NCBI GenBank assembly: GCA_963815095.1
Contig: CAWFFH010000003.1
Span: forward strand, 192,001 to 256,000
Direction: 5' to 3'
DNA length: 64,000 nucleotides
DNA from: Candidatus Bathyarchaeota archaeon
GTDB taxonomy: Archaea; Thermoproteota; Bathyarchaeia; Bathyarchaeales; Bathycorpusculaceae
Shown here: positions 1-64,000 of the stretch, piece after piece
Layout: each line of letters begins with the position of its first letter
Numbering within the stretch: position 1 is the stretch's first letter
Made by a program: the position numbers and the translations under genes
Notes under the pieces: generated by a model
Seen by the model: the letters and a program-made list of their open reading frames with translations, nothing else
Databases searched by the model: none
Told to the model about the DNA's origin: nothing

Positions 1-2592
1 TGATGCGTAGACTGTGTATGCGCCTGCAATGTCTGGTTTCCAGTTGAGGCTGAAGAATCCATCGGTGCTTGTGGTTGTTCCGATGTCTCTAAAGTTGCCG
101 TTTGCATCAACAACACTCAGAGTAATTGGGACACCGGTTGTATTGGTTGGTCTGCCTTTTTGCATGTATACGTATTCCATCCATTGATTTTGGCTTTCGT
201 CAGATACAGCTGGGACTCCTTGTGGGAATCTTGCGGCTTGTTCGTTTTGTTTTGTACCTGCTGAGATGTCTGTGATTGTGCCTTTGATTGTTACGGATGC
301 GCCTAATGTTGCAGCTAAGTCGGGTGCTGTTACAGTCATTGAGGTTGGTCCTTTGCCAAGTGCATATACTTGTCCGTCATAGTTGTTCCAGAATACTACG
401 ACTCCGTCTGCTGTTGCCCAGGTCATTGGGTATGCCCATCCAGCCATGCTCCAGACTTCGGCGCCAGTGGTTGCATTCAGTGCGTGTATGCGTTCGCCTT
501 TGTAGAGTGGAGTATCTGCTGAGTGTTCATGAGTTCCAACGTAAATTTTCCCGTCAGCAATCATACCGATCATTTGAACGAAGTTAGGAATCTTCTCTCC
601 ACCAGATGGATAGATATTTCTCCAGAGTAAACTGCCATCAGCTAAGCTGTAAGCAGAAACTGCTCCAGTATATCCACCAGTATAAAGAATACCATATGCC
701 ATCTTCGTTTGTGTTGCAGAGATCAGGCTTGGCCAAGTAAAGTATCCGTAAGCTTGGAAGTCAGCTTGTGCATCTCCTGTTCCTACTAGGCTTCCATCAT
801 CTATGTTATAGATACGGAAGGTGCAGCTTGGAACTTCGATTGTGACAAAGCGGTGTTCAGATCCGGATGCTCTTTCGAACATTTCGTTCTGATTGGTTGC
901 TGCGTCATCGATTGCAAGGTTCTTCATGTATGTAATATTACCGAATGTGGCTGGTGCGACGCTGATCTTCCAGATAGTTACTGCGTCCGGATATGCGTAG
1001 CTTGGACCGCTTGTGCCTGTTGGCCAAGATCCGTTAGAGCCCCATATGTAGTCACCTACGACACCTGCTCTGATAGTTGGGCTGGTAGTCCATGTAGCGC
1101 CTGTTATTGGGATTCTGTAGAAGTCATATCGGTTAGTTGTGCTTGCGTTAATTTGGTTGGATGATGGATTGCCGCCTGCGCTGATCATTGGGATAACTTT
1201 GGAGGAGTTCCATTGTGATAGGGCATATGATGGATTTGTATTATCGCCAATGTTCGTTAATATGTAGCGTAGGTTTTCGCCTGTTGGTGCATTCAATTCA
1301 AAGCCACTTGGAACGCCTGTTATGTTTAGCCATGGGAATCCACGTTCTGGTTGGTAACCGATTGCGTAGTTGTTGCTGAATAGCCATCCTGGGTTTTGTA
1401 CACCGTGTTCGTTAGGATCATCTTGACTGTAGTAGTAACCGAATTGGAACATGTTTGCTGTTGTGGATACACCTAAGCCGCCTGTGTTTGTTTGGTCTGC
1501 GCCTGTGTTAACTTCGTAGATGAGTTCACCAGTTTTTAGATCGACACAGTCCATAAATGAACTTGAGCCACCGCTTAAGGCGTTGGGTGAGTAGTAGAGT
1601 CTTCCGAACATGATGACTTGGTTTGTCCATCTTGGCTGGTATTGTGAACCAGCGTTGAAGGCGTTACCAACTTGATTACGTGAGAGGTTTGCTCCGCCTA
1701 CTATGCCGTTGTCTTCAGTTGGTCTTGTCCAGAGGATGTGTGGGCTGTTTGGTGTAGTTCCGTCTGCTTGATATCTGTTTTCGCCGCCGCCATTGTCACG
1801 GTCATGTGAGCCACTGAGCCAGTTTGAAGAAACTGTATACCATTGGTCGTTTTCTCCTTCGATTGGTCGTGTCCAGTATTCAGTGGGCATAGATTGGAGT
1901 ATTGGCAAGCCATTGATGTTTACGGGGTCTTGTTGTACTGTGACTGTGAGTGTGTAGTCGCTTGCTAGGAAAGTTGTGCCGTAGTAGTCTGCGCTACCGC
2001 CTTGGTTTGTGCTGTTCCATAGGTATTGTAGTTGGTGGAATTTAACTAGGAAGCTATAGTTCCCTACTTGGTCAGGTGTGTATGCAGTGTAAGTCGAACC
2101 TGTTGAGTCAGAGACGAATTCACCGTTTGCGATTCCTCCTTGACCACCTGCAACGTTCAAATTAGATGATTGACCGGAAGCTGGCAAGTTTTGAGTTGTA
2201 CCGTCTGGTTTTGTGACTACTATGTCGAATGTGTATCGAATTGAGTTAGTTAACAGTGAGCTTGGTGGGACTTGTGGGTTCATCATGATGACGTTGAATG
2301 TTTGGCCGACGCCGACTGGGTTTGGTGATGCAATGCCGAATGTCCATGTTGGGATTTGGTCATGGAATCGAGTCCAAAGCAACAGCCTATTGGCTGAAGC
2401 ATTGGAGTTCATACCATTCCAATACATGCCTGCATCGATTGCTGCAGCAGTAGCATCATTATAGTTAATTCCGTTTCTTACTTCTGCTTTTGCGGTTGGT
2501 ATTTGTTGAAATCCACTAGAGATTGAGATAGCCATTGAAGTTACAAGAATCAGTGTAATTACAATAGCCATAGATTTATTTTTTAGTTGCAT
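1..2592 (-). CDS. Secreted PQQ-like beta-propeller surface protein, paralog 1 (3' end runs off the window)
   Basis: Not in the ORF track; translated by hand in segments. ATG at 2592 after GGAGAAAA; signal peptide MQLKNKSMAIVITLILVTSMAISIS. Shares PNPVGVGQ, GSQYQPRW..VIMFGRLYY, IADGKIYVGTHEHS..PLYKG, NATTG and DANGNFRDIGT..NWKPDIAG with the two upstream paralogs. Confidence 0.88.
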   Translation of the reverse strand, partial: MQLKNKSMAIVITLILVTSMAISISSGFQQIPTAKAEVRNGINYNDATAAAIDAGMYWNGMNSNASANRLLLWTRFHDQIPTWTFGIASPNPVGVGQTFNVIMMNPQVPPSSLLTNSIRYTFDIVVTKPDGTTQNLPASGQSSNLNVAGGQGGIANGEFVSDSTGSTYTAYTPDQVGNYSFLVKFHQLQYLWNSTNQGGSADYYGTTFLASDYTLTVTVQQDPVNINGLPILQSMPTEYWTRPIEGENDQWYTVSSNWLSGSHDRDNGGGENRYQADGTTPNSPHILWTRPTEDNGIVGGANLSRNQVGNAFNAGSQYQPRWTNQVIMFGRLYYSPNALSGGSSSFMDCVDLKTGELIYEVNTGADQTNTGGLGVSTTANMFQFGYYYSQDDPNEHGVQNPGWLFSNNYAIGYQPERGFPWLNITGVPSGFELNAPTGENLRYILTNIGDNTNPSYALSQWNSSKVIPMISAGGNPSSNQINASTTNRYDFYRIPITGATWTTSPTIRAGVVGDYIWGSNGSWPTGTSGPSYAYPDAVTIWKISVAPATFGNITYMKNLAIDDAATNQNEMFERASGSEHRFVTIEVPSCTFRIYNIDDGSLVGTGDAQADFQAYGYFTWPSLISATQTKMAYGILYTGGYTGAVSAYSLADGSLLWRNIYPSGGEKIPNFVQMIGMIADGKIYVGTHEHSADTPLYKGERIHALNATTGAEVWSMAGWAYPMTWATADGVVVFWNNYDGQVYALGKGPTSMTVTAPDLAATLGASVTIKGTITDISAGTKQNEQAARFPQGVPAVSDESQNQWMEYVYMQKGRPTNTTGVPITLSVVDANGNFRDIGTTTSTDGFFSLNWKPDIAGAYTVYAS

Positions 2593-2868
2593 TTTTCTTT
2601 TTTCTCCATTATTTTTTTGGACGAGTCTTTTTATCGCCCAATAGCTTGAAATGGTAACGATCTGAATTAATAAAACTTATGGAAAGTACCCTCTTACGAC
2701 AAGAAAAAGATGGACAAAAAAGCGGCATTTTCATGAATTAATAGGGAATAAAGGCAATATTTTTTAAAAAATACATCTTAAAAGTACAATATTTCTTTAC
2801 AACGTATAAGGAGTCTTTTCCGTTTTCAAATAAAAAAAATAAAAAAGAAGGTTGTTCTTTTGAGATGC

Positions 2869-5475
2869 TTATGGACGTTTGCGAAGCATCAGAAGCGCTA
2901 GTACGATGCCGATAACGATGATGACAACGAATAATCCAGCGATTGCGGGAACAAAGTACACGTCAGCGGCAGATTGCGGCGCAGGTGTAGCAGGGGTAGG
3001 TGTTGGTGCTGCTGGATCAACTGCAAAACTTGTTTCTGCGGATGAGGGATAGTACGAGTTAGATCCTAAGAATGTGGCGATGACAATATATTTGCCTGTT
3101 ATATCAGGCACCCAGTTTAAGCTGTATGAACCACTTGCGTCACTGACGGCTGTACCAATATTTCGAGTGTTGCCATTTGAATCAATGACCTCTATTGATA
3201 CTGGGACACCAATCACGTTGCTTGGCTTTGGTTTCTGCATGTAAACATATGGCATCCAACTGCTTTGGCTTGCGTCAGATACTGCTGGAACACCATTGGG
3301 GAAGTTAGCTTTCTGCGCTTCCTGCTGCGTGCCGGCAGAAGTATCTATCACTGTACCTCGTATCACTAAACCTTGACCTAATGTTACATCTACTAGTGGC
3401 GCTTGAACAGTTGTTTGACTTGGACCTTGACCAACAGCATATATTTGCATGTCATACGCGTTGAGGTAAACGTATTCGCCTGATGCAATGGCTCCGTTTT
3501 GAGCAACGAATGCTCCTCCGTCACCCCATCCGGTAAGAGTCCAGATTTCTTCTCCAGTAGTCGCATTAACACAGCGTATCAACGCTCCCTTGTAGAGAGG
3601 TGTAGTTGGTGAGTGCTCATCGTTGAAGAGGTAGATTTTGCCGTCAGCGATTCCACCTATGAATACCGGTAAGTAAGCCCAAGGTGTGCCAATTGGGACA
3701 GCTGTGCTGTTACCTGCTCCGCCATTGCCATAAGTCCACTCTACTTGGCCTGTAGTATCATTAATTGCTCGCAAGACTCCGCCGTATCCTGAGAAATAGA
3801 GGTTTCCGTAAGCTACGCGATGTGCGCCAGTGTTCTCGGTGTTAACTGAACCTGTGAATGTGTCGAAAGCAAACTGGTCAGGAACTGGTCCCCATATTTG
3901 CTGTCCATTGTCGAGATTATATCCGTATAAGTCCATGGTTTCTTTGATGTACATGTTGAAAACGCGCTGGGTTGGATTAACTGTTTCTGGCCAGACCAAA
4001 ACTGAGGTATCTGAGCCTTCAGGAGTTGTGTAGGTGTTCATCCATAAGAGTTGGCCTAGAGTTTCTGGTTTTAGGCTTATTGCCCAAATTGTGTAGGGGT
4101 TTGCAGTGCCATTGTTCCATCCACCCCATAGAGTGTATCCGGGGTCTCCAATACCAGTGGTACCGTTTATGCCAAGCATTACATCGCCAAGAAACGCATT
4201 TAGAACGACTACGGTTCCTGTCATTCCGTTGCGCCATGGTACGGTAACGTTCCAGTCATAGCGTGCTCCCGTGCTTGCACTTACGTTGGTTGCTATAGTT
4301 GGTGTTGTTCCACTGTTGTCCCAAAGTCTTGATGAGTTCCATTGTGCCAAGGTATAGTTCTGATTTGCAGTTGTTCCCATGTTGGTAAAGACGTATCTTA
4401 GAATTTCACCTTGTGGTCCATATGCTTGGGTGCCTGAAGGAACAGCTGATACATTGAATAGTGAGTTTCCGTTGCGTGGGTCGAATGCTTGTGCAAAGTT
4501 AGCTGAGAATAGTATACCGCTGCCCCAAACGCCTTCTTGATTGGGGGTTTCAAGGTCATAAGTGTAACCAAAGGATAGTGTCGGCATGCCGCTTCTTCGC
4601 CAGATCTCTTGCCCAGTTCTCAGGTTTACGCATACCACGTCGCCTGATTGTGCAGTTTCACCTGATGGTTCGCGATAGAAAAGTCGTCCAGTCATGATTA
4701 TAGGGTTGGGGAATCTTTGGTTATAGGATTGTCCAGTGTAGAATTGTTGCCCTGGCGTTCCAACGTTTTGTCCGCCAACAATTCCTCCGTCTTGGATCGA
4801 TTTTGTCCACATTACGTGTGCACTAGTGGGTGCTGAACCGTCGTTCTGAATGTTTGTGCCTCCAATCTGAGGTGACCCTGTGCCAAGCCAGTTAGATGAT
4901 ATTGAGTACCATAATGTGTTTTGAGCTTCTATGGGGTAGGTCCAGTAGTCGGTTGGAAGTGGATAGCTACCTATAGCTGAAGGTACGGCTTCATTTTGTA
5001 CCGTGAAGGTTGCCGGTTGACTTGTGGCGCCTAGGAAAGTGTCGTTTGTCCAGGTTTGAATTGCAGCCGTGTCATTCCAAATATAAACGGTGTTTGGGTA
5101 ATACAAGACAACGGAGTAGTTTCCAACTTGATCAGCGGTGTAGGTAGTGTAGATTGTTTCAGTCGGGTCAGGAGTGAAGGGACCGCGGGTTTCAACTGAA
5201 CCGTCGGGTTTTGTAATGTTAAGTCTGTAATCTTGCATCCTAATAGTGTTACTGATGGTGGATTGGGGCATTTTTAGGTAAGCCCACATTACGATAAACA
5301 CATTTTGACCAACGCCAACACGGTCGGGTACAGCACTAACATAAGCATAGGTTTGAATGGTCCATGGAGGTGAATGTGCAGTAGTAGTAGGTAAAAGTAC
5401 AGTTGTTGCACTCATCGAAATTATTAGAAACAAAGCAATCAAAATTGCAATATTTTTGTTCTTAACAAGTTGCAT
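2869..5475 (-). CDS. Secreted PQQ-like beta-propeller surface protein, paralog 2, C-terminal TM anchor
   Basis: ORF 2869..5502; likelier start ATG 5475 (MQLVKNKNIA) after GGAGAAAA. Signal peptide, repeated TGxxxW propeller motifs (LRTGQEIW, DTTGQVEW, ATTGEEIW), Pro/Thr linker, TM helix and RKRP tail. Confidence 0.88.
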   Translation of the reverse strand: MQLVKNKNIAILIALFLIISMSATTVLLPTTTAHSPPWTIQTYAYVSAVPDRVGVGQNVFIVMWAYLKMPQSTISNTIRMQDYRLNITKPDGSVETRGPFTPDPTETIYTTYTADQVGNYSVVLYYPNTVYIWNDTAAIQTWTNDTFLGATSQPATFTVQNEAVPSAIGSYPLPTDYWTYPIEAQNTLWYSISSNWLGTGSPQIGGTNIQNDGSAPTSAHVMWTKSIQDGGIVGGQNVGTPGQQFYTGQSYNQRFPNPIIMTGRLFYREPSGETAQSGDVVCVNLRTGQEIWRRSGMPTLSFGYTYDLETPNQEGVWGSGILFSANFAQAFDPRNGNSLFNVSAVPSGTQAYGPQGEILRYVFTNMGTTANQNYTLAQWNSSRLWDNSGTTPTIATNVSASTGARYDWNVTVPWRNGMTGTVVVLNAFLGDVMLGINGTTGIGDPGYTLWGGWNNGTANPYTIWAISLKPETLGQLLWMNTYTTPEGSDTSVLVWPETVNPTQRVFNMYIKETMDLYGYNLDNGQQIWGPVPDQFAFDTFTGSVNTENTGAHRVAYGNLYFSGYGGVLRAINDTTGQVEWTYGNGGAGNSTAVPIGTPWAYLPVFIGGIADGKIYLFNDEHSPTTPLYKGALIRCVNATTGEEIWTLTGWGDGGAFVAQNGAIASGEYVYLNAYDMQIYAVGQGPSQTTVQAPLVDVTLGQGLVIRGTVIDTSAGTQQEAQKANFPNGVPAVSDASQSSWMPYVYMQKPKPSNVIGVPVSIEVIDSNGNTRNIGTAVSDASGSYSLNWVPDITGKYIVIATFLGSNSYYPSSAETSFAVDPAAPTPTPATPAPQSAADVYFVPAIAGLFVVIIVIGIVLALLMLRKRP

Positions 5476-5769
5476 CTTTTTTTCTCCTAAAATGTTATAC
5501 ACATTTTTGTGTACTATTTTTCTTTAGAACAAGAGACAGCAATTTATAGTTTGCTTATATTATCCTTGCCTAAACTCCAAAATATGCGTACCAAATTGTT
5601 ATTTTTGGACTTAATTTTTTTAGCATCTTTAGTGTTGTAAGTAACAAAAATAAATCCGTCACTTGATAAAAATGTCATATTGAATTTGAACTCGCCAAAT
5701 TGAGTTGACATTTCATTATCTATAACAGTCTTTTTATCCTCAAAAAATTCTGCTTAACTTGGATGGTAT

Positions 5770-6171
5770 ATGCCAACAGTTAAGGACATCATGACTAAAG
5801 AAGTCGTAACAATCGACGTATTCAAAAGCGTTTTTGAAGCAGCACAACTCATGTCAAAAGAAGGTTTAGGATGCCTAATAGTCGTTGACAAATTGTTGCC
5901 TGTTGGAATAGTCACCGAACGCGACATAGTTCGAAGAATCGTGGCTAAACGGAGCTCGCCTGATGTTAACGGTTCAGAGATTATGACCAAGACACTCATA
6001 ACAGTTGACCCTGATTCTTCGCTTAAACATGCAGCAAGAATGATGTCAACCAACAAAATAAGACGCCTGCCAATTCTCAAGAACAGTAAACTAGTTGGGA
6101 TAGTAATTTCCTCAGATTTTGTACGAAACGTTGGCAAAAAGACAACCTCCGAAGATATACTAGAAGCTTAG
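5770..6171 (+). CDS. CBS domain pair protein
   Basis: VKDIMTKEVVTI, VGIVTERDIV, IMTKTLITVDPD, IRRLPIL. A shifted frame continues LGRYPTGPVTIGD* to about 6209, so the true end may be later. Confidence 0.9.
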   Translation: MPTVKDIMTKEVVTIDVFKSVFEAAQLMSKEGLGCLIVVDKLLPVGIVTERDIVRRIVAKRSSPDVNGSEIMTKTLITVDPDSSLKHAARMMSTNKIRRLPILKNSKLVGIVISSDFVRNVGKKTTSEDILEA

Positions 6172-6404
6172 GACGTTACCCCACGGGACCAGTAACAATA
6201 GGTGATTAGAAAACAAATCGGTCCAACGGAATTTCAGGATTTTTAGTTTAGAGGTTTACTGAGGCTCTGGATATAGCTTTGGAGAAGATAGAAAATGCAA
6301 ACTATGGCTATTTCGTGAATTTTAACCAGAGCCTTCTCAGCCCTCATTCTTACGCAATTCTTTAATCCCAAAAAAAGGGATGGGAAAGTTGTTTGTTGTT
6401 TTGT

Positions 6405-9173
6405 TTATGCGCGTTTTCGCATCAGTACTAGTGCTACTAGTATGATTACGATTATCAGCGCAACGAATAGGCCTGCGATTGCTGGAACGAAGTATAGGTC
6501 AGCTGGTGATGGTGCTGCTGTAGGTGCTAAGGTTGCGTGTTCAGCGACTGGATCAACTGCGAATGCAGTTGTCGTGGTTGATGGCCAGTAGCCATTGGTT
6601 CCGTGGAAGGTTGCTACGACAGTGTATATGCCGGAAATGTCTGGAGTCCATTGTAAGTTGTATTGACCTGTTGCATCAGTAGTTGCTGTTCCGATGTTGC
6701 GATAGTTTCCGTTAGCATCCATGACATCGATCGTCACTGGGACGCCGAGGAAGTTGCTTGGCAATGGTTTCTGCTGGTAGACGTAACCCATCCATTCGCC
6801 CATGACCGTGTCATTTGCGAGTGGAATACCGTTAGGGAAGCGAGCCGATTGTTCTGCTTGTTTTGAACCTGCTGAGATGTCGTAGACTGAGCCTGTGATG
6901 ACTAATGACTTGCCTAGTTCAATTGATGCTTGTGGTGCTGACACTGAGATTGTGCTTACGCCTCTACCGATTGAGTAGATTTGATTGTCATAGCTGTTGT
7001 ACCATGTTGCGTATCCATCTGCAATTGCATAGCTTTGGGTTGTGAATTCAGTTGTATATGATGATATCGTCCAGAGTTCTTCACCTGTTGTTGCGTTGAG
7101 TGCACGTGCTAAACCGCCTTTGTAGATTGGCATTTCGACAGTGTGCTCTGAAGACACTGTATATACGACGCCGTTGGAGATTGCGTTGACAAATGTTGGG
7201 TAGTGACCTGGAACTTCAAAGCCGCTGTCTGTGCTGTTGCCCATACCGCCGTTACCGTAAGTCCAGAGGAGGTCGCCTGTGGCTGTGTCATAGCAGTAGA
7301 CGATGCCTGCGTATGCGCTGCTGTAATATTTGCCATAAGCAAATGTACCGCCTAAACTGCCTGAGGCTTGGCTGCCGTAGTAGTCAAAGTTGTCTTGTGG
7401 CTGTGTTGTCCAGAGTTTTGCGCCTGTGTCCATGCTGTAGCCGACTAAGGTTTGGGTTTCTCTGAGGTCTTCTACGAAGACGCGGTTAATGGGGTCGATG
7501 CCTTCTTCGAGGACTGTTATGTTGTTTGCTGGTGGGTCATAGTTCTTCATCCATAGGATTTGGCCTAGTGTTTCTGGTTTTAAGCTGACTGCGAAGTATG
7601 TGTATGGAACGAAGCTTAGTGAACCCATGAAGGTTGCTCCTTGTGATGGTAGTGTACCGTTGTAGCATAGCATCATGTCGTTGGGGATTATGCCTACGAC
7701 TGTGGGTGAGTTTGGCATTGTGTTACGCCATGGGATTGAGACGTTCCAGTCAAAGCGGTTCTGTGGGTCTGTAGTGTTAAGGACTCCTCCGTTCACTATG
7801 TATGTGTTGGCGTAGAAGGCTGCAGATGAAGCTGATGGTGGAACACTCATAACAGCTCCGGAATTTATGACTGCTGACGCGTTGATAATTGATGGTGAAA
7901 GTAAGCTGCCGCCTGTGAAGGGGTTTGTTCCGAATGTCCAGAGTTTGGTTGAGTTCCATTCCGCTAGAACCCAGTTTGGACTTGCTGTGGTGCCAAGGTT
8001 TGACATAATGGTTCTTAGTTGTTCACCGTTTGGACCAAGAGTCAATTGATAGTATGATGCTGATGGTACACCTGTAACGTTGAATAAGGCGTTGCCGGTT
8101 GCTGCGTCAAAAAGGCGTCCAAAGTTTGATGTTGATAGGATTGCTGGGAATACACCGTGTTGGTTAGGGTCTTCGTGATCCCAAACTAGAGCAAAGGATA
8201 GTGTTGGTAGGTCTGAACGTGACCAGATGAGTTGTCCTGTTCTTAGATCAACACAGTTTAGTGGGCCCGAGTTTGAGCCTGTGAAGGATATAGGGTCGTT
8301 GTAGTAGATTTTGCCGTTGACTACGATTGGGTTTTGGTATCTTTGGTTGTAGGCTGAGCCTTCGAACCATGCATTGCCGGGGATTGTGAAGTCGTTGCCG
8401 CCGACGATACCGCCGACTTGGTTGCCCATTACTTTAGTCCACATGATGTGTGATGTAAGTGGTCCAACTGCGAAGCCTGGAGTGAATTGTGCGCCGTTAC
8501 CACCCAAGTTATAACTTGCTACGAAGCCGCCGAAGCCTGGTTGACCGGTTCCGAGCCAGTTAGAGCTGATTGTCCACCAGAATGGGTTTTCGCCGTAGAT
8601 TGGGCGTGTCCAAAATTCTTCTGGAAGTGGGTAGCTAATTGGGAAAGTGTCGATAGCGTTTTGTTGGACTGTCAGCGTTGAGACTGATTGACTTGGCAGA
8701 TATGTATCGTTAATCATTGTTGTGATTGGGCTGTGTGGGTAGTCGTTGATAGCTTGTCCTGGGAAGTTAAAAGTTAAGGTATAGGTTCCTGCAATGGTTG
8801 GTGTGAACTGGTAGCTTTGTGATGATGTTGTGTCAATAACTGTATCGAATGTTTTGGTCGTGTTTTCACCATTGGGGTCTGTTATGGTAAGTTTGTAGTT
8901 GTGGAATCGGTAGTCATTGTTGACGGCAGCATAATTGATTGACCCTGCTGGTTCACCAGCAGGATAGTAACCATAAACGCGGTTAAGCCACATATAAATT
9001 AAGGTTGTTTGGCCGACACCGATGGGGTTAGGTAGAGCCTCAATATATGCTACTGTAGGCAGGTCTTGTGATGGTGTGTGTGCTGCTGCGGGTTTTAACA
9101 TTGTTATTGTAGTTGCTGTTGAGATTGCTAACAATAAAATTATTGCTATTGCTGCTTTTTTACCAAAATTCAT
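6405..9173 (-). CDS. Secreted PQQ-like beta-propeller surface protein, paralog 3, C-terminal TM anchor
   Basis: 922 aa; signal peptide ending AAA-HTP; DLRTGQLIW, DTGAKLW, TATGDLLW, NATTGEELW repeats; C-terminus DLYFVPAIAGLFVALIIVIILVALVLMRKRA. Confidence 0.88.
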   Translation of the reverse strand: MNFGKKAAIAIILLLAISTATTITMLKPAAAHTPSQDLPTVAYIEALPNPIGVGQTTLIYMWLNRVYGYYPAGEPAGSINYAAVNNDYRFHNYKLTITDPNGENTTKTFDTVIDTTSSQSYQFTPTIAGTYTLTFNFPGQAINDYPHSPITTMINDTYLPSQSVSTLTVQQNAIDTFPISYPLPEEFWTRPIYGENPFWWTISSNWLGTGQPGFGGFVASYNLGGNGAQFTPGFAVGPLTSHIMWTKVMGNQVGGIVGGNDFTIPGNAWFEGSAYNQRYQNPIVVNGKIYYNDPISFTGSNSGPLNCVDLRTGQLIWSRSDLPTLSFALVWDHEDPNQHGVFPAILSTSNFGRLFDAATGNALFNVTGVPSASYYQLTLGPNGEQLRTIMSNLGTTASPNWVLAEWNSTKLWTFGTNPFTGGSLLSPSIINASAVINSGAVMSVPPSASSAAFYANTYIVNGGVLNTTDPQNRFDWNVSIPWRNTMPNSPTVVGIIPNDMMLCYNGTLPSQGATFMGSLSFVPYTYFAVSLKPETLGQILWMKNYDPPANNITVLEEGIDPINRVFVEDLRETQTLVGYSMDTGAKLWTTQPQDNFDYYGSQASGSLGGTFAYGKYYSSAYAGIVYCYDTATGDLLWTYGNGGMGNSTDSGFEVPGHYPTFVNAISNGVVYTVSSEHTVEMPIYKGGLARALNATTGEELWTISSYTTEFTTQSYAIADGYATWYNSYDNQIYSIGRGVSTISVSAPQASIELGKSLVITGSVYDISAGSKQAEQSARFPNGIPLANDTVMGEWMGYVYQQKPLPSNFLGVPVTIDVMDANGNYRNIGTATTDATGQYNLQWTPDISGIYTVVATFHGTNGYWPSTTTTAFAVDPVAEHATLAPTAAPSPADLYFVPAIAGLFVALIIVIILVALVLMRKRA

Positions 9174-9403
9174 TTTTTTTCATTTTCTCCTTTTTGGTGC
9201 TATTTGAAAGCTCTTGTGGCTTATTTAAAAGTTTTCAAAAGTGACAAAAGAAGTGAACAAAATAGCTTTTAACGCACCAATTATGGCAACAACATAAGAA
9301 AAACAGGGTTGCAAATTTCTTTTTAAGATATCCATAAATAAAAAAGACGTTTTTGCGATTAATTTAAATAGAATGATAAACGCATGGAATCTTCTCGAGG
9401 GAA

Positions 9404-10399
9404 CTGATCTTAACTCCACAAGTCACAGAAACACAAGTAAAAATTCTCAAAGAATTACTATCAGATGGGCGTAAAAGCATCAAAGAAATAGCAAAAAGTA
9501 CGGGACTATCAAAGGCAACTGTTAAGACAAATTACAAAAACTTGGAAGAAACCGGAATAATTACTGGAGCAACAACCCACATCAATTACTATCTTTTTGG
9601 ATACAAAGCAGTAGCCAACATCTTAATCAGCGTTGACTTCAACCAATCTGAACAACTCATTGAGTACTTACGAAAAATGCCAGAAGTTTACGCGGCTGCT
9701 AGCCGGGGACCCAAAGGAGACATCAGTGTTGTCATCATTCTTAAAACGCTGGAACAATTAAACGAAGTAAAAGATCTCATTAAAAGGAATTTTTTGGTCT
9801 TTGAAATGAAAACCGCAATCTGGACCGATGTTAAAGAAATGAATGAAAACGTATCCATAACCCCAGAAAACAGAAAAAGACCGACTGCTGATACCACTAT
9901 AAAGAATTCACAGAAAAAAACTATCACTAAAATAATTAATGTGGATGAAATAGACCAAAAAATCGCTGATAGACTCGCTGAAAACGGACGTATCACCATG
10001 GAGTCTCTTGGAGAACAATTAGGAATTCCAAGTAGATTGGCAGAAAAAAGGTACGAAAAATTAAAGAAAAATGGCTTTTTAAAAGTCACAATTCAAGTTA
10101 ACCCCCAAAAAATTGGATACTGTGGGACATGCGTGTTTTTCACAGTTACATCCCATGAAGATCCATACTCAATTATCGAGAAAATCAAAAACATCCCTGA
10201 CATCATAAGCATTATGAAGACAACGGGAGATTATGATTTACAAATATGGGCAATGATACAAGACTTAAATCAACTGTTTGCAATAAAAGAAAAAGTCGAA
10301 AAAATTCCAGGATTAACCAAAATTGATTTACAGTTAATACAATTCGGAGAAAAATTGGAAAAATGGCCGACACCCAAGCAATACATATCGACTTTTTAG
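9404..10399 (+). CDS. Lrp/AsnC family regulator with duplicated HTH+RAM modules
   Basis: Track ORF starts at 9542, but the frame is open upstream and encodes an AsnC HTH (QVKILKELLSDGRKSIKEIAKSTGLSKATV) back to CTG 9404. Second module VDEIDQKIADRLAENGR...TTGDYDL. Start position is inferred. Confidence 0.85.
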   Translation: MILTPQVTETQVKILKELLSDGRKSIKEIAKSTGLSKATVKTNYKNLEETGIITGATTHINYYLFGYKAVANILISVDFNQSEQLIEYLRKMPEVYAAASRGPKGDISVVIILKTLEQLNEVKDLIKRNFLVFEMKTAIWTDVKEMNENVSITPENRKRPTADTTIKNSQKKTITKIINVDEIDQKIADRLAENGRITMESLGEQLGIPSRLAEKRYEKLKKNGFLKVTIQVNPQKIGYCGTCVFFTVTSHEDPYSIIEKIKNIPDIISIMKTTGDYDLQIWAMIQDLNQLFAIKEKVEKIPGLTKIDLQLIQFGEKLEKWPTPKQYISTF

Positions 10400-10523
10400 A
10401 CAAATCAACTTCCGGACAATTTGCTAAAAATAACCCAAAAAAGGCAGCTTCTTTCCGTCTAATTAACATATATAAGAAATCTTAAATTCCTAAAGCTTAA
10501 TAACATAAAACAAAGGGAAAGCG

Positions 10524-11507
10524 TTGATTAACCTCAATCAACTTGACGCAAAAATAATAAGACTTCTTTTACAAGATGGGAGAACCAGTTATGATGAATT
10601 AGCGAATGAGTGTGATGTCTCCAAAAACGCCGTTTGGAAACGTTGCCGGATGATGGAAAAAAAAGACATAATCAAAGGCGCGACAATTCAGATGAATTTC
10701 TGCGATTTTGGATTTGATGCTCTTGCCACTCTGCTCATCAGCGTTAATGCACAGCAAATAGAGGAATCCATGAAGTTAATTGAAAAGGTGACTGAGGTAC
10801 GTGCCTACCGCCAATATAACAGTGTTTTTAACATTAGAGCAACAGTAACTTTGAGGAATTTGAATGAACTGGATCATGTTAAACAAGTCATCAAGCAAAA
10901 ATTACCCACTCTAAGTTTGAAAACTTACATATGGACGGGTGTTAGGAACATGCCCGAAAACCTGACTCTTACCAACAATCCGATGGATACTAATGGCAGC
11001 ATCCGAATGGATTCAGCTAAAAGGGCAGTCACATCAAAAGGAAAGGTAATAATCGATGAGATAGATGAACAAATAGTAACCGAACTTGCCCTAGATGGAC
11101 GTAATTCGTTTACTCAAATTTCAAAAAAAATCAATGTATCTACGGACACTGTCGTAAAAAGATACAAGAAACTTAGACAAACCGGGGCAGTAAAGGTCTC
11201 CATTCAAATAAACCCGAACGAAATGGGGTACGCTTCAATATTGGATTTCAACATGTCTTTTATGACTGAGAGCGGCTTATCAGATACTGTAATAGAAGCT
11301 CTTAACAAAATACCCAACTTAATCATTATCACCAAAACCAGTGGAGATTATGATTTGCAAGTAACCGCAATGATAAGAGACATCACTGAGTTGTTTGCCA
11401 TCCAAGACCAAATTGCAAAAATATGCGGCCTTACAAAAATAGAAACCAGTGCTAGAAAAATCCCTGATAAATGGCCAACTCCAAGACAATACATATCAAC
11501 ATTTTAA
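10524..11507 (+). CDS. Lrp/AsnC family regulator with duplicated HTH+RAM modules (paralog)
   Basis: LDAKIIRLLLQDGRTSYDELA and IDEIDEQIVTELALDGRNSFTQIS HTH modules; TSGDYDL; same KWPTPxQYISTF C-terminus as the upstream paralog. Confidence 0.9.
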   Translation: MINLNQLDAKIIRLLLQDGRTSYDELANECDVSKNAVWKRCRMMEKKDIIKGATIQMNFCDFGFDALATLLISVNAQQIEESMKLIEKVTEVRAYRQYNSVFNIRATVTLRNLNELDHVKQVIKQKLPTLSLKTYIWTGVRNMPENLTLTNNPMDTNGSIRMDSAKRAVTSKGKVIIDEIDEQIVTELALDGRNSFTQISKKINVSTDTVVKRYKKLRQTGAVKVSIQINPNEMGYASILDFNMSFMTESGLSDTVIEALNKIPNLIIITKTSGDYDLQVTAMIRDITELFAIQDQIAKICGLTKIETSARKIPDKWPTPRQYISTF

Positions 11508-11517
11508 TATTTGTTTG

Positions 11518-11595
11518 TGGCGGGTCCGAAGGGATTTGAACCCTTGACTTTCAGCTTAGAAGGCTGACACGCTATCCGTACTGCGTCACGGACCC
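11518..11595 (-). tRNA. tRNA-Arg(TCT)
   Basis: Reverse complement folds as a cloverleaf: GGGTCCG/CGGACCC acceptor, TCAGC-CTTCTAA-GCTGA anticodon arm, AAGGG-TTCAAAT-CCCTT T arm, encoded CCA. Confidence 0.96.
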
Positions 11596-11892
11596 ACATA
11601 GGGCACTCTAAATGATGTGCTTCCAGATATAATTTTACCTATTGCATTCAAGCAAAACCCATACGCCTAACATACCATCAAAAACTGTGGTTCAATAATC
11701 AGCTCGTTTAAACATCCTTCACACCTCAACCAAAAGAATCCCACAGCAGATAAGGAGAAAAACAATCACCACCAAAAAAAATCAACCCAAGTCAACACAA
11801 AGAGAAGTTGTTGCTGTTGCTGCTGCAACTCATTTCCCACCGATAAGTTGTAACAATCAACCTAAACCCACACAAAACAAAGAAGCTAACGA

Positions 11893-13002
11893 TTATGTTT
11901 TCCAGCCAGGACCAGCTTTTTTACCCAAAACAAACACTTGAATATGCCCAACAATGAGCAAGACCATCCAAATAGTAGAATAGAAGAAGTAATAAACGAA
12001 TAGTTCATGCAGTTTTATTTGATTAAATCCAAGTTTTCTTGAAAACCCATAGAAAACCCCGGCGGAAAAAGCGAAACCTGACAGGGAAATAATCAGAATC
12101 TTTATCGCATCTGCAGTTCCCAACGACATTAGAAAAAGCGGCAAGGCAATATTGAATTTCACTGACAAAAACAGTGAAAAAACCAAAAGCGAATTATACA
12201 TCCAAAGACTAGGAACAAAAGCGCTTAAAAACAAGACAACAACAGAAGGATAAAGGAAAAATAGGCTGGGAAGAAATATCTGGGGTTTTTTAATGAAGTG
12301 CCTAGCTAACTGTTTGTACCAATCCTTAAGCCACAACGCCTGACCAATAGACCACCGTCTACGCTGGGTAAGCCATTTCTTCCAATCCACATGAACCTCA
12401 TTCTTTACTTCAACATCAGTTGTATAGGCAAAACTACTATCCTCCAAGAAAGCTCGAGTTGCAAGATCTATATCTTCTGGAACAACTTTTCGAAAACCAT
12501 GGATTTTTTCAAACATTTCTCTCTTAATCGAGAAGGCAGCCCCATTCACAGCTGGACATTTATGCATATACCTCGACGCTAGCCAAGAGCTGATATTGAA
12601 AGTTAAGTATTCGTAATAAGCCATTTTTGAGAGGAAAGAACTATTTTTGGTAACTTTCTTTTTAATATCCAGTATATCGGTATGCTGCATTTCCATAATG
12701 ATTTTTCTAAGGTAGTCAGGGTCATTTGTGAGCCCAATATCAGAGTCAAGGAAAAGCAGAACTTTACCTGAAGACAACTTTACGGCGCTGTTTAGAGCAG
12801 TCGCTTTTCCAGTACGTTCCTTGTTAATAATGAATTGGACGTTTTCGTTTTCAAGCTGCTTTATTTCTTCCTGGAAATCGTCGGTTGGCTGGTCAACGGT
12901 GACAAAGATTTCCTTCGAAACATTTTGGGAACAAAGTTCGTTTAGCATTCCTGCTAGCTGATTGGATTCTTGGTAAACGGGAATGAAGATGCTGACGTCC
13001 AC
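11893..13002 (-). CDS. Glycosyltransferase family 2, membrane-bound (processive type)
   Basis: VSIFIPVYQE, GKATALN, LFLDSD (DxD), PEDIDL, QRRRW (QxxRW); C-terminal TM helices. Confidence 0.9.
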   Translation of the reverse strand: MDVSIFIPVYQESNQLAGMLNELCSQNVSKEIFVTVDQPTDDFQEEIKQLENENVQFIINKERTGKATALNSAVKLSSGKVLLFLDSDIGLTNDPDYLRKIIMEMQHTDILDIKKKVTKNSSFLSKMAYYEYLTFNISSWLASRYMHKCPAVNGAAFSIKREMFEKIHGFRKVVPEDIDLATRAFLEDSSFAYTTDVEVKNEVHVDWKKWLTQRRRWSIGQALWLKDWYKQLARHFIKKPQIFLPSLFFLYPSVVVLFLSAFVPSLWMYNSLLVFSLFLSVKFNIALPLFLMSLGTADAIKILIISLSGFAFSAGVFYGFSRKLGFNQIKLHELFVYYFFYSTIWMVLLIVGHIQVFVLGKKAGPGWKT

Positions 13003-13143
13003 AGCTAATCCTCAGTAAACAACCTTTCATTTTGGTTATTGTCATTGTGCTTTTTAAAGCATTCTAAAATCAGGTGACCCTCACAATTGTTTAGGCTCCT
13101 ACCAACTAACCGGCCTCCCTACGCAATTCATCTGAAAGCTGAC

Positions 13144-14226
13144 TTATTTTTTAACGTAGACAGCACTTGTTGGGAATGCAATTTCTATGTTTTCTCTATC
13201 AAAGGCGCCTTTTATCGCGAAATTAATCGCCTGCTGAGTATCCAAATATTTGCCGTAATCCGCTGAGTTGATGTAGTAGATGACGAAGAATTTTAAGCTG
13301 TAATCTCCAAATTCCGTAAAGTTTACCCGTTCCACATCAGCGGAATCCACGTTCTTAATTATGCTTGTTATTATCTCAGGGATCCCCCTGAGTTTTTCAA
13401 GCGGAGTATCGTAGGCAACCCCAATGGTGAATGTAACACGTCGTTTTTCCAATTTCCTAAAATTTCTAACACTTGTCGAGGTAAGTTCTTTGTTGGATAT
13501 TACGAGTTCTTCACCTTGAAGCAGCTTAAGTCTAGTCGATTTCACTCCGATGTTTTTGACGGTTCCGCTGTATTCTCCTACAATGATGAAGTCTCCGATT
13601 TCAAACGGTCGATCAAAGTAGATGGAGAAGGCGCTAAAAAAGTCGCTTAATGTATTTTGAAGCGCAAAAGCTATGGCGATGCCTCCAACTCCTAGGCCAA
13701 CAACTGCACCTGTTAAATCAACGTTGAATATAACGAGAATGAGAAGAAATGCGGCGACGTAAACGATTACCTGTATAACTTTCTTTAATAGAAAAAGGAG
13801 GTGGTGACTGTTTTTTCCTGTGACAAGAGCGGTTCTGGTTGCATACCAGTCTGCCACTATATTGGATATTCTTGTAACTCCAAAAGCTCCTAGAAAAATT
13901 TGCATAACCGTAAAGACACCGGTTAACGTTTCGTTATAGGGCTGAAGGAGTGACAGAGGCGCCAATGCATATTCGATACCTAATATGACGATTGAAATGA
14001 TTATGATGCTCTTTACTGCATTTAATATGTCGTCGTCTAGCGTGGTTTCTGTTTTTTGCGCCCACTTAGAAAAGTATCTTCCAAAGATTATGTATGCGAC
14101 CCCGCCGACAAGGGCAACGATTAAAAATATTGTTACAGATGCCAAGATTTCACTGGTAAACTGGTTTGTTTGAAGGAACTGATGGAATATTTCTGTGAGA
14201 CTAGCCATCTTTCTTATACACTTCAA
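13144..14226 (-). CDS. mscS: Small-conductance mechanosensitive channel
   Basis: GLGVGGIAIAFALQNTLSDFF, DRPFEIGDFI, GTVKNIGVKSTRL, IEIAFPT. Start may be the second Met (MASLTE). Confidence 0.93.
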   Translation of the reverse strand: MKCIRKMASLTEIFHQFLQTNQFTSEILASVTIFLIVALVGGVAYIIFGRYFSKWAQKTETTLDDDILNAVKSIIIISIVILGIEYALAPLSLLQPYNETLTGVFTVMQIFLGAFGVTRISNIVADWYATRTALVTGKNSHHLLFLLKKVIQVIVYVAAFLLILVIFNVDLTGAVVGLGVGGIAIAFALQNTLSDFFSAFSIYFDRPFEIGDFIIVGEYSGTVKNIGVKSTRLKLLQGEELVISNKELTSTSVRNFRKLEKRRVTFTIGVAYDTPLEKLRGIPEIITSIIKNVDSADVERVNFTEFGDYSLKFFVIYYINSADYGKYLDTQQAINFAIKGAFDRENIEIAFPTSAVYVKK

Positions 14227-14296
14227 TGTTTAATTCAATTAGCTAAAGTCAAGTTAAAATAAAAATTCAAATTAACCCTTATTTATGTTCCTCAAT

Positions 14297-14788
14297 TTAA
14301 CGTATTTTTTCATGCTCAATAGAACCTATTCTGTAGAGGACCTCGGCTTCGTGGCTATCGTTTTCAAAGTCTTCTCGGCTAAACAGAACCTTCTCTTCAC
14401 ACTTTGAATTCAGAGCCTGGGCTAGCTTGAAGATATTGTTTTTAGCTGCTTCGTTTGATGGGTTCACTGTACACTCAAAATATTTGGCGTGTTTCATTCT
14501 TATTTGCTCACGAAGCATGCGTAGTTGTAAGCCGTTTCCACGATAGTCTTTTTGAACTAGGATTTCCCAGCTGAAAAAAGTGTCTGGTCTGTTAGGTGAC
14601 ATGTAACCTGAAGAAAACCCGACGATTTTGCCATTACACAGGGCAACAAGGCAAGTGTCAGAAAAATCCCTTGCCAAAAGAAAATAAGTGTACATTGAGT
14701 TTAAGCCAACGTATGGCCTGTTTGCAACAAGCATCTTGTAAACTTCTTTGATGTCTGACAAGCCTAGCTTTCTGAATTTAAAATTCAA
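14297..14788 (-). CDS. GNAT acetyltransferase, EctA (diaminobutyrate acetyltransferase)-like
   Basis: LNSMYTYFLLARDFSDTCLVA, IVGFSSGYMSPNRPDTFFSWEILV, YRGNGL, TVNPSNEAA and HEAEVLYRIG follow the EctA motif order. No ectB/ectC in the window. Confidence 0.8.
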   Translation of the reverse strand: MNFKFRKLGLSDIKEVYKMLVANRPYVGLNSMYTYFLLARDFSDTCLVALCNGKIVGFSSGYMSPNRPDTFFSWEILVQKDYRGNGLQLRMLREQIRMKHAKYFECTVNPSNEAAKNNIFKLAQALNSKCEEKVLFSREDFENDSHEAEVLYRIGSIEHEKIR

Positions 14789-14802
14789 TCCAGATTTGGT
14801 TT

Positions 14803-16146
14803 CTATCGTTTAGGGCACCTTGTTACTTTTTTTCTTCGCTCTAGCCGCTGGTTGCCTTTTGGCACAAGCGAAATCGTTTTGTCAGCATCGGTCAACAATT
14901 TTTCTATTCCAATATAGGTTTTTTCATCTTCGTCTTGTTTAAGTTGCAAAACACATTTGCCGCAATCTTTCTTGCATTCAACTGATTTGTAATTATCAGG
15001 TTCTTTGTAGGTTGTGATTACGCCTTCATAGTTTCTAAGAATAACTTTGTTTGTTGACCAAGAAATTATGTAGTTTGGCATAACTGGAATTTTTCCGCCT
15101 CCGCCTGGAGCATCAACTACAAAAGTTGGAACTGCAAACCCGCTTGTGTGTCCTTGAAGACTCTCCATTATTTCAATGCCTTTGCCAACAGATGTCCTGA
15201 AGTGAGTTAAACCTTCGGAGAGGTCACATTGGAAAAGGTAGTAAGGTCTAACTCTGTTTTGTACAAGTTTTTGGTTTAGCTTTTTCATGATTTGTGGGCA
15301 ATCGTTTATTCCTGCGAGAAGTACCGATTGATTTCCCAATGGAATTCCTGCATCTGCTAATTTCCGAAGCGCTTCTCGAGAGGAAGGTGTGAGTTCTCTT
15401 GGATGATTAAAATGAGTATTCAACCATAATGGATGATGTTTCTTTAGGATTTCTACAAGTTCATCAGTTATTCGGTATGGCAAAACAACTGGGGTTCTTG
15501 TGCCTATTCTTACTACTTCAACATGTGGAATGCTGTTTAGTTCGGTTAAAATCCAGTCCAGATACTCGTCAGGCAACATTAAAGCGTCGCCTCCTGAAAG
15601 GAGCACATCCCGAATTTGACCGTGATTTCTAATGTAGCTGATTCCATCCAGTATTTGTTGTTTTGAAGGAATATGCTCTGGGTCGCCGACTTTTCTTTTT
15701 CGTGTACAATGCCTGCAGTACATTGCACAGCGGTTACTTATCAAAAAAAGCACTCGGTCAGGGTAACGATGAGTGATACCTTTGGTTGGGCTGTCTTTAT
15801 CCTCGTGGAGAGGGTCTTTCATGTCATGTTTACAAACTTTAAGTTCAGCAGGGTCAGGGAAGGCTTGTTTCAATATAGGGTCGTTACAGTAATTTTCTTT
15901 TTCTATTAAAGAAGCATAGTAAGGTGTTATGCAGAGTGGAAATTTCTTAATTGTTTTTTCTAACACTCTGCGTTCTTTTTTAGTAAACGATATCCCTGTG
16001 AAGCTTCCAAAAGCTTCAATTGTTTTTATCGAGTTTTCCAGTTGCCACTTATAATTTTTCCACTCACTAACATCCACTTTTTTTTCTGTGGTTTTAGCCA
16101 AGTAAGCTTGGTAACTTGTAAGGGTTTCAAAACCTTCAACAATCAT
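14803..16146 (-). CDS. ablA: Lysine 2,3-aminomutase (radical SAM/PLP), AblA/KamA type
   Basis: [17 protein letters not shown] (CxxxCxxC), [15 protein letters not shown] (PLP lysine), [19 protein letters not shown]-terminal Cys cluster CKKDCGKC. Confidence 0.92.
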
Positions 16147-16476
16147 TCTTAAAATATCTCTCTCCGAGCACTTTTCTGTCTGTCTTTTTCGATAGAACCT
16201 TTATAGTTTTTATTTGTTTTTGACAACTCGAATTTGCAAAATAGCGAATTCGTCTTAACAACCAAACCTCATGCACCTTAAATAGCAAAAGAGTTCAAAC
16301 GAAAAAATTTGTGATAATTATCTAAAAAATACAAAATACACGAAAATATTGGCATAGTATTTACCATGAAATCTTAACGCTTTAACAGCTCGTTTTCTGC
16401 TGTTTTTCCTGTTCCAGCTGTTCACTTGTTGTCTATAGGAAAATTATTATGTGCCGCATAAGAGTACATCTCCGTT

Positions 16477-17496
16477 ATGACTAAGGTTAAAGCAATAAGT
16501 TTGCTTTCAGGCGGATTAGACAGCATCCTTGCCACAGAACTCATCAGGCGTCAAGGAATCGAAGTGGTAACTTTTAACGTTAAAACCCCCTTTGGCATCC
16601 CCAAAAAAGACGGGTCAAGCGAAGCTGCTCAAGCCGCAAAGCAACTAAAAGTCCCCCTAAAAATTGTCACAGTCGAACAGGACTATCTTCGGATGCTACG
16701 CAACCCAAAACACGGCTACGGCAAAAACCTAAACCCCTGCGTAGACTGCAAAATCTTCATCCTCAAAAAAGCAAAAAAGTACGCCAAAGAAATCGGTGCG
16801 GACTTCATTTTCACGGGCGAAGTGTTAGGTGAAAGACCCATGTCGCAACATGGTCCTGCATTAAAGATTATTGCAGAGGAATCAGGCTTGAAGAGCAAGC
16901 TTTTGCGTCCCCTATCTGCGAAGCTATTGGCTAAAACCGTTGCGGAAAAGAAGGGTTTAGTTGACCGAAACAAGCTGTTGGGCATTCAGGGCAGGTCACG
17001 CAAACCCCAGTTTGCCCTTGCAGCAGATTACGGGATAACGGTTTACCCGTCGCCTGCAGGCGGATGTCTCTTAACGTGTGAAGAATACTCCAAGAAGCTT
17101 CAGGACCTCTTCGAAAACAAGAAACGCTTGTCCATGGCGGACATAGCACTGCTGCGGATAGGCAGGCACTTTAGGCTTGGAAAAAACAAGATCATCGTTG
17201 GCAGAAACGAAGCTGAAAACAAGTTTTTACTTGCCAACAAAACGCGGAGCGACTTATATTTTGAACTCTCCGATGTGGTTGGACCAACAACTCTTTTACA
17301 GGGACCCAAAACAAAGCTGGCAATCGAAACAGCCGCAAAACTGACCGCTTCTTATTCAGATGCTAAATCTGAAGAAGCCACAGTGAAGTTTGGAAGAGAA
17401 AACCTCGATAAATCCGTAACTGTTACATTGCCCACGAAGGCTGATGTGGCTAAACTTAGAGTAGGCAATTTAGAGAAAAAACCAAAAAAAAAATAA
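16477..17496 (+). CDS. PP-loop tRNA thiolation enzyme (ThiI/MnmA-like) with probable C-terminal DUF814-like domain
   Basis: LLSGGLDS PP-loop, NPCVDCK, TGEVLGERPMSQ, PSPAGGCLLT, IGRHFRL..KIIVGRNEAEN. Confidence 0.8.
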   Translation: MTKVKAISLLSGGLDSILATELIRRQGIEVVTFNVKTPFGIPKKDGSSEAAQAAKQLKVPLKIVTVEQDYLRMLRNPKHGYGKNLNPCVDCKIFILKKAKKYAKEIGADFIFTGEVLGERPMSQHGPALKIIAEESGLKSKLLRPLSAKLLAKTVAEKKGLVDRNKLLGIQGRSRKPQFALAADYGITVYPSPAGGCLLTCEEYSKKLQDLFENKKRLSMADIALLRIGRHFRLGKNKIIVGRNEAENKFLLANKTRSDLYFELSDVVGPTTLLQGPKTKLAIETAAKLTASYSDAKSEEATVKFGRENLDKSVTVTLPTKADVAKLRVGNLEKKPKKK

Positions 17497-17506
17497 GACC
17501 GTAAGG

Positions 17507-18217
17507 TTAGGCTTTTTTCATGGCTACGGCCTTGAGTTCTTTTGGCATCAACTCAATAGCATACCGCAAAGCCGTCCTCGGCATAGCCACACGATTTTTA
17601 AATACATAATCGAAAACTTTTGTCTGGTGTTTTCTGCTTTCCTCTTTAAGCAACCATCCATAACCCTTCTGCACCATATCATCAGTATCTTCTAACAGAA
17701 CATCGCAGATTTCAAATGCATCCTTTAGAAACATCCCTTTTTTGGCAGGAACAATCAGTGATACAGCCGCAGCACGCTTGAGCCAGCGATTCTCGCTCTT
17801 AGCCCAACTCTTCACTTCGCCGATAATCTGTGGGTATTTCTCAATGAGGTCTCCGACGGTGTGGTTGCAAAAGCCGTCGCATTTTGCCCAATTGTTGATG
17901 TATCTTTCAATCCATACCTTGAAGGTCGCCAAGTCTCCTGGTTCCAATTTGTCGATGTAATTTGGGAGCCAAAAGGCAACTATGAAGGCTTCCTCGGTAT
18001 AATCGGAGCGGTAAAGTTCTTCACACATAGCAAAAATCGCTCCTTTATCTAAAGTTTTTACGCGCGACCAATATTTCTTTGCAATTTTGCCTACAGTCTC
18101 AGTTTTAACGCCATAAGATTTTACTTGTTCCTTGAAAAACCGTTGAAAACTTTTCTGAGTCTTCTCGTCAGTTGTAGATTTGAGGTCATCTCGAATTTGC
18201 GCTATAATACTGTTCAT
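17507..18217 (-). CDS. DNA alkylation repair protein (AlkD-like)
   Basis: INNWAKCDGF, WAKSENRWLKRAA, DDMVQKGYGWLLKE, MPRTALRYAIE. Confidence 0.88.
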   Translation of the reverse strand: MNSIIAQIRDDLKSTTDEKTQKSFQRFFKEQVKSYGVKTETVGKIAKKYWSRVKTLDKGAIFAMCEELYRSDYTEEAFIVAFWLPNYIDKLEPGDLATFKVWIERYINNWAKCDGFCNHTVGDLIEKYPQIIGEVKSWAKSENRWLKRAAAVSLIVPAKKGMFLKDAFEICDVLLEDTDDMVQKGYGWLLKEESRKHQTKVFDYVFKNRVAMPRTALRYAIELMPKELKAVAMKKA

Positions 18218-18290
18218 ATAACAAGAATTAACGCTTGGAAAATAAGAGCCTTTCCAAAAAACAAATTATTAAAAAGGGAAAAGATGGGGT

Positions 18291-18578
18291 TTAGTAGTCT
18301 TCCATTTGGTAGAGACCGAAATCAATGTTCAACGTTTTTTCCGGTCCACAACTGTCTTCAAGGTCGTAGAGGTGGCGGGTGGCTTTTTCTAAGCGGCTTT
18401 TTTTGGGAGTCATTTTTGCTTTAACCATCCTATCCTTCATTTTTCCTTTGGACTGGTGAAGTCCGTTTGGTGTAGCCAGAACCATTGTGTTATCGATGAT
18501 TTTTGGTACAACTTCAATTTTAGCATCTTCAATGGACAAATGCATTTTCAAAGCGTCTTCATGTAAGTGTTTAGTCAA
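18291..18578 (-). CDS. Hypothetical 95-aa protein, translationally coupled to the RHH gene
   Basis: TTG start overlaps the stop of the upstream RHH gene; ends LNIDFGLYQMEDY. Confidence 0.6.
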   Translation of the reverse strand: MTKHLHEDALKMHLSIEDAKIEVVPKIIDNTMVLATPNGLHQSKGKMKDRMVKAKMTPKKSRLEKATRHLYDLEDSCGPEKTLNIDFGLYQMEDY

Positions 18579-18726
18579 CGCCTTTTCGCCTCCAAACTTC
18601 AGCGCTGATTAAATCGCGAATAGCGACTCGGATGGCTTCGGCACGGTTAGGATAGAACCGTTCGTCAACCAACTGGTCCAAAGCTTTTATATACGTTTCA
18701 GGCAAATACAGAGTTATTAGTTTCAT
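18571..18726 (-). CDS. Ribbon-helix-helix (CopG/CdrS-like) regulator, 51 aa
   Basis: Missed by the track: MKLITLYLPETYIKALDQLVDERFYPNRAEAIRVAIRDLISAEVWRRKGVD*; N-terminal beta strand plus NRxEAIR motif; GGAGA upstream. Confidence 0.9.
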   Translation of the reverse strand: MKLITLYLPETYIKALDQLVDERFYPNRAEAIRVAIRDLISAEVWRRKGVD

Positions 18727-18935
18727 CAGGATTTTCTCCCGTAACTGGTGGGTAGATAACTAAAGCATGTATTCTTGGTTATACTTCTATATATCATGCT
18801 GTAAATATGCTTATAACATGTTCGTACCACTGTTTATAAAGGATAAAACACGTACAATGCAGGTATCTGTCAATTCGGGTAGAGCGAGGATTACGTTTTT
18901 ATGCCTTGTTGAAGCAACTAACTTGCGAGATAACC

Positions 18936-20273
18936 ATGGTCTGGCAGGTTTTCATAAAGAACTTCGGTTGTTCCTCCAACTTAGCGGATGGCGAAGTCTT
19001 GGCCGGTTGTTTAGCACAAGCAGGATTCCAATTAGCCAAATCGGAATTGGAAGCTGATCTAATAATCTTCAATACTTGCGCAGTCAAAGGACCCACAGAA
19101 AACCGCATAATCGATGCCCTAAAACATGCCCCAAAAGACAAAAAAATTGTCGTGGCAGGTTGTTTACCCAAAATTAGTTTTGAACGCCTATGCCGGGAAG
19201 CCAATTTTGACGGTGCAGTTGGTCCAGCGCTTGGCAAAGAAATTTTGGAAATTGTGAGGCGCGTTTTGGCTGGCGAGAGAGTGATTGATTTAGCCCCAGT
19301 CAAGGAAAAGCCGTTATTGAGTCTGCCAAGACACACTTCCAACCCAGTTGTTAGTATTATACCCGTAAATTTTGGTTGCTTAGGCAGCTGTGCCTATTGT
19401 TGTGTTGTGTTAGCCCGAGGACATCTGCGAAGCTACAGCATAAAAGAAGTTACGGAGCGTGTGCAAATAGACTATGCAGCTGGTGCAAGAGAGTTTTGGA
19501 TCACCTCACAAGACACAGCTGCTTATGGAAGGGATTTGGGTACTGACCTTGCCGAATTGTTGACATCGATAGGTGGTTTAGCGGGGAATTTTCGGGTCAG
19601 GGTTGGCATGATGACGCCTAACTTGGTTACGGATATGCAAAGCCGACTCATAATTGCATTTAACAACCCAAAAATCTTCAAATTCTTACACTTACCCATT
19701 CAAAGCGGAGATGAAACGGTGCTCCAGCATATGCGCAGATTCTACACATCAGCCGAGTTCAGAGGGATCGTGAATACTTTCAGAAACGAATTTCCCAAAT
19801 TAACTTTAGCAACGGACGTTATAGTTGGGTTTCCTGGAGAAACCACAGAAGCTTTTGACAATACTCTTAGGCTTTTGGAGGAAGTTAAGCCTGATGTGAT
19901 TAATGTTTCGAAGTTTTTTGCTCGCCCCAAAACTGTAGCAGCCAGGATAAAAGAGGGGTTGGTGGATAAGGAAGAAACCAAGCGCAGAAGCACAGCTGCT
20001 TCGGAGTTAGCAAAGCGGCTTTCAGCTGGGCAGAACCTTCGTTGGGTTGGTTGGAGTGGGGAGATGCTGGTTGATGAGAAGGGCAAAGTTGAGGGTTCGT
20101 GGGTTGGACGCAACTTTGCTTACAAACCAATCGTCATTAAAAGCAACAATAACTTGTTGGGTAAAACGTTGCAGGTCAAAGTTGTGGAAGCTTCTGGAAC
20201 CTATCTAAAAGGCTCAATTTTGGAAATCTGTACTTGCAGTAGAAACTTGCTTGAATGTAAGAGTACTAAGTAA
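18936..20273 (+). CDS. tRNA ms2t6A37 methylthiotransferase (archaeal MtaB/CDKAL1 type)
   Basis: NFGCSSN, FNTCAVK, VVAGCLP, GCLGSCAYC radical-SAM motif, HLPIQSG, TDVIVGFPGET, C-terminal TRAM domain. ATG 18936 preferred. Confidence 0.92.
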   Translation: MVWQVFIKNFGCSSNLADGEVLAGCLAQAGFQLAKSELEADLIIFNTCAVKGPTENRIIDALKHAPKDKKIVVAGCLPKISFERLCREANFDGAVGPALGKEILEIVRRVLAGERVIDLAPVKEKPLLSLPRHTSNPVVSIIPVNFGCLGSCAYCCVVLARGHLRSYSIKEVTERVQIDYAAGAREFWITSQDTAAYGRDLGTDLAELLTSIGGLAGNFRVRVGMMTPNLVTDMQSRLIIAFNNPKIFKFLHLPIQSGDETVLQHMRRFYTSAEFRGIVNTFRNEFPKLTLATDVIVGFPGETTEAFDNTLRLLEEVKPDVINVSKFFARPKTVAARIKEGLVDKEETKRRSTAASELAKRLSAGQNLRWVGWSGEMLVDEKGKVEGSWVGRNFAYKPIVIKSNNNLLGKTLQVKVVEASGTYLKGSILEICTCSRNLLECKSTK

Positions 20274-20412
20274 TTCAACTGAGAACCCAGTTTTCCTCAA
20301 CATAGAAAGATGTTCTTAGACTGTTATCGGATGATATTCAACGCCGAACCTCTTCATGTCATATCTGAATGCTTAAATAATTTCGGTTAATGTAGTTTGT
20401 TCAGGTCGTAAA

Positions 20413-21837
20413 ATGACTACCACGCAATCGAACGTTTGCTTTTTTAACACTTTAACGCGAAAAAAAGAACTTTTTAAGCCGTTGGAAGCTGGCAAAGTGA
20501 AAATGTACACTTGTGGTCCCACAGTTTATGATTTTGCCCATATAGGGAACTTTCGGGCTTTTCTCTTTGAAGATTTACTTAAACGCTGGTTAGTGCAACG
20601 GGGCTTCAAAGTTACCCATGTAATGAACTTGACTGATATTGATGATAAAACTATTAAGGGCAGCCAAAAACAAGGTATCCCACTTAGGCAATTCACAGAT
20701 TTCTACGTGAAAGCCTTCTTTGAAGACATCAAAGTCCTAAACATCGAATTCGCAGACGTTTATCCCAAAGCCACCGACCACATCCCAGAAATGGTCACAT
20801 TAATCAAGATTTTAATGACTAAAGGCTACGCCTACCGCGGCGAAGATGGCTCCATCTATTTCTCAGTATGTAAATTTCAAGACTACGGAAAAATGTCAAA
20901 AATCAAAGTTGATGAATTAAAGGTTGGGGCAAGAGTAAGCCAAGACGAGTATGCTAAAGAAGAAGCTCAAGATTTTGCACTTTGGAAAGCCTGGACGATA
21001 GAAGACGGCGACGTGTTTTGGGAAACTGAATTGGGCAAGGGCAGGCCGGGCTGGCACATTGAATGCAGCGCTATGTCTATGAAATATCTTGGCGAAACCT
21101 TTGATATCCATTGTGGCGGAGTTGACAATATGTTTCCGCACCATGAAAACGAGACTGCCCAATCCGAGGCGGCAACTGGTAAGAAATTTGTGAATTACTG
21201 GATGCACAATGAGCATTTGCAGGTGGAGGGCAAAAAAATGTCCAAACGCCTTGGCAACTTTTACACTCTTCGCGACCTATTAGCCAAAGGATACGACCCG
21301 ATTGCAATTCGTTACCTTCTAATGTCCACTCATTACCGTCAACAATTCAACTTTACTTTTGAAGGCTTAGAATCCGCTAAGGGCGCAGTAGATAGGCTAA
21401 GAAATTTTGTTCGCCGTTTACATGATGCCGATGGCAAAGAAAGCGGGGGAAAAGTTACGACTTTTATAATGAAAGCTGAAGCATGTTTTGGTGGCTCGAT
21501 GGACGATGACTTAAACATTGGAATAGCGTTGGCTTCGCTTTTTGATTTTGTGCGTGAAATCAACAACCTGCTCGATGCTAATTTAGTAAGCAAGAATGAA
21601 GCAGCCGATGTTGGCGGTTTAATGATGAAGTTCGACTCGGTCTTAGGTGTAGTTGGAAAAGTGGAAGTAGAAGAAGCATTGCCTGCTGACATTGACGTAC
21701 TCGTTCAGAAGCGTGAGGCAGCCCGCAAAGCCAAGAATTGGAAAGAATCTGACGCCTTAAGAGCCCAGCTAAAGGCCATGGGTATTGTGCTTGAAGACAC
21801 AGCACAAGGCATCCGGTGGCACAAAGAGAAACCTTAG
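20413..21837 (+). CDS. cysS: Cysteine--tRNA ligase
   Basis: [15 protein letters not shown] (HIGH), [23 protein letters not shown]. Confidence 0.98.
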
Positions 21838-22616
21838 AGTTTGGTGCCCAAATTCCATTCTTTTGTAGAGTATTTTTCTTTATAGAGCTTATTTGAGGTT
21901 TCTTTTTCAAATTGGGTTAATGTGCCAGGTTCGAGTTGGATTTTGAGCATTGCCCTAAAACCCTGTGCCAACGCGTTAGCAATTGTGTCGGGAGAGATTT
22001 TGTGACCTAATTCGTTTTGGATACTAGTTATTTTGCGTTTTGCGATATCAGCGGTTTGGGTACAACTGGCGTCTTTAAGTTTTAGGAGTTGGAACATTTT
22101 GGGTAGATCTACGCTTCTCAAAAGTGTTCCATGTTGGAGAACCACGCCATGGGTGATGGTTTGGCTGCTGCCCGAGACTTTTTTGCCATTTACAGTCAGG
22201 TTTGGGCAATTTTTAGCGTTTCCTTCGCTAAAGTCAGCTGTAATTCCTAAAATGCGGAGCGCATCAGTTATTGCCCGATAAATTTGGATGTAAGCGCTCG
22301 TTATGTCGCCTGTGCCGAAATCTTCGGTTTTTGCGGTTACACTGTATGTAACTTCGCCTTCAAAATCATGGTAAACCGTTCCGCCTCCACTGATACGTCT
22401 AACCACGTCGACGCCCCATTTCTTGCAAGCATCCAGATAAAGTTCGTTTTCGGGGTTCTGATTCTTGCCAATGCTAACTGCGGATGGTTGCCAGCGATAA
22501 AACCGCAAAGTATTCGGGACATCCCCAGCGATTCGCGCTGTCAAAATTGCCTCGTCGATTGCCATGTTCATAAACGCGTCGCTGGTTTCTATGGGAAGTA
22601 AACGCCAAGTATCCAT
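21834..22616 (-). CDS. Lipoate-protein ligase/octanoyltransferase family protein
   Basis: NMAIDEAI, TLRFYRW, VVRRISGGGTVYHD, GKKVSGSSQ, LQHGTLL. Confidence 0.92.
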   Translation of the reverse strand: MDTWRLLPIETSDAFMNMAIDEAILTARIAGDVPNTLRFYRWQPSAVSIGKNQNPENELYLDACKKWGVDVVRRISGGGTVYHDFEGEVTYSVTAKTEDFGTGDITSAYIQIYRAITDALRILGITADFSEGNAKNCPNLTVNGKKVSGSSQTITHGVVLQHGTLLRSVDLPKMFQLLKLKDASCTQTADIAKRKITSIQNELGHKISPDTIANALAQGFRAMLKIQLEPGTLTQFEKETSNKLYKEKYSTKEWNLGTKL

Positions 22617-22765
22617 TCAACTCAATTCCTTCCCAATGAAAACTTTGTTAAACTTAAAACTGTTATGCAAAACCAGCCTTTCTAAAGAAAAAGCATCGAC
22701 ACGCTTGAGGAATAGATAAATGCTTAAAAACTAAGCAAATGCATCTCTAAGAAGAAGGAAATAAA

Positions 22766-23647
22766 ATGAAGATCGTCTCTGGTCCAGCTTCCAAAGAACT
22801 CGCTGAAGCGGTTTCAGCGTCAACGGGTTTCCAAAATGTTCCTGTTGTATCGAAGATTTTCCCCGACGGCGAATCCTACGTCCGTTTAGACGGGAAGGTA
22901 GAAGGAGAAGATGTTGCAGTTGTGCAGACCACTTGCCCTCCCATGCAAGATGGAAGGCTTTTTCAGTTAGCTTTTTTGGCCGATTCGGCTAAGCGGGCAG
23001 GCGCAAAAAAAGTCACCGCAGTCGTTCCGTATTTGGCATATGCTAGGCAAGACAAAACTTTTCTTTCAGGCGAGGGCATTAGCGTTGAAACTATCGCGCG
23101 AATGCTTAAAGCCGCAGGAATAGACCAGTTTCTAACCGTAAACATTCATTCTGAACCCACATTGGCGCAGTTTCCCTTTCCATCTAAAACACTAAGCGCT
23201 ATCCCACTTATAGCAGACTATTTTGTGAAAAAAGGCTACAAAGGTGCATATGCACTTTCCCCTGACAAAGGAGCCATGTACATTGCAAAACAGGCACAGA
23301 CGGTTTTAGGCGGTGACGTGGGGCACCTTAGCAAAACTCGCGACCGCTACACTGGTCAAACTGTCCAAACGGCAGAGGGCCTAAATGTGAAAGGTCAAAC
23401 CGTCATTATCCTCGATGACATCATCAGTACAGGGGGTACCATCGTTGGTGCAGCAAAAATCCTCCGTGAACAGGGCGCTAAACATGTTTTCTGCGGTTGC
23501 GTCCATGGCTTGCTTATTGGCGACGCTGAGAAACGCATTTTGGATGCAGGTGTGGAAGAAATCGTGGGCACAGATAGCGTTCCCGGAAGTGTAAGCAAGG
23601 TGTCTTTGGCACCACTTATCAGTCAAGAGCTTAAGGCGCAACAGTAG
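22766..23647 (+). CDS. prs: Ribose-phosphate pyrophosphokinase
   Basis: FPDGESYVR, VPYLAYARQDK, SPDKGA, ILDDIISTGGT. Confidence 0.96.
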   Translation: MKIVSGPASKELAEAVSASTGFQNVPVVSKIFPDGESYVRLDGKVEGEDVAVVQTTCPPMQDGRLFQLAFLADSAKRAGAKKVTAVVPYLAYARQDKTFLSGEGISVETIARMLKAAGIDQFLTVNIHSEPTLAQFPFPSKTLSAIPLIADYFVKKGYKGAYALSPDKGAMYIAKQAQTVLGGDVGHLSKTRDRYTGQTVQTAEGLNVKGQTVIILDDIISTGGTIVGAAKILREQGAKHVFCGCVHGLLIGDAEKRILDAGVEEIVGTDSVPGSVSKVSLAPLISQELKAQQ

Positions 23648-24693
23648 TGCCCAAACTTTTCTTTTTGCTCTCAGGCGAGAATGAAACTATGCCTGCCGCA
23701 GAAGTTAAAGCAATTTTGGAGGCAGAAGGCTTCGTTTATTCTAACGCTTCAGAGTTTGACCAGATTCTCCGATTGGAAGCCGACGCAGGCAGTGTCCAAG
23801 CGGTGCAGGTACGATCGGCTTACACCCGGTTTTCGGCCTTGGAACTTTTTGTAGCAAACGCTAATTTTGATGACATTGTCACCGCAGCAAAAGAAACAGA
23901 TTTTAAAGCTGTCCTCAAACCCGGCGAAAGCTTTGTGGTGCGCATAAACCGAATTAGAAACTACGCCGACAAAGATCTGAACACGATGACACTTGAAGGC
24001 AATCTGGGCAAGCAAATCCTAAACCTCACAGAAGGCACCAAAGTCAGCTTAAAAAACCCAGATAAAACCTTCATAGGCATAATAACTGACGATAAACTCA
24101 TTTTGGGCTTAAAATTAACCGATATCACCAGTAAAACCTTCTCTGAACGTCGTCCTCGCAAAAAACCGTTCTTCCACCCATCAGCGATGCCGTCGAAGAT
24201 GGCACGTTGCATTGTTAATTTGTCACATGCAAAAGCCGATTCAGTACTGCTTGACCCATTTTGCGGCACAGGAACTTCACTAATAGAAGCCACCTACATT
24301 GGCTGCCGAGCAGTCGGGGTAGATGCGCAGCGTCGAATGGTTTTGGGAACTAGGAAGAACTTGCGGTTCTTCAACATCTCGGCTGAGGGTTTAGTTCTGG
24401 CAGATTCACGAAAACCCCCATTTTTCAAAGTTGACTGCGTAATTACTGACCCACCTTACGGACGTTCGTCGAGCACAATGAAATCAACTACAGAACAGCT
24501 AGTTAAAGACGTTTTAGCCTCATCACTTGAGCTGCTAGGTGTGGGGCAACGAATTTGTATAGCTTCCCCTAAAACATTAAACATATCGCGTATAGGAACT
24601 GAGTTGGGCTATCGGCATGTGGAATCTCACTTTGCCTATATCCATCAGTCTTTGACGCGGGAAATTGCAGTGTTCGAAAAGGTGCAAAACTGA
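23647..24693 (+). CDS. tRNA (guanine(10)-N2)-methyltransferase (THUMP + Rossmann MTase, Trm11/TrmG10-like)
   Basis: RRPRKKPFFHPSAM, LLDPFCGTGT, ITDPPYGRS. Confidence 0.88.
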   Translation: MPKLFFLLSGENETMPAAEVKAILEAEGFVYSNASEFDQILRLEADAGSVQAVQVRSAYTRFSALELFVANANFDDIVTAAKETDFKAVLKPGESFVVRINRIRNYADKDLNTMTLEGNLGKQILNLTEGTKVSLKNPDKTFIGIITDDKLILGLKLTDITSKTFSERRPRKKPFFHPSAMPSKMARCIVNLSHAKADSVLLDPFCGTGTSLIEATYIGCRAVGVDAQRRMVLGTRKNLRFFNISAEGLVLADSRKPPFFKVDCVITDPPYGRSSSTMKSTTEQLVKDVLASSLELLGVGQRICIASPKTLNISRIGTELGYRHVESHFAYIHQSLTREIAVFEKVQN

Positions 24694-25614
24694 ATGAGTC
24701 TTCGTGTGGTTTTTTTAGGAACAAGCGGTAGCGTACCAACACTAAAACGCAGCTTGCCCTCTGTTGTGGTGCAGTGTCCACGTGACCAATGGATGTTTGA
24801 CTGCGGCGAAAACGTTCAACGCCAAATGATGGCAGCAAAAGTCAGTTTTCACCGTAAAATGAAGGTTTTCATAACTCATCTTCATGGTGATCATGTACTC
24901 GGGCTGCCAGGGCTACTACAAACTATGGCGTTGATGGACCGTAAAGAATCCGTCCAAATTTATGGACCTGCGGGACTCAAGGATTTTTTGGTTTGTACCA
25001 AAGAAACACTCAATTTCGGCTTAAACTACCCAGTTGAAATCAACCAAATCCTAAGCGAAGGTGTCATCTGCGACGAAGAAGAATACCAAGTTATAGCAAC
25101 CAAATCCAATCATGCTGTGGATGGTTACTCTTTTGCGTTTTTGGAGAAGCCGCGTCCAGGTAAGTTTTACCCCAAAAAAGCTTTGGCAATGGGAGTTGCA
25201 GCTGGCGAGTTGTGGTCAAGGTTGCAAAGAGGAGAGAAAATCACATTGGCGGATAGCAAGGTGGTTAAACCAAGTGATGTCATGGGTCCAATGAGGGCAG
25301 GACGAAAAATCGTGTATACAGGTGACACCAAACCTTTCAAAGCGTTTGCAAAGTTTGCTGAGGGTGCAGATTTAGTTATTCATGACTGCACCTTCGATGA
25401 CTCGCTTGCAGAAAAAGCTGATATGGATGGGCATTCAACACCAACTCAAGCGGCAGGGCAAGCAAAGGCGGCTGAAGCAAAACAGCTGATTCTATCGCAC
25501 ATCAGCGCACGGTACCCAAATGCGGGGCTGCTTTTGGAACAAGCCAAAAAAGTCTTCCCAAACACCGTGCTAGCTGAAGACTTTATGGAGTTAGAACTGC
25601 CCTTAAGCAAGTAA
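24694..25614 (+). CDS. rnz: Ribonuclease Z
   Basis: FLGTSGSVPT, FDCGE, THLHGDH, flexible arm with GELWSRLQRG, YTGDT, GHST, LSHISARY. Confidence 0.96.
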   Translation: MSLRVVFLGTSGSVPTLKRSLPSVVVQCPRDQWMFDCGENVQRQMMAAKVSFHRKMKVFITHLHGDHVLGLPGLLQTMALMDRKESVQIYGPAGLKDFLVCTKETLNFGLNYPVEINQILSEGVICDEEEYQVIATKSNHAVDGYSFAFLEKPRPGKFYPKKALAMGVAAGELWSRLQRGEKITLADSKVVKPSDVMGPMRAGRKIVYTGDTKPFKAFAKFAEGADLVIHDCTFDDSLAEKADMDGHSTPTQAAGQAKAAEAKQLILSHISARYPNAGLLLEQAKKVFPNTVLAEDFMELELPLSK

Positions 25615-26385
25615 ATGTTTCAGTTTCTTGATGCTTTCAGGCACTTTATGCATTGATTCAACTACAACGATCTTGTCGTAGCCGATTTTGTTGAGTGTTT
25701 CTGCAAACCAGTTATAATCGATATTACCGTCTTCAACGCCGTAATGTTGGTCTTCTGAACCATCGTTGTTGCTTGCATGAATGTGGACTATTTTGTCTGC
25801 AAGTTTGTTAAAGAAGGGTTGGATTTGTCCTTCCAAGTTGGCGTGTCCAAGGTCCATAGTGATGCCTATGGGCAAATTAGTTTCCTTATACATTCGCATG
25901 AATTCTTCAGGTGTGTTCATCAAAAACCAATACTTTGCAGGCAGGTTTTCCATTGCAATGTTTACGCCATATTCTTCGGCTTGTTTGTAGAGGATCTGGA
26001 TACTTTGGCACATCTGTATAAAGTCAGCTCCCGGATAAAATTGCCCGATGCCTGTCCGTTGCCCCGGGTGGAAAACCCACATTTTAGCATCAATTGCACT
26101 GGCGTTGGCTAACGATTGGTTTAGGCGTTTTAGTGAAGCATTCAGTAAGGGCTTAACTGGAGAGGCAATGTTGATGTCGGCAAAGGGTGCATGCAAGCTG
26201 TATGTAAGATCGTAGGATTTTGCGGCTTCTTTGAGTAGCGCGATGCGTTTTTTGTCAAGGTCGTAGGTACCGTCATCCAAAATCTCAATGTACTTAGTAC
26301 CCATAGCGCCCAAACGTTTTACCATGCGATTGAATGGTTCGCCAAGGCAGTATAACATCGACACGCCTACTTTCGCTTTAGACAT
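25603..26385 (-). CDS. Sugar phosphate isomerase/epimerase (xylose isomerase-like TIM barrel)
   Basis: SLHAPFADINIAS, VFHPG, IAMENLP, MDLGHAN, HIHASNN..DQH. Confidence 0.88.
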   Translation of the reverse strand: MSKAKVGVSMLYCLGEPFNRMVKRLGAMGTKYIEILDDGTYDLDKKRIALLKEAAKSYDLTYSLHAPFADINIASPVKPLLNASLKRLNQSLANASAIDAKMWVFHPGQRTGIGQFYPGADFIQMCQSIQILYKQAEEYGVNIAMENLPAKYWFLMNTPEEFMRMYKETNLPIGITMDLGHANLEGQIQPFFNKLADKIVHIHASNNDGSEDQHYGVEDGNIDYNWFAETLNKIGYDKIVVVESMHKVPESIKKLKHLLA

Positions 26386-26529
26386 ACAGTTTCCTCTTTT
26401 AAATTGGAATGGTTCTGGTTAAAAGCCAACCTACCTAAATAACTTAATCCTTAAAAGAATATGAACCAATGAAAATGAAATTTAAATTCAAATTATACCA
26501 AAAACAACTACGCACAACAAAATTAGCAT

Positions 26530-27041
26530 CTAACGGAATAGTTGCCTTCCCCATTGATTCTGTACATTTTCAGATCGGGTTGTTTTGTACTGAACCTGTC
26601 TTATGCCCAGCGCGAGTTCGGTGAATCCTTTAATGGTTGTATATTGGAAGTCCCATGTTGGCGTGCCGTACCGTAAGCCGCTGCACATAGTGTCCGCATG
26701 AAATAAAGTTGATTTTCCATGTAGTTGAATGCTGCTTGATTGGGTTCGCCATATTTTGGTTCGGCAAGGATTTTGAAAGGCCAGATTTTGCATGCTTCCG
26801 GCTTTATGCCTTGTAAGCCGCAGAAGTAAGTGTTTGCTTTGTTGCAGAGGAAACCGCAGGAGCCATCGCTGGTACGCTTGATGTAGAAGCGTTCTAAACC
26901 GGCGATGGTAGTTTCAACACCGAATGTTTTGGATATATTGATCCATTCAGGAAACCCAAGCACGACGCTGTAGAGTTTACAGCAATAACCACAAGCTTTG
27001 CAACGCCAATCTGCAACGTTCTGCCATGGAACAAACTGCAT
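26530..27041 (-). pseudogene. YkgJ-family cysteine-cluster protein, frameshifted near 26700 (possibly a sequencing error)
   Basis: CKACGYCC...C..L...CGL..KPEACKIWPF in ORF 26601..27041; plausible C-terminus ADTMCSGLRYGTPTW...RQLFR is in the frame of ORF 26530..26793; one extra T in CTTTATTTCAT joins them. Confidence 0.75.
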
Positions 27042-27111
27042 TTCTAAGCAGCCCTCTTGAGAAACAGAAACTATTGAGGATTAAATTCCTTTCCAACCAA
27101 CGAGAGGAAAA

Positions 27112-27588
27112 TTAGGGTTTTTTGTATAGGTAAATCGTGTGTGACGGATATCCGAGCTGGGGGTTTTCGCAGAAATTTTGAACTTTCTCTGGTTGCCAAC
27201 CGATAATCTCATAATCGTGAGAGACCACACGTGCACCTTTCTTTAGGTCATTTTCCAGTTTGGGTTTGATTTTCTCATTAGCACTCGTTGTTAAATACAG
27301 ATAAACCACGTCTGCAGAGGTTAAGTTTACGTTGAACATGTCAGCATTCATGATTGTTACTCGGTCGTCTAAGCCGCTTTCGTGAATGCTGCCCATGGCT
27401 TTCTTTGCTAAATCCTCTCGAAGTTCGATGCCGACTCCACGAGCGCCAAAAGTCTTAGCTGCCATAATCACAGTTCTACCGTCTCCTGAACCCATATCGA
27501 AGAGGACTTCACCGGCCTTCAAATCGGCCATTTTAAGCATATATTCTACGACAAGCGTGGGGCTTGGAACAAAAGGAGCAATAAACAT
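27112..27588 (-). CDS. Class I SAM-dependent methyltransferase
   Basis: APFVPSP, LFDMGSGDGR, GVGIEL, VVYLYL, ARVVSHDY; start MFIAPF at 27588. Confidence 0.9.
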   Translation of the reverse strand: MFIAPFVPSPTLVVEYMLKMADLKAGEVLFDMGSGDGRTVIMAAKTFGARGVGIELREDLAKKAMGSIHESGLDDRVTIMNADMFNVNLTSADVVYLYLTTSANEKIKPKLENDLKKGARVVSHDYEIIGWQPEKVQNFCENPQLGYPSHTIYLYKKP

Positions 27589-27617
27589 TTTCAGTTTTCC
27601 TCCCGTAACTCCTGCTG

Positions 27618-27944
27618 TTATGCTACATAAGCGTCTTTTTTCGATTGAGGTCTTTTTGCTTCGCCGCACTTCACGCAACTTTGCGCACATAAGTCAAGGT
27701 ATTTTGCTTCGTCTGCGGAACCAACGGCTTTTGCTGCTTTGATGCACATTTCGCTGGGTTCTTTGCAGCCTTCTTCTTTGCATAGGTTTGAGATATATTG
27801 GCAAACTTCCTGTACGTCTTTGGGTTCGAGAACTGCTCTGTTGGTGCGTACAAGTAAACAGAGTTCACGCGCCATAACGCAGGTCTTAACATATTTGATG
27901 CGATCTAGAACTTCATTGCGTAGATTCTTTCGGCTTATCTCCAA
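27618..27944 (-). CDS. Hypothetical Cys-rich protein
   Basis: 108-aa ORF with about 9 Cys (e.g. CAQSCVKC), co-oriented 29 nt upstream of the methyltransferase. Confidence 0.7.
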   Translation of the reverse strand: MEISRKNLRNEVLDRIKYVKTCVMARELCLLVRTNRAVLEPKDVQEVCQYISNLCKEEGCKEPSEMCIKAAKAVGSADEAKYLDLCAQSCVKCGEAKRPQSKKDAYVA

Positions 27945-28111
27945 ACTCTTTGCTCCTATGACATAACAAGCAGATGAGCAAACTAAGCGGCTTTAGACTT
28001 AAAAAGTTGCTGTTACATGCTCTGAAGGCTTGCTGAGTTCACGAAAAGCTATTAACTTGTCCCTATGCAAGACTGTAACGGCGACTGAAAATGTATTGGG
28101 ATGGGTAAAAG

Positions 28112-29038
28112 TTGGAAGCTAAAACCAAAAAAATCCTCATACTAATAATCGCCTTGGCGGTCATTCTAAATGCTGTCACGTTTCTAACTGCTTATCCAGA
28201 AACATTCAAGCCGATGTCACCGATTTATGCAAGAGATTTTTCTGCTTACTATATCGGGGAATGGCGACTATTCAACAATCCATCGACAATTTACATAGGT
28301 GGCAATCAGCCGGGTGATTATCATATTTCTCCAAATGTCCAGACCTTTAAGTATACGCCCTCTTTTCTGATTTTTTTTGCGCCTTTTATAAATTTAAGCT
28401 ATCAGAATGCGCTTAACGTTTTTGATATACTGCAATTTGTCTCTATCTTTGCGTTAGCTTTCTTTGTTTACAAAATTGTTAAAGACAAAAAACTTTTATG
28501 GGGTGCCGTAGCAGCCGTCATGGTTTTAATTGCCTTCCAAAACGGTTACTATTGGGGTTACGCTCAAGCAAACGCCCACATAATTCAAACCTCTCTCATC
28601 GTTGGTGCCTTGTATTTTGGGTTCTCTAAAAAACCATGGCTTTCCGCATTGTTTTTTTCGGTAGCTGCATTTGATCCACGCATTGCTCTTCTTGCGCTAC
28701 CACTGCTTCTATGGTACAATAGACAAAAACTTCTAAAGTTTGGGATAGGTGCGGTTGCATTCCTTGGAGCTTTTAACTTACCTTTTTTCTTCTATAACAA
28801 TATAGGATTAAACTTTTTGCAAACAGAAGTTAATGGTGAAATCGCTTCACAGATTTATCCTTACGATTTGGTTCCTATGATTGCCGTAGCCACAATAACT
28901 ATTCTCGAAGTACTAACTATAATTGACAAGAGAACGAATTTTAGTTTTCTAATAGAAACTAAACTTTTAAAGCTAAAAAACTACCCCAAGAAGACATCTT
29001 CATTAGAAAATTCAATTGCAAAAAACAATAATTCCTGA
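28112..29038 (+). CDS. GT-C fold membrane glycosyltransferase (GT87/DUF2029-like)
   Basis: RDFSAYY after the first TM helix, FKYTPSFL, QANAHI, multiple TM segments. Confidence 0.75.
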   Translation: MEAKTKKILILIIALAVILNAVTFLTAYPETFKPMSPIYARDFSAYYIGEWRLFNNPSTIYIGGNQPGDYHISPNVQTFKYTPSFLIFFAPFINLSYQNALNVFDILQFVSIFALAFFVYKIVKDKKLLWGAVAAVMVLIAFQNGYYWGYAQANAHIIQTSLIVGALYFGFSKKPWLSALFFSVAAFDPRIALLALPLLLWYNRQKLLKFGIGAVAFLGAFNLPFFFYNNIGLNFLQTEVNGEIASQIYPYDLVPMIAVATITILEVLTIIDKRTNFSFLIETKLLKLKNYPKKTSSLENSIAKNNNS

Positions 29039-29049
29039 AAACTTCAGCG

Positions 29050-31926
29050 TTATCTAAACCGTTTGCTAAGCACTTTGCGTTCAGCTTCAAGAACCAACTC
29101 GTAGAACTTGTCTGAAAGCTTGGGTTCTTTCTCCAAAACTCCCAAAATATCTGTTGCTGAAACCCGTCGAGCACTCAACGCCACCGCAGCCGCCTTACCA
29201 TACTTCTGAATCAACTCTGCAGTCTGCTTAGCATGCACCTGCATTTTCTCCTCGTTCTTGCCCAACTTTTCGCCTCGCTTTTCAATTAATGGCAAAGCTT
29301 TCTCTTCCTCAATCTTCAGCATGCCAATTGCAAAAGATCCACACCGCGGACACTTGGGTTTATCGGGCAAGTCTTTTATGCGTATCATTTCCATGTAATC
29401 CCAACAGGCAGTGCAGACAAAGTTGCCCGTCTCGTTTAGCAACCGTGCTTTGGCAGACTCAACTAGAACTGCCCTCATCTGTTCGGGCGGAATAAGGTCA
29501 GTTTTCATACTGACCCGTTCGATGCCTACACGAGCCACAGGCGTAGCGCTGCCACCAGTCTCAACAACCTGCAACCGAACCAAGCCATCACGTAATCGCC
29601 CCAACACCATAACCAATCCATCTCCATCAAGGTCTTTAGAAAAAACCTCCTTGAGACCTTCTTCATAAATGGGGGAACCTTCGAAGCTTGTTATTAATTT
29701 TTGTATACTTACGCTGCCAAAGTCAGCCCACTTTTTGAGAGCTCCAAAACGTCGAGCCACCTGAATAACGCGCCGTTTGAATAACCCAGTCTTCACTGTT
29801 GAGAGTGTTAACGTGTTTCTGATGGCTTGCTCACTCATGCATTGAATCTCTTTCATGACTTCAACTAGTCGCTCGGCAGTCATTGCGCCCATGGTTTGAA
29901 CAAAAACGCGGTAGGGGTCATGCTGAACGATGATGCCGCGACCAAGTTTATCGGATAACACTTGACCTAAAAGTTGAGCCAGAGCACGATTGGTTAGTGA
30001 ACCAAAGTTTGTGTGAAGGATAACAAATTCGCCCCAATCCTCAACCACAATTCGCTTCGGAGTCGGAACAGGAAAACCACTGTTTACCTGCTCCAAGGTC
30101 TCATCTAACGCGTGCCGAATCGTCTCTTGATCGGCAGGATAACGTTCCGAAAGCAATGCACTGATTTGCTCTCCTGAAAATCCGCTTTGAGCCTTCTCTT
30201 CGACAAACCCGCGGATTTCTGCCAGCTCCTGCGCTATTTCATACGGAACGGGGATTTCCTCGCCTATCCAGCTAGGTATCGAGCCTGTGGGGTCGTCAAC
30301 TGGACGAACGTAAACTTTTTCTTCAGTAGCGTGAATTATTTGCCAAGGGCTACCGCGGATGATGAATTTTGTACCAGGCTTACCGTATTCTGCCATGAAG
30401 GCTTCATCTAAAACACCGATGGATGAATCGGTTGATTCGTCAATGACCAGGAACTGTTTTTCCTCAGGAATCATGGATAAATTATCAAAGTAATACTCAA
30501 ACAACGCCTTGGTACGTTGGGGTCTTAGGACAACATGGTCTTCAAACGATGCCCAAGCTAAGCGGGGAAACCGATTATGCATGTACTTTAGGATTTTCTC
30601 GACATCCGCCATAGTCAGGTTTTCGAATGGCGCAGCGTTTTTGCATATCCCTAAAATCTCGTTGAAGGCTAAGCGCCTGTTTTTTAGCAGCAGCCCTGCG
30701 ATTTGATGCGTCAAAACATCATAAGGCTTATCGGGAATCGAAAGTGGCTCCAACTCTTCCCCTAAAGCACGCCTTGCAATGACCAGCGCTTCAAGTGTGT
30801 CGTCGGAATCCATACCGATAATAATTCCCTCAGACAATTTCCCATAAGTATGCCCTGCCCTGCCTACCCGCTGAATCAAACGTGAAACCTGCCTCGGACT
30901 CATATATTGAATAACAAGGTCTATGTGACCAACGTCTATACCAAGTTCTAGGCTGCTGGTAGCGATTAAACCTTTGAGGGCACCTTTTTTGAGTCCCGTT
31001 TCCGCTGCAATACGTGAAGGTTTAGTCAAGGAGCCATGGTGAATTGATATAGGGAAATCGGCATCCCAGACTTTGAAGCGTGAAGCCAAAACCTCCGAAA
31101 CGGAACGGGTGTTGGTGAAGAGAAGCACTGATTTGCGTTTTGTCATGTAGTCGCGGATAATCCGTAACCTTGCAGCAACTTCGGGGTGGGTGTATATTTT
31201 GGAGGCGAATTGGGCGTCTTCTTCGGTTGGCTTAGGATAAATTACCTGTAGCTTCACCATCTTGGCAACGGGAACGCGAATAATTTCGACTTGTCGTTTG
31301 TCACCTACGAGGAAGTGGGCAACTTTGTCGGGACTGCCAACGGTTGCGGATAGGCCGACCATTTGGAAGTCTTTGCCGATTAAATCGCGGATACGTTCCA
31401 GTGCAAGGGACAGTTGGCTTCCGCGTTTACTGTCAGCTAATTCGTGTACTTCATCGATAACAATCCAGCGGAGGCTTTGTAGGCTCTGACGTAATAGCCA
31501 CCCAGTAAGTATGGCTTGAAGGGTCTCGGGCGTGGTAATTAGAATGTCTGGTGGGCATTGGGATTGGCGCGTTCGTTCTTTTGTTTCGGTGTCTCCATGT
31601 CTAACTGCCAATTTAATGTCTAGGTTGTTGCACCACCACTGCATTCGCTCGAGCATATCACGGTTCAGAGCACGAAGCGGTGTGATGTAGAGGACTTTTA
31701 TGCCTGGAGTTTTAGGCAGCTGCATGAGCATGCTCAGTATGGGCAGGAAAGCGGCTTCAGTTTTGCCTGTGGCTGTGGGTGAAATCAATAGGACGTTTTT
31801 GCCTTCAAGAATTTTTGGGATAGTTTTTTCTTGAGGTTCAGTTGGCTTTTGAAATCCCTTCTGTTCAACGAGCCTTCGCACTGGCTTTACAAGCATTTCA
31901 AAAGCGTTTTCAGAAGAAATCTGCAA
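29050..31926 (-). CDS. lhr: Lhr-family DEAD/DEAH-box helicase
   Basis: SPTATGKTE, YITPLRALNRD, IIDEVHEL, GLSAT, HHGSL, TSSLELGID, QRVGRAGH, C-terminal CxxC..CPRC. Confidence 0.93.
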   Translation of the reverse strand: MQISSENAFEMLVKPVRRLVEQKGFQKPTEPQEKTIPKILEGKNVLLISPTATGKTEAAFLPILSMLMQLPKTPGIKVLYITPLRALNRDMLERMQWWCNNLDIKLAVRHGDTETKERTRQSQCPPDILITTPETLQAILTGWLLRQSLQSLRWIVIDEVHELADSKRGSQLSLALERIRDLIGKDFQMVGLSATVGSPDKVAHFLVGDKRQVEIIRVPVAKMVKLQVIYPKPTEEDAQFASKIYTHPEVAARLRIIRDYMTKRKSVLLFTNTRSVSEVLASRFKVWDADFPISIHHGSLTKPSRIAAETGLKKGALKGLIATSSLELGIDVGHIDLVIQYMSPRQVSRLIQRVGRAGHTYGKLSEGIIIGMDSDDTLEALVIARRALGEELEPLSIPDKPYDVLTHQIAGLLLKNRRLAFNEILGICKNAAPFENLTMADVEKILKYMHNRFPRLAWASFEDHVVLRPQRTKALFEYYFDNLSMIPEEKQFLVIDESTDSSIGVLDEAFMAEYGKPGTKFIIRGSPWQIIHATEEKVYVRPVDDPTGSIPSWIGEEIPVPYEIAQELAEIRGFVEEKAQSGFSGEQISALLSERYPADQETIRHALDETLEQVNSGFPVPTPKRIVVEDWGEFVILHTNFGSLTNRALAQLLGQVLSDKLGRGIIVQHDPYRVFVQTMGAMTAERLVEVMKEIQCMSEQAIRNTLTLSTVKTGLFKRRVIQVARRFGALKKWADFGSVSIQKLITSFEGSPIYEEGLKEVFSKDLDGDGLVMVLGRLRDGLVRLQVVETGGSATPVARVGIERVSMKTDLIPPEQMRAVLVESAKARLLNETGNFVCTACWDYMEMIRIKDLPDKPKCPRCGSFAIGMLKIEEEKALPLIEKRGEKLGKNEEKMQVHAKQTAELIQKYGKAAAVALSARRVSATDILGVLEKEPKLSDKFYELVLEAERKVLSKRFR

Positions 31927-32232
31927 ATAAAGTGAACCTCAACTTTAGAGAATAGCGAGGATTGTGCTTTAAAAAAGGTTGGGGCAGAAATTGAACATTA
32001 ACCGGGAATTTTGGCATTATTTTGATTGATTGAGATTTAATGGTATTTTTTTAGATAAATATCTAGGCACTCAAGCGGTGTTTTTTGACATATCCACAAT
32101 AATACCTTCACGCCTTTGACAAGAAAATGTTTAATTTTGATGGTAAGAAGAAAAATATCTATGGAAAAACTACGATAACTTTTTTATCTTATCAGCCTAA
32201 ACCATGCAACATAACATTGGAGGATAAACTAC

Positions 32233-32403
32233 ATGGCTAAATGTCCAAAATGCGGAACCGAAGTAGCAAAGCCAAAGAAAACTTGGAAAATGGCAGGCCG
32301 ACCAGATAAAGCTGGCAAACGCATGCAACTAGAAATCGGACTCTACGAATGCCCAAAATGTGGCAACGTATTCCGCGAAGTACTAAGTAAACAAAAAATC
32401 TAA
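32233..32403 (+). CDS. Cren7-like zinc-ribbon chromatin protein, 56 aa
   Basis: Missed by the track: MAKCPKCGTEVAKPKKTWKMAGRPDKAGKRMQLEIGLYECPKCGNVFREVLSKQKI*; GGAGGA RBS; PxKxWx(L/M)...IGL(Y/F)...G..FR pattern of Cren7; T-rich terminator follows. Confidence 0.8.
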   Translation: MAKCPKCGTEVAKPKKTWKMAGRPDKAGKRMQLEIGLYECPKCGNVFREVLSKQKI

Positions 32404-32510
32404 ACAACGCAATCTAACCAAAATTAGTTGCGCTCTATTTTTTCTTTTTTTAGAACAGCGGTAGTTTTAAAACCAAGCGCTTGCTATCAACTGATATATG
32501 GGTTCGGCAG

Positions 32511-33145
32511 ATGGCAAAAAAAGCGGTTGATTTAAAGAAACTTCGGAACAACAATTATTTTAAAACTGCAATCGCCATCGCCTTGGTTGTAGCCATCATT
32601 GGAGAATTCTTTTTTGGTATGCAACTGGTTCTTGGGACTAATGTTCCAATTAGGGTAATAGAAAGCAGGAGCATGTGTGTGATCAACAATAGCAACTGCG
32701 ACGGCTGGAACCATCCTTTTGATCAGGCGTTACACTTAGGGGACATAATTATTATTCAGCAAGTAAATTCTGCCGATTTAAATATAAACTATCCCAACAG
32801 CGACATCATAGTCTACAAGAATCCCAACTTAGTCACACCCATCGTTCACCGAATAGTTTCAGCAGAAAACATTAACGGTACAATGTATTTCAAAACGAAG
32901 GGTGACGGCAATGGACTAGGCCGGCAGATACCAACGATTACGATAACATTCCAGATGCAAGAGGAGTTCCACAAAACCTCGTAGAAGGAAAAGTTATTTT
33001 GCGGATTCCATGGTTTGGATGGATTTCGCTATTTGTGAGGGGCAATTCTTGGGTTTTGCCCGTAGCCATGGCTTTGATTGTAATGTTTGCGTTTGTTCTT
33101 TCTATGGTTAAAGCTAAAAGAAAGAACCTGCGCACAGCAAAATAA
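32511..33145 (+). pseudogene. Signal peptidase I (S26B), frameshifted near 32915
   Basis: VIESRSM (usual motif SGSM), GDIIII, IVHRI, TKGDGN; C-terminus VEGKVILRIPWFGWI + TM + stop at 33145 lies in another frame. Confidence 0.78.
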
Positions 33146-33230
33146 AAAAAGCTAGCTATAGATGTATTTATAAAGAAAGCCTTGATAAATGAACATTCAA
33201 GAAAGGCGATAGAGCCGAGGGAAAAACTGT

Positions 33231-33791
33231 TTGCCAAAAGTTAAAGCTACATTACGCATTGAAAACGTGGTCGCTTCTGCAACACTTAACCAAAAAGTCG
33301 ATTTAAACGCTGTCGTTAAAGGTTACCCGGGCGTAGAATATCGTCCTGAACAATTTCCAGGCTTAGTTTTTCGCTTAAAACGCCCAAAAACTGCAACTTT
33401 GATTTTTAGTTCCGGAAAAATGGTATGCACGGGCGCGAAGTCAGAGAAGGAAGCGCGTCGAGCGGTAACGAAAGTTGTGAAGGAGCTCAAGAAGGGCGGC
33501 ATAATAATAATCAGCAAGCCTGAACTCAAAATCCAAAACATCGTGGCTTCAGGCATTTTAGGCGGAATGATTGATCTAGAAAAAGCGGCTTATACCATGG
33601 ATCACGCTATGTATGAGCCAGAACAGTTTCCAGGCTTAATCTACCGCATGGTGGAGCCTAAAGTTGTGATTCTTCTTTTTGCAAGCGGCAAACTTGTTTG
33701 CACAGGTGGCAAAAAAGAACAGGATGTTTACGATGCTGTGGAAAAATTGCATTCGCTACTTGAAGAAACCCGCCTAATTTTCTACGAATAA
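33231..33791 (+). CDS. tbp: TATA-box binding protein
   Basis: Two repeats IENVVAS..YRPEQFPGLVFR..LIFSSGKMVCTGAK / IQNIVAS..YEPEQFPGLIYR..LLFASGKLVCTG. Confidence 0.98.
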   Translation: MPKVKATLRIENVVASATLNQKVDLNAVVKGYPGVEYRPEQFPGLVFRLKRPKTATLIFSSGKMVCTGAKSEKEARRAVTKVVKELKKGGIIIISKPELKIQNIVASGILGGMIDLEKAAYTMDHAMYEPEQFPGLIYRMVEPKVVILLFASGKLVCTGGKKEQDVYDAVEKLHSLLEETRLIFYE

Positions 33792-33797
33792 CCCCAA

Positions 33798-34427
33798 CTA
33801 ACGTTTCTTTACCTGTTTCAATATCGTTTTCAGGCTTTCTTTATCAATTGCACCCATTTCGAAGAGTGTGTTGGCTATTTCACTTATCTTTAGCAGTGCA
33901 TGCAGTTTTATTCCGTTTTTCTCCAGCAGTTCTTTTCCGCCTTCTTCACGATCCAAGAAAACAACAGCTTCCGTTACAACTCCACCTTCAGCTCTCACAG
34001 CATCCGCAGCTTTTTTGAGCGTTAAGCCAGTGGTAAGCAAATCGTCAATTAGCAAAACCTTGTCTCCTGAAGACAAGACTCCTTCTACTCTGCGTTCTCT
34101 GCCGCGCAGTCGGATGCCTTTGCGCACGTAAAGGAAAGGTTTCTTGAGGTTGTATGCGATTTGGGACGCGAAGGGGATTCCTGTGAGGGGTATGGCTGCG
34201 ACGCGGTCGAAGTTTTTTAGTCCAATTTGACCGTTTATGTATTGCGCGTAGGATTCGCAGATCTCTCGGAAAGCATCTGGGAAGCTGGGAATTACTCTAA
34301 GGTCAACGTAGTAGGGGCTTGCTTTTCTGTTGGTGAGTTTGAAGACACCGAATTTTATGGCGTCGAGTTTGAAGAGTATGTTTGCCATTCGCTCTTTAGG
34401 GGTTAAATTTGCGGTGTTAGTTTTCAT
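33798..34427 (-). CDS. pyrE: Orotate phosphoribosyltransferase
   Basis: FGVFKLT..SPYYVDLR, FLYVRK, LLIDDLLTTGLT, FLDREEGG. Confidence 0.9.
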   Translation of the reverse strand: MKTNTANLTPKERMANILFKLDAIKFGVFKLTNRKASPYYVDLRVIPSFPDAFREICESYAQYINGQIGLKNFDRVAAIPLTGIPFASQIAYNLKKPFLYVRKGIRLRGRERRVEGVLSSGDKVLLIDDLLTTGLTLKKAADAVRAEGGVVTEAVVFLDREEGGKELLEKNGIKLHALLKISEIANTLFEMGAIDKESLKTILKQVKKR

Positions 34428-35137
34428 GTTTTTATTTCCCTCTTTGAAACTTGATAGATTTTGTTCTGTTCAGGAATCAAGCATGCGGTTCTTGGGAGCT
34501 CCTTTTTTAAGAGTTCAGCAAACTCTTTTTGGCTTGCAACCGTGGCTGTGTGGTAGGGCACTGCAATTTGTGGTTTAGTTAACCATGCAATCTCAAAACC
34601 CGTCTGTGGTGAAGCGCTTGGAGCGATCCCTACGGTGCAGAAAACCAAGTCAAAATTTTCCTTTTGAGCAAGTTTAGCCATTTCTGGAAAAGGTAAACTA
34701 TCTGCAGTATGATAAACTTTCATGTTGTCTTCACTGGTTATGATGTATGTAACTGGAGCTTGGGCTGGGTGGTTGCTTTTTTCTGCTTTGACTGAGACTT
34801 CGCCAATTTTGATTTCCATGCCAGGTTTGATTTCTTGAAGTTTATCGCCTGGGAGGGCAAGTTGTAGTTTTTTGGTTGAGGCGGAGTCCGCAATTATGGT
34901 GCAGCCGGTTACTTTCTGGATTCCGATAATTAGTGGCGGGTCGAGGTGGTCGTAGTGTTCGTGAGTGATTAGGATAGCGTCTACGTTTTGGAGTTTTTTG
35001 ACTTTGACGTCAACAGGGTCGATGACAAGTGTTTTAGACGGCGTTTTCAGCATTATTCCAGCGTAGTTGTTGAGCCAAACGAAAAGTATGCTGTTTTTTT
35101 CGGGCGTCTTCTGAATGGACATAACTCGATTCCTCAC
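34424..35137 (-). CDS. Metallo-beta-lactamase fold hydrolase
   Basis: LVIDP, ITHEHYDHLD, VYHTADS, AVPYH. Confidence 0.88.
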   Translation of the reverse strand: MRNRVMSIQKTPEKNSILFVWLNNYAGIMLKTPSKTLVIDPVDVKVKKLQNVDAILITHEHYDHLDPPLIIGIQKVTGCTIIADSASTKKLQLALPGDKLQEIKPGMEIKIGEVSVKAEKSNHPAQAPVTYIITSEDNMKVYHTADSLPFPEMAKLAQKENFDLVFCTVGIAPSASPQTGFEIAWLTKPQIAVPYHTATVASQKEFAELLKKELPRTACLIPEQNKIYQVSKREIKT

Positions 35138-35401
35138 AAATAACTATGCTATGACCGTTTTAAAGAAGTTATGCATCAACCGCGAGTACACTTTGCTTTA
35201 GGATTATTTCTGGTTTTTGTTGCAACCGGTGTGCAGAATGCAGGTGCAACAACAACTTCTATCACTCGTTGGTCTTCAGCTCTGAAGTTGAATAGTGGTT
35301 TTTGTATTTTTAGTAGATGCAACAGTTGATTTGCAGAATCGGGTTGCAGCAGCAACTTCTCTGTCTGCTTTTGCAGAAATAGAACAAACCAAAAAAGCAA
35401 A

Positions 35402-37243
35402 TTATTTTTTGGGAGTTTTAGTGGGTTCTTTCTTTTCTGGCTTTGCTTCCATTTTTTCGGGTCTGGTTGTTTTTGTGTAGTAGTATTCACCGATGTCTTT
35501 TTGGAATTTATCCATCTGTGAGTCTTCTTTGTTTACTCGGGGGCGGTAAGTGACTGAGTCTCGTCGAAAAGTAATGTCCATTTCTTTGAGGAAAGTATTC
35601 ATGCCTTGCCTTAGGCTAGTTGGCGGATGTGCCAAGCCAGAAACGCCTGGTTCACCATTAAAAACCATCAAGCGGTCGGCGATAAAGTCTTGAGTAACTA
35701 CGTCATGTTCAACGACGAAGGCTGGGATACTGTGGGCTTCTACAACCCGCCGCAATGTTTTTGCCACGTTTAAACGTTCTTCAACGTCAAGGTACGCGCT
35801 TGGCTCGTCAAGCAAAAACAGGTCTGTTTTGCGGCTAAGACATGCTGCGATAGCGACTTTTTGGAGTTCTCCACCGCTGAGCTCCATGACGTTTTTGTCC
35901 ATTAGAACTTGAAGACGTAGAGGTTGGGCAATTTCAGTTTTGTACCAGCTTGAGGTAAAGTTTTCTTTTGCAACATTCATCAAAAGTTCTTGAACGGTGC
36001 CTGCAAAGTCTGGAGCGATGTATTGAGGTTTGTAGCTTACCGTCAGCTTGCTTAGTTGACGTTTATCATCTGTTTCATCTAAACCTGCTAAAATCTTGAC
36101 AAAAGTGGTTTTTCCAATCCCGTTAGGTCCAAGAATGCCAATGATTTCGCCAGTCCGTATTTCGCCGGGTTCGATTGCAAGTTTGAAGCCTTTGAAGGTT
36201 TTCTCCATCTTGTCCCACTTGAGCAGAGGTTCGCCTACCATTTCTCCCGCATTGGGCGGTTTCTCGTGGAATACAATGGCTTCTTTTCGGAACATAATGT
36301 TCTCATCTGGGATGAAACCTTGTAAGTAAATGTTAATTCCAGTTCGGACGCCATGAGTATGTGAGACAACTCCGTAGACACTTGGTTCACCGTAGAAGAC
36401 GCAAATCTGGTCAGATAAGTAGTCGATAATAGCTAAGTCATGCTCAGCCACAACTATTGTTTTTTGTTGTTCTTTGAGGCTACGGATGGCTCGGGCAACC
36501 ACAAGTCGCTGCTTAACATCTAAGTAGCTGGAAGGCTCATCGAAAAGGTATACATCGGCTTCGCGACTTAGCGCCGCCGCAACCGCTACACGCTGCAATT
36601 CCCCGCCACTGAGTACGTCAAGGGGTCTGTCCCAAATCTTTTTGAGTTCTAACTCCTCGGCGATGGCATCAAGCTGTTTGCGTTCATCGACTTTTTCAAG
36701 GAGCTCGCCAGCTTTGCCTGAAACTGCCTTGGGAATTTTGTCCACATATTGGGGTTTGCTGCTGACTTTGAGTTTTTTCTCACTTAGTTTTTGGAAGTAA
36801 TCTTGAAGGCTGGAACCCCGATAGTATTGGATGATTTCTGGCCATTCTGGCGGGTCGTCGAATCGGCCAAGGTTGGGTTTGATTTCGCCTGAAAAAATCT
36901 TCAGTGTAGTGCTTTTTCCAATCCCGTTTTGGCCCAGCAACCCTAAAACTGTTCCCGGCGAAGGCATAGGTAAGCGGAAGAGTTTGAAGCTGTTTTCGCC
37001 GAAGCGGTGGCTGCAGTCTTTTTCCAGCTCATCAGGCAGGTTAACGATGTTAATGGCTTTGAAGGGGCATTTTTTGACGCATATCCCGCAACCGCTGCAA
37101 AGTGTTTCGGCTATGATGGCTTTAGACCCCTCAACCCGTATGGCTTCCACTCTGCTACGTACCATTGGACAGAAGCTAACACAGAGTGAGTTACATTTTT
37201 TGACTTTGCACTTATCTTCATTTAATACGGCGATTCTGGTCAT
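35402..37243 (-). CDS. Ribosome recycling ATPase ABCE1/RLI
   Basis: N-terminal Fe-S domain (CSGCGICVKKCPF); two ABC domains (GQNGIGKST, GPNGIGKTT, LSGGELQ, DEPS); TFRRD..RPRVNK. Confidence 0.97.
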   Translation of the reverse strand: MTRIAVLNEDKCKVKKCNSLCVSFCPMVRSRVEAIRVEGSKAIIAETLCSGCGICVKKCPFKAINIVNLPDELEKDCSHRFGENSFKLFRLPMPSPGTVLGLLGQNGIGKSTTLKIFSGEIKPNLGRFDDPPEWPEIIQYYRGSSLQDYFQKLSEKKLKVSSKPQYVDKIPKAVSGKAGELLEKVDERKQLDAIAEELELKKIWDRPLDVLSGGELQRVAVAAALSREADVYLFDEPSSYLDVKQRLVVARAIRSLKEQQKTIVVAEHDLAIIDYLSDQICVFYGEPSVYGVVSHTHGVRTGINIYLQGFIPDENIMFRKEAIVFHEKPPNAGEMVGEPLLKWDKMEKTFKGFKLAIEPGEIRTGEIIGILGPNGIGKTTFVKILAGLDETDDKRQLSKLTVSYKPQYIAPDFAGTVQELLMNVAKENFTSSWYKTEIAQPLRLQVLMDKNVMELSGGELQKVAIAACLSRKTDLFLLDEPSAYLDVEERLNVAKTLRRVVEAHSIPAFVVEHDVVTQDFIADRLMVFNGEPGVSGLAHPPTSLRQGMNTFLKEMDITFRRDSVTYRPRVNKEDSQMDKFQKDIGEYYYTKTTRPEKMEAKPEKKEPTKTPKK

Positions 37244-37419
37244 AGTTGGCGTCGCTTAATGATGCCTACAAGATAGTTATAAATGTAAACCTCAAGGAAA
37301 AAAGAAACACAAAAAGGCGAAAAGGTTTTTTCATCGGTTTAGAAAATGAACCTCAAAATTATGGGGAAAAATTCAAACTTAAAAGAAAAATATACAAAAG
37401 TGCGGTTTTGGCGTTTAAT

Positions 37420-37491
37420 TTACCATTCTTCTTCTTCCCATTCTTCATCTTCGCCTTCTTCCCATTCATCTTCTTCTTCTCTGAATATCAA
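37420..37491 (-). CDS. Putative 23-aa acidic Trp-repeat micropeptide
   Basis: MIFREEEDEWEEGEDEEWEEEEW*; TTG start 9 nt after a GAGGTGA Shine-Dalgarno (37501-37507). Confidence 0.65.
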   Translation of the reverse strand: MIFREEEDEWEEGEDEEWEEEEW

Positions 37492-37699
37492 GTGTTTTTT
37501 TCACCTCACAAATTCTCGTATAAGCTACCCTATCCTAAGCGAGGTTTAAGCATTTAGATTCGTCAAATGACGTTAATTCCAGACCAAAGTCTTGGATTAA
37601 AACATGAATGTGCAAGGATTTTTCTACAAAATTCTACAATTTTTGTGGAGTAATCTTTTATACAAACTCAAGCAAATACGATTTCAAGAAGGAGTTGAA

Positions 37700-38269
37700 A
37701 TGAGAAAAATATTCAAAATAATCCTTGCAATAGTCGCAATACTAATAATCGTTGTAGTAGCCGTTGGAGCTATAATACTCTTAGATGTGGCTGCTTACAC
37801 GGCAACTGGATCAAAAACCCTAACGCCGAGAGATACTCCTGCGGGAAAGGCCATCGTAATCTATGACCCTGGACTGTCAGGAACCTCAAAAACTGTTGCA
37901 ACCCAAATCGCCACTGACTTACAAACCCAAAACTACCAGGTCACATTGGCAGGCATAAAAAGTTCAGCCGCAGCAGACGTTGCAGGCTATAAAATCATCA
38001 TTGTCGGAGGACCAGTATACGCAGGCGCCCTAACCAGTTCAGTAAAAGACACTCTCAGCAGCTTAGATAGTTTACATGTTCAAGGAACCAAAATCGGTGT
38101 TTTCGGAAGCGGACAAGGCGCAACCTCACAAGATGACATAAATCAACTCAAACAATCAATGCCGACAGGTTCAGACAACACTTTATCGGAAGCAGTTGTC
38201 GTTAAGATCGGAAGCAGCGAAGACCTCAACATACGAGCCCAAGACTTCGTAAATCAGCTGCTACAATAA
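37700..38269 (+). CDS. Membrane-anchored flavodoxin-like protein
   Basis: N-terminal TM helix; AIVIYDPGLSGTSKTVA, IIIVGGPVYAG, IGVFGSG; start ATG 37700 after GGAG. Confidence 0.75.
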   Translation: MRKIFKIILAIVAILIIVVVAVGAIILLDVAAYTATGSKTLTPRDTPAGKAIVIYDPGLSGTSKTVATQIATDLQTQNYQVTLAGIKSSAAADVAGYKIIIVGGPVYAGALTSSVKDTLSSLDSLHVQGTKIGVFGSGQGATSQDDINQLKQSMPTGSDNTLSEAVVVKIGSSEDLNIRAQDFVNQLLQ

Positions 38270-38772
38270 AATCATCAAAATTTAACTTTAACTTTTTTCT
38301 TTTTGTTGATTTTACTAATCAAAATAGATAAATCTGCACAAACAACATTAAAGTGGGAATGATGTAAGGCGACGGCTTTGAGCCTAAAGCTGTGAGAGAT
38401 CGTCTATCAACACTGACCCAAAACCATTTGCCCGAAAAAATCGACACTTTAGCTTTTGGTTCTACATTTAACCTAGATCAAAGTTTTTTTGCCGAAGTTT
38501 GTGGTTCGTTGCGCAACCTGTTGCAGTTTAATCCAGAAGCAGAACACGAAAAACGGTCGGCAAAATTGATTGCAGGTTATTGTTGTGTATAGGGACTCTG
38601 TCAACAACAACTATACAAAAGCAAACAACCCCATTAATTTTGATCGGCCGATAAAGGAGGGGGAGATGCATTAAGCAGCAGGCTTTTTCAAGTCAATTAT
38701 TTTGCCTTGAACGCTTATGGTAGATAAAAATCCTCAACGCCTCTCCCACATAAACGATGACTCTAGAGCGGC

Positions 38773-39102
38773 TTATTTTTTTCGGTTATTGCATTGAAGC
38801 ACTTTGGGGCAAATCAAGCATTCATCAGTACTTCCTGAGGGAGTATTGAGCAGCCCGCTGAAGTGAGCGCATTTGGCGGGGGAATCAAAAACCATCGGGT
38901 ACTCAGTTGCCCTGACACCCACAATTTTTTCTTTGACGGTTTCAAGTTCCAATCGGGACATGCAGAATGGGCAGGCATAATGCGTTTGGCGTGGAAGCAC
39001 AGAGTCATCTGTAATCATAGTGGGCCTATCAAAGTGCTTTTCGCAGCCTTTGTAGGGGCACTGAAGCTTGTCGTTGGAACCGTTGGAGTGGAAAAGACGC
39101 AT
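38773..39102 (-). CDS. Hypothetical zinc-finger protein
   Basis: CPYKGC, HYACPFC, CAH, CLICPKVLQC; start MRLFHS at 39102 preferred. Confidence 0.7.
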   Translation of the reverse strand: MRLFHSNGSNDKLQCPYKGCEKHFDRPTMITDDSVLPRQTHYACPFCMSRLELETVKEKIVGVRATEYPMVFDSPAKCAHFSGLLNTPSGSTDECLICPKVLQCNNRKK

Positions 39103-39448
39103 ACTGCTCAGCCTTGAAAAAGTTGGTGTCGTAACATTTAATAAACCTTGCCAGAAAGACCCAAAAAGTGATAGGCGTACAACACAACGACAAAAACAAA
39201 AATCGTATAGTTTGTTCAAATGTTACAAGTTTTTAATATCTACTTACACGTTCGCACACATTTACAACCATGAGATTAGCAATCTTCAAGATTTTCATAA
39301 TAATTATGAATCAAATCACAATCAAGCTTGTGCCATATTATAATTAATAAATATTAAATCAAGGCGAGAAAAAATGGAAAAAATGTTACTGCCAAAAAAA
39401 AGTTTCTGCTAAAAGATATAGTGTATTTCCTGCGCGTATAAATCTAGA

Positions 39449-39522
39449 AGCCTCGAGCGGGCTTTGCTCCCGCGGCCTGCTGCTTACGAGGCAGCCGCTC
39501 CACTGGGCTGAGCTATCGAGGC
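39449..39522 (-). tRNA. tRNA-Thr(CGT) with non-canonical D and T loops
   Basis: GCCTCGA/TCGAGGC acceptor, U73, GCTC/GAGC D stem, GCTGC-CTCGTAA-GCAGC anticodon arm, GCGGG-AGCAAAG-CCCGC T arm; no encoded CCA. Confidence 0.85.
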
Positions 39523-39698
39523 GCAGTACGTGATTATTTGTGTGTTTTTTGGTGTTCTTAAATGTTGGTTTGGCTGTAGCTTATTTTTTGTAAATATTTG
39601 GTTTTTCATATAGTTATATGATAAGTGAAGAGCGTATTGGGTGGATTATAGAAAAAACTATTAGCTGATTCAAACAACTAATATTTGGTGACAACTTT

Positions 39699-39914
39699 AT
39701 GGTTTTAACACAAATCGAATTTGCCTCAATTTTGAAAAACTTAAAGATAGCATATTCAGGTGATGTGATTGAAGCCTGTAGTATATCAAAAATAGAGACC
39801 CCTCAAATCGCTGAAAAATGGTTTAAAGCGGCGTTTTACGTTGCGGCGCAGGATAACCGCAGTATTTTGACGGCACAAGACGTTAACAGGGCACTAGCTG
39901 AAATGTTTCGGTAA
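39699..39914 (+). CDS. Small helical protein, histone-fold-like or stand-alone AAA+ lid-like
   Basis: 71 aa, GGTGA RBS; ends AAQDNRSILTAQDVNRAL. Confidence 0.6.
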   Translation: MVLTQIEFASILKNLKIAYSGDVIEACSISKIETPQIAEKWFKAAFYVAAQDNRSILTAQDVNRALAEMFR

Positions 39915-40072
39915 CTGAAACTGAAGTCACTCCGATATTCAATGGACTACTGAGTTTTCGCTTGGGGGCTACTGGAAGTTATTTCTTACAATTTTATCCT
40001 TCATAATGACGTCAGTTTTAAAAAGGATTGCAAACCTAATCAATAATCCAATGTTAGGTAAATGGTGACTGC

Positions 40073-41095
40073 ATGAAAAAAGACAAAACGGGAAAAAGCA
40101 CAAGAGAAACAACCATGACTCTTGGCGAACACAAAATAATCGAAATCATCAAAAACCACCTTGAACCTATGCCTGATTTGCCCGTACCGTTTGGAGACGA
40201 CATTTCTGCAGTCAGCCTTGACTCAAAAAAAGTTGCCGTACTAAAAACGGATATGCTGGTAGGCAGAACAGATGTACCCGAAGAAATGACGCTTTTTCAA
40301 GCGGCAAGAAAAGCCTTAGTTATGAACATCAGTGATTTTGCGTCAAAAGGTGTCCAGCCAACAGCGGCACTTGTTGCATTAGGGTTACCTGCTAATTTTA
40401 CACAAAAAAACATCGAGCAAATCGCGGATGGTTTGAATGCTGGAGCAGTAGAATATGGCTCTTACATAATTGGCGGCGACACAAGTGAGGCTTCAGACCT
40501 AATTATTTCAGTCTCACTTTACGGAACGGCAGAGAAATCGATTTTGATGCTTCGCAGTGGCGCAAAAGTGGGAGACATTTTGGCGGTTACAGGGTTTTTC
40601 GGTAAATCAGCGGCTGGATTACGATTGCTACTAGGCGGTTGCTTAGTCTCCAAGAATGCAAAAACCCTTGTAGATGCGGTTCTAATGCCCAAAGCAAGGT
40701 TAGTGGAGGGTTTGACGCTCGGCCGGTGCGGTGTCGTTTCCGCTTCCATGGATTCTAGTGATGGTTTAGCTTGGACGTTGCATGAACTTGCACGTTTGAG
40801 TAACGTAGGGTTTGAACTAGACAAAGTTCCAGTGGCGCCAGAAGTTAAACAGTTTGCAGACCTGAACAGTCTTGACGCTGCGGAATTGGCTCTATATGGA
40901 GGCGAAGAATACGAGTTGGTAGTGACCGTTAAACCTCAAGGGTGGACCACTGCGCTATCTGCGGTTGAAGATGTTGGAGGACAACTTTTGCCTATCGGAA
41001 AAGCAACGGAGGAAAAACAGATTTTACTTAAAAAAGACGATAAGCTGGTTCGTATTGAAGCACGTGGTTGGGAACACTTCAAAACCCAAATTTAG
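40073..41095 (+). CDS. thiL: Thiamine-monophosphate kinase
   Basis: LGEHKII, FGDD, KTDMLV, MNISDFASKG, IIGGDT, MDSSDGL, GGEEYEL, GWEHF. Confidence 0.95.
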   Translation: MKKDKTGKSTRETTMTLGEHKIIEIIKNHLEPMPDLPVPFGDDISAVSLDSKKVAVLKTDMLVGRTDVPEEMTLFQAARKALVMNISDFASKGVQPTAALVALGLPANFTQKNIEQIADGLNAGAVEYGSYIIGGDTSEASDLIISVSLYGTAEKSILMLRSGAKVGDILAVTGFFGKSAAGLRLLLGGCLVSKNAKTLVDAVLMPKARLVEGLTLGRCGVVSASMDSSDGLAWTLHELARLSNVGFELDKVPVAPEVKQFADLNSLDAAELALYGGEEYELVVTVKPQGWTTALSAVEDVGGQLLPIGKATEEKQILLKKDDKLVRIEARGWEHFKTQI

Positions 41096-41658
41096 ATTGC
41101 TGAATCCAATGTGTAATTAATTACAGTGATGCATGAGGCTGCCAGATAGGGTTGTTTTCCAAGGCTGATTTTTTCGCCAAACCGCTGCGAAAAAAGCTCA
41201 GCTTTTTTGGGCAACCCAACATGGTCGCCGAGAACAAAGAGGCTATTATCGTTGAGCGTAATTTCGTTTATGTCTTTGCCATCTTCCTCAAGAACAAAGA
41301 TCTGATGTGTTTGAGCTTTACCTCTGAGGAGCGCCTCAAAGCTTGTTTTGTCCTTGGTTATGCCTGGGTGAGACTTGCCAGATAAAGTTTTTTTTAGTAT
41401 TACCTGCCAAGTGTCCATGTCAGTGCGTACGTCGTAGAGGCTGCTGCCGTCGATTTGAATGTGGATAGGGGGGTTTGGGGGGCCGTTTAAGATGGCATGG
41501 AAGGTTACGTCCCTGCGCAGCCCATGGGAAAGAAAAAGGCTACTAACGATACATTCGTGAACGATATCAAGTCTTCCCGCGTCATGGAGATTACGGAAGT
41601 TTGAGTCGGTTTGTCCTATACGCGAGAAAAGGATGAATTCTCTTGGCAAATCAGTCAC
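41092..41658 (-). CDS. trmY: tRNA (pseudouridine(54)-N1)-methyltransferase (SPOUT)
   Basis: REFIL, AGRLDIV, LFLSHGLRRDV, FVLGDHVG, ISLG..YLAASCI. Confidence 0.88.
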   Translation of the reverse strand: MTDLPREFILFSRIGQTDSNFRNLHDAGRLDIVHECIVSSLFLSHGLRRDVTFHAILNGPPNPPIHIQIDGSSLYDVRTDMDTWQVILKKTLSGKSHPGITKDKTSFEALLRGKAQTHQIFVLEEDGKDINEITLNDNSLFVLGDHVGLPKKAELFSQRFGEKISLGKQPYLAASCITVINYTLDSAI

Positions 41659-41772
41659 TGCATACAGCTATGCGCAGGTTGCTTTAAAGTGCTTTCTTGA
41701 ATGAATTGTTGTCGTCAGCCAGAAGCATCCGGTAAGCGCTTGAAAATACACATTTCAAAATATTCAAGCGAA

Positions 41773-42942
41773 TTATCCTATCAACTTGTTCAAAACGGGT
41801 ATCTTCTTCATAATTAGAATGATGCCGAGACTAACGAATAAGACTAGCACTGTCATTAATGGGACGCCTATAATCGAATTGATTGTGTTGCCGTTAATCG
41901 TGAAACCCAAATAGCCATACTGAAAAGTTTCAAGCACCATTACATGAAATAGGTAAAGTGGCAAGGTGTTTATGCTGATTAAGTGCATCAGTTTTTTAGC
42001 TTTAGATTGGTTCTCAGGCGGGTTCTTAATTGCAGGACTTGCAAGGCTGGCGGCGGAGTAATTCTGTTGCACCGCAGATGACACTGAGATCACTGGTATT
42101 GCTTGATCAGTCGATTTACAGACTGAAGACCCTGGGAATGTATTCAATAACAGAAACAACGCAACTGCGGCTAAGATCAGTGTTGGACTGAGGTAACCTT
42201 GGAAGAAGAACATGGTTCCACCCCCAATAGTCCAAGCTAAAATGTATGTACCAATTGCCGTCAATACAACGCCGACAGATAGCAGAATTGCAATGGTTGA
42301 GCGGCGCATTTGGACAGTTAAGAGGAAAGCGCCTAAAATGAAGTAGCCAGCGTAACCAGTGAACTCAAAAACGTTACTATCCAAACGAAGGGTGGTTAAC
42401 AAGCCGAAAACGGGCAAGATAGCTGCCCCTAAAAACCATAGTGCCAGTAAATATTTTAGTAGATTGAGGTTGGCGTAAGTTATTACTACGCGCATGATTG
42501 GCGTTAAGAGGTAAAGACCCAGCAGTAAATACAGATACCAAAACTGGTAGTGTGGGCCAGTCAATACACCTTGGATTATGGAACCTGTATTGATTGGTTG
42601 ATTGTTAATGTTATGAACGACAAAAAAGTCCCAGGCGAAGTAAACGGCACCCCAAAACACGAACGCTAAACCTATCCGAGCGAAACGTTTCTTAAAAAAT
42701 ACTTTTATGGGCTCATTAATTTTACTTGGCTGAAGAAGAAGGGCACCTGTCAATAAAAGAAACAGAGGGACTCCCATTCGTCCTATACTTTGGTAGAAGT
42801 CAACTGTGGTCCAACGGAAAATTTCAAACGAGTTCATCTGTTGGATTGTTAAGTCGTTGGCGGCATGCAGCAAGATAACGCCTACTATGGCGACTGTGCG
42901 AACCAAATCTACAGGTATAGAAAAACTTCTCTCGCGACTCAA
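41773..42942 (-). CDS. Acyltransferase family 3 (AT3) membrane O-acyltransferase
   Basis: DLVRTVAIVGVILLH, GVPLFLLLTGALLL, KKRFARI, QFWYLY, GYFILG, LYLFH. Confidence 0.92.
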   Translation of the reverse strand: MSRERSFSIPVDLVRTVAIVGVILLHAANDLTIQQMNSFEIFRWTTVDFYQSIGRMGVPLFLLLTGALLLQPSKINEPIKVFFKKRFARIGLAFVFWGAVYFAWDFFVVHNINNQPINTGSIIQGVLTGPHYQFWYLYLLLGLYLLTPIMRVVITYANLNLLKYLLALWFLGAAILPVFGLLTTLRLDSNVFEFTGYAGYFILGAFLLTVQMRRSTIAILLSVGVVLTAIGTYILAWTIGGGTMFFFQGYLSPTLILAAVALFLLLNTFPGSSVCKSTDQAIPVISVSSAVQQNYSAASLASPAIKNPPENQSKAKKLMHLISINTLPLYLFHVMVLETFQYGYLGFTINGNTINSIIGVPLMTVLVLFVSLGIILIMKKIPVLNKLIG

Positions 42943-43044
42943 CGTTTTCCCCTTTTAGGCCAACCTACACCTAAAACAACACTTTAAGCTAATAAAATTT
43001 AACCTCTAAAAAATAATATCTAGATATTTCCTTTCAGAGCTGTT

Positions 43045-43160
43045 TTATGGGTTGCCCCCTGAAATTAACGCTTGATATATAGTGTTGGCGATTGTTTTGT
43101 GCCGTTGGGGTGGACGCCATCAAGGAAACTGGTGGGATGGTTAAGCAATACATGCTGGTC
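43045..43160 (-). pseudogene. C-terminal remnant of an SGNH/GDSL hydrolase
   Basis: Translates VLLNHPTSFLDGVHPNG, then after a frameshift TIANTIYQALISGGNP*, matching the end of the 57919..58599 protein (LIDHPELFLDGVHPSSDGAKLIAKTIYNALSS). Confidence 0.75.
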
Positions 43161-43307
43161 TAAAATAGTATTTTTTTTTATTAATTAAATTGTTATGGGT
43201 TTATGCGAAATAAATAATTGCGCTCCATAAAGAGGACATTTTCGATAAAACTTTAAATTGTTCTAAACTCAGAGAAAAGGTGCAAACCAAGCGCCTTACA
43301 TCTTTGT

Positions 43308-43420
43308 GCCGGGGTCTCCTAGCCAGGCAGGGAGCAAGCCTGGAGATGCACCTTTAAAGTGCACCAATTAGCTTGTGGCCTCTCGGGGCCACGGGGGTTC
43401 GAATCCCCCTCCCGGCGCCA
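43308..43420 (+). tRNA. tRNA-Ser(GGA) with 24-nt intron at 37/38 (43346..43369)
   Basis: GCCGGGG/TCCCGGC acceptor, CAAGC/GCTTG anticodon stem, long variable arm TGGCC-TCTCGG-GGCCA, GGGGG-TTCGAAT-CCCCC, CCA; bulge-helix-bulge with AGA and TTA bulges and TGCAC/GTGCA intron stem. Confidence 0.95.
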
Positions 43421-43689
43421 TTTTACCCGTCATAGTTGTTTTAGCATATTTTGTATAAAATATACCATAGTTAAAGTTCATTCAAATTAGTGATGGCTGC
43501 ATTTGAAATCGTGAAAAGCAGGAAGGCGAGTTGTACTCAAATGCCCACCAAATGCATATATTGAGTTAACAAGTTGAGTTCGACTCTTCAGCGAGGTTCC
43601 TGGTCGAAGTAATATGCTGTTGTAGTTAGTTATCAATCACAAAAGGTTAACTTGCAAGCGCCATTTAATCTCTTGAGGTTTAGTTATCT

Positions 43690-44094
43690 ATGGAAAAAGA
43701 ACTGCTTTTTGAAGGAACTGAGAATACCAGCTCAGTAAATATAAAAGAATTTACTCCATCAGGCGTAAGACTTGAAATCACAGTTGCCGGTAAAGTAAGC
43801 GGTAAGGTGACTGGACAAATTATGTCTACACATAACATTCTCATGAAACCTGGCGGTACAAGCGACCTTGACCTAAAATCAATCATATTCAGCAATGGCG
43901 AGCCTATTTTCGAAATGGGAAAGGCCAGCGGAAAACTCATTGACCCAACTCCAATAGGAAAGATTGAAGCAAACCTTACATTCCAAACCCCTTCCCAAAA
44001 ACTGGCATACCTGAACACAACCAAAGGCTGGTCAGAAGCCACATACAACATGGCAACAGGCGAATACGTCTTCAAGGTCTACGCCGTAAAATAG
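43690..44094 (+). CDS. Hypothetical beta-rich protein (weakly DUF3237-like)
   Basis: 134-aa ORF with GAGGT upstream; TFQTPSQKLAYLN motif. Confidence 0.65.
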   Translation: MEKELLFEGTENTSSVNIKEFTPSGVRLEITVAGKVSGKVTGQIMSTHNILMKPGGTSDLDLKSIIFSNGEPIFEMGKASGKLIDPTPIGKIEANLTFQTPSQKLAYLNTTKGWSEATYNMATGEYVFKVYAVK

Positions 44095-44297
44095 AAACGT
44101 AAAGTACCCTATCTGTATTTTTTTAACTATAACTTAATTCAACCTAAAAGGAGGAAAAAGTCATATTCACTAAAATGCAAACTTCAGAAGAACTTCATGA
44201 AGTGCTAATAAATGGTCTCTATGAACATTTGAAACCCCAAATTGATTTTTCAGAGTAACTTATAGAAAATTGTAGGTGCTTTTTTGTCTTCGATTAT

Positions 44298-44520
44298 TAT
44301 GCCATTTGAAATTAGTGGAGTTCAATACGGAACTCCGATTGTCTAAATCCCAGGTGGTCTTAGTGGGTTGGGTCAGTTGGAAGCCTCATGCAAAAGTATG
44401 TCCAAGAATTTTAAAGTTGTACGAGAAATCCAGCTTCTGAATATGGTAGCTGGCGAAAAAGAATCAATCTCCCCTGAAGGTCATTCTCTTCGCACTTAAA
44501 GTGAGGCTCTCAAAAGCCCA
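44298..44520 (+). pseudogene. Alpha/beta hydrolase N-terminal remnant
   Basis: Reads GTPIV*IPGGLSG...KNFKVVREIQLLNM...PEGHSLRT*SEALK with two in-frame stops; boundaries approximate. Confidence 0.55.
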
Positions 44521-44697
44521 TTTCCCAGATTTATTGAGTTCTTTCCTTCTTAGAGCACGTCCTGCAAAGGGACTCTCACCTTTTTGGAGATGTGTTCGGT
44601 CCGATTCATCTTAAAGAAATTAAGAAAAGAATAGGTCTGAAAGCATCTCGAAACACCGTTTTTTGAAAAAAAGAGAAAAACCAATATTAGTCCAGGC

Positions 44698-47600
44698 TTA
44701 TTTGATATCGATCTCTTTTCTAGTTGGTGGCAAACGCAGGATGAAAGTTGTACCATTCCCTTCCTGGCTTTCAAAAGTTACCGTACCCCCTAAAGCTTCG
44801 ATCATACGCTTGACAACGGCTAACCCTAGACCTTGACCTTTAGATTTAGTGGTGAAAAATGGAGTAAATAACTTCGGCTTAACTTTATCAGAGATTCCGA
44901 TACCTGTATCCTTAACAGTAATGATATTATGTCCAGATTCTTGGTATGCTCTAAGAGTTAGTTCTCCGCCATTAGGCATAGCTTGAATAGCATTAGATAC
45001 CAGATTGCCGAGGATTCGCTTTAGTAAATTACAATCAATCACGATTCTTTTAGCGGTCTTATCGACTCTGCAAGAAGTTTTTATGTTCTGTGGTTTATTC
45101 TTAAGTAAATTTTTACATAAAACTTCTAAGTCGGTTTCTTGAGCAACAGGATTAATAATTTTCGAGTAGTCTTGAAGATCAGCCACAATCTTGTTAATGT
45201 AATCAATGTTCGTCTCAATCTCTTGGAGACTTTCTAACATATTCTTTTTCTCATTGCTCTCAGGAATTGAAGCCAGTTCAACTTTAGCCAAATAGACATC
45301 GCTTGTAATCGCCTGTAATGGATTGCGAATATCATGCCCGACCATACCAGCCGTCTCGCCTATTGCGGCCAATCGTTGATTCTTTTCAAGTTGTTTTCTG
45401 TCGCTAGCATCGACAAATGACAAGACAGCGCCATCTATTTTGTCTTCTTGTGTTATGTAGGGACGAATCCGCATTTCAAAATAATTGCCTTGCGAATCCC
45501 TTACTTCTTCTGAAATACCCCTTAGTTTAGAAATCACTTCTGAAATTATTCCTCTCAAGTCTTCAACAATTACGTTAAGTTTTATAGTTGTCAGTGGAAT
45601 TCCAACCATTGAGGGTGAAAGACCCAGAATTTTCTGCGCAGAAGGCGAAAACAGTCTAATCCTTAAACTTTTATCGATTATGACAATTGCTGGATCTACG
45701 TTCCTATTCAAATTCGTTAAATCGTCGTTCAACTGGGCAAGCGTTTGGTTTCGGTTTTTAACCTCGTCATTTAACGTTTTTAGTTCTTCGTTGCTTGACT
45801 GAAGCTCTTCTTTTGCTGTTTCCAATTCCTCATTTGTACTCTGCAACTCCTCGTTGGTTGACTGCGCCTCCTCCATTGTGGTCCTGAGCTCTTCATTTGT
45901 CGCTTCCTGTGTTTCAATAATTCTCTGCAAAGTCTGTTTAGTCGAATCCAACTCTTCCCTGAGCACTCTATTTTGACGGTCCTTAACGTTCTCCCGTCCT
46001 TTAGAAGTGATATTTAACTCCATTGTTTGACGAAGAAGATCAGCCCCTGCACTTACATCTTCAAACAAGAGAAGATAAAACGGCGATTCATACTGCTCAA
46101 CATGTAGTGGGACAACTTTGATGTTGATTGTTTTCAGTTCTCCGGAATATTCAAACCGCACAGCATTTTCTTTGACAGGTTTGTCCTCTTTTTTTGCCCT
46201 ATAGATTACTGTTTGCACTTCAGACCTTAACTCTTTGCGAATAATCTTTGCCAGATTCAAACTTGCCAATCCCGATTCGGGCAATACATATGGTGCAATA
46301 GCTCCTCGAAAAATCAGAACATCCAAATCAACATTAACCAACAACGCTGCAGGAACATACTCAGTGATGAGCAAATGGTCAACCTCATCCCTTAACATTG
46401 ATAGCGCATCTTTCTTCTCAGGTTCCTTGACTTCTTTATGTTTTAGATAAGGCGATGATACTTGAAAACCAAAATTAATGCTGGGTTGAGCCCTCTTCTT
46501 CTCGTAGATGGAACACTTTTTGTTTGCTGGTTCAAATAATTGGGTGAATTTTCCAATAGTTTCAGACTGCCCTAAGACCAAAAAACCGCCTATTTTTAAT
46601 GCGTAATGCAAAATCGGCACTACTTTTTCGTGAAGGCTCTCGTCAAAGTATATGAGCATATTGCGGCAGCTAATAAGATCCATATTGGAGAAAGGCGGGT
46701 CTGCAGTGATGTCTTGCTTTGCGAAAACACACATGTCTCTTATGGTTTTTACGATTTGATAGTTACCGTTAGAGCTTGTGAAGAAACGTTTTAGTCGTTG
46801 TTCAGGAACATCGGTTTCTATGGCTCTTAGATAGATTCCTTGTCTTGCTTTTTCAACGTTTTTTTCATTCACGTCGGTGCCAAAGATTTGGACCTGAATA
46901 TTCGTTAAAGCATTTTCTTTGAGGTAATCTTGAATTGCTATAGCGAAGGAGTAAGCTTCCTCTCCTGTTGAGCACCCAGGAATCCAAATTCGAATAGGCT
47001 CGTTTGGCGAACGGTTTTTCACCAACTTTGGAAAGACCGTTTCTTTCAAAGCGACGAATGTTTCAGGTTCCCTAAAGAAACTTGTTACTCCAATGAGCAT
47101 GTCATTATATAACGCTTCGAGTTCATTTGGATGAGCCCGCAGATACTCTGCGTAAGAGGTCATGGTTTTTAAATGATTAATTACCATTCGTCGTGTCACA
47201 CGACGGTTTACGACTGTTTCTTTGTAGTGTGAGAAATCAATATTAAAATTGGATTTTAGCAAAGAAAATATTGCAATTATGGCTGTTTCTTTCTTAGGTT
47301 TTGCCTCTATTGTTCCAGTTTCGTCTCTTGCTGCGATTTCGCTTCGAGCATGTTGAGGGTTCATGGAGATTTTTTGCAGCTCAATGGCAATCTTGTCAGG
47401 GGTCAGGATAAAATCTGCAGCTTCTGCAGAAATAGCACTTTGAGGCATATCGCCATACTGCGCAGAATTGGGAGTTTGAGCGAAAGTGATTCCGCCCTGA
47501 GCTTTTATGGCTTTTAGGCCCTCAGTTCCATCAGAGCCTGTCCCTGAAAGTACGATACCTATGCTTTGATTTTTTAAGTCTTCGGCCAAGGAGACAAAGA

Positions 47601-48105
47601 AAGCATCTATTGGTTTCAGAGACTTACCCTTCGGGTTTAGGTTGAGGATTTTGTTATCCACAGTCATGGTGGTTCCAGGCGGAATAACGTAAACATTGTT
47701 TGGTTCAACTGACATCTTATCTTTGACTGCTTGGACAGTCATTTTGGTAAATCTTGAAAGAATATCAGTCAACATACTTTCTTGTCCAGGAGCAAGATGT
47801 TGGATAACTACAAAAGACAAGCCAGTATCGACAGCTAAACATTCAAGTAAACTTTTGAATGCTTCTAAGCCGCCTGCAGAAGCGCCAATTCCAACTATAG
47901 GAACTCCTTGAATAGCTTGGTCAGAAAGGGATTTATTATAAAACTGCTTGGCTACTTCTTTTTGTTTTTCGGGAATTTTGTTTCCCCCCACAGTATTGAA
48001 AGGTGTCATCGAGGTAACTCCCAGATGTACAACGTTGTATTGTTGTACAAAATAAACGCATAAAAGGTTATGCGTACGGTACGAAAAAACACAACGATTC
48101 ACCAA
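44698..48105 (-). CDS. CheB methylesterase-CheR methyltransferase-PAS-histidine kinase fusion
   Basis: CheB triad motifs GASAGG, IQHL, LSGTGSDG; CheR motifs VTSFFRE, WIPGCSTGEEAYS, GTD, SCRNMLIYF; EELQSTNEEL coiled coil; HDIRNPL, NAIQA, DTGIGI, GQGLGL. True start probably about 48009 or later. Confidence 0.93.
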   Translation of the reverse strand: MVNRCVFSYRTHNLLCVYFVQQYNVVHLGVTSMTPFNTVGGNKIPEKQKEVAKQFYNKSLSDQAIQGVPIVGIGASAGGLEAFKSLLECLAVDTGLSFVVIQHLAPGQESMLTDILSRFTKMTVQAVKDKMSVEPNNVYVIPPGTTMTVDNKILNLNPKGKSLKPIDAFFVSLAEDLKNQSIGIVLSGTGSDGTEGLKAIKAQGGITFAQTPNSAQYGDMPQSAISAEAADFILTPDKIAIELQKISMNPQHARSEIAARDETGTIEAKPKKETAIIAIFSLLKSNFNIDFSHYKETVVNRRVTRRMVINHLKTMTSYAEYLRAHPNELEALYNDMLIGVTSFFREPETFVALKETVFPKLVKNRSPNEPIRIWIPGCSTGEEAYSFAIAIQDYLKENALTNIQVQIFGTDVNEKNVEKARQGIYLRAIETDVPEQRLKRFFTSSNGNYQIVKTIRDMCVFAKQDITADPPFSNMDLISCRNMLIYFDESLHEKVVPILHYALKIGGFLVLGQSETIGKFTQLFEPANKKCSIYEKKRAQPSINFGFQVSSPYLKHKEVKEPEKKDALSMLRDEVDHLLITEYVPAALLVNVDLDVLIFRGAIAPYVLPESGLASLNLAKIIRKELRSEVQTVIYRAKKEDKPVKENAVRFEYSGELKTINIKVVPLHVEQYESPFYLLLFEDVSAGADLLRQTMELNITSKGRENVKDRQNRVLREELDSTKQTLQRIIETQEATNEELRTTMEEAQSTNEELQSTNEELETAKEELQSSNEELKTLNDEVKNRNQTLAQLNDDLTNLNRNVDPAIVIIDKSLRIRLFSPSAQKILGLSPSMVGIPLTTIKLNVIVEDLRGIISEVISKLRGISEEVRDSQGNYFEMRIRPYITQEDKIDGAVLSFVDASDRKQLEKNQRLAAIGETAGMVGHDIRNPLQAITSDVYLAKVELASIPESNEKKNMLESLQEIETNIDYINKIVADLQDYSKIINPVAQETDLEVLCKNLLKNKPQNIKTSCRVDKTAKRIVIDCNLLKRILGNLVSNAIQAMPNGGELTLRAYQESGHNIITVKDTGIGISDKVKPKLFTPFFTTKSKGQGLGLAVVKRMIEALGGTVTFESQEGNGTTFILRLPPTRKEIDIK

Positions 48106-48170
48106 TACAACATAATTACGTCTGGTTTAATTGGTACAAACAGAAGATTCGATCTATGCTAAAACCTTCT

Positions 48171-49125
48171 TCAATTCACTTCATTAAAAGCGCTTTACCT
48201 TTATCAAAAACATACGCAAATCCGGAGTATATTCTGAGATAATAGGCCCAATATCCTTTCCAATTGCCGTACTTCTCAGCTATCTGACATACATTTCATT
48301 GCTTATAGGTTCTTCTTTTCCAGAATAAATTCTGGCTACATCTAAAGCAAGCTGTGGTTCAATGTTTGACAGTTCATCCATTCTTCACAATCCTCGTATC
48401 ATTATAAAGTTGGCAGACCAAACTCCAACACCTTTGATATCAGTCAACCAATCATAAACTTCATCATAAGGCGCGATTCTGAGCCATTGCTCATCAATTT
48501 TACTGAACGCGTTTGCCACACCTGATAGGTACTCTGTCTTTCTCTTATTTGACACCAATTGAGGTAACTCGACAGATGCAGCCACAAGATTAGACGGCTC
48601 TGGAAATGAAAAATATTCAACACCTTTAACTTTAATTTGACCACCTAATTTCTTGACAATGTTTTCTTTCATTTTGCGAGCTACAGCCATTGGTATTCTT
48701 TGGGCTAGAATTGCCCAACAAGCAATTTCAAAGGGCGTCAAGAACTTTACTTGTTTGTGGCCATAAAACTTCTTGATTGCGGGTTGTATGCATTCGTCTT
48801 TTTTGGCTATTTCGTAAAACTCTTTTAAATTGTCTTGGAGGCTTAGAAAGAAGCTTATCCGGTCAGCAACCAACGTCTTGACTTCGTCAGTGAATTTTGC
48901 TTCCGTATATGCTGTGAATTGTAACATTGGGTTTTCAACGGTCCCAATGTCGGTTACTTCAAAAGCGACTATTTTGCCTTTTACTTGAACAGCTTTTGTA
49001 AAAGAACCACTTCTTACTTCTTGTTCATTTTGCATAGGACTAAAATCAGATAGAAATTCTAGAGATTTGGAGAAATCAAAAGGAGCAACTGGTTTCAATG
49101 TACTTTCAAAAGAATAAAGAGACAA
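48171..49125 (-). pseudogene. AlkA-type DNA-3-methyladenine glycosylase, nonsense mutation plus frameshift
   Basis: PFDF, TPFEIACWAILAQR, FPEP, HhH IKGVGVWSA; IRGL*RMD has TGA at 48385-48387 where Gly is expected; the final AEKYGNWKGYWAYYLR lies in another frame ending at 48171. Confidence 0.85.
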
Positions 49126-49488
49126 GAAAACTACCTAAATTTATTGTTATGAAACAGCTATTTTAAAGAATCGTTAGTTCTTTTGATTGAAGGTTACCTA
49201 ACAATGGGGTACTCCTTCAATCACATTGAATTGAGGAAAGAGTTGATCTAAATCTCGAAAGACAAGATATGTTTTTATCCTTATCACACAACGCAAAAAC
49301 TAAGCATATACCCCAATTGCATCATTATTGTCATTAAAGAAGCCAAAACGATTCCAATGAAAGATTAACTTAAAAGCATGCGATTTTGCCTTCCAAATTT
49401 CATTGCTTGCTTTCAAATTGTCCTTTTCTGTTTTCAACCCACAAAATAAAATAATTGTTAGCTACTTATAGTTCATGAGGAATTGTGA

Positions 49489-49656
49489 TTGGTTTTAGAC
49501 ATTGTTTGCGGAATGGAAATAGACGAGAAAAAGGCAAAATCGAAATCAGAGTACAAAGGCAAAACTTACTATTTTTGTGGACCCATGTGCAAATTAGAGT
49601 TCGACGAGAACCCCGAAAAATACTTGTCAGATGCCCAAGCTTTTTTGAACAAATGA
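49489..49656 (+). CDS. YHS/TRASH domain protein, 55 aa
   Basis: Missed by the track: [46 protein letters not shown]...; GAGG RBS. Confidence 0.9.
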
Positions 49657-49739
49657 ACAAAAAAACCTCATTTGATATAGCTTCTGTACAGTCACAACCT
49701 CTTAAATACCTATTCCTTACTTAGTCAAAGTGTGATTTT

Positions 49740-50276
49740 ATGTCAGCAAGTACATCTCTCAGACAAGCCATGAGAAGATTATGGATGGACCATACGGTAT
49801 ACACGCGATTATACATTGTTTCAGCATTTGCAGACCTACCTGATGCACAAACAGTTGCAGGAAGGCTGCTTAGAAACCAAGAAGACATCGGAAACGCTAT
49901 TGTTCCATACTATGGAAAAGACGCCGGCAATAAACTTACAGATCTACTAAAACAGCACATCCTTATAGCAACTGAAGTAGTAGCTGCAGCAAAATCAGGT
50001 GACCAAGACAAACTTGGTGAAAGCTATAATAAATGGGTAGCAAACGCGGATGACATAGCCGGATTTTTAAGTTCAGCTAATCCAAATTGGCCAAAGAAAG
50101 ACGCCGCCGATCTTCTCCACCTACATCTGCAATTAATCAAAGAATTCGTAGTCGCTAGATTAGCCAAAAATTATTCCGAAGACATCAAAAAACTCGATGA
50201 ATACTTTACAGAAGGCATGCTAATTGCAGATACTCTTTCCGAAGGCGTAATCAAACAATTCGCTAATAAATTCTAA
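49740..50276 (+). CDS. Conserved helical protein with spaced His residues (possible ferritin/hemerythrin-like bundle)
   Basis: LWMDH..YTR, RLLRNQEDIG, PYYG, LLKQHI, W..NA..IA.FLS.ANPNW, LHLHL. Fold is inferred. Confidence 0.7.
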   Translation: MSASTSLRQAMRRLWMDHTVYTRLYIVSAFADLPDAQTVAGRLLRNQEDIGNAIVPYYGKDAGNKLTDLLKQHILIATEVVAAAKSGDQDKLGESYNKWVANADDIAGFLSSANPNWPKKDAADLLHLHLQLIKEFVVARLAKNYSEDIKKLDEYFTEGMLIADTLSEGVIKQFANKF

Positions 50277-50297
50277 AGAACCTGTGAGATTATAGCC

Positions 50298-50849
50298 TTG
50301 GCCCTTTTTTCTATAACTTATCCATTCGAAATTGGGCAAAAAGCACCCCCATTCAAAAACTTGCTAGGTGTCGATGGCAAACAGTATTCGCTTTCTAGCT
50401 TCGATGATAAACAAATAATTATTTTGCTGTTTATGGCTAATCGCTGCCCAACCGCAAGAGTATACACTGATAGGCTGAAGACAATTCAAAACGACTACGG
50501 GCCAAAAGGCGTTCAGCTTATCGGAATAAATTCGGATAATCAATATTTTTATTCAACTGAAGCCTTATCGAAGATGCTTGGTATATCAGAAGAAAGAAAT
50601 TATAATTTTCCCTATTTAAAAGATGAGGACCAGTCTGTAGCAAAAAGCTACGGCGCGTTAGTAACCCTGCACGCTTTTGTGCTTGATAATCAAAGGAAAC
50701 TGCGGTATAGGGGAAGAGTGGATGATTCTCGTGACCCTTCCAAAGTAACGATCAGTAGTCTAAGAAACGCTTTAGACGATTTGCTTGGGGGCAATGAGGT
50801 TAGAACTCCAGAAACGCGACCATTTGCTTGCAGCATAGAGTATTTCTGA
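50298..50849 (+). CDS. Thioredoxin-fold (AhpC/TSA-like) protein
   Basis: IGQKAPPF, FMANRCP, LIGINSD, NFPYLKDEDQSVAKSYGA, LRYRGRVDD, ACSI. Confidence 0.88.
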   Translation: MALFSITYPFEIGQKAPPFKNLLGVDGKQYSLSSFDDKQIIILLFMANRCPTARVYTDRLKTIQNDYGPKGVQLIGINSDNQYFYSTEALSKMLGISEERNYNFPYLKDEDQSVAKSYGALVTLHAFVLDNQRKLRYRGRVDDSRDPSKVTISSLRNALDDLLGGNEVRTPETRPFACSIEYF

Positions 50850-51104
50850 CAACAGAATTAGAGGAAACCAAAATGACTATTAGATTTTTGGATAGGGGAC
50901 TTTGAAATAGAACTCTACCACCTCAATTCAAAATGGTTAAAACAAAGAAGGTAATTTAGAAAAAATCATCATTCGGCAAATGACATTTGACGAATACCCA
51001 TTTAGGGGTAGCAGGATCTATTTATCATCTACTTCTTTTTACTGGAAAAATTTTAAACAAGAACAAAGAAAGAAAAGCCAGCTAACAAGAATATTCGTGT
51101 TTGC

Positions 51105-51458
51105 TTATTCTTCCTCATCCACATTCAGAAAGCGCTTTATTGTGACCATAATTTCCTGTAGCCCTTTATCGGTCAGAGGTGGATTGTATGGAATTCTAAG
51201 AACATCCCAGCCTTGAGCCGTTAAAAGGTCATCAATTTCTTCGTCGCGCTCTATTGCTTTGTCTTTTTTGTGCACAGGTATGCCGTCTATGTAGACGATT
51301 TTGCGTTTTTCCATCCAGCAAAAATCAGGAATCGTTGATTTTAGGATGATCGGTTGTTGCGTAACCATGCCAGTTGTTAATCCAGATGCGCTTAATGCTT
51401 TGAAAACCTCGATTTCCGCTCGGCTTACTTTTGGGTGCATGCGTTCTTTATAGCTCAA
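51105..51458 (-). CDS. DUF559/Vsr-like PD-(D/E)XK nuclease-fold protein
   Basis: SRAEIEV, IPDFCW, VYIDG.PVH, ERDEEID..L..QGWDVLRI. Confidence 0.75.
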   Translation of the reverse strand: MSYKERMHPKVSRAEIEVFKALSASGLTTGMVTQQPIILKSTIPDFCWMEKRKIVYIDGIPVHKKDKAIERDEEIDDLLTAQGWDVLRIPYNPPLTDKGLQEIMVTIKRFLNVDEEE

Positions 51459-51530
51459 GGTAACTCACGAAGGGTAGCATTGCATATGAGCCTTAATAAA
51501 TTATATACTAGAAACCGATTAAACTATAGT

Positions 51531-51673
51531 GGCACGCCGTAACTAAAAGTAGGCTTGACGGATCGCCCATGTCAATCCAAGACGCCAATCAAAAGTAATC
51601 CCCTAATCCTTCTTTAGGGGCGTATCAATTGCGCGTCATGATTAACGGCTGACCCGTCAAGCGTGGGTGTACC
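51531..51673 (-). ncRNA. Candidate structured non-coding RNA (~143 nt)
   Basis: Nested helices on the minus strand: GGTAC/GTGCC, GCTTGACGGGTC/GATCCGTCAAGC, GTTAATC/GATTGAC, GACGC/GCGTC, CAATTGA/TTGATTG, CCCCTAA/TTAGGGG; intergenic and GC-richer than flanks. Confidence 0.55.
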
Positions 51674-52038
51674 TCTTGGATGGCTATTTCTCGCAAGAGA
51701 ACAATTATTTATCAGCTATAAATGGTGTTGTGACTGTATTATAGTAACAACAAGCGTGTGAGCACTGCCGCCTTCATTAACTCAAAAGTCGCAACAGAAT
51801 GCGAATTATCAAACGCGATCAAGCAACAGCCCAAGATACCTATGAAAATGGAGAGAGAAAGAATCATCAACAGGACCTTTGCTGCGGTTATGCTTAACTT
51901 TTCTAGCCACCAACTTTGCACCTACTCATTGCACTCGGCTGATTAGCAAATGAGCTTTAATTAGCCAGAATAAAGATTAAAAATCAACATCAAAAAATAA
52001 CTAAAATAAGAAAAAAGTAGTGATTGAATAATTTTCTT

Positions 52039-54453
52039 TTATTCTTCGACCTTTTTGTGTTGCGTCTGGGCGCCGGGGTATTCTTTAAGTTTTTCTGCCA
52101 TTTCCCGCAACTGCTTATCAACAAGATAGTTTACTGTTCCTTCATCGTAGGTTCCATCTGCTCGCCGCTCGCCTGCCTTTGTTCCTGTAAGCACTTCAAT
52201 GCCTTCGTCGATTGTTTTAACCGAGTAAACGTTGAATTTGCCTTCTTTAACCGCGTCCACAACTTCTTCTTTGAGCATCAGGTTTTGTACGTTGCTGTCA
52301 GGAATCATAACGCCCTGCTGGCCAGTTAATCCTTTGGCTTTGCATACTTCGAAGAAACCTTCAATTTTCTCATTTACTCCGCCGATGGCTTGGACTTCTC
52401 CTTTTTGGTTAACCGAGCCAGTGACGGCTAAGTTTTGTTTTATTGGCAATCCACTGAGGGAGGAGAGAATCGAGTAGAGTTCCGTGCTTGAAGCGCTGTC
52501 GCCTTCGACACCTTCATAATTCTGCTCAAACACAAGTCTTGCAGAGAGACTCAAAAGCTTGTCTTTGGCGTATTTGTCGTTTAAGTAACCACTGAGAATC
52601 AAGACCCCTTTAGTGTGGATAGGTCCGCCCATTTTGGCTTCACGTTCAATGTCCATTACACCTTCTCGTCCCAAACCGATGCTTACGGTCACGCGTGAAG
52701 GCATTCCAAAAGCAAAATCACCCAGTCCCATAACGGACAACCCGTTCACTTGCCCAACTTTCTGATCAACCGTATCAATCAAGAAGAAACCTCTCGTGAT
52801 CATCTCTTGAATTTTTTCTTGTATAAGTTTTGATCGGTAAATCTTTTCTTCAATGGCTTTTCTAACATGGATTCCTGTTATGTAATCTGCGTTTTCTTGC
52901 GTTGCGTAATAGTTGGATTCGCGAATTATGTCGGCGATGGCTGAGAACTGAGTTGATAGTTTGTATTGGTCTTCTATAATCCTTGAACTATATTCAACCA
53001 GTTTTGCCAGTGCGCTGCCGGCGAGGTGTTTTAAGCCTTCTTTATCGCAAAGACCGCAGACGAAGGATCCGTATTGGAGTACTTTTTCGTCTGTTCTTGG
53101 CATGGTTGAGTCGAATTCTGCTTTTATCTTGAAGAGTTCTTGGAAATCCGGGTCTAAGCTGAACATTAGTTGGTAAAGGTAAGGTGTGCCAATTAGGATT
53201 ATTTTGGTAGATAACGGGATGGGTTGAGGCTTGATTGTTTTGACGCTTAAAAATCCGTAACGTTCTTCGGGTTCTTCAATAGACATTTTTTGGTCTTTAA
53301 TGTCGCGTTTTAAGCCATCATAGGAGAGTGGGTTTCGAAGCAAATCTTCAACGGGGACGATTAGGTAGCCACCGTTGGCTTTATGGATCGATCCTGCGCG
53401 AATCATGGTGAAATCGGTTGTGAGGGCGCCGAACTGAGCTTCTTTCTCAGTTCTGCCAAGCAAGTTGTGGTAGGTTGGATTAGTTTCGACGACGACTGGC
53501 GCTCCCGTAGTGCTTGAGTTGTCAATGATTAAGTTTACTTCATATTTCTTATAGGGTTCTTCTTTCATCCAGGGCATCGCAAAAGGAAATTGAGGTTCAG
53601 GTTCACCGCGCCTAATGAACTGTTGCAGATTATCCAAGATGTTGTTTTCTACTTCTTTGAGGTATGCTGCAACTTCAGAAGTATCCTTATACTTTTCAAT
53701 AAGGCTCTCCAACTGGTTTCCCAAAGCGTAGAGGGCAACTTCCTTGTTTAGCTTCTTTAGGGCTTCATGTATTTTACGTTCCATATCAATTAACTGACGC
53801 ATGGTGTTTCGGAATTCTGATTCCAATTTTTCTCTTTTTTCATTAATTTTATCTTTTGTTTTTGGAGGCAGAGCGAGCATTTCTTCTTCGCTGAGTGGTT
53901 TACCATCCAACACTGGAATGAGAAGTATACCCATTGGAGTTGTCTGAATTACGAATCCTTCACTTTGGGCTTTTACGCTTAACTCGTCAATTAACTTTTT
54001 TCGTTGGTCTTCTAATTCTTTAATTGTAACTTCTCGTCGGGCTATGTAATCGTCGCTTTCAAACGCCTTCGGAAGCGCCGTTTTAACGTTCTCAATGAAG
54101 TTTTTCATATCTTCGCGGAAATCTTTGCCCTTTCCCGCCGGCAACTTTATGGCTTTGGGTTCATACTGGTTGCCAAAATTGTTTACGTAGCACCAATCTG
54201 GCGGAACAGATTGGACCTTGGCTTGAGCTTCCACGAAATTTTTCACTGCGGTTTTTCTGCCCGTTCCAGGATAACCAGCCACATACACGTTGAAGCCGTG
54301 ATCTTTTATCCCTAATCCGAATTTTAAGGCTCGGACAGCCCTTTCTTGACCTATAATTTCATTGAGCGGAACAAGTTCCTTAGTAGATTCACACTTCATG
54401 AAATTAGCATCACAAACATTCCTAAGTTTCTCTACGGGTAATTGATTAACCAA
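52039..54453 (-). CDS. Lon-family S16 protease, LonC-like (no TM segment)
   Basis: IIGQERA, GYPGTGRKT, AGSIHKANGGYL, GQVNGLSV, FEQNYEGVEGDSAS (Ser), IGGVNEKIEGF (Lys). TTG 54453 after GGAGG preferred. Confidence 0.92.
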   Translation of the reverse strand: MVNQLPVEKLRNVCDANFMKCESTKELVPLNEIIGQERAVRALKFGLGIKDHGFNVYVAGYPGTGRKTAVKNFVEAQAKVQSVPPDWCYVNNFGNQYEPKAIKLPAGKGKDFREDMKNFIENVKTALPKAFESDDYIARREVTIKELEDQRKKLIDELSVKAQSEGFVIQTTPMGILLIPVLDGKPLSEEEMLALPPKTKDKINEKREKLESEFRNTMRQLIDMERKIHEALKKLNKEVALYALGNQLESLIEKYKDTSEVAAYLKEVENNILDNLQQFIRRGEPEPQFPFAMPWMKEEPYKKYEVNLIIDNSSTTGAPVVVETNPTYHNLLGRTEKEAQFGALTTDFTMIRAGSIHKANGGYLIVPVEDLLRNPLSYDGLKRDIKDQKMSIEEPEERYGFLSVKTIKPQPIPLSTKIILIGTPYLYQLMFSLDPDFQELFKIKAEFDSTMPRTDEKVLQYGSFVCGLCDKEGLKHLAGSALAKLVEYSSRIIEDQYKLSTQFSAIADIIRESNYYATQENADYITGIHVRKAIEEKIYRSKLIQEKIQEMITRGFFLIDTVDQKVGQVNGLSVMGLGDFAFGMPSRVTVSIGLGREGVMDIEREAKMGGPIHTKGVLILSGYLNDKYAKDKLLSLSARLVFEQNYEGVEGDSASSTELYSILSSLSGLPIKQNLAVTGSVNQKGEVQAIGGVNEKIEGFFEVCKAKGLTGQQGVMIPDSNVQNLMLKEEVVDAVKEGKFNVYSVKTIDEGIEVLTGTKAGERRADGTYDEGTVNYLVDKQLREMAEKLKEYPGAQTQHKKVEE

Positions 54454-54679
54454 AACGAAATCCTCCAATAAGTCTACTTTAAAAAACACACCTTAAACTT
54501 TTAACCCTTTCTACCAAGCGACAACATGCTATAACGACTAAATATAGTTACATATGTTACTTTTATGCAAGTTATGAATCCAACAAATTAAGTCAACCAT
54601 GGAAAATATCTATTTAGTATTCATATTCTCTGTTAACAAACCTTATTTTGGTTAGATGAGTAAACAATCTTGATGCAAA

Positions 54680-54847
54680 TTGGGCTTAAACGAAAAAATT
54701 TTAGGTTCTTTCGCTCTTATGTTTCTTAGCGTAGGTTGCGTTCCAGCCTATTTTGATCATATGTTCTATGCGGATATATTATGGATGATTGGTTTTGCCA
54801 TAATGAACATCCATGTTTTCATTTTATCGCGCAGAACAAAAATCTAA
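54680..54847 (+). CDS. Putative 55-aa two-TM membrane protein
   Basis: MGLNEKILGSFALMFLSVGCVPAYFDHMFYADILWMIGFAIMNIHVFILSRRTKI*; two hydrophobic segments and a basic tail. Confidence 0.45.
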   Translation: MGLNEKILGSFALMFLSVGCVPAYFDHMFYADILWMIGFAIMNIHVFILSRRTKI

Positions 54848-54980
54848 ACTGCATCCCGAAAAAATGAATAATTTCTTTAATCAAAGTCAGTAAAAATAAT
54901 TTATGCCGCATGAGAAGCGACAGTTGGGATATACTTGTCGTATACCTTTGCTACCATCTTTCACTGCATGCAGTTTCTGG

Positions 54981-55169
54981 CTAAATCTTTGATTGTACTC
55001 TGCCTACTTTGCCGTCTGTAAGCCGTACTTTGATGCCGTGAGGGTGGGTTGGGCTACTGGTTAAGATGTCTTTTACGGTACCTTCGGTTAATTTACCGCT
55101 GTGTTGGTCTTGCTTTAGGACGATTTTTACGCGGGTACCAGGCTTAATCTGGATTCTTGAAGGTTGCAT
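54981..55169 (-). CDS. YwbE family protein (DUF2196)
   Basis: IKPG..V.IVLKQDQ.SGKLTEG.VKDILTSS..HPHGIKVRL.DG.VGRV. Confidence 0.92.
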   Translation of the reverse strand: MQPSRIQIKPGTRVKIVLKQDQHSGKLTEGTVKDILTSSPTHPHGIKVRLTDGKVGRVQSKI

Positions 55170-55223
55170 TTGAGATAAAATGGTACTTCGAAGTTTATGT
55201 GCATTCTCATGGTATAGTCCATG

Positions 55224-55772
55224 TTATTGGTTTAGTTTTGCGAAGTGTTCTAGGGTTTCTTGGTTGCGTACTTCAGGGTGGAATAGGACGCCGTAGATGT
55301 TTTCTTGTTTGTGTTTTATAGCTTGGATACATTTTGTGGACTCCGCAAACGTTTCAAATTTTTTGGAAGATTCAACTGAATAGTTGTGGAGTGTATAAGC
55401 CTTGAAGTCGCCTTGAAAGAGCGGGTTTTCTTTTAGAGTAGAGATTTCCGCCATTCCAATCTGCAGGATAGTCGTCAAAGGGACCTCGAAAACTAAGGCG
55501 ATGGTTTGCATTCCAGCACAGATTCCCAAAATAGGTTTGTTGCAAGTTTTTATCCAATTGAATTTGTCTATTTGCTTGAGGGTTGCGTGGTCTTTGAGGG
55601 CTGTTCCCGATAGGATAATCTTGCTATAACCATCAAGAACAGTAGTGTTAACGTCCAAAAAATGTTTTACTACGCAGTCCTCAAACGGCTGAACCACTGA
55701 AACAATGGGGGAAACAAACTCGTAAAACGCCAACGAATCCCGTTTCCAGTTCATATCAACAATCAGAATCAT
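55224..55772 (-). CDS. Class I glutamine amidotransferase
   Basis: ILIVD, IILSG, PILGICAGMQ (Cys nucleophile), YGVLFHPE. Confidence 0.9.
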   Translation of the reverse strand: MILIVDMNWKRDSLAFYEFVSPIVSVVQPFEDCVVKHFLDVNTTVLDGYSKIILSGTALKDHATLKQIDKFNWIKTCNKPILGICAGMQTIALVFEVPLTTILQIGMAEISTLKENPLFQGDFKAYTLHNYSVESSKKFETFAESTKCIQAIKHKQENIYGVLFHPEVRNQETLEHFAKLNQ

Positions 55773-56449
55773 TTGGGAACCAGCCGAGCCTCCCTAATTT
55801 GATAAACCCCACAGTTACCCTTCGCCTCAACAACGGAGTCAAGGATTTCTATTTTCTGCTTAAACATCGGGGTATCCAATACGGTTGTTTCAATCTCCCC
55901 GCCTTCTCCAGAAGGGCTGATACCGTATTGCCCTTGAAGCTCCACCAACCGCCCAATCACAGATGGGTCTATTTGTTTTCCAAGCCACGTCTCATCTAGC
56001 GGATAAGCAAAAATTCCTGAAATCATCACCTTGAAGTTTTTCACAAGCAACGTTTCCAATAGTTCTTTCTGGTCGTGCTTCCATAACGGGTTGAAACACC
56101 AGATATCAAGACGGTTGCAGATCCGTTGAACCCGTGATGCTTGATAAACCGACTCTACCGCTCCCGTTACCACGCCATCAATTTGGAATCTGTTTTTAGC
56201 CTCGCAGATTGCTTTCTCCAAATCGGATAGTTCCTCTTCTTTTTTCCCCTCTGTAATCACCGAAATCAGAGGCAACCCCAACGCTTCCGCCTGCAATGCA
56301 GTAACATCAATATTGGGCGTATGGAACATGTAGCTTTCCTTGTTCTTAGAAACTACAGTGATTAGGCAAACTATCTCCTCTTTTTCCGCTGCCAGTTGCA
56401 ATGCAAAAGTTGAATCCTTGCCACCTGAAAACAGAACTCCCAATCGCAT
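55769..56449 (-). CDS. Diphthine--ammonia ligase family PP-loop ATPase (Dph6/MJ0570-like)
   Basis: LFSGGKDS, SYMFH, GAVESVYQ, PLW, GEGGEIETTVLD.P.F. Confidence 0.9.
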   Translation of the reverse strand: MRLGVLFSGGKDSTFALQLAAEKEEIVCLITVVSKNKESYMFHTPNIDVTALQAEALGLPLISVITEGKKEEELSDLEKAICEAKNRFQIDGVVTGAVESVYQASRVQRICNRLDIWCFNPLWKHDQKELLETLLVKNFKVMISGIFAYPLDETWLGKQIDPSVIGRLVELQGQYGISPSGEGGEIETTVLDTPMFKQKIEILDSVVEAKGNCGVYQIREARLVPK

Positions 56450-56753
56450 AACTTATCCTAACGCAGAAACCCCTTATATACACTGCAACGAGAATTTTCA
56501 GCTTAACTTAAGTTGCACTGTGGGAAAAGTGGAGTCTAATATGTTTCTAAATCAAAAAATAATAAAGCTTTACAAAAATATTCTATAAAATGCAAAGTTA
56601 CATATCAATTGTTTTAAAAGAAAACGGTATTCCGGCTCAGATTTCGCTGACCTCACCAAAATACGGGGAGAGACAAAAGTGTTAAATCCCTAATGCCGGA
56701 TTAAACCGAATTATGAAAATAACTCTCGACGTTTCCAGCTTTAGTTTTAACTG

Positions 56754-57866
56754 TTGATTGAGGTAATCACTATTCAGAACAGCTCTGACTTGAAAACCAG
56801 CGGATTTCCGCTCCCAGTGGACCTCATCAGAACAATTGCCATTATTCTAGTTGTAACCTATCATGTTGTTAACCAAAATTGGATTGTGGGGCAACAGAAT
56901 GCTACTCAATATTTGGTGATCTGGTCAAACACAAGCTTTTATTATTCATTTGCTCCGTTGGGCGTTCCATTGTTTCTAATGTTGACTGGTGCCCTTTTGC
57001 TGCAACCATCAAAGTTGGATGAACCAATTAGGGTGTTTTTCAAAAAACGGCTTGCCCGCATTGGTATAGCCTTCGTTTTTTGGAGTGTCATCTATTTCCT
57101 TTGGAGCTATTTTGTGGATCATGCGGCTCTTACTACTTATTCTATAACGCAGTCGCTTTTGGTGGGCGGTCCTTACTACCAGTTTTGGTATATTTACCTA
57201 CTCGTGGGTCTTTACTTGATAACGCCAATCTTGCGTGCTGTGGCAAAGTACCCTGACAAAAAAATCATGCCCTATCTCATCACTCTGTGGTTTGTAGCTG
57301 CTTCCGTGCCGCCGCTTCTTCATTTAGTCACTGGCCTTGCTATGGACAACACTCTTCTCTTGTTAGGAGGATATATTGGATATTTTGTCTTAGGTGCCTA
57401 CCTGATCGAAGTTAAGGTCAAAACTAAAGTTTTGAGTATGATCTTGGTGGCATGCGTGGTATTGACGTTTGTTGGTTTGTATTTGATGAATTTTCCTTTT
57501 CGTAACTTGGGTAATTATTATTTCTTCGATGGGTACATGTCGATGAACGTTATTTTGGCTTCTGTTGCCGCTTTCCTGTTACTAAGCAAGGTTCGAAGCG
57601 ATTGGCCTGGAAATAATAATCCGTGGTTCAATCGCTTGGTGCAAGCGATCAGCGCGAATACTTTACCCATCTTTTTCTTGCACCCTATAATCGTTGCAAT
57701 AATCAACAGAGCCATAATAGGCTTCCAAGTTATGTTTTTCATTGCGCCTCCAATCTACATTCCAATAGTTGCTGTTCCCATAGCGGTTGTCTCTACCCTG
57801 TTTATTTGCTTGGGCTTAATTATAGCAATGAAGAAAGTTCCGGTTCTCAAAAAACTAATCGGTTAA
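56754..57866 (+). CDS. Acyltransferase family 3 (AT3), paralog of 41773..42942
   Basis: PVDLIRTIAI, GVPLFLMLTGALLLQPSK..EPI.VFFKKR.ARIG, YQFWYIYLL, MKKVPVLKKLIG. Confidence 0.92.
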   Translation: MIEVITIQNSSDLKTSGFPLPVDLIRTIAIILVVTYHVVNQNWIVGQQNATQYLVIWSNTSFYYSFAPLGVPLFLMLTGALLLQPSKLDEPIRVFFKKRLARIGIAFVFWSVIYFLWSYFVDHAALTTYSITQSLLVGGPYYQFWYIYLLVGLYLITPILRAVAKYPDKKIMPYLITLWFVAASVPPLLHLVTGLAMDNTLLLLGGYIGYFVLGAYLIEVKVKTKVLSMILVACVVLTFVGLYLMNFPFRNLGNYYFFDGYMSMNVILASVAAFLLLSKVRSDWPGNNNPWFNRLVQAISANTLPIFFLHPIIVAIINRAIIGFQVMFFIAPPIYIPIVAVPIAVVSTLFICLGLIIAMKKVPVLKKLIG

Positions 57867-57918
57867 AACAGAGCCTCGAGGAGGCGAGTTTGGGCATAAA
57901 TTAAATAAGGTTTAGTCG

Positions 57919-58599
57919 ATGAACCTAATTAATATGAAATTGAACAAACAAAAAATCTTCGTGGCAACCGCAGTTGTCCTAATACTTGCGTTGGTAGGCA
58001 CAGTCATTTTTCAGTCCTTTGAATTAAACTCTGCCCGCTCTATCCGTGTTGCCTGTGTTGGCGACAGCATAACAGCGGGAACCGAATACTCAATTGATTT
58101 GTGGAATTTGCTTGGACCAAATTATAATGTAGGGAACTTAGGCATAGGCGGAGCCACAGTAACCCTGAATTTAGGAACAGGCTACAATACCTCATTTGCT
58201 TTTAAAGTGGCGAAACAGTTCCAACCAAACATCGTAATCATTATGTTGGGAACCAATGATGCAAAAGCCTCCCTCAATGAAACCAATGCAATATTCATCA
58301 GAGACTATGAACTGATCGTGCGCGAGTTTCAATCGTTACCCAACAAACCCTCCGTGTGGGTTGTACTGCCGCCCCCAATCTTTAACAACACTGTAGGGGT
58401 GAGTGAACAACTTCTTGAGCAAAATGTTATGCCAAACATCAGGGAGATTGCTAACGAGATGGGAACTGGGTTGATAGATGTACATTCGACGTTGATTGAT
58501 CACCCGGAGTTGTTCTTAGATGGAGTGCATCCGAGTTCTGATGGCGCCAAGTTAATTGCCAAAACCATTTACAATGCGTTAAGTTCAGCAAATAATTAA
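57919..58599 (+). CDS. Membrane-anchored SGNH/GDSL hydrolase
   Basis: N-terminal TM helix; blocks CVGDSIT, NLGIGG, MLGTND, DGVHP. Confidence 0.92.
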   Translation: MNLINMKLNKQKIFVATAVVLILALVGTVIFQSFELNSARSIRVACVGDSITAGTEYSIDLWNLLGPNYNVGNLGIGGATVTLNLGTGYNTSFAFKVAKQFQPNIVIIMLGTNDAKASLNETNAIFIRDYELIVREFQSLPNKPSVWVVLPPPIFNNTVGVSEQLLEQNVMPNIREIANEMGTGLIDVHSTLIDHPELFLDGVHPSSDGAKLIAKTIYNALSSANN

Positions 58600-58641
58600 T
58601 CGCTAAAAAAGATACATAATAAAGGAAAAAAATAGGTCTGT

Positions 58642-59835
58642 TTAGACCTTAACGTCGCAGACGTTGTCGATTTTCTTTAGAACCTCAAGTGTTGCATGGT
58701 CAACTTTCTTGTGCAGGACGTACACTGAGATGGCGTAGCCGCTTTTTCCGATTTGCCGCGAATAGTTCGCTCGGATGTTGATGTCGCTGTCCGCTAATAC
58801 CTTGTCGATGCTAGCAAAAACTCCTGGAACATCTCGGTGATGGATGAAGAGCGTGTGAACGGCTTTTTCTTCCACTTCTATGCTTTCGCCAGCGTTCACG
58901 GCGTTGGTGAAGTCTCCGCCTAAAAGGTATCCTGAAATGACCCGGGCAATCTCGGTTGATGTTTCACGTTGTGCTTCTGCGGTTGATGCGCCAAGATGGC
59001 TACTCAACACGATGTTTTGGAGTTCTTTTAGTTGGTCTTTGAATTCGGCGCCTTCACCTTTGGGTTCTTCTTGGTACACATCAGTTGCGGCTCCCGCGAT
59101 TTTGCCTTCTTTTAGCGCTTTGTAGAGTGCTTGTTGGTCAATGTTACTGCCTCGTGAAGTATTGATTACATAAGCGGTAGGTTTCATGAGGGCGAATTCT
59201 TTTTCGCCGATTACAGCCTCTTTGCCTCCCGTGTGAAGGCTGATATAATCAGCTTTTGCGAGAACTTCCTCTTTACTCATGAATTTTATTCCTGACTCTA
59301 AGCATGGCTTAATGTCGTAGCCAATGACTTCCATATCGAAGGCGCGCCTGGCTATTTGAGCTACTTTCTGACCGATTCTGCCACAGCCCAAAAGCCCCAA
59401 CGTTTTGTACGCAAGTTCGGTGCCTTTGAGGCTGTCTTTTTTCCAAACCCCATTCTTGAGTGAGGCGTGGGCTTGGGGGGTTTTTCTTGAAATACTTAGC
59501 ATTAAACCTATGGTTAATTCTGCAACAGCGTTAGTGCTGCCGTACGGCGCAATCTTTACGACGATACCGAATTCTGAAGCCGCAGCCGCATCAATGTTAT
59601 CGTATCCAACGCCTGCTCTACCGACAATTTTGAGTTTGCCTTTGGCACCTGCTTCCAAAACCTCACGCGTAACTTTAGTAGCGCTACGGACAACTAATGC
59701 GTCAAACTGGCCAATCTCACCAACAAGAGCGGCTAAATCGCGCTTTTTTGTGTCTGTTTCTATGCCTGCTTCTTGGAAGAGCTTTAGGCCTTCCTTCTCT
59801 AAACCATCGTTCAACAGTACCTTCATGCTTAGCAT
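58642..59835 (-). CDS. serA: D-3-phosphoglycerate dehydrogenase with ACT domain
   Basis: VRSATKV, GRAGVGYDNID, AVAEL, GCGRIG, INTSRG, DVYQEEP, SHLGASTAEAQ, C-terminal HRDVPGV ACT domain. Confidence 0.88.
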   Translation of the reverse strand: MLSMKVLLNDGLEKEGLKLFQEAGIETDTKKRDLAALVGEIGQFDALVVRSATKVTREVLEAGAKGKLKIVGRAGVGYDNIDAAAASEFGIVVKIAPYGSTNAVAELTIGLMLSISRKTPQAHASLKNGVWKKDSLKGTELAYKTLGLLGCGRIGQKVAQIARRAFDMEVIGYDIKPCLESGIKFMSKEEVLAKADYISLHTGGKEAVIGEKEFALMKPTAYVINTSRGSNIDQQALYKALKEGKIAGAATDVYQEEPKGEGAEFKDQLKELQNIVLSSHLGASTAEAQRETSTEIARVISGYLLGGDFTNAVNAGESIEVEEKAVHTLFIHHRDVPGVFASIDKVLADSDINIRANYSRQIGKSGYAISVYVLHKKVDHATLEVLKKIDNVCDVKV

Positions 59836-59908
59836 CTCCAGTAAATATTAACTGAAAAGTTGATTGTTATTGTGGATAATAAAGTTCTCTGAATAAACGA
59901 TTTGTCAC

Positions 59909-60199
59909 TTATGCTTTTTGTTTGACTTTTGGAGAGTTTTTTGGTTTGCTGACTCTTGTAGCCATTATGTCATAGGTTGATTTTACGTGGCAGTAAGGAC
60001 ATTTTAGTGGTCTTCTGCCCCTGTAAAGAAGGGAAGTAATTGTGGCACCTGGGACCCAATGGAAATTGAAGCTTTTCCTGCAGTTTGGGCACGTTAATCG
60101 GGATGTGTAGTGTGGACCGTACCTTGGAAGCAACACAAAAAGTATCACGAAACCTATGGCGACAATTAAGAACAGAATCGATAGGGGATCGAATGTCAT
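59909..60199 (-). CDS. Hypothetical membrane-anchored zinc-ribbon protein
   Basis: N-terminal TM helix, CPNC and CPYC. Confidence 0.7.
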   Translation of the reverse strand: MTFDPLSILFLIVAIGFVILFVLLPRYGPHYTSRLTCPNCRKSFNFHWVPGATITSLLYRGRRPLKCPYCHVKSTYDIMATRVSKPKNSPKVKQKA

Positions 60200-60265
60200 A
60201 GGTTTTCAGTCCTAAAAGCGAAAAGTTGCTTAATTAATGTTTAGGGCAAAGAATGGGAATTGGGG

Positions 60266-61603
60266 TTAAACCTTTTTGATGTAGCTTAAGGCTTCTTCCA
60301 CATTTTGGAAACCATATTTTACGTTGCAAAACTCTTTCTTAAGTGTCAAAACATCAACTTTAACTTGGGCTGGGGTCCGTTTGCTCTTGATGACGTCAAG
60401 CATCAAGTCACAGAGATGTTTAACATCGCCTTCGCCAAAGCCCCTTCGGGTTATGTCTTGGAAACCAACCCGTAAGCCTGAGGGGTTTTCTTTTGTGCTT
60501 TGGTCATCGTAGGGAAGCAGGTTTTTGTTTAGGATGATGTTGGCGTCTTCGAGGTCTTGAGCGATTTTGTTTCCTCCTCCGTAACTTCGAATGTCAAGTG
60601 CAATCTGGTGTGACTTTGTGAAGCCTTTGTGTTCTGCGAGTACTTTAACTCCGTTTTCGCAGAGGTATTGCCCTGCGGTTTGGGCATTCTTGACTATTTG
60701 TTTTGCTAATTGAGGGCCAAAAACTTTCATTTCCAATGCAGCTATGCTCAGTGCAGGTAACCTGCCAAGATGGGTGCTTGAAGCGCTGAGTGGGAAAACT
60801 GCGAATTGTATCTTTTTTGCTGCTTTTTCCGTCGCTGGGCTGTTTGGGCTTCCCATTATAACTCCGCCTTGTGGTCCGGGGAAGGTTTTGTGGGTTGATG
60901 AGGTGATGAAGTCTGCGCCTTCGCGGAGGGGATCTTGGAATTGTCCGCCTGCAATTAAACCCAGTACGTGTGACGCATCATAGGCGATGTATGCGCCTAC
61001 TTCGTTGCAAACTTCTTTTAGTTCTTTTATCGGGTGCGGGAATAGGAAGAGACTGCCGCCGAAGGTAACGATCCCCGGTTTAGCTGCACGTATTACCCAA
61101 GCAGATTTTTCTGCATCTATGTTAAACTCGTCAATGTTGTAAATGTGATTAATGTTATCTAACCCAAGGATGTTGCCTGCTAAACCTGTGTAATCGTGAC
61201 TGATGTGTGCACCACAACTTAGTGGAGTGACAACCATCTTGTTATTTTTTGAAGCCATTGACAAACCCTTGAAAGTTGCAAGGTTTGCGTGTGTGCCTGA
61301 AACCAAGCGGACATCTGCCCAAGTGCTCCTAAAGAGATCTTTCATGATGTCTGTGGCAAGGTCTTCAATCTGGGACATGTATTTCTGCCCTTGATAATAC
61401 CGCTTCTTGACGTGACCTTGGGCGTCGTTGTCGCCTTCAGCATAGCGGCATGCGAGGTCATGTGAGAGGTCGAGCATTTGGTTGACGGCGGGGGATTTGA
61501 GTCCTTCGCTGGCGATCATGTTTATGCATTCTTTGTCGCGGTATTGTTCGTGTTTTTTTGTTGCTTCCACTATATCTGCGACTAAACTGGGCAGGTCGTT
61601 CAT
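60266..61603 (-). CDS. glyA: Serine hydroxymethyltransferase
   Basis: INMIASE, RYAEG, RYYQG, GAHISH, YDASHVLGLIAG, SSTHKTFPGPQGG (PLP lysine), NKNLLP. ATG 61603 preferred. Confidence 0.96.
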   Translation of the reverse strand: MNDLPSLVADIVEATKKHEQYRDKECINMIASEGLKSPAVNQMLDLSHDLACRYAEGDNDAQGHVKKRYYQGQKYMSQIEDLATDIMKDLFRSTWADVRLVSGTHANLATFKGLSMASKNNKMVVTPLSCGAHISHDYTGLAGNILGLDNINHIYNIDEFNIDAEKSAWVIRAAKPGIVTFGGSLFLFPHPIKELKEVCNEVGAYIAYDASHVLGLIAGGQFQDPLREGADFITSSTHKTFPGPQGGVIMGSPNSPATEKAAKKIQFAVFPLSASSTHLGRLPALSIAALEMKVFGPQLAKQIVKNAQTAGQYLCENGVKVLAEHKGFTKSHQIALDIRSYGGGNKIAQDLEDANIILNKNLLPYDDQSTKENPSGLRVGFQDITRRGFGEGDVKHLCDLMLDVIKSKRTPAQVKVDVLTLKKEFCNVKYGFQNVEEALSYIKKV

Positions 61604-61715
61604 TGTTTTACCTCTGCTGAGTATCAACGGAATTAGGCTTAGCAGTATTTAGCCGTTACTGGGAGCGGATGGTTATTGAAAGATTGTTTGGTGCGATGTT
61701 TCATGGACGTTATTT

Positions 61716-61731
61716 TTTAGGTGTGCCTAAA
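61716..61731. promoter_or_regulatory. DtxR-type operator palindrome 1 (TTTAGGTGTGCCTAAA)
   Basis: TTTAGG-N4-CCTAAA immediately upstream of a TTTATAT box (61734-61740). Confidence 0.75.
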
Positions 61732-61755
61732 CATTTATATGGTTTGGAGGTAGGA

Positions 61756-61771
61756 TTTAGGTATACCTAAA
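61756..61771. promoter_or_regulatory. DtxR-type operator palindrome 2 (TTTAGGTATACCTAAA)
   Basis: Perfect 16-bp palindrome 17 nt upstream of the DtxR-family start codon. Confidence 0.8.
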
Positions 61772-61788
61772 AAAACAGGCGGAACAAA

Positions 61789-62508
61789 ATGGAGCAAAAA
61801 TCAACCCAAGACTACCTCAAAGCCATCTACAACATAGCCAAAAACGGCGACTTAGTCAGCACCACCGAAATCAGCCAAAAACTCAACGTCGCACCCGCCA
61901 GCGTCACAGAAATGCTCAAAAAACTCTCCGACGACAATTACATAAAATATGAACCCTACAAAGGCAGCGCCCTCACCAAAAAAGGGCTCCACGAAGCCCA
62001 GCGAGTCGCCAGAAAACACCGATTGCTCGAAACGTTTCTCGCCGACGTACTCCATATTGGAAAAGACAAAGTTCACAAGGAAGCTTGCCAGCTTGAGCAT
62101 GCCCTATCAGACGAAGCTGAAGAGTCACTCTGCCGTCTGTTGAAGCACCCTGATACTTGCTCGGACGACGGCAAAACCATCCCCGCCTGTGATTTACCGT
62201 TCTCTAACTGTGAAGAATGCATCCAACTTCACAATCAAGGCTTAGAAGAAGTTGGGAAACGAAAAGAAAACCTCGTCGCATTAAGCGAACTGAAGAGGGG
62301 GCAATCAGGTAAAATCTCCTTCATTAGAGGAGGTCATAATGTGCTCCAACGGCTCTTGGATATGGGGTTAACACCTAGTACAAAGATAACTCTGCTGAAA
62401 GCAGCACCGTTTGAGGGGCCTATCGAGATATCAGTGCGGGGCTCAAAATTAGCGTTGGGCAGAGGTATCGCGTCCAAAGTTTTTGTTGAAATTGAACATA
62501 AGATTTGA
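61789..62508 (+). CDS. DtxR/MntR family metal-dependent repressor with C-terminal FeoA domain
   Basis: [38 protein letters not shown], Cys-rich linker, [26 protein letters not shown]. Confidence 0.95.
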
Positions 62509-62522
62509 GGAGGCTTCAAACT

Positions 62523-64000
62523 TTGTCATGCCATTCTAATGCTAAGTCAAAAGGGCAAATATGCAAAGGAAGAAACTGTAAGCAACTAACTTTTGCGCTT
62601 GCAGGAAACGCCAACGTCGGCAAAAGTGTAATCTTCAACCAGCTCACCGGGTCTAATCAGATAATCGGTAATTGGCCAGGTAAAACCGTGGATCGGGCAG
62701 AGGGCACATTAAACTATGAAGGCTACGAAATAAAGATTATAGACTTGCCGGGAATCTACTCTTTTTCAACGTTTTCTATGGAAGAAATTGTTTCAAGAGA
62801 TTACATCGCTCTTGAAAAACCTGATGTGGTCATAAACGTTGTTGACGCTTCAGTTTTGGAAAGAAATTTGTTTTTCACTTTGCAGTTGCTTGAAATGCAG
62901 GCTCCTTTGGTTTTATGTGTAAATCAAGTAGATGTTGCAAAAAGCAAAGGGATGATAATTGACAAGGAAAAACTGCAGAAAGCCCTTGGTGTGCCCGTTG
63001 TATTTGTAGTGGCAACACGGGGAGAAGGCATCTATGAACTCATGGGTGAAGCCGTAAATGTTGCCCTATCCAAACCAAAGAACAAGAATCTAAGATACCG
63101 ACGAGATGTGGAAGAGAGCATAACAAAACTAAAGCAGGTTATAGATACAGCCAACCTTTCATTGCAGTATCCCCCTCGTTGGCTAGCAATAAAACTGCTT
63201 GAAGGCGACGGCGAAATCATCAAGGCTGTTTCCACCGAGTCAAGGGAAGTCATCAATTCTGCCTTAGCTATATCGAAGGAAATGTCCAGCAATTGCCAAG
63301 AAGCGTGCTTCTCAGCTATCGCTTCTGAACGGTATGCGCTTGCAAGTTCCATCGCTGCTTCTGCTCTTCAGCAAAGTGAAGTAAAGAGCACTTTCTCTGA
63401 AAAACTTGAATGGATAACAACTCACAGGGTACTGGGATACTTTACATCTGTGGGAATAATTGCTGGGTTACTGCTTTGGACATTTTTCATAGGGAATGAA
63501 CTGTCTAATTTGATTTCAAGTGGCTTAAGTTTCATTAAACCAATTGACCCAGCTTTATCTACTTCTCAACCAATTCTGTCGATTATTTTGAACGGTGTTT
63601 GGGGTGGATTCAATGCTGGGTTAACCCTGATTATTCCCTTCGTTATCCCGTTTTACCTATTACTGGCTTTTGTTGAGAACTCAGGTGTCCTTACCCGTGT
63701 AGCTTTCGTGATGGATAGTGCCATGCACAAAATGGGCTTACACGGCAAAGCCTTAATCCCTATAATTTTGGGATATGGCTGTAACGTGCCTGCGATTCAA
63801 GCTTGCAAAATCATGGAGACGCGACGCGAGCGGCTTTTAGCTGCCTTCGCCATCACTTTCGCCCCTTGTTCAGCCAGAACTATCGTGCTCTTTGGTATGG
63901 TAGGATTGTTTGTTGGCATTCAGTGGGCGTTGTTGCTCTATGTGGTTGATGTGGTAGTTATCTTTGCTTTAGGCAGAGTCGCTATGAAAGTGATTCCAGG
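62523..64000 (+). CDS. feoB: Ferrous iron transporter B (3' end runs off the window)
   Basis: Not in the track. TTG 62523 after GGAGG; [59 protein letters not shown]. Confidence 0.95.

Follow-up and report, generated by a model that had tools for sequence, protein, structure and literature searches.

A conserved pairing of lysine 2,3-aminomutase with an EctA-family acetyltransferase in Bathyarchaeia: a candidate route to acetylated beta-lysine

The gene for lysine 2,3-aminomutase (ablA) and a gene for a GNAT acetyltransferase of the EctA family constitute a conserved two-gene cassette with a patchy distribution in Bathyarchaeia. The cassette was noticed in a 64,000-nucleotide stretch of a Bathyarchaeota genome (the window), where the GNAT gene occupies the place of ablB, directly downstream of ablA across a gap of 14 nt (positions 14789-14802). 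N-epsilon-acetyl-beta-lysine is a compatible solute of methanogens, synthesized via AblA and AblB. Our favored reading, which we regard as probable rather than secure, is that the beta-lysine formed by AblA is acetylated by the EctA-type GNAT, most likely yielding N-epsilon-acetyl-beta-lysine as a solute. The original prediction had envisaged a hybrid osmolyte pathway of this kind, extended by a mechanosensitive channel to a synthesis-plus-release module; the linkage of ablA to the EctA-like GNAT is conserved, whereas the module with MscS did not hold up.

The coordinates and family matches agree on three same-strand open reading frames, ablA, GNAT, and mscS, separated by 14 and 70 nt, as had been described from the sequence (Table 1). 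The second gap (14227-14296) becomes 88 nt if mscS begins at an in-frame ATG located 18 nt further in. By eye, the 70-nt spacer is AT-rich, and it could contain a separate promoter for mscS. An Rfam scan of positions 11000-17500 at E ≤ 1 returned only a tRNA and two chance-level matches, with no riboswitch or known RNA near the cassette and no match in the intergenic region upstream of ablA.

Table 1. Features of the cassette and its immediate surroundings (positions in the window)
Feature	Position	Strand	Remarks
ablA, lysine 2,3-aminomutase (radical SAM, PLP)	14803..16146	-	447 aa; cassette gene 1
GNAT, EctA family, ablA-linked Bathyarchaeia-specific clade	14297..14788	-	163 aa, TTG start; putative beta-lysine N-acetyltransferase
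mscS, small-conductance mechanosensitive channel	13144..14226	-	360 aa, TTG start; three Pfam MscS domains
Family-2 glycosyltransferase (GT2) with membrane segments	11893..13002	-	Pfam Glycos_transf_2; flanking genus core gene, outside the cassette
Intergenic region, ablA to divergent ThiI/NFACT-R gene	16147..16476	.	AT-rich; presumed cassette promoter region

The first gene of the cassette is assigned with a wide margin. Its product scores 755.6 bits against the TIGR03820 model (lys_2_3_AblA; cut-off, 525.4), matches Pfam LAM_C and Radical_SAM, and aligns with the lysine 2,3-aminomutase of Clostridium subterminale (PDB 2a5h) with a phmmer E value of 1.7e-151. The alignment retains the CxxxCxxC cluster (C125/C129/C132) and the equivalents of R134, D293, D330, and K337, which we take to be the radical-SAM cysteines, the PLP lysine, and the lysine-binding residues. 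Retention of the lysine-specific residues would count towards lysine as the substrate. The genome also encodes LysA (484 bits) and is therefore able to make L-lysine.

The second gene belongs to the EctA family by a much narrower margin. The GNAT scores 125.6 bits against TIGR02406 (ectoine_EctA), only 5 bits above the cut-off of 120.6, and also matches Pfam Acetyltransf_1; the AblB model (TIGR03827), which spans 266 positions compared with the 163 residues of the GNAT, gives no match at E ≤ 0.01. A comparison of the two models thus places the protein with EctA, narrowly, rather than with AblB. On the same model, true EctAs from this phylum reach 159 to 182 bits, and among 21 genomes of the genus with an orthologue of the GNAT, 16 orthologues exceed the EctA cut-off and 5 fall below it (114.5 to 119.3 bits). 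The match to the sequence of the EctA structure 3d3s has an E value of 6.8e-24. An AlphaFold model of the GNAT (pLDDT, 94.5) was compared with the PDB by using Foldseek, and the top 10 matches were all EctA chains (TM scores of 0.81 to 0.90; 0.86 to 0.90 for the best, with an rmsd of 1.7 to 2.0 Å), followed by other GNATs at E values of about 1e-9. The predicted fold is EctA-like.

The pair was sought in Thermoproteota genomes and in one metagenome scan. At the level of the class, the same 7 of 201 genomes contain both AblA and an EctA-like gene above the cut-offs; the two genes are adjacent in 7/7, with ablA upstream and the HMM-matched stretches 40 to 68 nt apart. Within the genus (41 genomes), the GNAT is located directly downstream in 18/18 AblA carriers, and AblA is directly upstream in 19 of the 21 GNAT carriers, although in one of the 19 the contig ends inside AblA. 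The pair is likewise present in all eight further loci that were inspected, so that the adjacency first seen at one locus is general among the ablA neighborhoods surveyed. The two remaining GNAT carriers of the genus, G464 and G479 (56% and 66% complete, respectively), encode a C-terminally extended clade GNAT that has no AblA beside it, and a search at E ≤ 1e-10 found no AblA in either genome; this could mean that the GNAT has a role independent of AblA or that these copies are relics. The carriers are uncultured archaea of soils and sediments.

Neighboring genes do not travel with the pair. In other genera, nothing but the pair is in common and its neighbors differ, and in four genomes of the genus it is located away from the GT2 gene that flanks it in the window. 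One genome of the genus, G038, presents the empty site, in which a ThiI-like gene lies 184 nt from GT2 with no pair between them. Within Bathyarchaeia, the two genes of the cassette thus come and go together.

The strictness of the pairing also bears on a reading in which AblA initiates lysine fermentation or some other catabolic route, with no connection to the GNAT. In favor of such a role, clostridial lysine fermentation begins with KamA-type enzymes, and descriptions of Bathyarchaeia often portray them as fermenters of organic matter. However, AblA above the cut-off is found without the GNAT in 0/7 carriers of the class and 0/18 of the genus, and a search for the 3-keto-5-aminohexanoate cleavage enzyme (Kce/BKACE), for which the control worked, found none. 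Beta-lysine 5,6-aminomutase (KamD) gave no match either, but its controls were also silent, so that result does not imply absence. We consider a fermentative role extremely unlikely.

The enzymes that usually accompany AblA or EctA were searched for throughout the source genome (2.69 Mb, 98.45% complete). The best AblB match scores 19.7 bits, far below the cut-off of 205.1, and lies at another locus; AblB above the cut-off is present in 0/201 genomes of the class, with Bacillus subtilis and Methanosarcina acetivorans positive as controls. EctC has no match in the source genome or in six other carriers tested, whereas the same search, with its positive control, found EctC at 191.6 to 198.6 bits in four other genomes of the phylum. 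The best EctB match in the source genome scores 208.7 bits against a cut-off of 552.2, and the best scores among the carriers tested (208.7 to 233.4 bits) are all below that cut-off. The absence of ablB, ectB, and ectC, originally noted for the window, therefore extends to the genome, with AblB and EctB below their cut-offs and EctC without a match.

True EctAs are found in a different genomic setting. The nearest relatives outside the clade are 30.6 to 43.7% identical to the GNAT, and ectB is adjacent in 75 of their 80 loci and ectC in 55, whereas ablA is beside none of them (0/80). In the phylum sample, the four genomes with a high-scoring EctA (159 to 182 bits) are exactly the four with EctC, while the five Bathyarchaeia with the low-scoring form (125 to 137 bits) have AblA instead.

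The GNAT also departs from EctA at particular residues. Its motifs read V27-G28-L29-N30-S31, W74-E75, and H146-E147-A148-E149, where solved EctAs align LDLNS and WQ at the first two; the substitutions of VGLNS for LDxNS and WE for WQ, and the retained HExE, are thus all present as reported at the outset. Residues were compared between 132 clade sequences, 14 of which were individually examined for an adjacent ablA, and 86 ectB-adjacent EctAs. Nine positions are fixed differently in the two sets (Y26, V27, G28, F36, D41, F71, E75, V77, and Q95). The clade has glycine at position 28 where EctA has aspartate (80/86), glutamate at 75 where EctA has glutamine (85/86), aspartate at 41 where EctA has histidine (75/86), glutamine at 95 where EctA has arginine (75/86), and an inserted tyrosine at 26 (a gap in 85/86 EctAs). 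These five are 95 to 100% fixed among the 132 clade sequences, and the two changes singled out in the original prediction, Asp to Gly and Gln to Glu, are invariant in the clade and opposite to the state in the 86 EctAs. A core of N30, S31, Y33, W74, R83, N112, H146, and E149 is common to both groups. Eight of the nine clade-specific positions fall in the alpha1-alpha2 loop, alpha2, or beta4 of the predicted model, elements that line the acceptor site in GNATs generally.

Phylogenetic analysis sets the GNATs apart as a monophyletic clade (support values of 99 and 100 in two tree analyses) on a long stem, with 27 to 44% identity to ectB-adjacent EctAs. The rooted tree, a quick search with six distant GNAT outgroups on very long branches, has a basal polytomy that is compatible with the clade being either nested in EctA or sister to it.

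These data can be set against a reading in which the GNAT truly acts as a diaminobutyrate acetyltransferase, producing N-gamma-acetyl-diaminobutyrate, and its adjacency to ablA is incidental. The protein does pass the curated model (125.6 versus 120.6 bits), its predicted fold superimposes on EctA with TM scores of 0.86 to 0.90, and N30, S31, W74, H146, and E149 are common to both; in addition, NCBI and IMG name its relatives "diaminobutyrate acetyltransferase." Against it, the carriers tested lack EctC and an EctB above the cut-off, high-scoring EctA tracks EctC (4/4 genomes of the phylum) while the low-scoring form tracks AblA (five Bathyarchaeia), 5 of the 21 genus orthologues miss the EctA cut-off, the Asp-to-Gly and Gln-to-Glu changes are invariant in the clade, and ablA adjoins none of the 80 outside relatives. 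We judge this reading very unlikely, and the database name of the clade GNATs is probably a mislabel. Some activity on diaminobutyrate may nevertheless be retained, because the sequence still scores above the EctA cut-off and the predicted fold is that of EctA. The source genome also encodes a class-III aminotransferase that scores about 209 bits against EctB and could in principle supply a diamine.

In the pathway that we favor, AblA would convert L-lysine to beta-lysine, and the GNAT, an EctA-family enzyme with a remodeled acceptor pocket, would acetylate beta-lysine with acetyl-CoA, acting as a non-orthologous replacement of AblB. The gene linkage points to beta-lysine acetylation as the most likely activity of the GNAT. 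In diaminobutyrate, the amine acetylated by EctA is the distal one; by analogy, the epsilon-amine is most likely the one modified here, which would make N-epsilon-acetyl-beta-lysine the most likely product. From this we infer an osmotic role for the cassette.

The same linkage would also fit if the GNAT acted on beta-lysine or another AblA product but gave a different product or served a nonosmotic purpose, such as acetylation of the beta-amine to 3-acetamido-6-aminohexanoate, detoxification, storage, or the first step towards a larger metabolite. Residues G28, D41, E75, and Q95 mark a pocket unlike that of EctA and are silent on how the substrate is oriented; the genomes that contain the pair need not come from saline habitats; and its surroundings contain no conserved osmotic-stress gene. 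Yet the pair also has no conserved neighbor that would encode a further tailoring or biosynthetic enzyme, and EctA-family enzymes acetylate the distal amine, as is established for EctA, for which product-bound structures exist. We regard a different product or purpose as possible but unlikely. One specific version has the remodeled pocket (Asp to Gly, Gln to Glu, His to Asp, Arg to Gln, and an extra Tyr) orient the substrate such that a different nitrogen is acetylated, giving N-beta-acetyl-beta-lysine (3-acetamido-6-aminohexanoate) or some other acetylated diamino acid as yet undescribed as a microbial solute. This is a speculative proposal that we think improbable; if true, it would add a new compatible solute, that of soil and sediment Bathyarchaeia.

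The mscS gene downstream of the GNAT had suggested a module combining synthesis and release. A gene for MscS directly follows the GNAT in only 1 of 17 pair loci, that of the source genome, and at none of the 16 others does it occupy this position; in one more locus, an MscS gene lies within 3 kb of the pair. MscS orthologues (50 to 74% identity) are present in 19 of the 40 other genomes of the genus but never beside the pair, and the 10 genomes of the genus that contain both always keep them apart. MscS is thereby ruled out as a conserved release partner, given its presence in 1/17 loci and the placement of its orthologues elsewhere in these 10 genomes. In the source genome alone, mscS behind the cassette would fit release of a solute on osmotic downshift.

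GT2 was a candidate for the third component of the module, as the order ablA-GNAT-GT2 is seen in 8/8 close loci. It was ruled out nonetheless because it is present in 37 of the 41 genomes of the genus regardless of the pair, because the empty site of G038 has it next to the ThiI-like gene, and because other genera, like the four genomes of the genus mentioned above, do not have it near the pair.

If the proposed function is true, a few fixed changes would have shifted an EctA-type scaffold from a C4 to a C6 diamino acid, and these changes are direct targets for mutagenesis. The cassette would also offer the first concrete handle on the osmotic and desiccation physiology of a very abundant, almost uncultured class of archaea. 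Because its GNATs are named "diaminobutyrate acetyltransferase," Bathyarchaeia can be taken for partial ectoine producers, even though the carriers tested lack EctC and an above-cut-off EctB. Where ablB (KEGG K21935) serves as the marker of N-epsilon-acetyl-beta-lysine potential, as in PMC11337218, a survey would miss the lineage entirely. Searches of the literature available to us returned no paper that connects lysine 2,3-aminomutase with either Bathyarchaeia or an EctA-like enzyme.

Among known systems, the pair of aminomutase and acetyltransferase genes in B. subtilis, kamA-yodP, also has the two side by side, and its products exceed the cut-offs of the AblA and AblB models. YodP is thus of the AblB type, whereas the partner in Bathyarchaeia is of the EctA type; to our knowledge, kamA-yodP has no clear physiological role assigned to it. 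With EctA of the ectABC(D) systems (PDB 3d3s, 6sk1, 6sll, and 6sjy), the clade GNAT shares homology, fold, core residues, and a passing score on TIGR02406, but its gene partner is ablA rather than ectB or ectC, and it is distinguished by the nine fixed positions, the separate long-stemmed clade, and an identity of 27 to 44%. The layout is also that of the AblA-AblB system of methanogens and "Ca. Methanoperedens," which likewise has an AblA equivalog as the first enzyme and the aminomutase gene followed by that of the acetyltransferase. In "Ca. Methanoperedens," the kamA-ablB operon is salt induced and is preceded by the MscS-like gene ynaI (PMC11337218), so that an MscS-like gene belongs to the cluster in both cases, upstream there and downstream in our source genome. 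The systems differ in that the pair in Bathyarchaeia has no conserved association with MscS and that the bathyarchaeial acetyltransferase, with 163 residues and no match to TIGR03827, belongs to the EctA family.

The EctA-like GNAT gene lies between ablA and mscS in a run of three consecutive minus-strand open reading frames, with spacers of 14 nt (ablA-GNAT) and 70 nt (GNAT-mscS) that match those of the original prediction. Aligned to the Clostridium structure 2a5h, AblA retains CxxxCxxC and the counterparts of R134, D293, D330, and K337, residues for lysine and PLP binding. The GNAT passes the EctA model by five bits only, and the AblB model gave no match to it at an E value of ≤0.01 (NCBIfam). 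The proposed EctA-like rather than AblB-like nature of the GNAT holds; its pass of the EctA cut-off is marginal.

Features of the window and of compared loci
Feature	Location	Positions	Strand	Description
922-aa protein	window	6405-9173	-	N-terminal signal-like segment, C-terminal membrane anchor
Regulator	window	9542-10399	+	285 aa; matches in C-terminal half only
Lrp/AsnC-like regulator	window	10524-11507	+	327 aa; duplicated architecture, two HTH_AsnC matches and ligand-binding domain
tRNA	window	11521-11595	-	Rfam RF00005, 68.3 bits
GT2	window	11893-13002	-	membrane family-2 glycosyltransferase
mscS	window	13144-14226	-	360 aa; all three MscS Pfam domains
EctA-like GNAT	window	14297-14788	-	163 aa; TIGR02406, 125.6 bits (cut-off, 120.6)
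ablA	window	14803-16146	-	lysine 2,3-aminomutase, 447 aa; TIGR03820, 755.6 bits (cut-off, 525.4), equivalog level (NCBIfam)
ThiI-like	window	16477-17496	+	ThiI/tRNA-thiolase-like PP-loop domain, C-terminal NFACT-R_2 RNA-binding domain
Lone GNAT	L118 (G464:C13)	3643-4128		PYVGLNS and WE kept; C-terminal extension of ~60 aa
Lone GNAT	L119 (G479:C20)	5860-6540		as L118
Phosphohydrolase fragment	L012 (G098)	9832-10221	+	129 aa; resembles C-terminal part of sucrose-6F-phosphate phosphohydrolase
Shorter KamA	G028:C8	25286-26353
Shorter KamA	G014:C8	42461-43492

The GNAT is homologous in sequence to solved EctAs (3d3s, E value of 6.8e-24; 6sk1, 1.5e-19), and its predicted fold is EctA-like. The ten best PDB matches to its AlphaFold model (alignment of 102 sequences; mean pLDDT, 94.5) are all EctA chains, with TM scores of 0.81 to 0.90 and rmsd values of 1.7 to 2.4 Å, and the next GNAT structures follow at E values of about 1e-9. 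A search of 1.84 billion representatives returned a few members of the same clade at 55 to 72% identity, several of them fragments, with the next sequences at ≤45%. The ablA-adjacent proteins formed one clade in a FastTree phylogeny of 161 sequences (support, 99; stem, 0.65) and also in a quick IQ-TREE analysis with six distant outgroup GNATs (support, 100; stem, 1.94), where the EctAs and the clade together formed one group (95); the polytomy at the base of this group fits a position of the clade either within or beside EctA. As far as searched, the clade is specific to Bathyarchaeia; the sources of close relatives of both AblA and the GNAT bear names such as "Candidatus Bathyarchaeia archaeon."

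Among 201 evenly drawn Bathyarchaeia genomes, seven carried an EctA-like gene above the cut-off and seven carried AblA above the cut-off, and the two sets are identical (G000, the genome of the window, and G151, G193, G086, G169, G090, and G098). Each of these genomes has ablA immediately before the GNAT gene in the same orientation, and 40 to 68 nt separate the HMM-matched stretches. Of 41 genomes sampled from the genus of the window, 21 encode the clade GNAT (16 exceed the EctA cut-off, and 5 fall slightly short of it, at 114.5 to 119.3 bits) and 18 encode AblA, with the GNAT directly downstream in 18/18. The same order was found in 8/8 loci from the species-genome collection, one of which (L004) is on the same contig as that of G151. 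The survey therefore bears out the predicted link between ablA and an EctA-like GNAT. Three GNAT carriers in the genus had no AblA match. The contig of one (G472) stops inside AblA; the other two (G464 and G479, 56% and 66% complete) possess an extended clade GNAT among unrelated neighbors and have no AblA at an E value of ≤1e-10. These two are the sole exceptions found to the linkage of the pair, and they count against a strict dependence of the GNAT on AblA. Each lone GNAT gene has an HD-domain gene to one side of it; its other neighbors are aIF1A, Rio-kinase, and KH genes.

Several loci showed irregularities. All seven matched genes of locus L010 are split into two or three frames, one frameshift splits the GNAT of L008, and the AblA of G468 (L116) is also split. 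Such breaks suggest errors of assembly or in homopolymers, or else decay of the copies. The 71%-complete genome G460 contains two ablA-GNAT-GT2 copies, on contigs G460:C24 and G460:C8, which could reflect duplication or mixed strains in the bin. A second KamA-family group, shorter (~360 to 400 aa) and scoring slightly too low for the AblA model (467 to 517 bits), occurs commonly in other families of Bathyarchaeia and, in the class sample, has no EctA-like GNAT partner.

The genome of the window (2.69 Mb, nine contigs, 98.45% complete) extends the noted lack of ablB, ectB, and ectC beyond the window. The best AblB match, at a different locus, reached 19.7 bits (cut-off, 205.1), the best EctB match reached 208.7 bits (cut-off, 552.2), and EctC had no match; this EctC search included no control, but the family search works, since it gave 191.6 to 198.6 bits in four genomes from another class of the phylum. 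LysA is present (484 bits), and a lysine supply is therefore possible. That AblA is catabolic and the GNAT unrelated to it seems highly improbable: a search of the genome with a working control found no 3-keto-5-aminohexanoate cleavage enzyme, and one for beta-lysine 5,6-aminomutase, run without a working control, gave zero matches.

A genuine EctA activity, which the homology and the model score would allow, is also improbable, if somewhat less so. In a sample of 301 genomes of the phylum, high-scoring EctA (159 to 182 bits) was present in exactly the four genomes with EctC, whereas the low-scoring form (125 to 137 bits) was present in five Bathyarchaeia, all with AblA instead. To locate outside relatives, metagenomes were scanned with an alignment made up of the window protein, P0124, P0127 (a fragment from the clade), and those representatives that the FastTree phylogeny placed closest to the clade. 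The scan yielded 80 loci with GNATs 30.6 to 43.7% identical to that of the window. In 75/80, ectB is present, directly downstream in 74; the remaining five contigs stop right after the GNAT. Besides ectB, ectC is present at 55 loci and ectD at 21; ablA is absent from all 80. The one exception to ectB adjacency (L102) has the non-canonical order ectA, ectC, ectD, with ectB ~4.4 kb further downstream. Also gathered were seven EctAs encoded on plasmids alongside annotated ect genes and four EctAs from genomes that carry ectC in another class of the phylum. Six of the plasmid EctAs belong to canonical ectABC(D) clusters; the seventh, from Streptomyces (L017, NZ_CP108205.1), has ectB upstream and an ectoine-synthase-like gene further downstream. 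The latter ectB and ectA lie amid genes for an adenylating enzyme, a carrier protein, a P450, and a ferredoxin; the locus looks like a natural-product cluster and is a further case of ect-family enzymes outside plain ectoine synthesis.

Comparison of 132 clade sequences (14 themselves examined for ablA adjacency, the rest at least 62% identical to the window protein) with 86 ectB-adjacent EctAs revealed nine positions fixed differently in the two groups. N30, S31, Y33, W74, R83, N112, H146, and E149 are common to both.

Positions fixed differently in the clade and in ectB-adjacent EctAs
Position	Clade	EctA
Y26	Y 132/132	gap 85/86 (Y is an insertion)
V27	V 132/132	L 86/86
G28	G 132/132	D 80/86
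F36	F 126/132	L 70/86
D41	D 131/132	H 75/86
F71	F 131/132	L 74/86
E75	E 132/132	Q 85/86
77	V 128/132 (window, L)	A 77/86
Q95	Q 126/132	R 75/86

The VGLNS and WE variants singled out in the original prediction were read correctly and proved to be clade-wide signatures. GNATs generally have an acceptor site lined by the α1-α2 region and β4; the model places positions 26 to 28 in the α1-α2 loop, 36 and 41 in α2, 71 to 77 in β4, and 95 in α3. The pocket charge shifts (one Asp lost, Glu and Asp gained, Arg lost) would suit a substrate two carbons longer, with a beta-amino in place of the alpha-amino group. A GNAT linked to beta-lysine but serving another product or purpose seems rather unlikely, though it is the most credible of the alternatives.

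The gene order in the genus is CysS, MiaB-like, AlkD-like, ThiI-like, ablA, GNAT, and GT2. Membership of GT2 in the cassette was ruled out. GT2 is present in 37/41 genus genomes. In the 100%-complete genome G038, which has neither AblA nor the GNAT, 184 nt separate the ThiI-like gene from GT2, and this locus is the empty site of the cassette. The pair is away from GT2 in four genomes (G470, G490, G462, and G473), and in other genera (L011 to L014) nothing but the pair itself is shared, with NUDIX, TFIIB, Rad51-like, and other genes as neighbors. Thus, the cassette is a two-gene indel of patchy distribution. The ThiI-like gene is a divergent neighbor of the cassette kept across the genus. On the other side of GT2, the tRNA gene separates it from the second, Lrp/AsnC-like, regulator gene; for the two adjacent regulators, the only match in the compared stretches beside the pair elsewhere was weak (27% identity) and lay at a distance of ~4 kb, in L004/L016. 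The 922-aa protein is probably a surface protein, and its relatives (27 to 54% identity) occur near the pair in L006, L012, L014, and L015.

The proposed synthesis-plus-release module with MscS did not survive the comparison. The window is the only one of 17 distinct pair loci with the MscS gene directly downstream; L012 has an MscS 35% identical to it, 2.8 kb from the pair. Orthologues (50 to 74% identity) occur in 19/40 other genus genomes, with the pair as well as without it, and in the 10 genomes with both, the two are separated by hundreds of kilobases or lie on different contigs. The mscS gene belongs to the ordinary gene stock of the genus and happens to lie behind the cassette in the window genome; it is not a conserved component of the system. 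Its true start may be an in-frame ATG 18 nt into the ORF, and the spacer before it, AT-rich by eye, could hold an mscS promoter. The phosphohydrolase fragment between the pair and the MscS gene in L012 may be left over from a different solute pathway. In "Ca. Methanoperedens," an MscS-like ynaI gene precedes a salt-induced kamA-ablB operon (PMC11337218); the MscS-like gene is upstream there and downstream in the window, and by this analogy its placement in the window may still be functional.

Clade scores straddle the EctA annotation threshold, and sources name members "diaminobutyrate acetyltransferase." In the open-access main texts searched, we found no publication connecting Bathyarchaeia or an EctA-like enzyme with lysine 2,3-aminomutase, and the one publication naming both the aminomutase and diaminobutyrate acetyltransferase handles the two pathways separately. 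A 2018 ectoine review surveyed genomes by EctC, so a stand-alone EctA relative would escape it (PMC5924519). We favor, with moderate confidence, acetylation of beta-lysine by the GNAT in a compatible-solute role: AblA would convert lysine to beta-lysine, and the clade GNAT would transfer an acetyl group to it from acetyl-CoA. By analogy with the distal-amine chemistry of EctA, the product would be N-epsilon-acetyl-beta-lysine, the zwitterionic solute also made by AblA and AblB. This chemistry and operon logic are already known; what is new is the identity of the acetyltransferase, a clade of the EctA family.
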